The notes below the pieces were generated by a model that worked only from the letters and a program-made list of their open reading frames with translations, ran no database searches and had not been told where the DNA came from. A program made the position numbers and the translations under genes. From the NCBI RefSeq assembly GCF_017348835.2, contig NZ_CP071375.1: a stretch of DNA of 64,000 nt; one strand, given 5' to 3'. The stretch comes from Escherichia coli. Its GTDB lineage: Bacteria > Pseudomonadota > Gammaproteobacteria > Enterobacterales > Enterobacteriaceae. Positions 1 to 64,000 of the stretch are shown piece after piece (within the stretch, counting starts at the first letter, position 1; each line of letters begins with the position of its first letter).

Positions 1-11405: not shown

Positions 11406-11752
11406 AGTAAAACCTGGCATTTTACTCGTCGTCTTTTGGCTTACAGGTGCGGCAGCTGCGTTCGTTCACCCCTGTCACTTACTGTTATAAGCTCCCGGGG
11501 ATTCACTCACTTGCTGCCTTCCTGCAAACCAAAATCCATAGAGTAATTTGTTAATCATAGGCCGAAGCCGTTCTAGGTTTGCGTTGCGTTTGAGGAGGTA
11601 AATTGACCGCTATCCTGCAGTGATGTTGCCAGAGTTACGCACGCGTAAAGTAAGGTAAATAACTGAGTGGTTATTTTAGGGATGTAAGCGGTCAGGAATG
11701 GCGGTGAGCGGTTGGGTAAGAATTATTCATCGGGTGGATATGTGATTGAGAT

Positions 11753-11790
11753 CACAATAAAAATGCCCCTTCGACGAATGCGTGAAGGGG
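11753..11790 (-). terminator. rho-independent terminator after hpaC
   Basis: Hairpin gcccctTCgacgaatgcgtGAaggggc followed by a T run on the reverse strand. Confidence 0.55.
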
Positions 11791-11797
11791 CTGGAGC

Positions 11798-12310
11798 TTA
11801 AATCGCAGCTTCCATTTCCAGCATCACCGGATGGAAACGGCGTTTAAAGTAGATAAGTCCGTGACCTTCTGCACTGAGGATGATGTTTTTAATCTCCACC
11901 AGATACACCAGATGTGTGCCAATTGCCTGCACATCGCGGATCTCACCTTCAAGACTGGCCAGCGAACCTTTCAGCACCGGCTGTGCCAGCGGACCTTTTT
12001 GCCAGCATGAGAGGCTAAAACGCTCTTCCATCGCCATGCCTGTCATGCCCGCGAAGTGGCGGGCCATCAGCTCCTGCTCATGATTGAGGACGTTGACGCA
12101 CAACTTACCGTTGCCCTGAAAAACCGGGTTCATCGCACTGTTGGCGTTAATGCACACCATCAGCGACGGTGGTGTATCCGTGACCGAGCAGACAGCCGTT
12201 GCCGTAATCCCGCATTGTCCGGCGTCGCCCTCGGTGGTGATAATATTTACCGCTGCCGACAGGCTGGCCATCGCGTCACGAAAGCGCAGGCGTTGTTCAT
12301 CTAATTGCAT
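11798..12310 (-). CDS. hpaC: 4-hydroxyphenylacetate 3-monooxygenase reductase component (flavin:NADH reductase)
   Basis: 170 aa MQLDEQRLRFRDAMASLSAAVNIITTEGDAGQCGITATAV..., recognised as HpaC. Confidence 0.9.
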   Translation of the reverse strand: MQLDEQRLRFRDAMASLSAAVNIITTEGDAGQCGITATAVCSVTDTPPSLMVCINANSAMNPVFQGNGKLCVNVLNHEQELMARHFAGMTGMAMEERFSLSCWQKGPLAQPVLKGSLASLEGEIRDVQAIGTHLVYLVEIKNIILSAEGHGLIYFKRRFHPVMLEMEAAI

Positions 12311-12327
12311 CTTAACCTCCTGCTGCG

Positions 12328-13890
12328 TTATTTCAGCAGCTTATCCAGCATGTTGATATCGTCGTTGTTGTGCAGGTGAGGCACAGTCCAGCCGTTCTGG
12401 TCGTATTCCGACAGGCAGCGATCAACCATCGCCATCATCTTGTCCATATTGCCGGAGCTTTGTGCCTGGCGCAGACACTGCAGGCGAATCTCATCCTGGC
12501 TACCGGAGTAGTTGATTTCATACAGTTCGTGACGACCACCAAACTCGCTGCCAATGGCATCCCACATCAGTTTGAGGATCTTGATGCGCTGGACGTGATC
12601 CATACCGTTCGAACCGCGCACATACTTCGCCAGATACTGGTCGATCTGCGGATTGTTCAGGTCACGGGCACTGGAAGGGAGATAGATCAGGCCACTGGTA
12701 ACGTTGCGTTCGATAATGTTTTTGATCTTCGCGTAGGCCATTGGTGCCAGTACGCGATAGGTTTGTAGTGCGGCATGATCCGGTAAATAAGCCCCGTTGA
12801 CCCACGGCGTCGCTTCAGAACACATCGAGTCACTCAATGCCCAGAAGGTGTTGCGCCACGCCACCACTTCACCGAGATCGGCCTGCACACCACGGAACTC
12901 CAGGGTGCCGGTACATTCGAGTGATTTTTTCAGCAGTGCCGTAATGAAGTCGAGTTTCACTGCCAGGCGCACACAGGCTTGCAGAGGATACATACGGGCG
13001 AAACCGCCTTCCATCGTCCAGCGACGGCAGCGATCAAAATCGCGGTAGATCAGTACGTTTTCCCATGGGATCAGCACGTTATCCATCACCAGAATCGCAT
13101 CATTCTCATCAAAGCGGCTGGAGAGCGGGTAGTCGTACGGCGAGCCGGTAGCACCCGCGACCATCTCATAAGAGGCGCGGGAGATTAATTTCACGCCATC
13201 GGCATCCATTGGCGCAACGAACATCAGTGCGAAGTCCGGGTTTTCGCCCATCACTTGTGCCGAGCCGAAGCCAATCATGTTGTAGTGAGTCAGCGCCGAG
13301 TTGGTGGCAACCACTTTCGCACCGCTGACGATAATCCCGGCGTCAGTCTCTTTTTCCAGCTTGATGTAAACGTCTTTCACTTTATCGGTCGGCAAATGAC
13401 GATCGATCGGTGGGTTAACAATCGCGTGGTTAAAGTAGAGGCCAGTTTCCTGAATACGGGTGTACCAGTTACGGGCGTTCTGCTCGAACTGACCGTAAAA
13501 GCCCGGATTCGCGCCCAGTGCGCAACCGAAAGCAGCTTTGTAGTCTGGGGTACGGCCCATCCAGCCATAGCTCAGGCGTGACCACTCAGCGATGGCGTCG
13601 CGTTGCTGGCACAGGTCGTCGGCACTTTTCGCCACGCGGAAGAATTTATGGGTATAGCCGCCGCTGCCGGTGTCGGTGTTCCAACACAGAGAGTCCTGCA
13701 TCTCCGGTTTGTGCAGCGCGTCGTACAGTTGGGCAACAGACGCTGCCGCATTACGAAATGCCGGATGAGTGGTGACGTCTTTCACTCGCTCGCCATAGAT
13801 ATAGATCTCGCGACCATCCTGCAGGCTTTTCAGGTACTCTTCCCCGGTGAACGGACGTTGGGTACTGGCGCGGAAATCTTCTGGTTTCAT
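12328..13890 (-). CDS. hpaB: 4-hydroxyphenylacetate 3-monooxygenase oxygenase component
   Basis: 520 aa MKPEDFRASTQRPFTGEEYLKSLQDGREIYIYGERVKDVTTHPAF..., recognised as HpaB. Confidence 0.92.
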   Translation of the reverse strand: MKPEDFRASTQRPFTGEEYLKSLQDGREIYIYGERVKDVTTHPAFRNAAASVAQLYDALHKPEMQDSLCWNTDTGSGGYTHKFFRVAKSADDLCQQRDAIAEWSRLSYGWMGRTPDYKAAFGCALGANPGFYGQFEQNARNWYTRIQETGLYFNHAIVNPPIDRHLPTDKVKDVYIKLEKETDAGIIVSGAKVVATNSALTHYNMIGFGSAQVMGENPDFALMFVAPMDADGVKLISRASYEMVAGATGSPYDYPLSSRFDENDAILVMDNVLIPWENVLIYRDFDRCRRWTMEGGFARMYPLQACVRLAVKLDFITALLKKSLECTGTLEFRGVQADLGEVVAWRNTFWALSDSMCSEATPWVNGAYLPDHAALQTYRVLAPMAYAKIKNIIERNVTSGLIYLPSSARDLNNPQIDQYLAKYVRGSNGMDHVQRIKILKLMWDAIGSEFGGRHELYEINYSGSQDEIRLQCLRQAQSSGNMDKMMAMVDRCLSEYDQNGWTVPHLHNNDDINMLDKLLK

Positions 13891-14140
13891 ATCGACCTCT
13901 ACAGTATTAATCGGAATACGATTGTTAATTTTGTGTGTTGTTTTTGTTATTCAATTGAAGCTTGCAGGGACGATTACGGGAAGACACTTTTGGGACAATG
14001 GCTGGTACTTTTCAGGTCGGGTACGGTTTTGTGATCGCGGTCGCTTTTAGCGATTTTTGACGTTACTAAATCCCCTTGCTCCAGGCGGAGAAAGGGGAAT
14101 AGCAGGTGGTGCCTGGTTTCCCGTTAAGGCTAAGGGATTT

Positions 14141-15031
14141 TCACGTCACAGGTACTTTTTTGGCGCGATAAGCACTGGGCGAGCAACCGACTAAGCGATT
14201 AAAAAAGCGCGCAAAATAAGCCGGATCCTTAAAACCGAGTTGCCAGGCAATATTGTTCACGGCGTTATCAGAAAACAGCAGCAGCCGCTTGGCTTCTCGT
14301 AACTGCCTGTCGAAAATCAACCGTTTTGGCGGACGGTTGGCAAAGCGGCGGCAGATGTCCGTGAGTCGTGATTCGGTGATATGCAGTTCGTTAGCGTAAT
14401 CCGGTACTGTCCAGTGCTGATGAAAATGGCTTTCAATCAGCATATGAAAACGCTGGAACAGTTTTAATTCTCCGCGCATCCCGCTGGCGGCATGGTCGTC
14501 GAGTTTTGCATTACGCAGCAGTAGGGTGAACACTGCCTGTGCCAGTAACGTCAGGGTGTGTTCCCGTCCAGGCAGTTGTTCCACCGATTCCCGCTCTATC
14601 AGTTGCCAATAGTGTTCCAGCGCCGCCAGTTCGTCGGGTTTATCTGCCAGTGACAGGCAAATCCCCGGCAGGCCGAAGGTTTCCCGAGTGCCCGGATAAA
14701 GAACTTCCAGCAGGGGCCAGATCAGATCTTCCCGTACCGTCAACACATGACCGTCGGCGTCAGACTCCGTAATAAACGCATGAGGTACTGACGGCGGCGT
14801 CAGGACAAACAGGGGCGCTTCCACCGAGTAGCGATGATCGTCAAGCTGTAGCTCAATCTGTCCGCTATTGAGGAAATGCATCTGAAAGTACTGTTCGTGG
14901 CGATGTGGCAGCATATGGCGGCCAAAAAAGGCCGCCATGCGGGCGAAGGACTGATAATGCACATCGTCCGTGCCCAGGCTTTCATCGTACTCTTTGCTGA
15001 TATCAATATTGGCAATCTGACGGTCACACAT
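14141..15031 (-). CDS. hpaA: AraC/XylS-family activator of hpaBC
   Basis: 296 aa with C-terminal AraC HTH; sits between hpaX and hpaB as in described hpa clusters. Confidence 0.85.
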   Translation of the reverse strand: MCDRQIANIDISKEYDESLGTDDVHYQSFARMAAFFGRHMLPHRHEQYFQMHFLNSGQIELQLDDHRYSVEAPLFVLTPPSVPHAFITESDADGHVLTVREDLIWPLLEVLYPGTRETFGLPGICLSLADKPDELAALEHYWQLIERESVEQLPGREHTLTLLAQAVFTLLLRNAKLDDHAASGMRGELKLFQRFHMLIESHFHQHWTVPDYANELHITESRLTDICRRFANRPPKRLIFDRQLREAKRLLLFSDNAVNNIAWQLGFKDPAYFARFFNRLVGCSPSAYRAKKVPVT

Positions 15032-15040
15032 CGTCGTTCC

Positions 15041-16417
15041 TTACGGGGTCGCTCGCGGACGGGAGGACTGCATTGGAATCGCCCAGATAATCCCCGCACC
15101 AATCACCAGCAGCGCGGCAACAAACCACAATCCACTGTTAAAGCTGCCGGTCAAATCTTTCAACCAGCCGATCATAAACGGACTTAACGCTGAACCAATG
15201 TTGCCAGTGGCGTTGATCACCGCAATACCGATCGCTCGTGCCCGCAGGCTGATGGACTGATCCGGTGTTGTCCAGAAAATCGCCATTGCGCTGAATGATC
15301 CGGTCGAAGCCATAATGATCCCCAGCATCTGGATCATGTTGTGATCAGTTGCCGAAGCCAGTAACCAACCTGCGGCAGCGAACAAATAAGGAAGGGCGGT
15401 GTGATGCCTTCGTTCCTGGCGGCGATCTGAGTGACGGCTCCAGTAGACCATCCCGAGAATGGTACAAATCTGCGGTACGGCGGCCAGCAGGCCGATGGTG
15501 ATATTACTGCTGCCCTGATTAAAACTTTGCAGGATCTGCGGTGTCCAGATGCTGATCGCACTAAGTGTGTTGGTCAGGCAGAAATACGCCAGGGTATACA
15601 TCATCACCACCGGAGTGAAGATCTCCCGCCACATACTGCGTTGTTGCATGGCGTGGTGGCTGATGGCTCCCTCTGGCTGAACCAGCGTCAGACGATCGTT
15701 ATCCATCATCTCTTGCAGGCATTTTTTGTCTTCTTTCGTCAGCCACTTAGCTTTGTCCGGTGAGTCATCAAGCCAGAACCACACCATGACGCCGAGTAAT
15801 ACCGACGGGAAGCCTTCCAGCAAAAACAGCCACTGCCAGCCTTTTAATGCCATGACGCCATCCAGCGACAAAATGTAGCCGGAAACGATCGATCCCAACG
15901 CTGTCGTTACCGGCATTGCCACCATAAACAAGGCGTTGGCACGGGCGCGGAAATAGGCCGGAAACCAGAAGGTTAAATACAGCAGAATGCCAGGCAGAAA
16001 GCCGGCTTCGGTAATGCCAACCAGTATACGCAGTACGTACAAGCTGGTGGGGCCAGTGGCAAACATGGTGGCAGTAGAGGCGATGCCCCAAAGCACCATG
16101 ATGGTGGCGATCCAGCGCCGCGCACCGACAATACTCAGCATAATGTTGCTGGGAATGCCGAAGATGACATAAGCGGCATAGAACAGGGTGGTAGCGAGGC
16201 CAAACATGGTGGCGCTCAGACCGAGGTCGCGTCCCATCGTGAGTCCGGCAAAGCCGATGTTGATGCGATCAAGGAACGAGAAGATAAACAGCACGAACAG
16301 AAAGACGATCAGGCGGCGAAATAGCTTCTTAATAACCGCCTGTTGTCCGGCAGTCAGCGCTTTATGCTGATTCGCCGGATCGATACTCTCCGGTATGGCA
16401 GGTGAGGTGTCGCTCAT
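15041..16417 (-). CDS. hpaX: 4-hydroxyphenylacetate permease (MFS)
   Basis: Product from MSDTSPAIPESIDPANQHKALTAGQQAVIKKLFRRLIVFLFVLFIF...; start taken at 16417. Confidence 0.88.
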   Translation of the reverse strand: MSDTSPAIPESIDPANQHKALTAGQQAVIKKLFRRLIVFLFVLFIFSFLDRINIGFAGLTMGRDLGLSATMFGLATTLFYAAYVIFGIPSNIMLSIVGARRWIATIMVLWGIASTATMFATGPTSLYVLRILVGITEAGFLPGILLYLTFWFPAYFRARANALFMVAMPVTTALGSIVSGYILSLDGVMALKGWQWLFLLEGFPSVLLGVMVWFWLDDSPDKAKWLTKEDKKCLQEMMDNDRLTLVQPEGAISHHAMQQRSMWREIFTPVVMMYTLAYFCLTNTLSAISIWTPQILQSFNQGSSNITIGLLAAVPQICTILGMVYWSRHSDRRQERRHHTALPYLFAAAGWLLASATDHNMIQMLGIIMASTGSFSAMAIFWTTPDQSISLRARAIGIAVINATGNIGSALSPFMIGWLKDLTGSFNSGLWFVAALLVIGAGIIWAIPMQSSRPRATP

Positions 16418-16462
16418 TTTTCTTCCTCTAATGGGATTTTTGTAGGGTACGACAAGGTTTAT

Positions 16463-16591
<129 letters not shown>

Positions 16592-17380
16592 TTAATACAC
16601 GCCGGGCTTAATCGCTGTAGCCTGCGCGCCAAACCGTGCTGCCAGCGCTTCAGCGGCGCGGGCGAGCAGGGTGGTGTCAACGCCGACGGCGACAAACAGC
16701 GCGCCCAGTTCCAGATAGCGTTTTGCCAGTTGCTCATTGGCGATCAGGATCCCTGGCGCTTTACCCGCTTCGCGGATCTGCACGATCGCCTGCTCAATGG
16801 CGGCCTGTACTTCCGGGTGCTGCGGATTACCGGCATAACCCATATCGGCGCTCAGATCCGCCGGGCCGATAAACACGCCGTCGACGCCTTCCACGTCCAG
16901 AATCTGCGGTAAGTTCTTCATTGCCTCACGCGTTTCGATCTGCACCAGCACGCACATTTGATCGTTGGCTTTTTGCAGGTAATCAGGAATGCGATTCCAG
17001 CGCGAGGCGCGAGCCAGCGCACTGCCCACACCGCGAATACCGGCGGGGGGATAACGGGTGGCGCGTACCGCTTCACGGGCTTCGTCGGCGTTTTGTACCA
17101 TCGGCACCAGCAAGGTTTGTGTGCCGACATCCAGCAGTTGTTTGATTTGCACCGGATCGTTCCACGACGGACGTACCACCGGCTGGCTGGGGTAGGGCGC
17201 AATCGCCTGTAGCTGGGTGAGCACGGTTTGCACGTTATTCGGCGCGTGCTCACCGTCGATCAATAACCAGTCGAATCCTGCTCCGGCCAGTAACTCTGCG
17301 CTGTAGCTGCTACTTAGCCCCAGCCATAATCCGATCTGCGGGCGGCCTGCTTTCAGCGCCGCTTTAAAACTGTTTTCCAT
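16592..17380 (-). CDS. hpaI: 4-hydroxy-2-oxoheptanedioate aldolase
   Basis: 262 aa from [48 protein letters not shown]... Confidence 0.9.
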
Positions 17381-17390
17381 CGTTCTCTCC

Positions 17391-18194
17391 TTAAACAAAG
17401 CGGCAGCTAATGGAGCCCATGTTGCCGTAATCGACGTGGAAGGTATCGCCCTTACGCGCCGGAACCGGGCGGGTGAACGAACCGCCGAGAATGATTTGCC
17501 CGGCTTCCAGTTGTACGTCATACGGTGCGAGTTTGTTCGCCAGCCAGGCCACGCCGTTTGCCGGATGATTTAGCACACCAGCGGCGACGCCAGTTTCTTC
17601 AATCACGCCATTGCGATACATCAGGGCGGAGATCCAACGCAGATCCAGTTCGTCTGGTTTGATCGGACGACCGCCGAGGATCACTCCGGCGTTGGCGGCG
17701 TTATCAGAAATGGTGTCGAACACTTTGCGCGGGCGCTGGGTTTCCGGATCGATGTTGTGGCAGCGGGCGTCGATCAGCTCCAGCGCCGGGATCACGTAGT
17801 CCGTGGCGTTGTAGACGTCGAACAGCGTGCAGTTTGGCCCACGCAGCGGTTTTGCCAGCACAAAAGCCAGCTCCACTTCAATGCGCGGCACGATAAAGCG
17901 ATCGGTCGGGATATCGCTGCCATCGTGGAAGAACATGTCGTCCAGCAATGCACCGTAATCTGGCTCGCTGATTTGTGAGCTGGCCTGCATCGCTTTCGAG
18001 GTCAGGCCGATTTTGTGGCCTTTCAGCGTGCGGCCTTCGGCGATTTTCAGTCGGACCCATTCGCGCTGTACGGCGTAGGCGTCTTCAATGGTGATCTCCG
18101 GGTAATCCAGCGAGATCGCGCGGATCTGTTCACGCTGTTTTTCTGCCTGATCCAGACGCTGGGCGATCAGGGTGTGGGTGTGTTTATCGAACAT
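17391..18194 (-). CDS. hpaH: 2-oxo-hept-4-ene-1,7-dioate hydratase
   Basis: Product from [43 protein letters not shown]...; the start may instead be the upstream ATG at 18212. Confidence 0.85.
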
Positions 18195-18261
18195 AGCGAT
18201 ATCCTGTGGCATTGCCGGATGCGGCTGCGCCTTATCATCCAGCCTGGAAGCTGGTGCAAAT

Positions 18262-18642
18262 TTATTTAAACAACGCGTGTACGTTGTTCTGTTTGAAATT
18301 CAACGTCGGGTGCAGCTCTGCAATCTCAAATGAAAGCGCCAGGTAACGGCTCTCCATCAGTGAGGCGAAGTGCGTTTTAATCAGATCAAACAGCATTTCG
18401 CCTACTTCCTGACGGCTTTCCAGACTGCGCCCGCTGCCGATTTTTAGCGTCATATGCACAAAGGCGTAATCGTGCTTGCCATCAGCCATTTGCCAGGTAT
18501 CGATCCAGTGTGCCCGGCTACGTATTCCCCCAAGCGGAAAAATCCCCGTCGCCGCCAGTGCGGTGTTAACACTGGCAAACAGCTCAGGTAAGCGGGCTTC
18601 TTGACGAATATTTTCAGTACATTCCACGATAAAGTGCGGCAT
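18262..18642 (-). CDS. hpaF: 5-carboxymethyl-2-hydroxymuconate isomerase
   Basis: 126 aa [46 protein letters not shown]... Confidence 0.9.
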
Positions 18643-18651
18643 AAAACGTCC

Positions 18652-19503
18652 TTACGCGGGCAGCGGGAAAACAGCGTTAACCTGACCGGTGCCAGAGCTT
18701 GGGAACAGCTCGGTAATAAACTCCACCTTGCCGTCGTATTTATCCCAGCCGAGCATCCCCAGCAGCATCACCGTGTCGTGCATATTGCCTTCGCCGTAGC
18801 AGTAGTCGGCGTACTCCGGCAGCATATTGCAGAACTCTTTGAACTGGCCTTCGCGCCACAACTTCACCACGCGCTCGTCCATCTGGCGGTCGAACTCGCG
18901 GGTGTAGCTGTTCATCCCTTCTTCTGCACGCTGATCGTCAATAAAGCGGTGCGATAACGAACCGCTGGCAAGGACCGCCACGGTGCCGTCGTACTGTTCG
19001 ATCGCTTTCAGAATCGCTTCGCCCAGCTTGCGGCTGTCGGCAAAATCGTGAACCGTGCAGAAAGCCGAAATGGAGACCACTTTGAAGTGCTTGTCTTCAT
19101 TCATGTAGCGCATCGGCACCAGCGTGCCGTATTCCAGTTTCAGGCTGGGAATGTTGTGCGCTTTTGCCCGCACGCCGAGCTTTAAGGCTTCAACGGCAAT
19201 AAGCTGCCCCAACTCCGGGTTGCCCTCGTAGTTGTAGGTCATGTCACGAATAAAATGCGGCAGCTCGTTGCTGGTGTAGACGCCTTCAAAATGGTCTGCA
19301 CAGTTGATGTGATAAGCACTGTTGACCAGCCAGTGAGTATCGAAAACAATAATGGTATCGACGCCCATTTCCCGGCAACGCTTGCTGATCTCTTTATGCC
19401 CGTCGATCGCGCCCTGGCGGCAACCGTGGTTTTTTCCTGGCAGTTCAGAGAGATACATCGACGGTACGTGCGTGATCTTGGCGGCTAACGCTAACTTACC
19501 CAT
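18652..19503 (-). CDS. hpaD: 3,4-dihydroxyphenylacetate 2,3-dioxygenase (extradiol)
   Basis: 283 aa MGKLALAAKITHVPSMYLSELPGKNHGCRQGAIDGHKEISKRCREMGVDT... Confidence 0.9.
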   Translation of the reverse strand: MGKLALAAKITHVPSMYLSELPGKNHGCRQGAIDGHKEISKRCREMGVDTIIVFDTHWLVNSAYHINCADHFEGVYTSNELPHFIRDMTYNYEGNPELGQLIAVEALKLGVRAKAHNIPSLKLEYGTLVPMRYMNEDKHFKVVSISAFCTVHDFADSRKLGEAILKAIEQYDGTVAVLASGSLSHRFIDDQRAEEGMNSYTREFDRQMDERVVKLWREGQFKEFCNMLPEYADYCYGEGNMHDTVMLLGMLGWDKYDGKVEFITELFPSSGTGQVNAVFPLPA

Positions 19504-19504
19504 A

Positions 19505-20971
19505 TCAGACTCCCCATTTCGGAATTGGATGGTCGCCCATGGAAATGCAGACGTTCTTCATTTCCGCGAACACTTCGAAGCTGTACTCACCGCCTTCACG
19601 CCCGGTGCCGGAGGCTTTTACGCCGCCAAATGGCTGGCGCAGGTCACGCACGTTCTGGGTGTTGACGAACACCATGCCAGCTTCAATGCCACGCGCCAGG
19701 CGTAACACTTTGCTGACATCCTGTGTCCAGATGTACGACGCGAGGCCGTACTCCACGTCGTTTGCCAGACGTAAGCCTTCGGCTTCGTCTTTAAACGGCA
19801 GCAGGCAGGCGACCGGCCCGAAAATCTCTTCCTGGGCGACTCGCATACGGTTATCAACGTCTGCCAGCACGGTTGGGCGCAGGAAGTTGCCGCCTTTCAG
19901 GTGCGCAGGCAGGTCGGACGGTTTATCCGGGCCGCCCGCCAGCAGGGTTGCGCCTTCTTCAATGCCGAGACGGATATAGCCGGAGACTTTTTCCCAGTGC
20001 TGCTGGCTGATAAGCGCCCCAACCTGGGTATTCGGATCGTTCGGATCGCCCACGCGCAGACGGTTGGCGCGTTCGGCAAAGCGTTTAACGAATTCCGGGT
20101 AGATGCTTTGCTGAATAAAGATGCGCGAACCGGCGGTGCAGCGCTCGCCGTTGATCGAGAAGATGGTGAACAGGGCGGCGTCCAGCGCGCGTTCAATATC
20201 GGCATCTTCAAAAATCAGCACCGGCGATTTACCGCCCAGTTCCATGGAGTATTTTTTCAGCCCGGCGTTTTTCATGATGTTGCGCCCGGTGGCCGTACCG
20301 CCGGTGAACGACACGGCACGTACGTCATGATGACGAACCAGCGCATCCCCTGCGGTTGCGCCGTAGCCCTGTACCACGTTCAGCACGCCTGCCGGAATAC
20401 CGGCTTCCAGCGCCAGCTCACCCAGGCGGTCAGCGGTCAGCGGGGAGAGTTCCGACATTTTCAGTACCGCGGTATTGCCCAGCGCCAGACACGGCGCGAC
20501 CTTCCATGTGGCGGTCATAAACGGTACGTTCCACGGCGATACCAGCGCACAAACGCCCACCGGCTGCACCAGCGTGTAGTTGAGCATCTTGTCGTCAACC
20601 GGATAGGTCTTGCCGTTCATCTGCTGGCAGACTTCCGCGAAAAATTCAAAGTTGTGGGAAGCGCGTGGGATCAACACATTTTTGGTCTGATGGATCGGCA
20701 GGCCGGTGTCCGCGGTTTCCATCGCGGCGATCTCTGGCACGTTCTGGTCGATCAGATCGCCCAGACGGCGCATCAGGCGCGCACGCTCTTTCATCGGCAG
20801 ATTGGCCCATTTCGGGAACGCCTCTTTCGCTGCCGCTACCGCCTGATTGATCTCCGCTTCACCGCCAGAGGCCACATCCGCCAGCACTTCACCCGTTGCC
20901 GGATTGGTGGTCTGGAAGTAGTCGTTACCTGCAACATTTTTGCCGTTGATCCAATGATTTACTTTTTTCAT
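19505..20971 (-). CDS. hpaE: 5-carboxymethyl-2-hydroxymuconate semialdehyde dehydrogenase
   Basis: 488 aa aldehyde dehydrogenase family; position within the hpa meta-cleavage operon. Confidence 0.9.
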   Translation of the reverse strand: MKKVNHWINGKNVAGNDYFQTTNPATGEVLADVASGGEAEINQAVAAAKEAFPKWANLPMKERARLMRRLGDLIDQNVPEIAAMETADTGLPIHQTKNVLIPRASHNFEFFAEVCQQMNGKTYPVDDKMLNYTLVQPVGVCALVSPWNVPFMTATWKVAPCLALGNTAVLKMSELSPLTADRLGELALEAGIPAGVLNVVQGYGATAGDALVRHHDVRAVSFTGGTATGRNIMKNAGLKKYSMELGGKSPVLIFEDADIERALDAALFTIFSINGERCTAGSRIFIQQSIYPEFVKRFAERANRLRVGDPNDPNTQVGALISQQHWEKVSGYIRLGIEEGATLLAGGPDKPSDLPAHLKGGNFLRPTVLADVDNRMRVAQEEIFGPVACLLPFKDEAEGLRLANDVEYGLASYIWTQDVSKVLRLARGIEAGMVFVNTQNVRDLRQPFGGVKASGTGREGGEYSFEVFAEMKNVCISMGDHPIPKWGV

Positions 20972-22257
20972 TTCGCTGTTTCCTCACTCACAATTCGGTT
21001 CACCAGGCAGCCCACGCCTTCTACTTCCACCACTACTTCATCGCCAGGCACCACGTCAGATAAGCCTTTTGGTGTGCCGGTGGCGATCATGTCGCCCGGA
21101 TTCAGGGTCATAAATTCGCTTAAGTAGGCGATCAGGAAGGGCACGCTGAAGATCAGATCGGCGGTGGTGCCTTGCTGGCGTAACTCGCCGTTGACGAAGG
21201 TGCGAAGGGTCAGATTATGCGGGTCCGGGATCGCCTCTTTCGGCACGATGGTTGAAAGCATCGGCGTCAGTCCGTCGCGGCTTTTTACCCGCAGGTTAGG
21301 GCGGTAGTAGTTTTCCAGATAGTCGCGAATGGCGTAGTCGTTACACACGGTGTAGCCCGCGACATAATCCATGGCATCGGCTTCGCTGACGTTACGCGCC
21401 TGTTTGCCAATAACTACCACCAGCTCCGCTTCATAGTGCATGTATTCAATATTGTTTGGACGCACGGAGGTCTGGTTATCGCCAGTGAGGGTATTTGGCG
21501 CTTTCAGGAACACCAGCGGTTCTTCCGGTGGCTTAAATTCCAGTTCGCTGGCGTGGTCGGCGTAGTTCAGGCCGAGGGCAAACAGCGTGCCGTGCGGGTG
21601 TGGCTGCGTTGGGAAGCTCTTGCGCGTGGTCACTTCACGTTCGTCCACTACCGGATTTTCCAGCGGCGGGAAACCTTCTGCGAGAACACGAACGCGATCG
21701 CCTGGCTGTATTTCCACGCGCGCCTGTGGCGTGCCGAGCAGAATGGCATCGCCTGGATTCAGTGTGGCAAATTCGCTCAGGGCGCTCAGCAACTGCGCGG
21801 CGTTACGTTGTAAATCGGCGGTATTCCAGTGATCGGCAGGACGCCCGTTGATCTCGGTATAGATGGTCAGATTATCGACATTGCTGAGAGCCACGGTTTC
21901 GCCAATGGGGCAGAATCCATCACGACATTTTGCTTTGATTGCCGGGCGGTAAAAGCTCTCTTCCGGCAGGCTGACGTCGTTAGCCAGCGCATATCCGGCG
22001 ATGTACTCTGCCGCATCTTCTTCACGTACTTTCGTCGCCGTTTTTCCCACAATCAGCGCAACAGTCGCACCGCTCAGTACCTTTTCACCCTGTGGAAAGG
22101 GAATCGGTTCACCGCAACCAATCACCGTATTGCGCGGTTTAATAAACCAGACCGCAGTTTTAGGCGGGGCTTTGTAGGGGGATTGCTGGAACGCGTCCTG
22201 CCATGCATCAAGCTGGCTGCGATGGTTCAACGCTACGGCGAAGATAGTGCCTTTCAT
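20968..22257 (-). CDS. hpaG: bifunctional 5-oxopent-3-ene-1,2,5-tricarboxylate decarboxylase / 2-hydroxyhepta-2,4-diene-1,7-dioate isomerase
   Basis: 429 aa from MKGTIFAVALNH...; tandem FAH-type domains; overlaps hpaE by 4 nt. Confidence 0.88.
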   Translation of the reverse strand: MKGTIFAVALNHRSQLDAWQDAFQQSPYKAPPKTAVWFIKPRNTVIGCGEPIPFPQGEKVLSGATVALIVGKTATKVREEDAAEYIAGYALANDVSLPEESFYRPAIKAKCRDGFCPIGETVALSNVDNLTIYTEINGRPADHWNTADLQRNAAQLLSALSEFATLNPGDAILLGTPQARVEIQPGDRVRVLAEGFPPLENPVVDEREVTTRKSFPTQPHPHGTLFALGLNYADHASELEFKPPEEPLVFLKAPNTLTGDNQTSVRPNNIEYMHYEAELVVVIGKQARNVSEADAMDYVAGYTVCNDYAIRDYLENYYRPNLRVKSRDGLTPMLSTIVPKEAIPDPHNLTLRTFVNGELRQQGTTADLIFSVPFLIAYLSEFMTLNPGDMIATGTPKGLSDVVPGDEVVVEVEGVGCLVNRIVSEETAK

Positions 22258-22282
22258 TACCACTCCTCGGATTCGATCATCT

Positions 22283-22306
22283 TAATCATTAATATGTTAA
22301 TGATTA
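22283..22306. promoter_or_regulatory. near-palindromic operator-like site TAATCATTA-N6-TAATGATTA in the divergent hpaG/hpaR promoter region; likely HpaR operator
   Basis: 9-bp inverted arms seen in sequence between the divergent hpaG and hpaR starts. Confidence 0.5.
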
Positions 22307-22527
22307 CTTTTATTCCCGATTGCGTAGTTTGGCAAAAGTAAGTGATGTAAATGTGATCTAATTAACAAACTATTTACATTTAAAGATAATAAAACATTAA
22401 ATATCAGTAAGTTAATAAAATATCATCAATTTTGATAAAATCAGGAATTGAGGGACAGCGCAGTCCCGGTAACGTGACGATTAACTGTTTCTATATTAAT
22501 GATTTTGAATTTTTCAGGGGAAAGATA

Positions 22528-22974
22528 ATGCACGACTCACTAACCATTGCGTTGCTCCAGGCGCGAGAAGCGGCGATGAGTTATTTTCGCCCAATCGTTA
22601 AACGGCATAATTTGACTGAACAACAGTGGCGCATCGTGCGTATTCTGGCGGAAAGCCCATCAATGGATTTTCACGATCTGGCGTATCGCGCCTGCATTTT
22701 GCGCCCAAGCCTGACCGGGATCCTTACGCGGATGGAACGCGACGGTTTAGTGTTGCGATTAAAGCCAATCAATGATCAGCGGAAGCTCTATATCTCGCTA
22801 ACCAAAGAGGGGCAGGCGCTGTATAACCGCGCCCAGACACAGATTGAAGAAGCCTATCGGCAGATTGAAGCTCAGTTTACTGCCGAGAAAATGCAACAGT
22901 TAACCCATCTGTTAGAGGAATTTATTGCTCTGGGCAATTCCCGACAAGAAGACATCCCGGGCGATAATGAATAA
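22528..22974 (+). CDS. hpaR: MarR-family repressor of the hpa meta operon
   Basis: 148 aa from MHDSLTIALLQAREAAMSYFRPIVKRHNLTEQQWRIVRILAESP...; winged-helix MarR fold. Confidence 0.85.
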   Translation: MHDSLTIALLQAREAAMSYFRPIVKRHNLTEQQWRIVRILAESPSMDFHDLAYRACILRPSLTGILTRMERDGLVLRLKPINDQRKLYISLTKEGQALYNRAQTQIEEAYRQIEAQFTAEKMQQLTHLLEEFIALGNSRQEDIPGDNE

Positions 22975-23035
22975 CTTTTTAGTATCTGATAACCAGCGCC
23001 TGGTTTTTCCATGGATGGCGGGTTACACCTTTTCA

Positions 23036-23062
23036 TAAAGTTTTTGCTTTCCAGGTCGAAAA
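23036..23062 (+). promoter_or_regulatory. putative sigma-28 (FliA) promoter of tsr
   Basis: TAAAGTTT-N11-GTCGAAAA versus consensus TAAAGTTT-N11-GCCGATAA, about 30 nt upstream of the tsr ATG. Confidence 0.5.
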
Positions 23063-23092
23063 TCTTGCATCGGTCCACAGGAAAGAGAAACC

Positions 23093-24757
23093 ATGTTAAA
23101 ACGTATCAAGATCGTGACCAGCTTACTGCTGGTTTTGGCCGTTTTTGGCCTTTTACAACTGACATCAGGCGGTCTGTTCTTTAATGCCTTAAAGAATGAC
23201 AAAGAAAATTTCACTGTTTTACAAACCATTCGTCAGCAGCAATCCACGCTGAATGGCAGCTGGGTCGCGTTGTTGCAGACGCGTAACACCCTCAACCGCG
23301 CGGGTATCCGCTACATGATGGATCAGAATAATATTGGTAGCGGTTCAACCGTTGCTGAGCTGATGCAGAGTGCCAGTATTTCGCTGAAACAGGCGGAAAA
23401 AAACTGGGCAGATTACGAAGCGTTGCCGCGTGACCCGCGTCAGAGCACCGCCGCAGCGGCAGAGATCAAACGTAATTACGATATTTATCACAATGCGCTG
23501 GCGGAGCTGATCCAACTGTTAGGTGCAGGCAAAATCAACGAGTTCTTTGATCAGCCGACCCAGGGATATCAGGACGGTTTCGAGAAGCAGTATGTGGCTT
23601 ACATAGAGCAAAACGATCGGCTCTATGATATCGCCGTCAGCGATAACAATGCCTCCTACAGCCAGGCGATGTGGATTCTGTTGGGCGTGATGATCGTCGT
23701 ACTGGCGGTCATCTTCGCCGTCTGGTTCGGTATTAAAGCCTCGTTGGTAGCGCCAATGAATCGCCTGATTGACAGCATTCGTCATATTGCAGGCGGCGAT
23801 CTGGTGAAACCGATTGAGGTGGATGGCTCTAATGAGATGGGGCAACTGGCAGAGAGTTTGCGCCATATGCAGGGAGAGCTGATGCGTACCGTCGGTGATG
23901 TGCGCAACGGGGCCAATGCCATCTATAGCGGTGCCAGCGAAATCGCCACCGGCAATAACGATCTCTCTTCGCGCACCGAGCAACAGGCCGCTTCGCTGGA
24001 AGAGACGGCAGCCAGCATGGAGCAACTGACCGCAACGGTGAAACAGAACGCCGAGAATGCGCGCCAGGCCAGCCACCTGGCGTTAAGTGCTTCTGAAACG
24101 GCGCAACGCGGCGGCAAAGTGGTAGATAACGTGGTGCAGACTATGCGTGATATCTCCACCAGTTCGCAGAAAATCGCCGATATTATCAGCGTAATTGACG
24201 GCATTGCCTTCCAGACCAATATTCTGGCTTTGAACGCGGCGGTTGAAGCAGCGCGTGCGGGTGAGCAAGGACGTGGTTTTGCGGTGGTTGCGGGAGAAGT
24301 GCGTAATCTGGCCCAGCGTAGCGCCCAGGCGGCTCGTGAAATTAAAAGCCTGATTGAAGACTCGGTGGGGAAAGTGGATGTTGGCTCTACGCTGGTCGAA
24401 AGCGCCGGGGAAACAATGGCGGAGATTGTCAGTGCCGTGACCCGCGTGACGGACATTATGGGCGAAATAGCTTCTGCTTCTGATGAGCAGAGCCGTGGTA
24501 TCGATCAGGTTGGCTTAGCGGTTGCTGAGATGGACCGGGTAACTCAACAGAACGCCGCGCTGGTGGAAGAATCTGCCGCTGCCGCCGCCGCGCTGGAAGA
24601 GCAGGCCAGTCGCCTGACCGAAGCTGTGGCAGTGTTCCGGATTCAGCAACAGCAGCAACAGCAGCGTGAAACATCGGCTGTGGTAAAAACCGTGACGCCA
24701 GCTACGCCGCGTAAAATGGCAGTGGCAGATAGCGGGGAGAACTGGGAAACGTTTTAA
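23093..24757 (+). CDS. tsr: methyl-accepting chemotaxis protein I (serine chemoreceptor), ends NWETF
   Basis: 554 aa; full-length match to Tsr; C-terminal glutamine run is 7 residues. Confidence 0.92.
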
Positions 24758-24769
24758 TCGCCATAAAAA

Positions 24770-24799
24770 TGCCCGATAAGCAAAATGTTATCGGGCATA
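24770..24799. terminator. hairpin between convergent tsr and lgoT (atgcccgataa-loop-ttatcgggcat)
   Basis: 11-bp inverted repeat. Confidence 0.5.
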
Positions 24800-24805
24800 G
24801 GGAGT

Positions 24806-26167
24806 TTAATCTTTACGCGGGTCGTTGATCGGCTGACGAACCAGGAAGATGTACGCCAGTGCTCCCGCTGCGGTGACGCAACCGCAAATGATTAGTGCCA
24901 GACGGAATGAGTGGGTTGTATCAACAATAAAACCAGTAATGATCGGCGCGAAAGAGGCGCAGATGAAGCTGGCAAAGTTCTGGATACTGCCCACCGACGC
25001 AGTCATGCGAGAAGCAACTGCGACGTGGATCAAGCCCCAGCAGGATGTTCCGGCAAAGTGAATACAGAACAGTGCCATGCCAATCAGCAGAACCGCCATC
25101 ATGGATGTTGTCGCTTGTGGTACTATCAGCGTAAAGGCGGCAGAACAGAACATCCCGGCAATAATGCAGATCTTACGGCTTTTAATCGGAGCCATTCCCC
25201 CTTTGACCAGCCAGTCAGTAACGTAACCGTTGACCAGCATCCCGGCAGCCCCAAACAGGAAAGGGATAGCCGCCATCAACCCTGTGCTTTTTAAATCCAG
25301 GTTATAGGCTGTTTGCAGGTAACCAGGAAGCCAGGCCAGATACAGCCACGCAGTGTAGTTGATGCCACTGAATCCGAGCATCATTCCCCACATTGTGCGG
25401 TTACGGAACAGGCTGCGCCATTCGGCAAAACTGAGCGGATCTCGGCGTGCATTGACGCTACCTGCATTGAGATAAGCTTGTTCAACGGCAGTCAGTTCTA
25501 CGTGCTCGCGGTTGCGATAGAGCATATACCAGCCGATGGCGAGAAAAATCCCCAGTACACCAATGGTAATAAACATCCCGCGCCAGCCCATCACCAGCAT
25601 CATCGCCGCCAGAATCGGTGGGCTTACGGCAACGCCAATGGTAGAAGCTGCGTTGAAGAAGCCCATCGGGCGTCCGCGCTCTTTGATGTTGAACCAGTCG
25701 TTAATGACTTTTACACCGCATGGGTTCATCGGCGCTTCACCAATCCCCATACCGATACGCACCAACACGAACTGCGTAAAGCTGTGCACCATGCCAGACA
25801 TGGCCTGGAACAGTGACCAGAAGAACATCCCCAGTCCCAGCATCAGGCGTGGGCCTTTACGATCCAATAGTGGGCCGCAAGGAAGTTGCGCAATGCCGTA
25901 AGCGAGTGAAAACACGGAGAGCAAAGCGCCGATTTCGGTGGCACTTAATCCCAATTCTTCACGAATCGTTAAATTTGCTACCGACAGCGAACTGCGGTCG
26001 AGATAATTGATTACCGCCGCAAAAAATAATAACAACATGGCGGTGGTTTGAATGCGTTTAATTCGGGTACTGCGTTGAACTAATCCATCTGGTGGCACGG
26101 GAATATCTGCCGACGAAGATGGAGTAAATGAAGAACGCGGATCGAGGGTGATATTTTCTTTTTCCAC
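24806..26167 (-). CDS. lgoT: L-galactonate:H+ symporter (MFS)
   Basis: 453 aa MEKENITLDPRSSFTPSSSADIPVPPDGLVQRSTRIKRIQTTAMLLLFFAAV..., recognised as YjjL/LgoT. Confidence 0.88.
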   Translation of the reverse strand: MEKENITLDPRSSFTPSSSADIPVPPDGLVQRSTRIKRIQTTAMLLLFFAAVINYLDRSSLSVANLTIREELGLSATEIGALLSVFSLAYGIAQLPCGPLLDRKGPRLMLGLGMFFWSLFQAMSGMVHSFTQFVLVRIGMGIGEAPMNPCGVKVINDWFNIKERGRPMGFFNAASTIGVAVSPPILAAMMLVMGWRGMFITIGVLGIFLAIGWYMLYRNREHVELTAVEQAYLNAGSVNARRDPLSFAEWRSLFRNRTMWGMMLGFSGINYTAWLYLAWLPGYLQTAYNLDLKSTGLMAAIPFLFGAAGMLVNGYVTDWLVKGGMAPIKSRKICIIAGMFCSAAFTLIVPQATTSMMAVLLIGMALFCIHFAGTSCWGLIHVAVASRMTASVGSIQNFASFICASFAPIITGFIVDTTHSFRLALIICGCVTAAGALAYIFLVRQPINDPRKD

Positions 26168-26381
26168 GCCGGACTCCTGTATTTATAATTTTAATTGTTT
26201 ACGTAATTGTGCATTACGCAAGGTTGACATTAACGGCAGGTTAAAGTTTTAGGACTTTACTACCGCTCACAAAAACATTTTTAGTCGACTGATTGTGAGC
26301 ATAGGTAAGCGGGAATTTCCCGGTATTTATCTTTTGATAAAACCGTGCACCCGCTAATAGTTTGCTGTTTTTAATCCGTAC

Positions 26382-27296
26382 TTAATGAGCATAACGCGTG
26401 TTCTCATTAATGGATCGAATCATTGATTGTTTCGCTGAATTCAAATGGTTACGGAGCGCAAGGGTGGCATCAAGGTCACTGCGGCAAATCAGAGCGCTGA
26501 GAATGGTCATATGTTCATCGACGGCAATGATATTGCGCTGTTTAAGATCGCTTTCGTCCCATTGATAGTGAAAATGAAAGATGACTGAGATGATCTCAAG
26601 CGATTGATCAAAAAAGATATTGTCGGCAGCTGAAAGCAGTAAGGAGTGAAAATCTCTGTCAAGTTGCGAGAACATGCGAAAGCTATTGCCGATGTTGTCA
26701 CGCAGTAGCCGATGACGTTCGAGCATGGTTTTCGCCTGCAGCCAGCGGGGATCATGATCAGGCAGGTTGAGAAAGTGCTGAAGTGAATGTGTTTCGAGCA
26801 TTTCGCGTAGCTCAAACAGCTGCTCGGCGTAGGATTGATCGAATTGCTTCATGCTCCACTGGCCGCGCTTTTCGCTTTGAATAAGATTATAACGGCCGAA
26901 TTTTAAAAGATATTCTCTTACAACCACCGGGCTGACACCCGCGGCCCGAGCCAGTTGCAGTTCAGAAAAAGTTTCCCCAGGGCGTAACTGACGCTGGTTT
27001 ATCATCGTGAAAAAAGCCTGCTCAAACACTTTGTTTTGTTCACTCATTGAAGCGGTAGTACAGGCGAAACCGTCATCATGGTCAGGTTTACGCGCAATAA
27101 CATAGTCGTTTCCAACCTGCGTTAAGACGCCGCATTCGCGTAAGTGGCTGAGAATATGACGCACTGTAGTGCGGCTGATGTTGTACATTTCCGCCAGCGC
27201 ACTTTGCGATGGAAGTGGGGAAGGGATATGACCCCGCGCCATATCATCAATGACCTGGTTAATCACATTGTGGCGTAAATTTTGTGAACGACTCAT
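26382..27296 (-). CDS. lgoR: GntR-type transcriptional regulator of L-galactonate catabolism
   Basis: 304 aa MSRSQNLRHNVINQVIDDMARGHIPSPLPSQSALAEMYNISRTTVRHILSHL..., recognised as YjjM/LgoR. Confidence 0.88.
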   Translation of the reverse strand: MSRSQNLRHNVINQVIDDMARGHIPSPLPSQSALAEMYNISRTTVRHILSHLRECGVLTQVGNDYVIARKPDHDDGFACTTASMSEQNKVFEQAFFTMINQRQLRPGETFSELQLARAAGVSPVVVREYLLKFGRYNLIQSEKRGQWSMKQFDQSYAEQLFELREMLETHSLQHFLNLPDHDPRWLQAKTMLERHRLLRDNIGNSFRMFSQLDRDFHSLLLSAADNIFFDQSLEIISVIFHFHYQWDESDLKQRNIIAVDEHMTILSALICRSDLDATLALRNHLNSAKQSMIRSINENTRYAH

Positions 27297-27434
27297 ATTT
27301 TCCTCCTTGTGAGTCCATTAAAACCCGATTTAAAACATTTTTATGCGTGTGTTTTCACAAAACAGATTTTCCGTTCCGCTGCCATTTTTCATTTTCATTG
27401 ATATCTAAGGCAACAAAAAATGGAGAGCCGAATC

Positions 27435-28457
27435 ATGTCTACGATGAATGTTTTAATTTGCCAGCAGCCGAAAGAATTAGTCTGGAAACAACGCGAGATA
27501 CCTATTCCGGGTGACAATGAAGCATTAATAAAAATTAAGTCTGTCGGGATTTGCGGTACCGATATTCATGCCTGGGGTGGAAATCAACCATTTTTTAGTT
27601 ATCCACGGGTTTTAGGCCATGAAATATGTGGGGAGATTGTTGGGCTGGGTAAAAATATTGCTGATCTTAAAAATGGTCAGCAAGTTGCTGTGATCCCTTA
27701 TGTTGCCTGTCAGCAATGCCCGGCGTGTAAAAGCGGGCGTACCAATTGCTGTGAAAAAATTTCAGTCATTGGCGTGCATCAGGATGGCGGTTTTAGTGAG
27801 TATTTGAGCGTGCCGGTGGCGAACATTTTGCCCGCAGACGGTATTGACCCACAGGCGGCAGCATTGATTGAACCTTTCGCTATTAGCGCTCATGCGGTGC
27901 GTCGCGCAGCCATTGCTCCCGGCGAGCAGGTGCTGGTGGTCGGGGCGGGGCCAATCGGTCTGGGTGCGGCGGCAATCGCTAAAGCCGATGGCGCACAGGT
28001 GGTGGTGGCGGATACCAGTCCGGCGCGCCGTGAACATGTGGCAACGCGTCTGGAGTTGCCCGTGCTGGACCCGTCAGCCGAAGATTTTGACGCGCAGCTG
28101 CGGGCGCAGTTTGGTGGTTCGCTGGCGCAGAAAGTGATCGACGCGACAGGTAATCAACATGCGATGAATAACACCGTGAATCTGATTCGTCACGGCGGCA
28201 CGGTGGTATTTGTCGGCCTGTTTAAAGGTGAGTTGCAGTTCTCCGATCCGGAATTCCATAAAAAAGAAACGACGATGATGGGCAGCCGCAACGCCACGCC
28301 GGAAGATTTTGCTAAAGTCGGTCGACTGATGGCGGAAGGAAAAATCACTGCTGACATGATGTTAACCCATCGCTATCCGTTCGCCACGCTGGCAGAAACC
28401 TACGAGCGCGATGTGATTAACAATCGTGAGTTGATTAAGGGTGTAATTACTTTCTGA
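27435..28457 (+). CDS. lgoD: L-galactonate 5-dehydrogenase (zinc-dependent MDR)
   Basis: 340 aa from MSTMNVLICQQPKELVWKQREIPIPGDNEALIKIKSVGICGTDIHAW... Confidence 0.88.
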   Translation: MSTMNVLICQQPKELVWKQREIPIPGDNEALIKIKSVGICGTDIHAWGGNQPFFSYPRVLGHEICGEIVGLGKNIADLKNGQQVAVIPYVACQQCPACKSGRTNCCEKISVIGVHQDGGFSEYLSVPVANILPADGIDPQAAALIEPFAISAHAVRRAAIAPGEQVLVVGAGPIGLGAAAIAKADGAQVVVADTSPARREHVATRLELPVLDPSAEDFDAQLRAQFGGSLAQKVIDATGNQHAMNNTVNLIRHGGTVVFVGLFKGELQFSDPEFHKKETTMMGSRNATPEDFAKVGRLMAEGKITADMMLTHRYPFATLAETYERDVINNRELIKGVITF

Positions 28458-28542
28458 TAAGGCGAGATTATTAAAGTTGCCATGCAGCGTCCGGGGAAGT
28501 GTTGGGCGCTGTTTTTTTGTTTCTTAATAATGTGTTGTAAGC

Positions 28543-28571
28543 CGTAGAAGGCGTGTAGGTCGCACCTTATG
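28543..28571. terminator. hairpin between convergent lgoD and opgB (tgtaggtcgca-loop-tgcgacctaca)
   Basis: 11-bp inverted repeat. Confidence 0.45.
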
Positions 28572-28593
28572 CGACCTACACATCAGTCAGGAA

Positions 28594-30885
28594 TTACCCT
28601 TCACGTTCTACCACTTTAATTTCTACCATGCCGATCCCGAGCTTACGCGGCGAGTGTCCGAGGATATTCCCTTCGTTGGTTGAGACAGGTTCCGGCGGCA
28701 CAATTACCAGTGTGTCGGCATCGGTTGGGTTATCGAAATGCAGTGTGGTGGTGGTCACTTCATTGCCCAGCACAAGAGTTTGTTCTTCATTGCCTACGCG
28801 TACCGGAATAGGACGGCTGGCGTTATTGCCGTATGCTTTGGCGGTAATCACCAGGTCAAATTTCTTCGGCAGCGGATGCTTGTACTCGATTTTTACTTCA
28901 TCGCCCAGCTGCGCGTTGGACCAGCGGCCCCACGACTCCGGACGGGAAATCCCGCTAAACTGTTTCACCTCTTCTGGCGCACCGGCGACGTTAAAGATGA
29001 AACTGTCGGCTTTGTAGCGAATATCGTTATCAACAATCTTCAGCGTATCGACATTGCCTTTGTAACGCGCCATGTCGATGACCGTATCTTTAAATGCCGT
29101 TTTGCCCTTCCACATTGTTTTATCAACATGCTGGACAATTTGCTGACCGCCAAGCTGCCCTTGCGAGACACACCAGTCGGTGGAGAGTGCCAGTTCCGGA
29201 GCCCAAAGTTGTGCCATCTTGTAGCAACGGTCAACCCAGACGAAATTGTCGCGTGGAGCGAAATCGGCCAGCTGGAAACGCAGCGGTGCTGAGTATTCAC
29301 TTTCCGGCAGCGGTTCCACGCGTTTGTCTGAAACCCGCAACAGCAGCGGCAAACGGAAATGGCTACCCGAGAAGGCAATCATGTTTTTCTGCTGGTCGAT
29401 GGTGAACTCTTTCATCTCTTTAGGGAATTTCCACAGGCGGATGATATCCGGCTTCCACGCCAATGTTTTCTCTTTGATATTGAGGAAGATTTCCGACATT
29501 GACTGCCCGGATAAACTGCTACGACCAAGTCCGAGATAGTTATCGCCACCGAGAATGTCCAGAACCGTCGCGCCGTTATCCATCGTGTTACGCTTCACCG
29601 CCAGCGTCTCTTGCTGCGGCTTGTCGCCACGGATGACAAAAAACAGGTTATTGCGATCCTGCTTATTGAGGTATTTCCACGCCGTGTTGTTCATCGCTAA
29701 ATGGTCAGAAGAGACGACGATGACAGTATCTTTAAACCACGGTGACGCTTTGATTTTGTTGATAAACGTCGCGATGTTCTCCTGGCTGCAACTTACCGCG
29801 CTGAATGACTGATTCGGCTTACCGTCAAAATCATATTTTTTGCGGTTACAGGTACGAGAGATAAAACCATCCGGGTGATGGGTATCTACTGTCAGGGTAA
29901 ACAGTGAGAATCGCTGACCAGAACGGGAAAGCTCTTCAAACTTTTTCCACGCTTCATCGAGAACGGTATCGTCGTAGAATCCCCAGTCGTTGCGATAGTG
30001 CGGGTCGGCTACCACGCTTTTCAGCTCTTCTGAGCCGTATAAGTGGTCGAAGCCATGCGACTTCAGGAACACATCTTTCCCGGCAAAACGCAGATTCGCG
30101 CCCTGCACGAAATAGTTCTGATAACCCGAGTTTTTCAGGATATCGCCCAGACAGATGTTCTGCGGGAAGAAGCTGGAGACAGAGGCGGAGGCGTTGCCTT
30201 CAAAGGGGGCAAACAGCGGTATGCCGCACTGAGAAGCCACCATGCCCGCAATCGTGTAATCTGTTCCCGGCAGCTGCTGCGTGTGGCTGAAATCTAGGCC
30301 TTCATTTTTCAACGCGCCCAGTTCAGGCGTGAGATCCGGGAAAGCCTCGTTATCAAAATAGGTCCGCTCGAGACTTTCGCCGTAGATATAAACCAGGTTG
30401 AGTTTCGGGTCAGGGATAGTTTTCGACGGCTCTTTATAATAAGCCGCAAAGTCCGGGTCGCCGTCGCGTGACTGGGATTTCACCAGTTCCGTTATCTGAC
30501 GAAATGCCGGGCTGGCGTCCACCGAACCCAGCGCCAGTAAGAGCGCCAGCAGGCTGTAACCAAAATGGTGCGGATGATGGCGACGACGGCGCAGGATCCA
30601 GCCCAGCGCACCGAACACCGCTGTCAGCCCCAGCACAATGCCGATACCCGGCAAAATGTATTTGCTGACGCCAGCACCGGTCAGGCTGTTGGTTAAGGTA
30701 TAGAGAACCGCGTCGTTAATACCATCGCCAGTAAAATAGTCGCTGGCAAACAGGGTGATATTTAAAACGACAAATAGCCCCAGCACCGTTAATGTGGCTG
30801 CAAACCACCAGGTGTTACGTCCCGCTTTCCATGCGTAAATCAGCACAGAGGCGAGAAAAAGGGCGAAAGAGAGTAGTTCTGACAA
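28594..30885 (-). CDS. opgB: phosphoglycerol transferase I (osmoregulated periplasmic glucan biosynthesis)
   Basis: 763 aa [51 protein letters not shown]...; sulfatase-like domain. Confidence 0.92.
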
Positions 30886-31138
30886 CGGGCGATCCTCACT
30901 AAACCGGGCCGTTTAGCCAACGTTTAAGCTTTTTGAGAAGCACAATGTAATGGCGTCGCCATATTGCTGCAATTCTAGTGTCAAAAAAATGCGATGTTGT
31001 TAGGAATTAGTTTATAAACAGACTTTTTTGATAACGGTCACTTCCCGTGTAACAGGGGGAAAACCGTCCAGGAGCAGGGAAAAGGGCAGGAGAGAGCCGC
31101 GTCAGCCGGGTAACAGCTAAAACGCGGCGTTTCGCGGT

Positions 31139-31636
31139 TCAGGAAATGAAGTTCAGCCCCTGCTTTAACACCAGATCGCAGGCTTTGGTTTTCACCTTTT
31201 CTGCCAGCGGAGTTGTTCCGATGTTATCCAGATTGAGTTGCTGACCATCTTTGGTTTTCAGCAAACCCTGAATGCCGTCCAGATAGTTGGTGTCTTCTTT
31301 TTGCTCTTCACTGTTCAGGCCCAGCTTTTCCAGTACCTGATTCTTGATGTTTTCGGCATCGGTTACCGACGCCAGCTTTTGCTTCGCGCAGTATTGCAGA
31401 ATGCCTGCGGCATTGTTCATGTTATCTGCGCTTAAGGCCTGGTTTCCGCTGCTAAGCAAGTTAGTTAATGACGCGAGCGACCAACCGCCTTCCTGTGTCG
31501 TGCTGTTTTGGTTGCCAAGTTCGCTGGCGGCGCTGGAGAGCGCATCTTTCCAGGACGCAGCATGCACCCCGGTGGAAATTAATGCGCTGGCGGCAATGGC
31601 ACAGCACAGAAGATGTTTAACAGTTTTCATCATCAT
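31139..31636 (-). CDS. yjjA: DUF2501 secreted protein YjjA
   Basis: 165 aa with signal peptide MMMKTVKHLLCCAIAASALISTGVHA. Confidence 0.85.
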   Translation of the reverse strand: MMMKTVKHLLCCAIAASALISTGVHAASWKDALSSAASELGNQNSTTQEGGWSLASLTNLLSSGNQALSADNMNNAAGILQYCAKQKLASVTDAENIKNQVLEKLGLNSEEQKEDTNYLDGIQGLLKTKDGQQLNLDNIGTTPLAEKVKTKACDLVLKQGLNFIS

Positions 31637-31681
31637 TACTCAAGGTGGAATTGTGTCGCAGTATACCGCCAGAAACGGGGA

Positions 31682-32419
31682 TTAATACTCTTTACCTGTT
31701 ACCCGGCTACGGTAGCTATCCCAGTTGAAGATCACCCACAAACTGTTACCCAGGCGCATACGGTCCATCACGCGTTCGCCCAGCAACTTGGTCATCTCTT
31801 CCATATTACTGTTGGTCAGCATCCCGGTTGGGCGTTTGGAAGAAGAGCGGCGATCGACGATCTGGTTGATGATCACTTTTTCGTATTTCGATTCGGTCTG
31901 CACGCCGATCTCATCGATCACCAGCAGATCAACGTTGCTCAGATCGTTAAGCAGTTGTTCTTCGCTGGTACCGCTATTCCTGAAGGTATCTTTCATCGCC
32001 GACATAATATCGGCCACGGTGATGATCAATACGGATTTACCGCGTAGCAGCAGCTCGTTGCAGATTGCCGCCGCCAGATGGTTTTTACCGGTTCCTGGCT
32101 TACCAGAAAAGATGAAGCTGGCGATGTTGCCGTCAAACTCTTCGACATACTGGCGCGCTTTACTTAACGCATTCATCTGCCCTTCACACTCAACGCGATA
32201 GTTCTCAAAGGAGCAGTTCTGATGCAGTGGACGAATACCGGAGCGGTTAAAGGTGCGCTGCATTTTCATCGCCCGATTTTCACGTTCGAGAGCGGCGGAG
32301 CGGATCGCCCCTTGTTCTTTCTGCCAGGCCAGTAGCTCTTCACCCGTTTTGAATGCAGGTTTGATATGGGCAGGCATCATTTTTTGCAGGCGTTGCATCA
32401 GGTCGCCAACGTTTTTCAT
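31682..32419 (-). CDS. dnaC: DNA replication helicase loader DnaC
   Basis: 245 aa with Walker A GKPGTGKNHLAAAI. Confidence 0.95.
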   Translation of the reverse strand: MKNVGDLMQRLQKMMPAHIKPAFKTGEELLAWQKEQGAIRSAALERENRAMKMQRTFNRSGIRPLHQNCSFENYRVECEGQMNALSKARQYVEEFDGNIASFIFSGKPGTGKNHLAAAICNELLLRGKSVLIITVADIMSAMKDTFRNSGTSEEQLLNDLSNVDLLVIDEIGVQTESKYEKVIINQIVDRRSSSKRPTGMLTNSNMEEMTKLLGERVMDRMRLGNSLWVIFNWDSYRSRVTGKEY

Positions 32420-32421
32420 CG

Positions 32422-32961
32422 TTACCCTCTGAATCCTGGTGGAATTTGGCTGTCAGGTTCACTGACCGTATTCACATCTCGTTTCGGCAGTCCGCCGTTG
32501 CTGGCACGACCGATTTGCAGGCTGCGCGCCAGTTTTTGTTGCCACTGCACATGGTGAAAGACTTTACCTTCCGCCTGCCAGTAGGCAATGAATGAGGCCA
32601 GTTCTTCGGTGGTCACCGGCTCTCTTAGCGCCACGCCCCATAGCGCCGCCAGGCGGATAAAGTCGGCATCGGGTTGCCAGTCCGGATACATGGCGAATTT
32701 CCCCATGGGTACAGCAACGGGAGCGGCTTGCGGTTCCTGATAGAGTTGATCGTCCAGAGCGACATCGCTTCCCGGACGCGCCAGCTTTTCTTCCAGCGCC
32801 AGCAGTTCAGCCAGGCGTGCAGGCGTGACGGCATAAAACGCCGGGGCATTGTTAGCAAATACGGCAACCACACCGCCTTCAGCTTTTGCCAGAACGGTTT
32901 GGTGATCGTGTACCAGGGCGTCAATACCAACGACGTCCGGGGTCAAAACTCTGGAAGACAT
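32422..32961 (-). CDS. dnaT: primosomal protein DnaT
   Basis: 179 aa from [45 protein letters not shown]... Confidence 0.92.
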
Positions 32962-33067
32962 ACTGTTTCTCAAATATGGAACGATGAACGAGAAGGGAGA
33001 TAACTTTTATAGTAACACACGGAGGAGAGGAGGCTGTCTCTCATCCGTGTGCTTAAGCGAGGCAATT

Positions 33068-33541
33068 TTATACGCGAGGGCGCTTGCGGTACAACCATAA
33101 TCCAGGAATGGAAAGACCGATGGATAACGCACCAACAATCGATGAAGCTGTAAGAAAGTTGGTTAACAGGGTAATCATCAACGGTTCGCTGTAACCTAAC
33201 TGGCTGATTTTTACCGCCGAAATCATTGCGGTATAAGCCGATATGCCCGGGAACATAGGGATAACGGCCGCCACGGTAAACACTTTCGGATGCGCCAGAT
33301 ACCAGCGCGACCATTGAATACCAATGGTGCCGACCAGCATAGAAGCCATAAAGGTTGACCACTCAATATTCAACCCGCTGGTCATCAAGATCATTCGGGA
33401 ACCATGACCTATCGAGCCAAGCAGCGCACACCAGCGTAACGCCCGCACGGGAACGTTGAACACCATCGCAAAGCCGACCGCAGGAATGGCGGCGAGGATC
33501 ATATCCTGCGCCAACGCTAACAGAAATTCGATCACACCCAT
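33068..33541 (-). CDS. yjjB: ThrE-family membrane protein YjjB
   Basis: 157 aa from [31 protein letters not shown]...; overlaps yjjP by 10 nt. Confidence 0.88.
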
Positions 33542-34302
33542 CCGCGTAGCCCCCAAATCGTCAGTGCCATCACCACGCCGACGCAGGTAGCCAGTGTCAG
33601 CAGACTGGCGATCGCCCAGCGTGCCAGTCCGGTATTGATGTGGCCTTTAAACATATCGGCGACGGCATTAATCAACGGAAAGCCCGGAACCAGCAGCAGA
33701 ACGCTGGCGGCCATCGCAATGGTGGGGGTATTGCTGAAAGTGGGGAGTTGCAAAAGCAATCCGGAAATGGTGGTGGCGGCGAAAGCGGTGAGGCAAAAGT
33801 TGATCTGTGGATGAAGATGACGTTGTGCCAGCAGCTGGCGGATATACATCGCGGTCGTACTGGCAAAGAAGGTGATGACGGCACCATCCCAGCCACCGTT
33901 ACTGAGTTTACAGAAACAGGCGCAAGAAAGGCCAACCATTAAGGCTACCAGCCATCTTGGGTAACGTAATGGCTGAATTTGGCTAAATCGTTTCTCTACG
34001 CCTTTGTAATCCAGCAGATGATGCTCCGCAAGAATCACAATGTGCTGGACTTCAGTCACCACATGCATATTAATGCCGCGATCGTGATTTTTACGTGTCG
34101 ATGTCAGGCATTGCCCATCTTTAATAGTTGTCAGCACTATGGCGTTCGAAGAGATAGAACTTTCGACACTGTCCATTCCCAGCGCCCGACCCAGTCGTGA
34201 GGAAAGCTCATCAACCAACGCGCTTTCCGCACCATGTTGCAAAAGAAATAATCCACACTGGATACAAAGCCGTGTTACGGCTCGCTGTTGCTCAGTTTGC
34301 AT
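33532..34302 (-). CDS. yjjP: ThrE-family membrane protein YjjP
   Basis: 256 aa from [45 protein letters not shown]... Confidence 0.88.
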
Positions 34303-34922
34303 AACTCGCCCTTTGTCATAGACGTGCTGCGTATTGTTCAGATAATGAGAATCCATTTGTATCATGAAGCACGGTTGTTTTGCGGTAGGTTAAGATCAAA
34401 ATTGCGCTGATTAATCCTGGTTATCGGGACAAGCTCGGTGATAAAAAGCGAATTATCTCTCGCCGCAAACAAACTATCACATGAATATTATCACTATAAT
34501 GAATTTATTGTTTTAGCCTTTACGGGTCAGGATAATAGATAGCTGGGCGCGTTTTTTAGTGTTAACAAGTTAAAATCATCAGATTTTATTGAATAAATAT
34601 TGATTGTGTGATTCCCGCATTCTGCGGGAAGGGATATCATTTAATTATAAATTAAATGAATGTGATTTCTGTTTTTCATTAAGTATTTCTAACAACTTAA
34701 TGTAGATATTTTAAATGTCTCCAGGCTATTTCACCAGGTTATCATTTGATGCTAACCTTCTGACACATGCAGTGGAGTTGTTGTGCAGCAGGAGTATGCT
34801 GATATGAAAGTGAATGCTAAGGATAATTTATTCGCTTAATCTATTAATTTGCTGGAAACATTTAAGGAATGAATATCCTGAATAAACCATCATAATTTTT
34901 AGACAGTGGATGTGGAGGAAAT

Positions 34923-35648
34923 ATGTTGCCAGGATGCTGCAAAAATGGAATTGTTATCAGTAAAATACCTGTTATGCAAGCAGGGTTAAAAGAGGTCATG
35001 AGGACTCACTTCCCTGAATATGAAATAATATCCAGCGCCTCTGCGGAGGACCTTACCTTATTACAATTACGTCGTTCCGGATTAGTCATTGCTGATTTAG
35101 CCGGTGAAAGTGAAGATCCACGTTCTGTTTGTGAACATTATTATTCTTTAATCTCACAATATCGGGAAATTCACTGGGTTTTCATGGTGTCACGCTCCTG
35201 GTATTCCCAGGCAGTAGAATTGCTCATGTGCCCTACGGCGACGTTATTGTCTGATGTTGAACCCATTGAGAATCTGGTCAAGACCGTACGTTCCGGCAAT
35301 ACGCACGCAGAGCGTATCAGCGCCATGCTGACCTCCCCGGCAATGACTGAAACTCATGATTTTAGCTATCGCTCCGTCATTCTCACTCTTTCAGAGCGCA
35401 AGGTACTGCGGCTATTAGGTAAAGGATGGGGCATCAACCAGATAGCTTCATTACTTAAGAAAAGTAATAAAACTATCAGCGCCCAAAAAAACAGTGCGAT
35501 GCGTCGACTGGCAATTCACAGCAACGCTGAAATGTATGCATGGATAAATAGCGCGCAGGGTGCAAGAGAACTTAACTTGCCTTCTGTTTATGGAGATGCC
35601 GCAGAATGGAACACAGCCGAATTAAGAAGAGAAATGTCGCACTCATAG
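34923..35648 (+). CDS. yjjQ: LuxR/FixJ-type transcriptional regulator YjjQ
   Basis: 241 aa with C-terminal LuxR HTH; overlaps bglJ start. Confidence 0.88.
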
Positions 35649-36283
35649 AAAAATGCGTCATGAGTAGTATCGGTATTGAGAGTTTATTCAGAAAGTTTGC
35701 GGGCAACCCTTATAAGCTCCATACCTATACCAGTCAGGAGTCATTTCAGGATGCCATGTCGCGGATCTCGTTTGCGGCGGTCATTTTTTCTTTTTCTGCC
35801 ATGAGAAGTGAGCGCAGAGAGGGATTATCTTGCCTGACTGAACTGGCGATTAAGTTTCCGCGTACCCGGCGTTTAGTTATTGCGGATGATGATATTGAAG
35901 CTCGGCTGATTGGTTCATTGTCGCCATCACCGCTGGACGGTGTATTAAGTAAAGCGTCAACGCTGGAGATTTTTCATCAGGAACTCTTTTTGTCATTAAA
36001 TGGTGTACGTCAGGCGACCGACCGACTGAACAATCAGTGGTACATTAACCAAAGCCGGACGTTAAGCCCGACGGAGAGAGAAATATTGCGCTTTATGTCG
36101 CGTGGCTACTCAATGACACAAATTGCCGAGCAGCTTAAACGCAATATCAAAACGATCCGTGCACATAAATTTAATGTGATGTCGAAACTGGGCGTCAGTT
36201 CTGACGCAGGGTTGTTGGAGGCCGCAGATATTCTGTTATGTATGCGGCATTGCGAAACAAGTAATGTGTTGCATCCATATTAA
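35606..36283 (+). CDS. bglJ: LuxR-type transcriptional activator BglJ
   Basis: 225 aa [47 protein letters not shown]... Confidence 0.9.
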
Positions 36284-36320
36284 TCCGCATGATGCCGGGT
36301 TTACTTCCCCGGCAGTGCTT

Positions 36321-37109
36321 TCATTTCAGCGTACAATCGCCACATTGCTGCACATCCGGTAAGCGATAACGCTGGCAGCAAGTGCGGCGCACCAGCAGGC
36401 CGTCGCGTAGCACCACGGTACGCCAGAGTGGATTATCTTCACCGGTAGTAAGCGTTTTCTCAAAAAAGAGGGCATGGCGCAGCGATTCAACCGTCGCCTC
36501 GCCGAGCAGTTGCTTCATCTCAGTGAGATACCAGTTGATCAAATAACCGGTATTACTCCAGATAAGTTTGCCGTTGATCTCTCCGGTCGCTTCTAGTGCC
36601 TGCACAACCGGAACCAGCGCCTGGCTGATTAACGTTTCCATTCGCTGCTGCGGCGAATGTGGTGTTGCGTTTTTATCTTCACACACATCGACCCAGAAAC
36701 AGGCGACGCGTCCGGTTTCGTGAAACTCAGCATGGAAATGTTCCGGCGACACATCTAATGCTTTTTCCTGCGTCAGTAGCGCCAGCATTAATGGTGGCAC
36801 CATCAGGCCGATATACCATTGTGCCCATAGTGAGATCAGCGGCTTGTTCTCGCGGATCATCGTTGGTTGGTTGCGATAGATATGATCGGAATAGACCGCG
36901 AGTAGAGAACTTAGCGCATTCGGTGATGACCATTGCGCCAGCGTCATGGCGTTAAGCGGAGCGGGTTCATCCAGGCGGATAAACTCGAGCAAATGTTCAC
37001 GATGTTTGGCGATCATCGCCCGTACGGCTTGTGCAAGCCCAGCATCCTGCGGCTGGAGATGTGTTCGCCAGATGACATCTTCATAGAGCGGTGCGGAACG
37101 ATAGGCCAT
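36321..37109 (-). CDS. fhuF: ferric-siderophore reductase FhuF (2Fe-2S, C-terminal CCxxxCxxC)
   Basis: 262 aa; ends ...RRTCCQRYRLPDVQQCGDCTLK. Confidence 0.92.
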   Translation of the reverse strand: MAYRSAPLYEDVIWRTHLQPQDAGLAQAVRAMIAKHREHLLEFIRLDEPAPLNAMTLAQWSSPNALSSLLAVYSDHIYRNQPTMIRENKPLISLWAQWYIGLMVPPLMLALLTQEKALDVSPEHFHAEFHETGRVACFWVDVCEDKNATPHSPQQRMETLISQALVPVVQALEATGEINGKLIWSNTGYLINWYLTEMKQLLGEATVESLRHALFFEKTLTTGEDNPLWRTVVLRDGLLVRRTCCQRYRLPDVQQCGDCTLK

Positions 37110-37124
37110 AATCGGGATAGTAAT

Positions 37125-37235
37125 CTAAATGATAATGATTGCTAATCCTAGTGATGGGTTTACCCGATAGCAAGGGATTTCTCTGGCTTGCAAATGATAA
37201 AAATTATCATATGATATTGGTTATCATTATCAATG
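37125..37235. promoter_or_regulatory. divergent fhuF/yjjZ promoter region with Fur-box-like repeats
   Basis: gataatgattgctaatc and aatgataaaaattatcat...ttatcattatc resemble the Fur consensus GATAATGATAATCATTATC. Confidence 0.6.
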
Positions 37236-37249
37236 AAAGAGATGAAACC

Positions 37250-37486
37250 ATGTTGCAACGTACGCTGGGCAGTGGCTGGGGAGTGTTGCTGCCGGGATTG
37301 CTGATTGCAGGGCTGATGTATGCGGATTTATCGCCGGATCAGTGGCGGATTGTCATTCTGATGGGATTAGTATTGACGCCGATGATGCTGTATCACAAAC
37401 AGTTGCGGCATTACATTTTGCTACCATCGTGCCTGGCGCTTATTGCTGGCATCATGCTGATGATAATGAATTTGAGGCAGGGATGA
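37250..37486 (+). CDS. yjjZ: DUF1435 small membrane protein YjjZ
   Basis: 78 aa from MLQRTLGSGWGVLLPGLLIAGLMYADLSPDQWRIVILMGLVLTPMML... Confidence 0.8.
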   Translation: MLQRTLGSGWGVLLPGLLIAGLMYADLSPDQWRIVILMGLVLTPMMLYHKQLRHYILLPSCLALIAGIMLMIMNLRQG

Positions 37487-37524
37487 TAAAACAGGGAAGC
37501 AACAAGAAAGGAAGTAAAGATAAT

Positions 37525-37611
37525 TGGTGCGAGGGGGGGGACTTGAACCCCCACGTCCGTAAGGACACTAACACCTGAAGCTAGCGCGTCTACCAATTCC
37601 GCCACCTTCGC
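37525..37611 (-). tRNA. leuV: tRNA-Leu (anticodon CAG)
   Basis: Reverse complement reads GCGAAGGTGGCGGAATTGGTAGACGCGCTAGCTTCAGGTGTTAGTGTCCTTACGGACGTGGGGGTTCAAGTCCCCCCCCTCGCACCA, 87 nt. Confidence 0.95.
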
Positions 37612-37644
37612 ACAGTCATCTTACTTTTTTGATATCGCCTCGTT

Positions 37645-37731
37645 TGGTGCGAGGGGGGGGACTTGAACCCCCACGTCCGTAAGAACACTAACACCTGAAG
37701 CTAGCGCGTCTACCAATTCCGCCACCTTCGC
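37645..37731 (-). tRNA. leuP: tRNA-Leu (anticodon CAG), one-base variant in the variable arm
   Basis: Identical to the flanking copies except window position 37684 (C to U in tRNA sense, retaining a U-G wobble pair). Confidence 0.93.
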
Positions 37732-37759
37732 CCAGTGCGAGCAATATCAACGTGGTTTT

Positions 37760-37846
37760 TGGTGCGAGGGGGGGGACTTGAACCCCCACGTCCGTAAGGA
37801 CACTAACACCTGAAGCTAGCGCGTCTACCAATTCCGCCACCTTCGC
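37760..37846 (-). tRNA. leuQ: tRNA-Leu (anticodon CAG)
   Basis: Same 87-nt sequence as the copy at 37525..37611. Confidence 0.95.
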
Positions 37847-37984
37847 ATACCATCAATTCTTAAAAAGAATTGCTACCACGGAGGCGCATTCTAGTGGTTT
37901 TCAGCTTTTCGTCAATAGTTAATTATCGCCGGAGGTGTAATTGCTGGAAAAATGTCCATCAGGAAACTAGCGTGCAGGTTTGGT

Positions 37985-38095
<111 letters not shown>

Positions 38096-38113
38096 CGGTA
38101 TTCGGCGAGATAA

Positions 38114-39145
38114 TTAACCTTTCTTCGCCTGGCGGGTCATAATGGCGCGATACACCTTGAAGCGCCCTGTTTGCGCGATCACTTCGTGGAAGCCAAATGT
38201 CTCATCCAGCACGTCCGGATAAGGCAGGAAGGCGTTCGCTACAATTCGCAGCTCGCCGCCGCTATTAAGATGACGCACCGCGCCGCGAATCAGCGTTTGC
38301 GCCGCATCCAGGCTGGTTTGCATCCCATCGTGGAACGGCGGGTTGGAGATGATCATATCAAAACGACCTTTCACCTCGGAAAAGACGTTGCTGGCAAAGA
38401 CTTCACCTTCAACGCCGTTGGCGGCAAGTGTTGCGCGGCTGGCTTCTACCGCCGGGGCAGAGACATCGCACAAGGTGAGACGAATTTTCGGCGAATGGCG
38501 CGCAAAGGCAACTGAAAGCACACCCGCGCCACAGCCGACATCCAGCACTTTACCTTTCGTGTGCGGAGTTAACGTTGAGAGCAGCAACTGGCTACCGACA
38601 TCCAGACCGTCGCGGCTAAACACGCCAGGCAGCGTTTTGACCGTCAGGCCATCGACGCTGTATTCGCCCCAGAATTTATCCGCATCAAATACTGGCTGTT
38701 TTTCCAGACGACCAAAATAGAGTCCACAGCGACGGGCGCTGTCGACTTTATTCAACGGCGCATAATCTGCCAGCATCTGCTCGGCGCTGCGCACGCCGCT
38801 GCGGTTCTCGCCAACGACAAAAATATCTGTCCCCACTGGCAGCAGAGAAAGTAAATTCATCAACTGGAACTGGGCTTCCGGTTTGTTCTTCGGCCAGTAG
38901 TAAATCAGCGTATCGCAATCTGCGACGTCATCCGCCGTGGCGACCAGACTGAAACGGGCGTTATCCCCCATCTGGCGGCTTAATACCTGCCAGTGGTGGA
39001 ATTGCTGGGTATGAGCACGGCTGGCCGCGGTATCTAAACGCGCGGGCAGGTCATCCTGTAAGTCTCCGGCAAACAGAATACGGCTTTGTTCGAAATCATC
39101 ACTGTGACGCAGCAAGACTTCACTTGCCGGGGTAAATGCAGACAT
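38114..39145 (-). CDS. rsmC: 16S rRNA (guanine1207-N2)-methyltransferase
   Basis: 343 aa with SAM-binding motif [11 protein letters not shown]. Confidence 0.92.
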
Positions 39146-39247
39146 GGAATGCTCCTCAATTGATACTGGCGGCGATTATAGCCATATGTTGGCGCGGTAT
39201 CGACGAATTTGCTATATTTGCGCCCCTGACAACAGGAGCGATTCGCT

Positions 39248-39661
39248 ATGACATCCCGACGAGACTGGCAGTTACAGCAACTGGGCATTACCCAGTGGTC
39301 GCTGCGTCGCCCTGGCGCGTTGCAGGGGGAGATTGCCATTGCGATCCCGGCACACGTCCGTCTGGTGATGGTGGCAAACGATCTTCCCGCCCTGACTGAT
39401 CCTTTAGTGAGCGATGTTCTGCGCGCATTAACCGTCAGCCCAGATCAAGTGCTGCAACTGACGCCAGAAAAAATCGCGATGCTGCCGCAAGGCAGTCGCT
39501 GCAACAGCTGGCGGTTGGGTACTGACGAACCGCTATCATTGGAAGGCGCTCAGGTGGCATCACCGGCGCTCACCGAATTACGGGCAAACCCAACGGCACG
39601 CGCCGCGTTATGGCAACAAATTTGCACATATGAACATGATTTCTTCCCTCGAAACGACTGA
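39248..39661 (+). CDS. holD: DNA polymerase III psi subunit
   Basis: 137 aa MTSRRDWQLQQLGITQWSLRRPGALQGEIAIAIPAHVRLVMV... Confidence 0.92.
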   Translation: MTSRRDWQLQQLGITQWSLRRPGALQGEIAIAIPAHVRLVMVANDLPALTDPLVSDVLRALTVSPDQVLQLTPEKIAMLPQGSRCNSWRLGTDEPLSLEGAQVASPALTELRANPTARAALWQQICTYEHDFFPRND

Positions 39662-40076
39662 TTTACCAGCGGCTTACCATATTGAACAACGCGCCCACGC
39701 CTTTCCGTGGAGTGAAAAAACCTTTGCCAGCAACCAGGGCGAGCGTTATCTCAACTTTCAGTTAACGCAAAACGGCAAAATGGCGGCGTTTGCGATTACG
39801 CAAGTGGTGCTGGATGAAGCTACATTGTTCAATATTGCGGTCGATCCTGACTATCAGCGTCAGGGATTGGGAAGGGCGCTGCTGGAACATCTGATCGACG
39901 AACTGGAAAAACGCGGCGTGGCGACACTATGGCTGGAAGTCCGTGCTTCAAACGCTGCCGCCATTGCCCTGTACGAAAGTTTAGGCTTTAACGAGGCGAC
40001 GATTCGCCGCAATTACTACCCCACCACGGACGGTCGCGAAGACGCCATCATCATGGCGTTGCCAATCAGTATGTAA
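39630..40076 (+). CDS. rimI: ribosomal protein S18 alanine N-acetyltransferase
   Basis: 148 aa GNAT fold; overlaps the holD 3' end. Confidence 0.92.
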
Positions 40077-40090
40077 GACAAGGTGGAATA

Positions 40091-40768
40091 ATGAAGTGGG
40101 ACTGGATTTTCTTTGATGCCGATGAAACGCTGTTTACCTTTGACTCATTCACCGGCCTGCAGCGGATGTTTCTTGATTACAGCGTCACCTTTACCGCTGA
40201 AGATTTTCAGGACTATCAGGCCGTTAACAAGCCACTGTGGGTGGATTATCAAAACGGCGCGATCACTTCATTACAGCTTCAGCACGGGCGGTTTGAGAGC
40301 TGGGCCGAACGGCTGAACGTCGAGCCGGGTAAACTCAACGAAGCCTTTATTAATGCGATGGCGGAAATCTGCACGCCGCTGCCGGGCGCGGTTTCTCTGC
40401 TTAACGCCATTCGTGGCAACGCCAAAATCGGCATCATCACCAACGGCTTTAGTGCCTTGCAACAGGTGCGTCTGGAACGCACGGGCCTGCGTGATTACTT
40501 CGATTTGCTGGTGATTTCCGAAGAAGTTGGCGTTGCCAAACCGAATAAGAAAATTTTCGATTATGCGCTGGAACAGGCGGGCAATCCTGACCGTTCACGC
40601 GTGCTGATGGTTGGCGACACTGCCGAGTCCGATATTCTCGGTGGCATCAACGCCGGGCTTGCGACCTGCTGGCTGAATGCGCACCATCGCGAGCAACCAG
40701 AAGGCATCGCACCCACCTGGACCGTTTCTTCGTTGCACGAACTGGAGCAGCTCCTGTGTAAACACTGA
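40091..40768 (+). CDS. yjjG: HAD-family pyrimidine 5'-nucleotidase
   Basis: 225 aa [20 protein letters not shown]... with DxD HAD motif. Confidence 0.9.
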
Positions 40769-40858
40769 TTGCCTCCCCCCCGTTGATGGGTAAAATAGCC
40801 GCAATTTTTCGTTTTCAACAAGCGCGGCGCGATGCCGCTTACTCAAGAAGAAAGAATT

Positions 40859-42448
40859 ATGACGTTGTCTCCTTATTTGCAAGAGGTGGCGAAGCGCCGC
40901 ACTTTTGCCATTATTTCTCACCCGGACGCCGGTAAAACTACCATCACCGAGAAGGTGCTGCTGTTCGGACAGGCCATTCAGACCGCCGGTACAGTAAAAG
41001 GCCGTGGTTCCAACCAGCACGCTAAGTCGGACTGGATGGAGATGGAAAAGCAGCGTGGGATCTCCATTACTACGTCTGTGATGCAGTTTCCGTATCACGA
41101 TTGCCTGGTTAACCTGCTCGACACCCCGGGGCACGAAGACTTCTCGGAAGATACCTATCGTACCCTGACGGCGGTGGACTGCTGCCTGATGGTTATCGAC
41201 GCCGCAAAAGGTGTAGAAGATCGTACCCGTAAGCTGATGGAAGTTACCCGTCTGCGCGACACGCCGATCCTCACCTTTATGAACAAACTTGACCGTGATA
41301 TCCGCGACCCGATGGAACTGCTCGATGAAGTTGAGAACGAGCTGAAAATCGGCTGCGCACCGATCACCTGGCCGATTGGCTGCGGCAAGCTGTTTAAAGG
41401 CGTTTACCACCTTTATAAAGATGAAACCTATCTCTATCAGAGCGGTAAAGGTCACACCATTCAGGAAGTCCGCATTGTTAAAGGGCTGAATAACCCGGAT
41501 CTCGATGCTGCGGTTGGTGAAGATCTGGCACAGCAACTGCGTGACGAACTGGAACTGGTTAAAGGCGCGTCTAACGAGTTCGACAAAGAGCTATTCCTTG
41601 CGGGCGAAATCACCCCGGTATTCTTCGGTACTGCGCTGGGTAACTTCGGCGTCGATCATATGCTGGATGGCCTGGTGGAGTGGGCGCCTGCGCCGATGCC
41701 GCGTCAGACCGATACCCGTACCGTAGAAGCGAGCGAAGATAAATTTACCGGCTTCGTATTTAAAATTCAGGCCAACATGGACCCGAAACACCGCGACCGC
41801 GTGGCGTTTATGCGTGTGGTGTCCGGTAAATATGAAAAAGGCATGAAGCTGCGCCAGGTGCGCACTGCGAAAGATGTGGTGATCTCCGACGCGCTGACCT
41901 TTATGGCGGGTGACCGTTCGCACGTTGAAGAAGCGTATCCTGGCGATATCCTTGGTCTGCACAACCACGGCACCATTCAGATCGGCGACACCTTTACCCA
42001 GGGTGAGATGATGAAGTTCACCGGTATTCCGAACTTCGCGCCAGAACTGTTCCGTCGTATCCGTCTGAAAGATCCGCTGAAGCAAAAACAGCTGCTCAAA
42101 GGGCTGGTACAGCTTTCCGAAGAGGGCGCGGTGCAGGTGTTCCGTCCGATCTCCAACAACGATCTGATCGTTGGTGCAGTTGGTGTGCTGCAGTTTGATG
42201 TGGTGGTAGCGCGCCTGAAGAGCGAATACAACGTTGAAGCAGTGTATGAGTCAGTCAACGTTGCCACTGCCCGCTGGGTAGAATGTGCGGACGCGAAGAA
42301 ATTCGAAGAGTTCAAGCGTAAGAACGAAAGCCAACTGGCGCTTGATGGCGGCGATAATCTCGCTTACATCGCTACCAGCATGGTTAACCTGCGCCTGGCG
42401 CAGGAACGTTATCCGGACGTTCAGTTCCACCAGACCCGCGAGCATTAA
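40859..42448 (+). CDS. prfC: peptide chain release factor 3 (GTPase)
   Basis: 529 aa from [41 protein letters not shown]... Confidence 0.95.
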
Positions 42449-42460
42449 TTCTTGCCTCCA

Positions 42461-42482
42461 GGGCGCGGCAACCGCCGCGCCC
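42461..42482 (+). terminator. rho-independent terminator after prfC
   Basis: gggcgcggcaaccgccgcgccc hairpin. Confidence 0.55.
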
Positions 42483-42840
42483 TGTCAATTTCCCTTCCTT
42501 ATTAGCCGCTTACGGAATGTTCTTAAAACATTCACTTTTGCTTATGTTTTCGCTGATATCCCGAGCGGTTTCAAAATTGTGATCTATATTTAACAAAGTA
42601 ATGACATTTCTGACGGCGTTAAATACCGTTCAATGCGTAGATATCAGTATCTAAAGCCGTCGATTGTCATTCTACCGATATTAATAACTGATTCAGAGGC
42701 TGTAATGGTCGTTATTCATCACCCATCGCTTTTGTGATGGCGACCATTGACTTCTGTAGAGGGTGAAGTCTCTCCCTATTCAGCAATGCAACCTCGTGTT
42801 GCCAGGCTCAAATTATGAGCAAACATACAGGAATAAATCG

Positions 42841-43446
42841 ATGACTATGACAAGACTGAAGATTTCGAAAACTCTGCTGGCTGTAATGTTGACCTCTGCC
42901 GTCGCGACCGGCTCTGCCTACGCGGAAAACAACGCACAGACTACCAATGAAAGCGCAGGGCAAAAAGTCGATAGCTCTATGAATAAAGTCGGTAATTTCA
43001 TGGATGACAGCGCCATCACCGCGAAAGTGAAGGCGGCGCTGGTGGATCATGACAACATCAAGAGCACCGATATCTCTGTCAAAACCGATCAAAAAGTCGT
43101 GACCCTGAGCGGTTTCGTTGAAAGCCAGGCCCAGGCCGAAGAGGCAGTGAAAGTGGCGAAAGGCGTTGAAGGCGTGACCTCTGTGAGCGACAAACTGCAC
43201 GTTCGCGACGCTAAAGAAGGCTCGGTGAAGGGCTACGCGGGTGACACCGCCACCACCAGTGAAATCAAAGCCAAACTGCTGGCGGACGATATCGTCCCTT
43301 CCCGTCATGTGAAAGTTGAAACCACCGACGGCGTGGTTCAGCTCTCCGGTACCGTAGATTCTCAGGCACAAAGTGACCGTGCTGAAAGTATCGCCAAAGC
43401 GGTAGATGGTGTGAAAAGCGTTAAAAATGATCTGAAAACTAAGTAA
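42841..43446 (+). CDS. osmY: osmotically inducible periplasmic protein with two BON domains
   Basis: 201 aa from [44 protein letters not shown]... Confidence 0.92.
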
Positions 43447-43461
43447 TTCGTCGTAATTCGC

Positions 43462-43483
43462 CCTCCCGAACTTTGTCGGGAGG
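43462..43483 (+). terminator. rho-independent terminator after osmY
   Basis: cctcccgaa-ctttg-tcgggagg hairpin. Confidence 0.55.
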
Positions 43484-43572
43484 CGCGATGTGCACCACAC
43501 TAAAAATATCGCATTGAGTGATTTTCACGCTCATATCAAGCGGTGACATTAACTATGGTAAAGGAGACGCTT

Positions 43573-43734
43573 ATGTTTCGTTGGGGCATCATATTTCTGG
43601 TTATCGCGTTAATCGCCGCCGCACTTGGGTTTGGTGGTCTGGCCGGTACCGCTGCAGGCGCAGCTAAAATTGTCTTTGTCGTCGGGATTATTCTGTTCCT
43701 GGTGAGTTTGTTCATGGGCCGAAAACGACCCTAG
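43573..43734 (+). CDS. ytjA: UPF0391/DUF1328 small membrane protein
   Basis: 53 aa [53 protein letters not shown]. Confidence 0.8.
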
Positions 43735-43765
43735 ATTTCAGACCATTAAGAAAATTTTATCCAAA

Positions 43766-43784
43766 GCCAGTCCAGCGGACTGGC
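43766..43784 (+). terminator. rho-independent terminator after ytjA
   Basis: gccagtccagcggactggc followed by ttttg. Confidence 0.5.
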
Positions 43785-43855
43785 TTTTGCGGTTTTAGCG
43801 AATAATAAATTGCGTTACTTTGTCATTCTTTCACGACAAAAACAGGAAGGCAGAG

Positions 43856-44929
43856 GTGGGGCAGCGAATACCTGTAACGCTTGGTAATATTGCGCCGTTG
43901 TCGCTAAGGCCGTTCCAGCCTGGACGAATAGCTCTGGTGTGCGAAGGCGGCGGACAGCGTGGAATTTTCACGGCTGGCGTGCTGGATGAGTTTATGCGCG
44001 CGCAGTTTAATCCTTTCGATCTTTATCTCGGCACATCTGCCGGGGCGCAGAACCTCTCGGCGTTTATCTGCAATCAGCCCGGTTACGCGCGCAAAGTCAT
44101 CATGCGCTATACCACAAAACGCGAATTTTTCGATCCATTGCGCTTTGTCCGTGGAGGAAATCTTATCGATCTCGACTGGCTGGTGGAAGCCACCGCAAGC
44201 CAGATGCCGTTGCAAATGGATACCGCCGCGCGGTTGTTTGACAGCGGCAAATCGTTTTATATGTGCGCCTGTCGTCAGGATGACTACGCGCCGAATTACT
44301 TTTTACCAACCAAACAAAACTGGCTGGATGTGATTCGCGCCTCCAGTGCGATACCTGGCTTTTATCGTAGCGGAGTGTCGCTGGAAGGCATTAACTACCT
44401 GGATGGCGGGATCAGTGATGCGATTCCGGTTAAAGAGGCGGCAAGACAGGGCGCTAAAACGTTGGTCGTCATCCGCACAGTGCCGTCACAAATGTACTAC
44501 ACGCCGCAGTGGTTCAAACGCATGGAACGCTGGCTGGGTGACAGTAGCCTGCAGCCGCTGGTCAATCTGGTGCAGCATCATGAAACCAGCTATCGTGACA
44601 TTCAGCAATTTATTGAGAAACCACCGGGCAAGCTGCGGATATTCGAAATTTATCCGCCGAAGCCATTACATAGTATCGCGCTTGGCAGTCGGATTCCGGC
44701 GCTGCGTGAAGACTATAAACTTGGGCGTTTATGCGGTCGTTATTTCCTCGCCACGGTTGGCAAGCTATTAACTGAAAAAGCGCCGCTTACCCGCCATCTG
44801 GTGCCAGTGGTGACGCCGGAATCGATCGTTATTCCGCCTGCGCCAGTCGCCAACGATACGCTGGTTGCCGAAGTGAGCGATGCTCCGCAGGCGAACGACC
44901 CGACATTTAACAATGAGGATCTGGCTTGA
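43856..44929 (+). CDS. yjjU: patatin-like phospholipase
   Basis: 357 aa from GTG at 43856; GGGxRG and GTSAG patatin motifs. Confidence 0.85.
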   Translation: MGQRIPVTLGNIAPLSLRPFQPGRIALVCEGGGQRGIFTAGVLDEFMRAQFNPFDLYLGTSAGAQNLSAFICNQPGYARKVIMRYTTKREFFDPLRFVRGGNLIDLDWLVEATASQMPLQMDTAARLFDSGKSFYMCACRQDDYAPNYFLPTKQNWLDVIRASSAIPGFYRSGVSLEGINYLDGGISDAIPVKEAARQGAKTLVVIRTVPSQMYYTPQWFKRMERWLGDSSLQPLVNLVQHHETSYRDIQQFIEKPPGKLRIFEIYPPKPLHSIALGSRIPALREDYKLGRLCGRYFLATVGKLLTEKAPLTRHLVPVVTPESIVIPPAPVANDTLVAEVSDAPQANDPTFNNEDLA

Positions 44930-45708
44930 TTTGCCGTTTTATCGATACCCACTGCCATTTTGATTTCCCTCCGTTTAGTGGCGATGAAGAGGCCAGCCTG
45001 CAACGCGCGGCACAAGCGGGCGTAGGCAAGATCATTGTTCCGGCGACAGAGGCGGAAAATTTTGCCCGTGTGTTGGCATTAGCGGAAAATTATCAACCGC
45101 TGTATGCCGCATTGGGCTTGCATCCTGGTATGTTGGAAAAACATAGCGATGTGTCTCTTGAGCAGCTACAGCAGGCGCTGGAAAGGCGTCCGGCGAAGGT
45201 GGTGGCGGTGGGGGAGGTCGGTCTGGATCTCTTCGGCGACGATCCGCAATTTGAGAGGCAGCAGTGGTTACTCGACGAACAACTGAAACTGGCGAAACGC
45301 TACGATCTGCCGGTGATCCTGCATTCACGGCGCACACACGACAAACTGGCGATGCATCTTAAACGCCACGATTTGCCGCGTGCTGGTGTTGTCCACGGAT
45401 TTTCTGGCAGCCAGCAACAGGCTGAACGGTTTGTACAGCTGGGCTACAAAATCGGCGTAGGCAGTACTATCACCTATCCACGCGCCAGTAAAACCCGCGA
45501 TGTCATCGCAAAATTACCGCTGGCATCGTTGTTGCTGGAAACCGACGCGCCGGATATGCCGCTCAACGGCTTTCAGGGGCAGCCTAACCGCCCGGAACAG
45601 GCTGCGCGGGTGTTTGACGTGCTTTGCGAGTTACGCCCGGAACCCGCGGATGAGATTGCCGAAGTGTTGCTTAATAATACGTATGCGGTGTTTAGCGTTA
45701 GTGGGTAG
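44926..45708 (+). CDS. yjjV: TatD-family metal-dependent DNase
   Basis: 260 aa MICRFIDTHCHFDFPPF... Confidence 0.88.
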   Translation: MICRFIDTHCHFDFPPFSGDEEASLQRAAQAGVGKIIVPATEAENFARVLALAENYQPLYAALGLHPGMLEKHSDVSLEQLQQALERRPAKVVAVGEVGLDLFGDDPQFERQQWLLDEQLKLAKRYDLPVILHSRRTHDKLAMHLKRHDLPRAGVVHGFSGSQQQAERFVQLGYKIGVGSTITYPRASKTRDVIAKLPLASLLLETDAPDMPLNGFQGQPNRPEQAARVFDVLCELRPEPADEIAEVLLNNTYAVFSVSG

Positions 45709-45725
45709 TTTGCCCTTCGTAGGCA

Positions 45726-64000: not shown

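Follow-up and report, generated by a model that had tools for sequence, protein, structure and literature searches.

Genetic, biochemical and structural studies of the hpa (alias hpc) gene cluster for 4-hydroxyphenylacetate (4-HPA) catabolism go back to the 1980s-1990s. In the gut, 4-HPA and 3-HPA arise from the breakdown of tyrosine and phenylalanine. The hpa cluster of E. coli W was reportedly described by Prieto et al. in 1996, and the hpc cluster of E. coli C is said to have been described by Roper et al. in 1993. From the published work on W, C and B, the following scheme would apply. HpaX would import 4-HPA, and either 4-HPA or 3-HPA would be sensed by the AraC-family protein HpaA, which would switch on hpaBC. 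HpaC would then use NAD(P)H to supply reduced flavin, with which, together with O2, HpaB would convert 4-HPA into 3,4-dihydroxyphenylacetate (homoprotocatechuate), and this product would relieve the repression exerted by the MarR-family protein HpaR at hpaGEDFHI. Ring cleavage by HpaD, dehydrogenation by HpaE, isomerisation by HpaF, decarboxylation and isomerisation by HpaG, hydration by HpaH and aldol cleavage by HpaI would finally deliver pyruvate and succinic semialdehyde. The pathway and its regulation, as well as the W cluster itself (ATCC 9637 / 11105), have been summarised (PMC7180172).

The DNA analysed here, referred to as the window, is a stretch of 64,000 nucleotides of E. coli (contig NZ_CP071375.1). 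Its positions 11798-22974 almost certainly represent the known chromosomal hpa cluster for 4-HPA catabolism, intact and in the usual place between btsT and tsr. An earlier note on this DNA had called the cluster well described, and rightly so: it is ordinary in E. coli, already known and of low value as a discovery. The exception is hpaF, which exists in the species in two strongly diverged forms.

Gene content and predicted function

The interval extends exactly from the stop codon of hpaC to that of hpaR, with hpaC, B, A, X, I, H, F, D, E and G on the minus strand and the divergent hpaR on the plus strand (Table 1). This order, in which hpaR diverges from hpaGEDFHI-hpaX-hpaA-hpaBC, is common to W, REL606 (B) and C. 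The open reading frame map places all eleven genes where the earlier note had them; their starts follow the RefSeq annotation of PE164, a near-identical record, and were confirmed by translation. Every gene has an ATG start, a single terminal stop and zero internal stops, the protein lengths are those of W, and all eleven products match their own NCBIfam equivalog models end to end and above the curated cut-offs. No stop, frameshift or truncation was found across the eleven translated frames in comparison with W, REL606 and C, which bears out the previous description of a complete, intact cluster with genes of expected lengths. The short overlaps also mentioned there hold for hpaE/hpaG (4 bp), which is the sole overlap; the wording was overstated for the remaining tight junctions, which are gaps of 1-17 bp.

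Table 1. Features of the hpa locus and its borders, with window positions and best protein-family matches.
Feature	Position	Strand	Description	Model match
ERIC-like dispersed intergenic repeat	11416-11552	.	between btsT and conserved btsT upstream region	
intrinsic terminator after hpaC	11756-11791	-	GC-rich hairpin then U run	
hpa-specific segment	11757-23030	.	11,274 bp in place of ~95 bp K-12-private sequence	
hpaC	11798-12310	-	NAD(P)H-flavin reductase component, 4-HPA 3-monooxygenase, 170 aa	NF012030, 385.6 bits (cut-off 315), 1-170/170
hpaB	12328-13890	-	oxygenase component, 4-HPA 3-monooxygenase, 520 aa	TIGR02310, 1106 bits (cut-off 885), full length
hpaA-hpaB intergenic	13891-14140	-	250 bp	
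hpaA	14141-15031	-	AraC/XylS-family activator of hpaBC, 296 aa	TIGR02297, 386.7 bits (cut-off 274.65)
hpaX	15041-16417	-	MFS 4-HPA permease, 458 aa	TIGR02332, 894 bits (cut-off 615.4)
BIME, three REP palindromes	16458-16595	.	between hpaI and hpaX	
hpaI	16592-17380	-	262 aa	TIGR02311, 433.8 bits (cut-off 368.8)
hpaH	17391-18194	-	2-oxo-hept-4-ene-1,7-dioate hydratase, 267 aa	TIGR02312, 464.7 bits (cut-off 351.5)
hpaF	18262-18642	-	126 aa	NF011605, 263.5 bits (cut-off 215)
hpaD	18652-19503	-	homoprotocatechuate 2,3-dioxygenase, 283 aa	TIGR02298, 546.8 bits (cut-off 315.95)
hpaE	19505-20971	-	CHMS dehydrogenase, 488 aa	TIGR02299, 739.3 bits (cut-off 638.35)
hpaG	20968-22257	-	bifunctional OPET decarboxylase / HHDD isomerase, 429 aa	NF011750, 976.7 bits (cut-off 811)
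hpaG/hpaR divergent control region	22258-22527	.		
hpaR	22528-22974	+	MarR-family repressor of hpaGEDFHI and itself, 148 aa	TIGR02337, 201.1 bits (cut-off 121.2)

The N-terminal proline of HpaF (residue 2, after Met1), a residue whose role is established for the tautomerase superfamily, is kept. The translation of HpaB carries Arg379, which is required for the use of 3-HPA (PMC7201708). From the sequence we infer that the genes are expressed here and enable growth on both 4-HPA and 3-HPA; HpaF, for example, is the same protein as in REL606, which has been shown to grow on 4-HPA (PMC7201708). The source strain is thus predicted to be able to use both compounds, and its HpaBC would be a hydroxylase of broad specificity, such as is widely employed in biocatalysis.

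Control regions, repeats and rare variants

In the hpaG/hpaR control region, positions 22283-22306 form a perfect palindrome (TAATCATTAA-TATG-TTAATGATTA), positions 22352-22367 resemble a CRP site (TGTGATCTAATTAACA), and a half-site, ATTAATGATT, occupies 22495-22504. These would presumably include the operator and the CRP site, a putative assignment in line with the literature. Both the palindrome and the CRP-like site are 100% conserved with W and REL606, and in the ~130 bp next to hpaG the identity among the window, W, REL606 and PE164 is 100%. As a candidate HpaR operator, the palindrome agrees with the TTAA-N4-TTAA pattern given for E. coli W (PMC7180172). By analogy with the W work, the HpaA-activated hpaBC promoter would lie in the hpaA-hpaB intergenic region (summarised in PMC7180172), where mismatches to W are as low as elsewhere in the cluster, with 4-5 per 200-bp bin. 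The hairpin that follows hpaC reaches -18 kcal/mol (z = -4.1) and was equalled by none of 200 shuffles. A consensus scan for promoters and terminators gave a background level of hits (8 observed vs 8.3 expected) and is of descriptive use only.

Two families of dispersed repeats are found at the locus. The REP element previously noticed between hpaX and hpaI is confirmed and comprises three palindromes, whose inverted repeats GCCGGATGCG / CTTATCCGGCCTAC occur in three copies; these repeats likely account for the median of 21 places per genome matched by the cluster query. The second repeat, named ERIC-like for its resemblance to the ERIC consensus, is missing from K-12 at the same site. It has a median of 8 copies per genome, and copies with at least 95% identity occur in 2056 genomes, about as many as carry hpa. 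A permissive Rfam scan of positions 9000-25000 for unannotated RNA elements returned only a partial match to naRNA4 (REP-derived) at the BIME and a weak match to V_AS5 at the ERIC-like repeat.

Three missense changes of the window do not occur in W, REL606 or C, namely HpaB R94C, HpaD D104V and HpaG R417C. HpaB R94C, carried by only 2 of 2069 genomes and located at a non-conserved residue, is one of three differences (with N478S and D499N) from the crystallised E. coli HpaB (6QYH/6EB0). The C-terminal 100 residues of HpaG equal the sequence of PDB 1GTT except for R417C, which is likewise rare and at a non-conserved position (we take 1OTG and 1GTT to be E. coli C HpcD and HpcE, respectively). 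Both changes were rejected as likely lesions, since these positions vary among solved homologues. Only HpaD D104V, which could not be set aside in this way, affects a conserved (acidic) position, where 73 of 75 orthologues have D or E; the change is rare in E. coli (6/2032 genomes), and the six carriers are closely related. Private to the window is a 1-bp deletion at 22450/22451, located 78 bp upstream of the hpaR start codon and shared by 0 of 5426 genomes.

These variants raise the alternative that the cluster is structurally complete yet functionally impaired, either cryptic or decaying, through HpaD D104V and/or the deletion between hpaG and hpaR. The near-invariance of the acidic residue, the confinement of D104V to one small group of relatives and the uniqueness of the deletion would agree with it, as would the state of the neighbouring genes: some local gene decay or sequencing error is present, because frameshifts affect both pac and yjiR in this lineage. 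Nevertheless, the deletion spares the fully conserved part with the putative operator and CRP site; it falls in the half of the spacer that is variable, W, REL606 and PE164 already showing several differences there. In addition, the other two window-specific substitutions affect variable positions, and the hpa genes themselves are uninterrupted. We therefore regard an impaired cluster as very improbable and favour the reading of an intact one.

Two forms of hpaF in the species

Substantial divergence from described hpa clusters, which the earlier note had held to speak against its reading, exists for hpaF relative to W and C only, and not relative to the B cluster, which is just as well described. 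The HpaF protein of the window equals that of REL606 and has 84% identity to the W and PDB 1OTG sequences. Compared with W, 77 of 381 nucleotides and 20 of 126 amino acids differ, and 19 amino acids differ from E. coli C. The two E. coli alleles share 79.8% nucleotide identity, with dS of about 1.2 and dN/dS of 0.08, and by these values they are as far apart as orthologues of different genera. This divergence is limited to a cassette of ~430 bp, formed by the hpaH-hpaF spacer and the whole hpaF ORF, both edges of which coincide with gene borders; outside hpaF, the identity of the cluster to W, REL606 and C is ~98-99.7%.

Both forms are present near 50:50 in the species, with 1083 genomes at least 95% identical to the window (B type), 987 at ~80% (W/C type) and only one genome with an intermediate. 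The W/C-type allele is 93-98% identical to hpaF of Pseudocitrobacter and groups there, while for the B-type allele of the window the best 80 loci in a search of one genome from each of 100,044 species include no relative above 82% from outside Escherichia. One possible explanation, put forward tentatively, is that both alleles have been kept for a long time as a balanced polymorphism; another is a cassette exchanged repeatedly, whose two versions would differ functionally at the isomerase step. No description of the dimorphism was found in the literature on hpaF / hpcD, which is no proof that there is none. The dimorphism calls for caution in pan-genome association studies in which genes are divided at ~95% identity.

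Chromosomal site, strain background and described clusters

As in W, B (REL606) and C, the cluster lies between btsT (yjiY) and tsr; in K-12 MG1655, btsT adjoins tsr without it, so that the site occupancy previously described for K-12, B, C and W is upheld. The junctions were placed by pairwise alignment with the K-12 btsT-tsr spacer. On the left, K-12 homology stops after a CRP-like palindrome (11741-11756), and on the right it restarts at 23031, with a sigma-28-like tsr promoter following closely at 23036-23062. A mobile island was considered and rejected, no integrase, transposase or tRNA gene being present at the borders. The GC content of 54.5% in the cluster, vs 52.0% in the rest of the window, is diagnostic neither way. 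Among 5426 complete E. coli genomes, 2019 (~37%) carry the cluster at full length, and in 2752 the site is empty, as in K-12.

The earlier note had considered hpa a strain marker and, together with pac, a pointer to a W-like or ATCC 11105-like background. That the two genes mark such a background is suggested by the gene order mdtM-rpn-yjiR-yjiS-pac-yjiA-yjiX-btsT-hpa-tsr, which is the same as in W, and by the presence in REL606 and C of other genes where pac stands. However, neither is diagnostic, because 2019 and 1067 of the 5426 genomes carry hpa and pac, respectively, and hpa can thus serve only as a weak marker. Moreover, the penicillin G acylase gene pac, although at its W position next to yjiA, is split here into ORFs 5416-7098 and 6992-7957 by a run of G10 vs G9, and a pac in the same G10 state is annotated as 'frameshifted' in strain A29. 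The window is 98.3-98.7% identical to W, its hpaF is of the B and not the W/C type, and it lacks the 43-bp REP-like insert of the W hpaH-hpaF spacer; PE164, in turn, is apart by only two single-base indels in 64 kb. A W background is already contradicted at the nucleotide level, and we consider the probability that hpa and pac indicate it here to be minimal. Both hpa and pac are too common for their presence or absence to identify a lineage; allele-level features such as the hpaF type, REP or spacer indels and rare SNPs (HpaB R94C, HpaD D104V) are far more informative.

With respect to the individual described systems, W has the same 11 genes, order, orientation and btsT-tsr site, and the same pac-containing left flank. 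Its HpaC, HpaX, HpaH, HpaE and HpaR proteins and its hpaG-proximal control region are identical to those of the window, HpaB, A, I, D and G differ by 1-3 aa, and the overall identity is ~98.5%. The hpaH-hpaF spacer measures 110 bp in W vs 67 bp here. The B strain REL606 has the same genes and site, identical HpaF, HpaC, HpaH and HpaR proteins and an hpaF that is 99% identical in DNA. It differs in the hpaX-hpaI spacer (123 bp vs 174 bp), in its left flank, where hsdRMS-mrr replaces pac, and in HpaB, with Cys379 and growth on 4-HPA only, whereas the window has Arg379, like BL21(DE3) (PMC7201708). The hpc cluster of E. coli C shares genes and site as well as identical HpaA, HpaC, HpaX, HpaH and HpaR proteins, but it has a W-type hpaF and no pac. 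The identity of HpaH in W, REL606 and C is maintained although 28-37 synonymous differences exist. The cluster is 100% identical, bar one gap, to the annotated hpa clusters of strains PE164 and F2_81. In the pig isolate PE164 (NZ_CP114128) all 11 coding sequences are identical, and the comparison gives 0 mismatches and two 1-bp indels over 1-34974, and 100% identity over 34623-64000; the two indels are the pac run, G9 in PE164, and one extra C in PE164 at window position 22450/51.

Gene content, control region and predicted pathway

Eleven ORFs fill the interval between btsT and tsr, ten of them collinear on the minus strand and one divergent on the plus strand; their best matches among annotated hpa clusters are those of PE164 (a pig isolate, NZ_CP114128) and F2_81, with 100% identity bar one gap; many E. 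coli genomes match. Gene starts were taken from the annotation of the matching hpa record and verified by translation. All 11 genes begin with ATG, contain only the terminal stop and match those of strain W exactly in length. In addition, each product matches its own NCBIfam equivalog model end to end and above the curated cut-off (HpaC, HpaB-2, HpaA, HpaX, HpaI, HpaH, CHM isomerase, HpaD_Fe, HpaE, HpaG and HpaR). The ORF list, translation and family models thus bear out an earlier note, which had described a complete 11-gene cluster for 4-hydroxyphenylacetate (4-HPA) catabolism with expected lengths, and its coordinates were exact. The REP element that it placed between hpaX and hpaI is also real, being a BIME of three REP palindromes. 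The short overlaps that it mentioned were slightly overstated: hpaE and hpaG do overlap, by 4 bp, but the remaining tight junctions are gaps of 1-17 bp. The identification of the cluster is correct, and the cluster itself is already well known.

Outside hpaF, each protein differs by 0-3 aa from those of W, REL606 (a B strain) and C. Three substitutions are absent from all three references. HpaB R94C is found in 2 of 2069 E. coli genomes, at a position where other solved members of the family have Val or Ile, and HpaG R417C lies where homologues have Ala, Ser or Pro. HpaD D104V is carried by 6 of 2032 E. coli genomes (G3/10, A29, PE164, TUM1881, EC2001 and F2_81), whereas 73 of 75 orthologues have Asp or Glu here; among the three, only this change deserves a functional check. 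HpaB Arg379 is retained in the window; REL606 has Cys at this position and is unable to use 3-HPA (PMC7201708).

The mechanism of the pathway has been established in W, C and B (PMC7180172 gives a summary), and both expression and growth on 4-HPA are predicted for the present copy. HpaX would take up 4-HPA and HpaA, of the AraC/XylS family, would activate hpaBC. HpaC would then provide reduced flavin to HpaB, whose product would be homoprotocatechuate. Repression of hpaGEDFHI by the MarR-family protein HpaR would subsequently be relieved, and the ring-cleavage product would be converted into pyruvate and succinic semialdehyde via HpaD, HpaE, HpaF, HpaG, HpaH and HpaI. Nearest to hpaG, 130 bp of the control region, including a perfect palindrome and a CRP-like site, are 100% identical in the window, W and REL606. 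The spacer between hpaG and hpaR also lacks a C, 78 bp before the hpaR start codon, that W, REL606 and PE164 have; TTGCAGGG thereby becomes TTGAGGG. This deletion was found in 0 of 5426 complete genomes, and reflects either a mutation private to this genome or an error in the assembly.

Features of the hpa region and its flanks (window positions)
Feature	Position	Detail
yjiR	3309-4723 (minus)	ORFs 3309-3896 and 3893-4723
pac	5416-7957	ORFs 5416-7098 and 6992-7957
G10 run in pac	7055-7064	G9 in PE164
ERIC-like repeat	11416-11552	137 bp
CRP-like palindrome, left limit of K-12 homology	11741-11756	TGTGATTGAGATCACA
Hairpin + U run	11756-11791	-18 kcal/mol, z = -4.1
hpa-specific segment	11757-23030	11,274 bp, against about 95 bp private to K-12
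hpa cluster	11798-22974	hpaC stop to hpaR stop
BIME, hpaX-hpaI	16458-16595	three REP palindromes
Divergent hpaF block	about 18220-18645	hpaH-hpaF spacer and entire ORF
HpaD codon 104	19192-19194	D104V
Perfect palindrome	22283-22306	TAATCATTAA-N4-TTAATGATTA
CRP-like site	22352-22367	within hpaG-proximal 130 bp
Missing C	22450/22451	hpaG-hpaR spacer
Sigma-28-like tsr promoter	23036-23062	TAAAGTTT-N11-GTCGAAAA
tsr	23093-24757	554 aa
Tandem repeat, yjjW-yjjV	45723-46143	period about 101 bp

Junctions and distribution

On the left, the gene order is mdtM, an rpn-family gene, yjiR, yjiS, pac, yjiA, yjiX and btsT, and on the right tsr, lgoT, lgoR, lgoD, opgB and onwards. Within these flanks, yjiR, whose product is a regulator of the PLP-dependent aminotransferase family, is broken into two ORFs; it is annotated as 'frameshifted' in PE164 and is intact in W and C. 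The serine chemoreceptor gene tsr varies slightly in length: K-12 and REL606 encode 551 aa, the window, W and C 554 aa. Offset self-matches in the comparison with PE164 also brought to notice a tandem repeat of roughly four copies, 94-96% alike, between yjjW and yjjV.

In K-12 MG1655, btsT and tsr adjoin, separated by a 377 bp spacer. Alignment to this spacer showed that homology extends on the left to a CRP-like palindrome, ending at 11756, and restarts at 23031, just 5' of the sigma-28-like tsr promoter; these two limits define the hpa-specific segment. Directly after hpaC, a hairpin followed by a U run looks like the hpaBC terminator, judging from its predicted fold. No integrase, transposase or tRNA gene was seen at the cluster borders, and GC content is 54.5% in the cluster, compared with 52.0% elsewhere in the window. 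A dispersed, ERIC-like intergenic repeat, absent from K-12 at this site, separates btsT from its conserved upstream region. The median copy number of the repeat is 8 per genome, and since copies of at least 95% identity are present in 2056 genomes, a number similar to that of hpa-positive genomes, this copy appears to travel with the hpa haplotype.

Genome comparison places the cluster between btsT and tsr in W, REL606 and C, and confirms its absence from K-12, as had been proposed. These locations agree with the classical statement that 4-HPA is used by B, C and W but not by K-12 (PMC7180172). Among 5426 complete E. coli genomes, 2019 carry a full-length cluster, 2071 have hpaF, and 2752 show the K-12-like empty junction; because the occupied and the empty state are both very common, the presence of hpa says little about lineage.

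Strain background and the state of pac

Together with the penicillin G acylase gene pac (present in 1067 of the 5426 genomes), the hpa cluster had been read as pointing to a W-like or ATCC 11105-like background. The pac-containing gene order is indeed that of W, whereas REL606 has hsdRMS-mrr and C other genes at that position. At the sequence level, however, this assignment is unsupported: the window shares only 98.3-98.7% identity with W, while PE164 shows 0 mismatches, being 100% identical over 34623-64000 and differing by two single-base indels within 1-34974. One of these indels is the C missing upstream of hpaR. The other is a G10 run that splits pac, so that the copy is broken here, or else the run is a homopolymer sequencing error; the same pac state in strain A29 is annotated as 'frameshifted'.

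Two hpaF alleles

The two-allele cassette of hpaF, which encodes CHM isomerase, is the sole item that might repay a short follow-up. Across E. coli the gene is bimodal, its two sharply distinct forms standing close to 50:50: identity to the window allele is at least 95% in 1083 genomes and about 80% in 987, and a single genome falls in between. The divergence is confined to a cassette the size of a gene, window 18220-18645 (for comparison, L003 22452-22942 and loci L028, L031, L032 and L074), and ends sharply at the hpaD/hpaF border. The window/B and W/C alleles share 79.8% nucleotide identity, with dS of about 1.2, dN of 0.09 and dN/dS of 0.08, values that indicate purifying selection on both. 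One locus with an E. coli label, L074, whose flanking genes are about 95% identical, is a recombinant, having a W-like spacer and a window-like ORF.

For a wider comparison, 100,044 species were scanned at one genome each, and the 80 best-matching loci were considered. Among them, three Pseudocitrobacter hpaF genes are 97.9%, 93.2% and 92.7% identical to the W/C allele, which thus groups with that genus, and outside Escherichia nothing exceeds 81.6% identity to the window allele. The neighbouring hpaE and hpaD of Pseudocitrobacter are 95-97% identical to E. coli at two loci (L032 and L028) and about 92% at the third (L031), compared with about 83% across the same stretch for Salmonella arizonae and a Citrobacter locus (L011). 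These identities suggest a fairly recent exchange of the cluster between genera.

No description of the dimorphism was found in the literature under hpaF or hpcD. In a pan-genome study of mastitis, 'hpcD' appears on its own among the accessory genes associated with severity (PMC11390585); splitting of the alleles would give exactly this lone-'hpcD' pattern and may be its cause. Relative to the described clusters, REL606 encodes exactly the HpaF protein of the window, while hpaF of W differs at 77 of 381 nt and 20 of 126 aa, and that of C at 19 aa; W and C also have 43 additional REP-like bases in the hpaH-hpaF spacer. It is with the W/C type that the sequence of PDB 1OTG, the crystallised CHM isomerase (HpcD of E. 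coli C), agrees.

Follow-up and report, generated by a model that had tools for sequence, protein, structure and literature searches.

Seven glutamines at the start of the Tsr tether are the majority allele of an in-frame 9-bp repeat in Escherichia coli

The serine chemoreceptor Tsr carries seven consecutive glutamines (Q7) near its C-terminus in the stretch of Escherichia coli DNA analysed here, a 64-kb segment referred to below as the window, and four (Q4) in K-12. The initial annotation of the window called the run expanded and described it as encoded by a trinucleotide repeat able to change length by slippage. Is Q7 a lengthened form peculiar to this strain or the ordinary state of the species, and by what unit does the tract grow and shrink?

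The coordinates of the gene and its relevant segments are collected in Table 1. The open reading frame, whose stop codon directly follows ...ENWETF, was recognized by the NCBIfam equivalog model for Tsr (NF011615/PRK15041) with 1221.9 bits against a cut-off of 947, in an alignment covering positions 1–554 of the 554-position profile, while the Tar model scored 751.9 on the same frame, under its cut-off of 900. Of 5,426 complete E. coli genomes, 5,385 had a match to this frame that was annotated as tsr. In strain PE164, with which the window is colinear, the identical tsr is flanked by hpaR and lgoT, and tsr adjoins lgoT in convergent orientation in K-12 DH1, O157:H7, HS, and PE164. The NWETF pentapeptide was found on the non-conserved tail after residue 517, as described for Tsr (PMC4692393, PMC7390727). 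Six substitutions separate the window protein from K-12 Tsr (E92Q, M171I, H178Y, V197L, A535T, and E545G in K-12 numbering), four of them in residues 1–521 and two in the tail. The adaptation (methylation) sites of K-12 Tsr, which we take to be Q297, E304, Q311, E493, and E502, are all the same in the window.

Table 1. Coordinates of tsr, its repeat tract and its C-terminal tether in the window.
Feature	Coordinates	Strand	Basis and remarks
tsr coding sequence (554 aa + stop), serine chemoreceptor / MCP-I	23093..24757	+	NCBIfam PRK15041 equivalog; annotated tsr of PE164 100% identical
C-terminal flexible tether, I517 to E549, 33 residues (K-12: 30)	24641..24739	+	boundary from PMC10561060 and PMC4692393; coordinates from ORF start, residues 515–525 checked
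Q7 tract, cag + 2 x (caacagcag), or 2.4 copies of the 9-bp unit cagcaacag	24644..24664	+	sequence; TRF; codon alignment with Q4, Q10, and Q13
9-bp repeat unit caacagcag	24647..24655	+	one such unit absent from K-12-type Q4; which of the two copies was lost is indistinguishable
Second 9-bp repeat unit caacagcag	24656..24664	+	sequence; TRF; codon alignment
NWETF, aac tgg gaa acg ttt, then taa	24740..24754	+	sequence; role in PMC7390727 and PMC4692393

The surroundings of the gene vary among strains. Downstream, a TRAP transporter permease gene takes the place of lgoT in some strains, whereas lgoT is the neighbour in HS, O157:H7, K-12, and the window; upstream lies the hpa cluster in the window, which K-12 lacks on that side, its locus being without hpaR. 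Because the neighbouring genes differ among strains, tsr is situated at a junction of variable gene content. Between the stop codon of tsr and the end of the convergent lgoT (24806), a perfect 11-bp inverted repeat (atgcccgataa ... ttatcgggcat) occupies positions 24769–24798 and looks, by eye, like a candidate bidirectional terminator shared by the two genes.

The observations from which the initial annotation started proved accurate. The sequence and the reading frame contain seven glutamines at the position given for them, the tract takes up residues 518–524, directly after I517 and thus in the tail linker that precedes NWETF, and K-12 Tsr, given there as a protein of 551 residues with four glutamines, is exactly this in DH1 (FRIQQQQRE). 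Its seven codons, cag caa cag cag caa cag cag, form the only run of at least four glutamines in the six frames of the window. With the codon that follows, the tract is cag caa cag cag caa cag cag cgt in the window, as against cag caa cag cag cgt in K-12, which is shorter by exactly one caacagcag. Tandem Repeats Finder (TRF) described positions 24644..24665 as 2.4 copies of period 9 with 100% matches, compared with 78% as period 3; the copies, at least two, therefore follow one another head to tail without a mismatch. In an alignment of 14 full-length tsr alleles, every indel column fell within columns 1552–1569, inside the tract. Alleles with one, two, three, and four repeat units were read directly; strains thus differ by whole units, and the tract belongs with the in-frame coding tandem repeats of variable copy number.

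The frequency of each length was estimated with queries composed of a 29-nt flank, the tract, and a second 29-nt flank, for which a 9-bp gap shifts a match to another BLAST identity band; the resulting counts are those of identity bands among the 5,385 complete genomes with this part of tsr, and not tract calls for individual genomes. The Q7 query (79 nt) matched 4,055 of these genomes at 95% identity or above and 1,324 at 80–90%, and all of the matches in the upper band in an evenly spaced sample spanned 79 nt. With the Q4 query, 1,214 genomes fell at or above 95% and 4,059 at 80–90%. The Q10 query placed 72 genomes in the upper band, including E. coli HS, LF82, NRG 857C, and O104:H21 94-3024. 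For the 97-nt Q13 query, identity bands are unusable as counts because a 27-nt gap breaks up the alignments with Q4 alleles into fragments of high identity; ranked full-length matches were used instead, and there were three (RM14723, A13, and Z1323HEC0355). The approximate tally, which leaves aside 3 genomes in the 90–95% band of the Q7 query, was about 4,055 genomes for Q7 (75%), about 1,211 for Q4 (22.5%), 72 for Q10 (1.3%), and 3 for Q13 (0.06%), to be read with the bias of RefSeq complete genomes, in which K-12 laboratory derivatives and some pathogenic clones are over-represented and O157:H7 and ST131 genomes are numerous. In an evenly spaced sample of whole-gene matches, 27 of 39 spanned 1665 bp and the other 12 spanned 1656 bp. 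Representative Q10 and Q13 alleles, read directly, encode 557 and 560 aa, respectively. Q7 is thus the majority allele of E. coli and the Q4 of K-12 a minority form; judged from its sequence, the window tsr is a normal, intact gene with the commonest allele, and its role in serine taxis is predicted.

Roughly 40 further genomes (~0.8%) have interrupted seven-codon forms (QQEQQRQ). About 37 of them carry what we call the O6:H16-type allele, found in O6:H16 ETEC and in other strains, in which the segment reads FRI-QQEQQRQ-RE (cag caa gag cag caa cgc cag); the one that was fetched encodes 554 aa. N50, UPEC132, and GN02350 also have QQEQQRQ, in a tsr that is ~12.5% divergent (~207 differences, and 553 aa in N50). 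The N50 gene, at 279–1940 of locus L008 (NZ_CM165889.1), is divergent from all other E. coli alleles, and tsr of this type was probably imported from another Escherichia lineage. The idea that all of the ~40 genomes outside the Q4, Q7, and Q10 tallies were of the N50 type was rejected: three are, and the rest have the O6:H16-type QQEQQRQ.

Single-codon steps were sought with Q8 and Q6 queries, and neither returned anything above the ordinary Q7 genomes, which matched at 96.2–96.3% over 79-nt spans; a Q6 or Q8 allele with three or more extra SNPs in the flanks would tie with the Q7 matches and could escape detection. Since no such allele ranked above Q7, changes of a single codon are very rare if they occur at all, and the unit of change is 9 bp. 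Of the annotation's account of how the run changes length, the part that places the cause in repetitive DNA therefore stands, and the trinucleotide unit does not: the period is a perfect 9, and only Q4, Q7, Q10, and Q13 were found.

These counts bear directly on the reading of Q7 as a run that expanded in this strain, through CAG/CAA trinucleotide slippage, from a K-12-like Q4. When only K-12 is compared, the window does have three additional glutamines, and gains of units do happen at this site, as Q10 and Q13 attest. The majority status of Q7, its period of nine nucleotides, and the seven codons of the outgroups and of the interrupted E. coli allele all speak against an expansion, which we regard as very improbable and as largely refuted. 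Nor is the allele peculiar to the strain: tsr of PE164 is the same gene to the last nucleotide and the 79-nt stretch around the tract occurs exactly in 1,455 independent complete genomes, so nothing about it is strain-specific. A strain-specific polyglutamine expansion was rejected as a class for the tract as well, given its frequency of ~75% and the equal length of the outgroup segment. The finding named beforehand as speaking against the annotation, namely that K-12 and other strains share the seven-glutamine tract, was obtained for most other strains and not for K-12.

The ancestral length was assessed with a scan of species-representative genomes by a degenerate DNA pattern for T(E/Q)AVAVFRI, which is independent of the glutamine run, and 102 loci were obtained. 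None of them came from E. albertii, E. fergusonii, S. enterica subsp. enterica, or the representative of E. coli itself, and the evidence on polarity comes from other Escherichia lineages, two Salmonella subspecies, and Citrobacter. Counted as the residues between FRI and the following R/H-E/D, the segment has seven codons in Salmonella enterica subsp. arizonae and diarizonae and in Citrobacter koseri (QQEQQRA in all three), in Escherichia sp. E1V33 (QQTQQRQ), and in a genome titled E. coli SCPM-O-B-8794 (QQAQQRQ). The O6:H16 allele is identical to the Q7 of the window at five of its seven codons. From T(E/Q)AVAVFRI to the terminal F, the tail measures 46 aa in 52 of 86 Enterobacteriaceae Tsr-like proteins, which is the modal value in a range of 43 to 51 aa and that of Q7; the Q4 tail of K-12 measures 43. 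The length of the NCBIfam Tsr model, 554 positions, is also that of the Q7 allele. The segment of Escherichia whittamii has nine codons, QQTQQQQQQ, consisting of cag cag acg and the same two caacagcag units as in E. coli Q7, and this form fits poorly with a simple scheme; the rest of its tail is one residue off that of the window (E for G just before NWETF).

On grounds of parsimony, the seven-codon length is most simply taken as ancestral and the Q4 of K-12 as the product of a 9-bp deletion. With Q7 in ~75% of the genomes and seven codons in the outgroups, it is K-12 that would be the contracted, minority form, and the word "expanded" does not suit the window allele. The earlier interpretation as a whole is thus partly supported.

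Length states did not track the tsr backbone among the 14 full-length alleles. AH21G053 (Q4) is 2 SNPs away from strain 2779 (Q7) and 28 from K-12 (Q4), HS (Q10) is 12 SNPs away from 2014C-3097 (Q4), and within this sample at least three backbones carry Q10 (those of HS, LF82/ST80, and 94-3024). Such scattering points to repeated slippage, unequal exchange, or short recombination tracts.

We consider it very likely that the window carries the usual, commonest form of a 9-bp repeat polymorphism that keeps the frame at the start of the tether, that the ancestral segment had seven codons, and that K-12 lost one unit; the variation is probably near-neutral. The ancestral segment would have consisted of seven glutamine-rich codons (QQEQQRQ/A). 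Q codons would then have replaced those for E and R in the main E. coli lineage, creating the perfect direct repeat cag(caacagcag)x2. Slippage in replication, or unequal exchange, between the two 9-bp copies could drop or add whole units, and the loss or gain of whole units would yield Q4 (as in K-12), Q10, and Q13. The reading frame, the receptor body, NWETF, and the methylation sites are preserved in all of these alleles; what varies is the length of the unstructured tether that holds CheR and CheB near the methylation sites, at 30, 33, 36, or 39 residues.

How much such a change might matter can be gauged from published work on the tether. Conservation in Tsr is described as ending at residue 517, after which K-12 has a non-conserved C-terminus of 34 residues, NWETF among them (PMC4692393), and the unstructured linker tethers the pentapeptide, which is a high-affinity docking site for CheR and phospho-CheB (PMC7390727). 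Counted from I517, the chain has 30 residues in K-12 Tsr and 34 in Tar, and for Tar chains of 22, 29, 34, and 46 residues the fitted peak of the CheR position was linear in length, with 0.128 +/- 0.048 nm per residue and an intercept of ~6 nm (PMC10561060). The natural Tsr tethers have 30 (Q4), 33 (Q7, the window), 36 (Q10), and 39 (Q13) residues. Extrapolation from Tar suggests that one step of three residues would move the enzyme by ~0.4 nm, or ~4% of a reach of ~10 nm. The functional effect is thus probably small and the polymorphism nearly neutral, as far as the Tar constructs can be carried over to Tsr.

A different reading of the same length series is that tether length is adaptive, with the 9-bp repeat serving as a putative evolvable in-frame tuning knob that would set the reach of CheR and CheB, and with it serine adaptation, by lineage or niche. 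The recurrence of the same length states on unrelated tsr backbones would suit this idea, although recombination can explain scattered alleles as well, and so would the presence of Q10 in several gut-associated strains (HS, LF82, NRG 857C, and mouse isolates). Against the idea, high mutability is not expected of a 9-bp repeat with two copies, and the tail varies in length across Enterobacteriaceae. Tether length does shift the fitted CheR position distribution measurably in Tar (PMC10561060), and linker truncations are reported to have affected receptor function significantly (Li & Hazelbauer 2006, as cited in later work); the published Tar constructs, however, span 22 to 46 residues, as against the ~0.4 nm (~4%) shift of the CheR peak predicted for a step of three. 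On balance, we regard selected tuning as unlikely. In its more specific form, Q4, Q7, Q10, and Q13 would act as a dial of tether length, in which helix-proximal steps, perhaps with polyglutamine extending the helix, would alter CheR/CheB reach and the speed or precision of serine adaptation, and in which selection would have favoured different settings in different lineages; this too seems unlikely to us. Were it true, quantitative models of Tsr adaptation based on K-12 would describe an atypical, short-tether receptor.

A sequencing or assembly artefact in a low-complexity stretch was also weighed. Repeats are open to miscalls, and a homopolymer difference (G10 versus G9) from PE164 elsewhere in the window indicates some uncertainty about indels between the two records. 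However, thousands of complete genomes that were sequenced independently carry this tract too, and its 21 nt of mixed cag and caa codons are easily spanned by reads, which makes an artefact extremely improbable.

Over its 64 kb, the window is colinear with PE164 with zero mismatches and two indel differences, at 7046–7055 and at 22450. The first is the homopolymer just mentioned, which lies within 5416..7957 (+) in otherwise identical sequence: the window has G10 and PE164 G9, and with the additional G the gene for penicillin G acylase (pac, an intact 846 aa in PE164) is broken into the reading frames 5416..7098 and 6992..7957. An 86-nt G10 query matched at 99% or above in 213 of the 1,074 E. 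coli genomes with this stretch, and the 100% matches among those listed span all 86 nt; the G10 of pac reflects either a homopolymer error that recurs in sequencing or a genuine G tract, widespread and prone to frameshifts. At 22450, the window is without one C compared with PE164, in the hpaG–hpaR intergenic region just upstream of hpaR. Between yjjV and yjjW, a 101-bp unit is present in 4.1 tandem copies (45726–46139), three of which exceed the gathering score of Rfam RF02564 for naRNA4, a nucleoid-associated RNA derived from REP elements; REP/BIME arrays of this type are known. PE164 has an annotated frameshift in yjiR, a gene of the PLP-dependent aminotransferase family (L117, 217–1631, corresponding to window ~3309–4723), and since the window is identical to PE164 at yjiR, the same pseudogene is presumably present here.

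For the window itself, the result matters little and the finding is an ordinary one: all alleles of the series are already present in annotated public genomes, and the window allele is a known common form. Our literature search found no description of a polymorphism of the Tsr tract in the papers that it covered. The main consequence of the result concerns the reference: K-12 Tsr is atypical of the species, with a tether three residues shorter than in about three-quarters of sequenced E. coli, and it is the allele on which nearly all quantitative studies of Tsr have been done, which calls for caution in chemotaxis work. It has been argued that the 30-residue tether of Tsr, shorter than the 34 residues of Tar, suits the places at which its methylation sites lie (PMC10561060); since 33 residues are typical of the Tsr tether in E. 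coli, this argument holds for the K-12 allele only. The natural series of 30, 33, 36, and 39 residues also offers ready-made variants for models of Tsr tether length.

Compared with known systems, the nearest relatives of the window allele are other alleles of the same gene. PE164 tsr (Q7, 554 aa) shows no relevant difference, and tsr of O157:H7 ATCC 43889, also Q7 and 554 aa, is 11 nucleotides off. K-12 Tsr (551 aa, b4355), the allele of the RP437-based chemotaxis work, is the same gene with lgoT downstream in both and with identical NWETF and methylation sites; it differs in having one caacagcag fewer, hence Q4 for Q7 and a tether of 30 instead of 33 residues, a minority state at ~22.5%. The QQEQQRQ of O6:H16 and the QQEQQRA of Salmonella and Citrobacter occupy the same site after FRI517 with seven codons, as in the window, but their E and R codons break the repeat, and no perfect 9-bp direct repeat is present. 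The engineered Tar variants with chains of 22, 29, 34, and 46 residues (PMC10561060) and the linker truncations of Li & Hazelbauer (2006) likewise alter the length of the unstructured segment between helix and NWETF; these are engineered changes in Tar, with steps that are larger and NWETF-proximal, whereas the natural Tsr series proceeds by three residues at the helix-proximal end. A phase-variable contingency locus was considered as a class for the tract and rejected, the unit being 9 bp and the fetched Q4, Q7, Q10, and Q13 alleles being annotated as intact tsr of 551, 554, 557, and 560 aa, respectively. The tract is most akin to bacterial in-frame VNTRs, with which it shares a perfect tandem repeat and variation by whole units; its copy number is very low (1–4), its 9-bp unit keeps the frame, and, unlike phase-variable contingency loci, it does not switch the gene on and off.

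Follow-up and report, generated by a model that had tools for sequence, protein, structure and literature searches.

The closest described systems to the locus analysed here are the yjjP / yjjQ-bglJ region of Escherichia coli K-12 itself, the bgl operon silencer and the leuO promoter region. The K-12 locus has been described since 2008 as silenced by H-NS and activated by LeuO, and genome-wide binding studies list it. Stratmann, Madhusudan and Schnetz (2008, J Bacteriol 190:926) are said to have placed H-NS binding at the centre of the region. In two papers citing Stratmann et al. 2008, yjjQ-bglJ is described as repressed by H-NS, which keeps it off under laboratory conditions, and as activated by LeuO (PMC5025477; PMC3950696). 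In genomic SELEX, the yjjP<>yjjQ spacer binds RpoD holoenzyme and contains an H-NS site (PMC3946193). H-NS repression, LeuO activation and the binding of H-NS, RpoD, FNR and MarA, in vitro or in vivo, are established in the literature for K-12.

We analysed the corresponding spacer in a 64-kb window, that is, the whole stretch of E. coli DNA under study, and read it, with a probability of about 90%, as a control region that serves yjjP(-yjjB) and yjjQ-bglJ in both directions. The spacer and its neighbours are as follows.

34303-34922, no strand: divergent intergenic region, read as a control region; 620 bp, 34.5% GC
33532-34302, minus strand: yjjP coding sequence, 256 aa; ThrE-family, putative succinate exporter subunit (PGAP, in the PE164 record and K-12)
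34923-36283, plus strand: yjjQ-bglJ operon, 45% GC (ORF list and PGAP)
34923-35648, plus strand: yjjQ, with its start codon at 34923
35606-36283, plus strand: bglJ, downstream of yjjQ and overlapping it

Gene starts were taken from the PGAP annotation of NZ_CP114128.1 (E. coli PE164), which is identical to the window over an 801-bp probe (34200-35000), and the mechanical ORF list agrees with the PGAP gene limits around the spacer. The annotated start codons give exactly the 620-bp extent, 34303-34922, proposed in a first-pass annotation made from the letters alone, and PGAP of the PE164 record and of K-12 bears out its naming of yjjP and yjjQ-bglJ and their divergent orientation. The counterpart in K-12 MG1655 measures 618 bp and lies in the same gene context, with 96.9% identity over the full 620 bp. 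The spacer had also been described as AT-rich, rich in A/T tracts, devoid of ORFs of 60 aa or more and the largest non-coding span of the window, and all four points hold. Its GC content is 34.5% versus 52.5% for the window (z = -4.2), making it the lowest-GC 620-bp stretch there (next lowest, 39.4%); it holds 19 A/T runs of at least 6 nt, or 30.6 per kb versus 7.7 per kb elsewhere in the window (about four-fold), and TpA steps at 88.7 versus 41.6 per kb. The longest ORF inside it encodes 40 aa, and the next annotated non-coding gaps in the 64 kb are 466, 433 and 392 bp (PGAP). The runners-up in AT-richness among 620-bp stretches are 5080-5700 (39.4% GC) and 26001-26620 (40.6% GC). On the flanks, yjjQ and bglJ are AT-rich (45% GC) versus yjjP and fhuF (52-53%).

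The quoted spacer length hinges on the yjjP start codon chosen: 620 or 557 bp here, 618 or 555 bp in K-12. The shorter values arise because the yjjP frame stays open for a further 63 nt (21 codons) into the spacer, up to an ATG at 34365, giving a 277-aa product. This older start is reportedly the one from which Stratmann et al. (2008) counted 555 bp. The 277-aa form was rejected because two other Escherichia lineages carry changes that break the frame: a one-base insertion in the extension, followed by a stop. Among ~80 related loci, tblastn matches begin at residue 1-6 of the 256-aa yjjP in nearly all of those with a yjjP 5' end. Because the extension is broken in two lineages and the matches start where they do, the 256-aa start, and hence the 620-bp spacer, is the better reading. 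One yjjP looks unusual: that of E. albertii NBRC 107761 (locus 2150-2377) appears to have an internal deletion of ~190 codons, with the first ~10 codons joined straight to the C-terminal segment.

Alignment of the spacers of seven Escherichia lineages (PE164, K-12, three cryptic-clade genomes, E. whittamii and E. albertii) disclosed a three-part pattern, given here with presumptive roles.

34303-34420, minus strand: yjjP-proximal block, 86-88% identity to other Escherichia species and 100% to K-12; presumptive yjjP promoter and 5' untranslated region
34421-34679, no strand: AT-rich core, 32% GC, 49-54% identity to other Escherichia species and 93% to K-12; presumptive H-NS nucleation zone
34680-34922, plus strand: yjjQ-proximal block, 82-85% identity to other Escherichia species and 100% to K-12; presumptive yjjQ promoter(s) and 5' untranslated region
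Flanking coding sequences: 84-90% identity to other Escherichia species and 99.1-99.7% to K-12

By sequence identity, both proximal blocks are conserved to roughly the same degree as the coding flanks. Outside E. coli the core can hardly be aligned at all, and its GC content is held at 30-35% in all seven lineages. Retention of GC while identity falls to ~50% fits a protein that reads composition and shape and not sequence, and the region offers a clean example of a silencer in which base composition is conserved and sequence is not. The same partition is visible within E. coli. Among eight strains, ~38 of the 55 variable columns fall in the core (41 of 55 within 34450-34700), with just two in 34700-34850. 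Across 5426 complete genomes, almost all are >95% identical to the window over the whole 801-bp probe; over 34380-34720, about half are 90-95% identical. The variable sites at 34494-34616 form two or three linked haplotypes in the eight strains, one shared by K-12 and REL606 and another by PE164 and O157, which suggests old alleles shuffled by recombination and not scattered new mutations.

The first-pass annotation had judged the spacer to fit a nucleoid-protein-silenced control region and to be conserved rather than novel biology. Both judgements stand, the spacer being a 97% identical orthologue of a K-12 region with published H-NS repression, at a locus already studied in that strain. The binding literature concerns K-12 (for MarA, ETEC), from which the present core differs at ~7% of positions. 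The H-NS high-affinity motif tCGATAAATT is matched in the spacer with two mismatches only, which is uninformative.

The unusual length of the spacer could in principle be explained by a small RNA gene or small protein gene concealed within it. Nine ORFs of 20-40 aa are present, and two of them in the yjjQ-proximal block, 34715-34807 and 34814-34885, keep their ATG in most Escherichia. Every one of the nine, however, has a stop, a frameshift or a lost start in at least one of the seven Escherichia lineages. At E <= 10, an Rfam scan of the spacer found nothing beyond chance hits to lncRNA and snoRNA families of eukaryotes, which scored far under the family thresholds. RNAalifold on the seven Escherichia spacers gave a diffuse, weak fold of long-range pairs, in which covariation contributed only -3.5 kcal/mol over 672 columns and the "compensatory" double changes sit in the unalignable core. 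No gene is annotated in the spacer of K-12 or PE164. With its ORFs broken, no Rfam hit beyond chance and no convincing structure, a conserved small ORF or sRNA filling the region, the finding that would have spoken against the initial description, did not emerge, and we consider a hidden gene extremely improbable.

The divergent arrangement of yjjP and yjjQ-bglJ is widespread, with a spacer of 387-709 bp and 32-44% GC in most of ~80 Enterobacteriaceae loci; outside Escherichia, blastn matches the present spacer only at 34680-34718, in Citrobacter. In Klebsiella, Kluyvera, Raoultella, Intestinirhabdus and some Citrobacter, pobA (4-hydroxybenzoate 3-monooxygenase) and the AraC-type gene pobR lie between yjjP and yjjQ as an insert of ~2 kb (about positions 650-2750 of each locus), leaving only ~250 bp upstream of yjjQ. 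Three further loci carry pobA without pobR, and Pseudocitrobacter has pobA with a shorter 1.8-kb gap between yjjP and yjjQ.

The occupation of this gap by pobA-pobR in other genera makes a deletion in the Escherichia lineage conceivable, and the core evolves almost as if unconstrained; the AT-rich DNA might accordingly be taken for what decay has left of former genes or a mobile element, and not for a functional silencer. Yet tblastn with PobA and PobR found no trace of either in the E. coli spacer (best E = 0.47 over 11 residues), and a pobA-pobR relic was rejected. An origin as a repeat or mobile element was likewise rejected: 5424 of 5426 complete E. coli genomes carry the spacer in a single copy (median of one place per genome), so that it does not belong to a repeat family. 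Neutral decay toward genomic composition would not hold AT-richness, which argues against a remnant given the 30-35% GC of the core in all Escherichia lineages and the 32-44% GC of the spacer in nearly all genera in which the two genes are adjacent. Together with the documented regulatory function of the region, these observations leave a remnant highly improbable. Nine records labelled as plasmids (0.37-4.9 Mb, all typed non-mobilizable) also carry the spacer and are most likely mislabelled pieces of chromosome.

Three secondary-structure or palindromic elements lie within the core.

34612-34630, no strand: GC hairpin TTCCCGCAttcTGCGGGAA, with an 8-bp perfect stem and -12.2 kcal/mol in this allele
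34637-34659, no strand: perfect AT-rich palindrome TCATTTAATTataAATTAAATGA with 10-bp arms, directly after the GC hairpin
34447-34464, minus strand: weak terminator-like hairpin with a T run, from the consensus scan only, in a segment unconserved in other Escherichia; probably chance

The GC hairpin is the one singled out in the first-pass annotation, whose CCCGCAttcTGCGGG (34614-34628) forms the centre of the stem. It could be functional, either as a terminator insulating the divergent units or as a protein-binding palindrome, and several features speak for this: the perfect stem scores z = -2.5 (plus strand) and -4.3 (minus strand), dinucleotide shuffling of the spacer yields a comparably GC-rich perfect hairpin in just 25 of 5000 trials (0.5%), and the right arm, TGCGGG, is kept in all eight E. 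coli strains. In the window as a whole such hairpins are not rare, at 0.21 per 620 bp. Conservation and context, however, point the other way. The left arm reads CCCGCA in PE164, O157:H7, NC101 and TUM13867 and -TTGCA in K-12, REL606, CB209 and strain 1283, and the K-12 allele folds at just -4.1 (plus) or -1.1 (minus) kcal/mol. Other Escherichia species offer no alignable counterpart of the segment, and the 61 nt around the hairpin are identical in only 584 of 5426 genomes. No T/U run follows on either strand, and the terminator scan makes no call there; with the stem lost in half of the sampled strains, the hairpin was rejected as an intrinsic terminator. The reported hairpin is thus present in this strain and is not conserved. 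A functional role is very unlikely and, because the left arm is missing in four of eight strains including K-12, the hairpin is probably an incidental strain polymorphism inside the hypervariable core.

On the yjjP side, two elements were located in the proximal block, and a footprint alignment of the 170 nt upstream of yjjP covered 20 taxa.

34386-34399, minus strand: FNR-like box TTGATCTTAACCTA, matching 8/10 consensus positions, the best FNR-consensus match in the spacer
34364-34356, minus strand: TGATACAAA, candidate extended -10 of yjjP by presumed role; it holds the "ATG" of the discarded 277-aa model

TTGATC (34399-34394, minus strand; -97 to -92 from the yjjP ATG), which includes the first half-site TTGAT, is invariant in the 20 taxa, and the element cTTCrTGnTAaAA, whose E. 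coli form is TGATACAAA, keeps a gap-free, fixed 26-nt distance from it in all of them. The FNR consensus match reaches 9/10 in E. albertii, Salmonella and Trabulsiella. Matches of 8/10 are expected 0.78 times per shuffle, so that the box alone is not significant in AT-rich DNA. Published binding data add positional evidence: the FNR ChIP-seq and sigma-70 peaks share a centre at K-12 coordinate 4600950 (Myers et al. 2013, PMC3688515 Tables S2 and S9), which converts to window ~34371, 21 bp from the centre of the FNR-like box. In that study, the sigma-70 signal at yjjP/yjjQ rises anaerobically from 163 to 907 reads, and the FNR ChIP-chip signal goes up from 0.32 to 0.66 in a delta-hns delta-stpA background (PMC3688515, including Table S7); yjjP is named as the likely FNR target, and no FNR-dependent expression change was seen (PMC3688515 Table S9). 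Given an invariant half-site near the published peak, 34303-34420 can be read as the yjjP core promoter and leader with an FNR-type site.

The yjjQ-proximal block contains four annotated elements.

34680-34718, plus strand: block conserved to Citrobacter, with TTTCTAAC at 34686-34693 (blastn and 20-taxon alignment)
34752-34738, minus strand: MarA box gcatcaaatgataac, an exact match to the site under the published MarA peak
34799-34827, plus strand: predicted sigma-70 promoter of yjjQ-bglJ, CTGATA-17-GATAAT (consensus scan)
34914-34918, plus strand: Shine-Dalgarno GGAGG of yjjQ, 5 nt before the ATG

TTTCTAAC resembles the RcsB half (wwTTCykA) of the BglJ-RcsB motif at 7/8 positions (motif from PMC3950696), a resemblance that hints at possible autoregulation by BglJ-RcsB or YjjQ. 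The MarA ChIP-seq peak yjjP<>yjjQ was obtained in ETEC H10407 (PMC5684230). A second marbox-like copy at 34632-34650 (direct repeat D1) lacks the GCA element. For the promoter of yjjQ-bglJ, the RpoD genomic SELEX paper gives the identical hexamers CTGATA-17-GATAAT, as a prediction (PMC3946193). By consensus scan only, the spacer holds seven promoter-like sites versus 3.1 expected. The GGAG of the yjjQ Shine-Dalgarno sequence is invariant in 20 taxa, and the fifth base is G in most.

The spacer is also a recurrent insertion-sequence (IS) target in gut adaptation. During mouse-gut evolution of K-12, IS insertions in it recur, with 57% of populations in wild-type mice having one (PMC4674774), and an ageing study again reports it as an IS target (PMC12332998). 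Adaptive insertions in the mouse gut comprise IS1 at -111, IS2 at -185 and IS5 at -256 from yjjP (PMC5094792 supplement), and the tested IS1 clone raised yjjP expression 2-fold under aerobic conditions (PMC5094792). These positions convert to window ~34413, ~34487 and ~34555, just upstream of the yjjP block, at the core edge or inside the core, a placement that fits uncoupling of the promoter from a silencer. Among the matches listed, at least two natural genomes carry IS1 at spacer deletions. In NZ_CP180597.1 (cat-derived E. coli; locus 6067-6816), IS1 lies at a deletion running from window ~34264 into bglJ; lost with it are the 5' end of yjjP, the spacer in its entirety, yjjQ and the beginning of bglJ. 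In NZ_OY754834.1 (E. coli; locus 4108-4878), IS1B lies ~185 bp upstream of yjjP with the break at window ~34487, approximately the position of the mouse-gut IS2 insertion; the deletion has taken the core together with the promoter and the beginning of yjjQ, leaving an intact bglJ directly behind IS1, an arrangement resembling a laboratory bglJ-constitutive transposon allele.

For the preferred reading as a bidirectional control region, the following mechanism is proposed. A conserved promoter-proximal module at each end would flank ~260 bp of very AT-rich DNA, the hypervariable core, on which H-NS would nucleate; the resulting filament or bridge would silence the two divergent promoters, whose exact positions are given here as predictions. 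The LysR-type regulator LeuO would bind within the region and loosen the H-NS complex, thereby derepressing yjjQ-bglJ, and edge factors may act on either side, FNR and sigma-70 at yjjP and MarA at yjjQ. An IS landing between the yjjP module and the core, or an IS-associated deletion of the core, would uncouple promoter from silencer. A more speculative extension, which we regard as possible and on balance unlikely, is that the yjjPB promoter is an ancient FNR-type anaerobic promoter kept across Enterobacteriaceae and held nearly off in Escherichia by an adjacent core selected only for composition, with core turnover, haplotype dimorphism and IS-proneness acting as an evolvable dial. The notion of an ancient FNR-type promoter stems from the invariance of the TTGAT half-site at a fixed distance from the TGnTAaAA element. 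If true, the core would set the strength of yjjPB and YjjQ/BglJ silencing in different gut niches.

The region being already known, its anatomy as drawn from comparison, the discounting of the hairpin and the location assigned to the FNR box are refinements and not discoveries. The leuO promoter region, repressed by H-NS/StpA and autoregulated by LeuO, is held off by H-NS as yjjQ-bglJ is, and the two form one loop in which LeuO activates yjjQ-bglJ and BglJ-RcsB activates leuO (PMC5025477). It is a different locus, with a mapped BglJ-RcsB site, whereas the putative counterpart here is only RcsB-half-site-like (TTTCTAAC). The bgl operon silencer of E. coli, likened here by its described regulation, shares the principle that H-NS on AT-rich DNA holds a promoter off, and the relief of repression by IS insertions and LeuO; bgl is also activated by BglJ-RcsB (PMC9678765; PMC3950696). 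In bgl, an upstream and a downstream silencer surround one CRP-dependent promoter, whereas the two divergent promoters here flank one central AT-rich stretch. The nearest relative is the K-12 yjjP / yjjQ-bglJ region, which is the same locus with the same flanking genes and orientation, 97% identity and proximal blocks 100% identical; the difference lies in a core that is 93% identical, in which the CCCGCA allele present here completes the GC hairpin missing in K-12.

Follow-up and report, generated by a model that had tools for sequence, protein, structure and literature searches.

Three tandem tRNA-Leu(CAG) genes lie within the stretch of Escherichia coli DNA analysed here (64,000 nucleotides, hereafter the window), and the middle gene differs from the other two by a single base, at position 37684. 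A preliminary description of the sequence left two explanations for this base, a polymorphism among otherwise identical multi-copy tRNA genes or a base-call error. The locus thus raises the question of whether the middle copy is damaged, newly mutated, or simply as it should be, and of what the base does to the tRNA that carries it. We conclude that position 37684 very probably holds the normal, inherited sequence of leuP, a second tRNA-Leu1 isodecoder that is likely used like the C form and is lost occasionally by collapse or homogenization of the array.

Results

A single variable-arm difference in the leuQ-leuP-leuV operon

Exactly three tRNA genes are found by ARAGORN in the 64-kb window, each a tRNA-Leu(CAG) on the minus strand (Table 1), and the Rfam tRNA model (RF00005) gives leuQ, leuP and leuV the same score of 48.5 bits (gathering score 29; E=1e-08). 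Together they form an operon, 37846..37525 on the minus strand, transcribed from leuQ to leuV towards yjjZ. The leucine tRNA triplet sits between yjjZ/fhuF and rsmC/holD in the annotations of MG1655 and strain PE164, and open reading frames of the window match fhuF, yjjZ, rsmC and holD. The matching region of MG1655 is annotated as leuV (b4368), leuP (b4369) and leuQ (b4370), and the array of the window is the E. coli leuQ-leuP-leuV operon, the orthologue of K-12 b4370-b4369-b4368. A 421-nt query spanning the array has a match in 5425 of 5426 complete E. coli genomes, annotated as tRNA-Leu (three times) and yjjZ, and is 100% identical to the region in strain PE164.

Direct comparison of the three 87-nt genes leaves one differing column, tRNA nucleotide 48, which reads C/T/C at window positions 37564/37684/37799; on the plus strand an A at 37684 stands against G at 37564 and 37799. 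Nucleotide 48 belongs to the third pair of the four-pair stem of the variable arm (G46-C57, U47-A56, C48-G55 and C49-G54, closing the loop UUAC), within a variable region of 15 nt. The difference is therefore a C to U change in the tRNA sense, by which C48-G55 becomes a U48-G55 wobble, and the preliminary description was right on both counts, namely that the three genes are alike except at 37684 and that a C-G pair of the variable-arm stem is turned into U-G. The anticodon CAG occupies linear positions 35–37 in all three genes, which with their long, paired variable arm have the features of a bacterial class II tRNA-Leu. The E. coli leucine identity elements, read from the sequence against the list in PMC9976931, are all present (the A before CCA at linear position 84, which is discriminator A73; A15 with U at linear position 59, standard 48, as the A15-U48 Levitt pair; and G18 G19), and none of them differs between leuP and leuQ or leuV.

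Table 1. Window coordinates of the tRNA-Leu(CAG) array, its variant base and the adjoining leader elements
Feature	Position	Strand	Description	Basis
Variant base	37684	(-)	A on the plus strand, U48 of the leuP tRNA; C in leuQ and leuV	
leuP variable-arm hairpin	37675..37686	(-)	tRNA nt 46–57, GUUC-UUAC-GGAC; U48 pairs with G55 (window 37677)	Cloverleaf built from sequence
leuQ	37760..37846	(-)	Promoter-proximal tRNA-Leu(CAG) gene, C at tRNA nt 48	ARAGORN, Rfam, MG1655 gene order
leuP	37645..37731	(-)	Middle tRNA-Leu(CAG) gene, U (T) at nt 48; corresponds to K-12 leuP b4369	ARAGORN, Rfam, MG1655 comparison
leuV	37525..37611	(-)	Last tRNA-Leu(CAG) gene of the operon, C at nt 48	ARAGORN, Rfam, MG1655 order
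leuQ-leuP spacer	37732..37759	(-)	28 nt; strongly conserved among genera	
leuP-leuV spacer	37612..37644	(-)	33 nt	
Sigma-70 promoter-like site	37888..37915	(-)	TTGACG, 16 nt, TAGAAT, then G+C-rich GCGCCTCC	10/12 consensus match
Leader inverted repeat	37854..37872	(-)	CAAUUCUU-UUU-AAGAAUUG in RNA sense	Read from sequence

Distribution of the U allele within E. coli

The leuP gene of MG1655 carries the same T at nucleotide 48 and is identical to that of the window over 87 of 87 nt, with C at this position in its leuQ and leuV. A 57-nt query centred on the variant is matched exactly by 4786 of the 5429 matching E. coli records (~88%), and the remaining 643, which reach only 98.2% with this U-allele 57-mer, have no U-type copy. 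The leuT gene of E. coli itself carries C48. Comparison with leuP in other strains had been suggested in the preliminary description as a check on the base; it shows that the base is not specific to this strain. For a single base, what counts is reproducibility rather than chance, and this one recurs in thousands of independent assemblies.

Arrays without the U allele take several forms. In O157:H7 F8952 and in strain AVS0756 a single C copy remains between yjjZ and rsmC; IAL7255 has three copies in the order C-C-C; CFSAN004176, whose assembly contains homopolymer errors, has two genes, both C; and in 2020S05-013 the annotation, taken by itself, places one Leu gene at the array locus. These examples show derived states, either collapse to one or two copies or C-C-C. 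Of 5426 E. coli genomes, 4984 contain the leuP-leuV spacer and 4964 the leuQ-leuP spacer according to spacer-centred queries, and a single-copy junction query gives at least 80% coverage in 509 genomes, a class that mixes one- and two-copy arrays. Simple arithmetic on the counts gives roughly 4900 genomes with three copies, about 116 with two and about 393 with one. These figures stand for genomes and not for independent events, are dominated by the O157:H7 clone, and include at least one two-copy array whose assembly has homopolymer errors. The one-copy genomes appear to be mostly of O157:H7 type (four of five among the 60 matches listed) and probably represent one clone. Copy number of the leuQPV array is unstable in nature, varying from three genes to one.

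The O157:H7 strain TW14359 (NC_013008.1, 4833669-4836725) has a tandem duplication of leuT-proM at the argX operon, giving the order Arg-His-Leu-Pro-Leu-Pro, with C in both Leu copies. With the array collapsed to one gene and leuT-proM duplicated, O157:H7 has a total of three tRNA-Leu(CAG) genes rather than two, and the duplication may be a dosage compensation for the collapsed array. A copy matching tRNA-Leu(CAG) is also present on a 294-kb E. coli plasmid (NZ_CP170379.1), and six to nine plasmid places matched the tRNA queries overall. We note that the run of eight Cs spanning the T stem and acceptor stem (tRNA nt 72–79) varies in length between 6 and 12 Cs among several assemblies, draft or long-read; the variation is almost certainly an artefact of assembling a homopolymer, and can give the tRNA a damaged appearance.

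Distribution of the U allele beyond E. coli

The cross-species sample was obtained by an exact scan for the T-carrying 27-mer, with one genome per species, and was therefore chosen on the U allele; alleles at these loci were called from genes extracted with ARAGORN. At least 120 stretches in this sample carry the U allele; the genera represented include Escherichia, Salmonella, Citrobacter, Klebsiella, Raoultella, Kosakonia, Enterobacter, Pantoea, Morganella, Proteus, Xenorhabdus and Photorhabdus. Most Enterobacteriaceae arrays among the matches listed read C-T-C in transcription order, namely those of Escherichia (coli, albertii and sp.), Salmonella arizonae, Citrobacter (10 loci), the Klebsiella oxytoca group and K. 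indica (5), Raoultella (4), Kosakonia (3), Pseudocitrobacter (3), Phytobacter, Intestinirhabdus, Pseudenterobacter, Superficieibacter and Entomohabitans. The same matches include C-C-T arrays, in Lelliottia, Huaxiibacter, Pluralibacter, Trabulsiella and some Enterobacter-like genomes, and two-gene arrays, in which the T copy comes first in Xenorhabdus and Photorhabdus (T-C) and second in Proteus and Morganella (C-T). Orthology of the arrays follows from their neighbours, since rsmC and holD adjoin them at RsmC identities from 99% down to about 55% (tblastn).

Allele-blind loci were obtained by anchoring on RsmC proteins, a homologue search that gave mostly Salmonella clusters and covered five additional taxa. 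At these loci the order is C-T-C in S. enterica and S. bongori and C'-T-C in an FGI57-like lineage. Each of the three also includes one reduced locus, with a lone C copy on a contig of S. enterica and in a genome of S. bongori, and a single-copy contig in the FGI57-like lineage. The array of K. pneumoniae is C-C-C, and Kluyvera has two copies with a different wobble, 57C>T, which gives G46-U57. The pattern CAGGTGTTAGTGTYCTTACGGACGTGG would serve for an allele-blind scan of Enterobacterales tRNA-Leu(CAG) genes. Over the matches listed and the RsmC-anchored loci together, the U lies in the middle gene of 33 of the 41 U-containing three-gene arrays, and several arrays hold three different copies.

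At the argX-hisR-leuT-proM operon, leuT carries T in at least 15 genus-level groups, which among the matches listed include Citrobacter, Enterobacter, Klebsiella (with K. pneumoniae), Raoultella, Morganella, Xenorhabdus, Pantoea, Yokenella, E. whittamii and others. Both forms of nucleotide 48 thus coexist in the Enterobacteriaceae, in the Morganellaceae and in at least one Pantoea. All copies are 5A/79C in the Enterobacteriaceae as against 5G/79T in the Morganellaceae, and C and U at nucleotide 48 are kept in both families. Because orthologous arrays and leuT genes of other genera share it, the C/U dimorphism looks older than E. coli by a wide margin, and much of the Enterobacteriaceae seems to have inherited the U of its middle gene from a common ancestor.

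Three observations on the same loci concern other positions. In the type strain of E. albertii (NBRC 107761), leuP has a second change besides U48, 24C>T, which places G12-U24 in the D stem. The fifth acceptor-stem pair (nt 5/79; window 37727 and 37653 in leuP) is A-C in all three E. coli genes; across the Enterobacterales the non-Watson-Crick combinations A-C, C-C or G-U prevail, A-U occurring in only two of 22 distinct sequences, and this mostly non-canonical position is common to the gene copies of each lineage. In Salmonella, K. pneumoniae, a Kluyvera sp. and the FGI57-like lineage, the yjjZ homologue is separated from fhuF by a GGDEF-domain gene, which is absent from this place in E. coli.

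Rejected alternatives: an error or a recent mutation

These distributions bear directly on the two explanations that treat the base as an accident of this sequence. That 37684 is a base-call or assembly error was conceivable a priori, and nothing further speaks for it, as the errors seen in draft and long-read versions of these genes are length errors of the C8 run and not substitutions at nucleotide 48; MG1655 has this base, as do 4786 of 5429 E. coli records and the orthologues of leuP in many genera, and the probability of an error is practically nil. A recent mutation confined to this strain or lineage would fit the fact that the site varies within the species, about 12% of E. coli genomes having no U allele. 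However, U is the majority state, occupies the same position of the array in E. albertii, Salmonella, Citrobacter, Klebsiella and others, and, contrary to what such a mutation would require, is not restricted to a single clade of the species, the genomes without it having derived arrays (one or two copies, or C-C-C). We regard a recent mutation as extremely improbable. The choice offered by the preliminary description, polymorphism or base-call error, was for the most part mistaken: the error is contradicted by MG1655 and by the E. coli records, and what was taken for a polymorphism among strains is a fixed difference between paralogues, so that polymorphism is an apt word only for the loss of the U allele in ~12% of E. 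coli genomes. The preferred explanation, an inherited leuP sequence, would instead account for the C-U-C order beside rsmC in many Enterobacteriaceae, the U-form leuT genes, and the C/U pairs at the orthologous locus of the Morganellaceae.

Structure and probable function of the U48 tRNA

In 22 distinct 87-nt tRNA-Leu(CAG) sequences from the cross-species loci, the variable-arm stem is 100% paired although all four pairs vary, three of them through G-U (nucleotide 48, 49C>T and 57C>T) and one by a compensatory change (47-56, from U-A to C-G). Pairing, which U48 satisfies, is what the variable stem conserves, and the earlier expectation that the fold is kept is borne out by this comparison. The wobble has a cost, however, in the nearest-neighbour model of ViennaRNA: the hairpin is calculated at –5.2 kcal/mol with C and –2.3 kcal/mol with U, so that the U form is ~2.9 kcal/mol weaker, which is not negligible, and the cloverleaf at –30.0 and –27.1 kcal/mol, respectively. 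Unconstrained minimum-free-energy folds of the isolated tRNAs were non-cloverleaf and differed between the alleles; such folds are uninformative for a tRNA and were set aside in favour of the cloverleaf and hairpin evaluations.

Leucine identity in E. coli does not reside in the long variable arm, where structural variation is tolerated; for E. coli LeuRS, A73 and tertiary contacts of the D and T loops matter, and tRNAs with randomized or deleted variable arms are still substrates (reviewed in PMC9976931). An amber (CUA) suppressor derived from leuP is an abundant tRNA with moderately active read-through, in a 2026 study that also describes several isodecoders for Leu (PMC13276491). In the literature searched we found no study of a functional difference between the leuP tRNA and those of leuQ, leuV and leuT. 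Since LeuRS is independent of the variable arm, the stem still pairs, and the leuP-derived suppressor works, the effect of U48 is expected to be small, and the U48 tRNA is most likely functional, with at most a small quantitative difference from C48. A tRNA pseudogene or decaying duplicate was considered and rejected, given a single change that keeps the pair, an Rfam score equal to that of the other copies, and conservation base for base across genera.

In the proposed scheme, leuP encodes a second tRNA-Leu1 isodecoder, with a U48-G55 wobble, beside the C48-G55 isodecoder of E. coli leuQ, leuV and leuT. The U-form tRNA would most likely be transcribed, processed, charged and used in the same way as the C form, and the main physical consequence of U48 would be a somewhat weaker variable-arm hairpin. 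In E. coli the U allele would be lost occasionally, either when recombination between the repeats shrinks the array from three copies to one or two, or when the array is homogenized to C-C-C.

Control regions of the operon and neighbouring elements

The –10 hexamer of the putative promoter and the bases downstream of it are invariant across 27 enterobacterial arrays. Between promoter and leuQ lies an inverted repeat of 8 bp, 7 nt upstream of the mature leuQ 5′ end, whose two arms covary in other genera (Klebsiella and Citrobacter, for instance, have CGATAC...GTATCG), which suggests a conserved hairpin. No intrinsic terminator is present 3′ of leuV in the window sequence, in agreement with a report that leuV is followed by an unstructured, Rho-dependent terminator (PMC2190699).

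Over the same 27 arrays, mean pairwise identity is 0.86 in the leader, 0.89 in the leuQ-leuP spacer (17 of 30 alignment columns invariant) and 0.79 in the leuP-leuV spacer, as against 0.46 with no invariant column in the 40 nt after leuV. The inter-tRNA spacers are nearly as conserved across Enterobacteriaceae genera as the tRNAs themselves, and the contrast with the sequence after leuV points to constraint on the spacers, which presumably serves precursor processing.

Repeats of the REP/BIME type lie at 37972-38130, between the leuQ promoter and rsmC, with sub-threshold matches to naRNA4 (RF02564), and at 45805-46085, where three tandem naRNA4 (RF02564) copies score above the gathering score. 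By homology, a cluster for 4-hydroxyphenylacetate degradation (hpa) adjoins tsr at about 17500-23300 of the window; the hpa cluster is not known from K-12, so the window belongs to a non-K-12 E. coli.

Selection or neutrality

Whether the two forms persist by selection or by simple inheritance is a separate question. The T in leuP and the C in leuQ and leuV are unchanged in most genera, a slower change than expected of a site free to alternate between C and U; constraint on nucleotide 48 is hinted at because the U has stayed in the middle gene while the trailer after leuV has diverged highly. That weak selection keeps U48-G55 across the Enterobacterales, through stabilization of the array or through a benefit of having both isodecoders, nevertheless appears rather unlikely.

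The first of these two routes would be second-order selection on the array, in which a heterologous middle copy makes adjacent 87-bp repeats non-identical, so that deletion between repeats becomes rarer and the most used leucine tRNA keeps its dosage of three genes. The prevalence of U in the middle gene (33/41 of the U-containing three-gene arrays listed) and the arrays with three different copies fit this proposal, as do the independent collapses straight to one C copy in E. coli (at least twice), S. enterica, S. bongori and the FGI57-like lineage, an outcome expected of recombination between the identical outer genes. The duplicated leuT-proM of O157:H7, whose array is collapsed, can be read in the same way. 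Divergence between tandem repeats is reported to lower their deletion in E. coli in a manner dependent on mismatch repair (Lovett and Feschenko, 1996). On the other hand, two-copy arrays are not rare (about 116 against about 393 one-copy E. coli genomes, the latter mostly of O157:H7 type), K. pneumoniae keeps C-C-C, and other tandem tRNA arrays of E. coli (glyVXY, argVYZQ and metZWV) persist with identical copies, so that we consider stabilization quite improbable. The other route, a U48 tRNA that is functionally distinct and needed beside C48 (set apart, perhaps, by its stability or turnover, by its modification, or by how it responds to a nuclease or toxin), draws on the coexistence of both forms across families in which nt 5/79 changed in all copies per lineage, on the weaker U hairpin (2.9 kcal/mol), and on the frequent presence of U in leuT where the array has none, as in K. 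pneumoniae, a pattern that is partly forced by a sample chosen on U. It is very improbable in view of the success of O157:H7 and of ~12% of E. coli genomes without any U copy, of a LeuRS that does not use the variable arm, and of the other stem pairs, which vary and yet stay paired (49C>T, 57C>T and 47-56) as ordinary tolerated variation does.

Discussion

The one-base difference of leuP is already documented, in that a tRNA-seq reference set lists (leuP) apart from (leuQ leuT leuV) (bioRxiv 10.1101/2020.02.21.958157). An older paper calls the four Leu1 genes identical (PMC2190699), a statement that is wrong by one base, nucleotide 48 of leuP. The mildly new element would be only the position-specific conservation of the leuP variant well beyond E. 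coli, as seen in the arrays compared here.

As the reference state of leuP, and neither a lesion nor a new allele, position 37684 needs no resequencing. Pipelines for tRNA-seq and variant calling should treat leuP as a separate isodecoder and leave its base at nucleotide 48 unflagged. Changes in leuQPV copy number, together with the leuT-proM duplication of O157:H7, affect the assumptions on tRNA gene dosage that enter codon-usage models. That a wobble variant is conserved so deeply, and at a specific place in the array, is a modest curiosity of evolution, and offers a way to ask whether a single heterology can protect a tandem tRNA array.

In this last respect the leu array may be likened to the repeats of Lovett and Feschenko (1996), reportedly direct E. 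coli repeats of ~100 bp with a single-position difference that are deleted by misalignment or recombination, a kind of loss also seen in the collapsed arrays; the analogy is between adjacent repeats of an engineered reporter and natural genes separated by spacers of 28–33 nt. Within E. coli, valV/valW, tyrT-tyrV/tyrU and metZWV/metY are likewise pairs of isodecoders with the same anticodon, one or a few bases apart, and differ at positions other than the leuP nucleotide 48. They are listed as separate species in tRNA-seq references (bioRxiv 10.1101/2020.02.21.958157), and valV and valW are described in the literature as nearly identical. Another close counterpart is leuT of Klebsiella, Enterobacter, Citrobacter, Raoultella, Morganella, Xenorhabdus and others, which is the same U48 isodecoder; in the Enterobacteriaceae the U-form leuT equals leuP over all 87 nt, but belongs to another operon (argX-hisR-leuT-proM) and another locus. 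A further one is leuP of MG1655, which shares with the window the whole gene, the place between leuQ and leuV, and the neighbours yjjZ/fhuF and rsmC/holD, the two regions differing only outside the genes, by one T fewer in the leuP-leuV spacer and a few single-nucleotide differences in the flanks.
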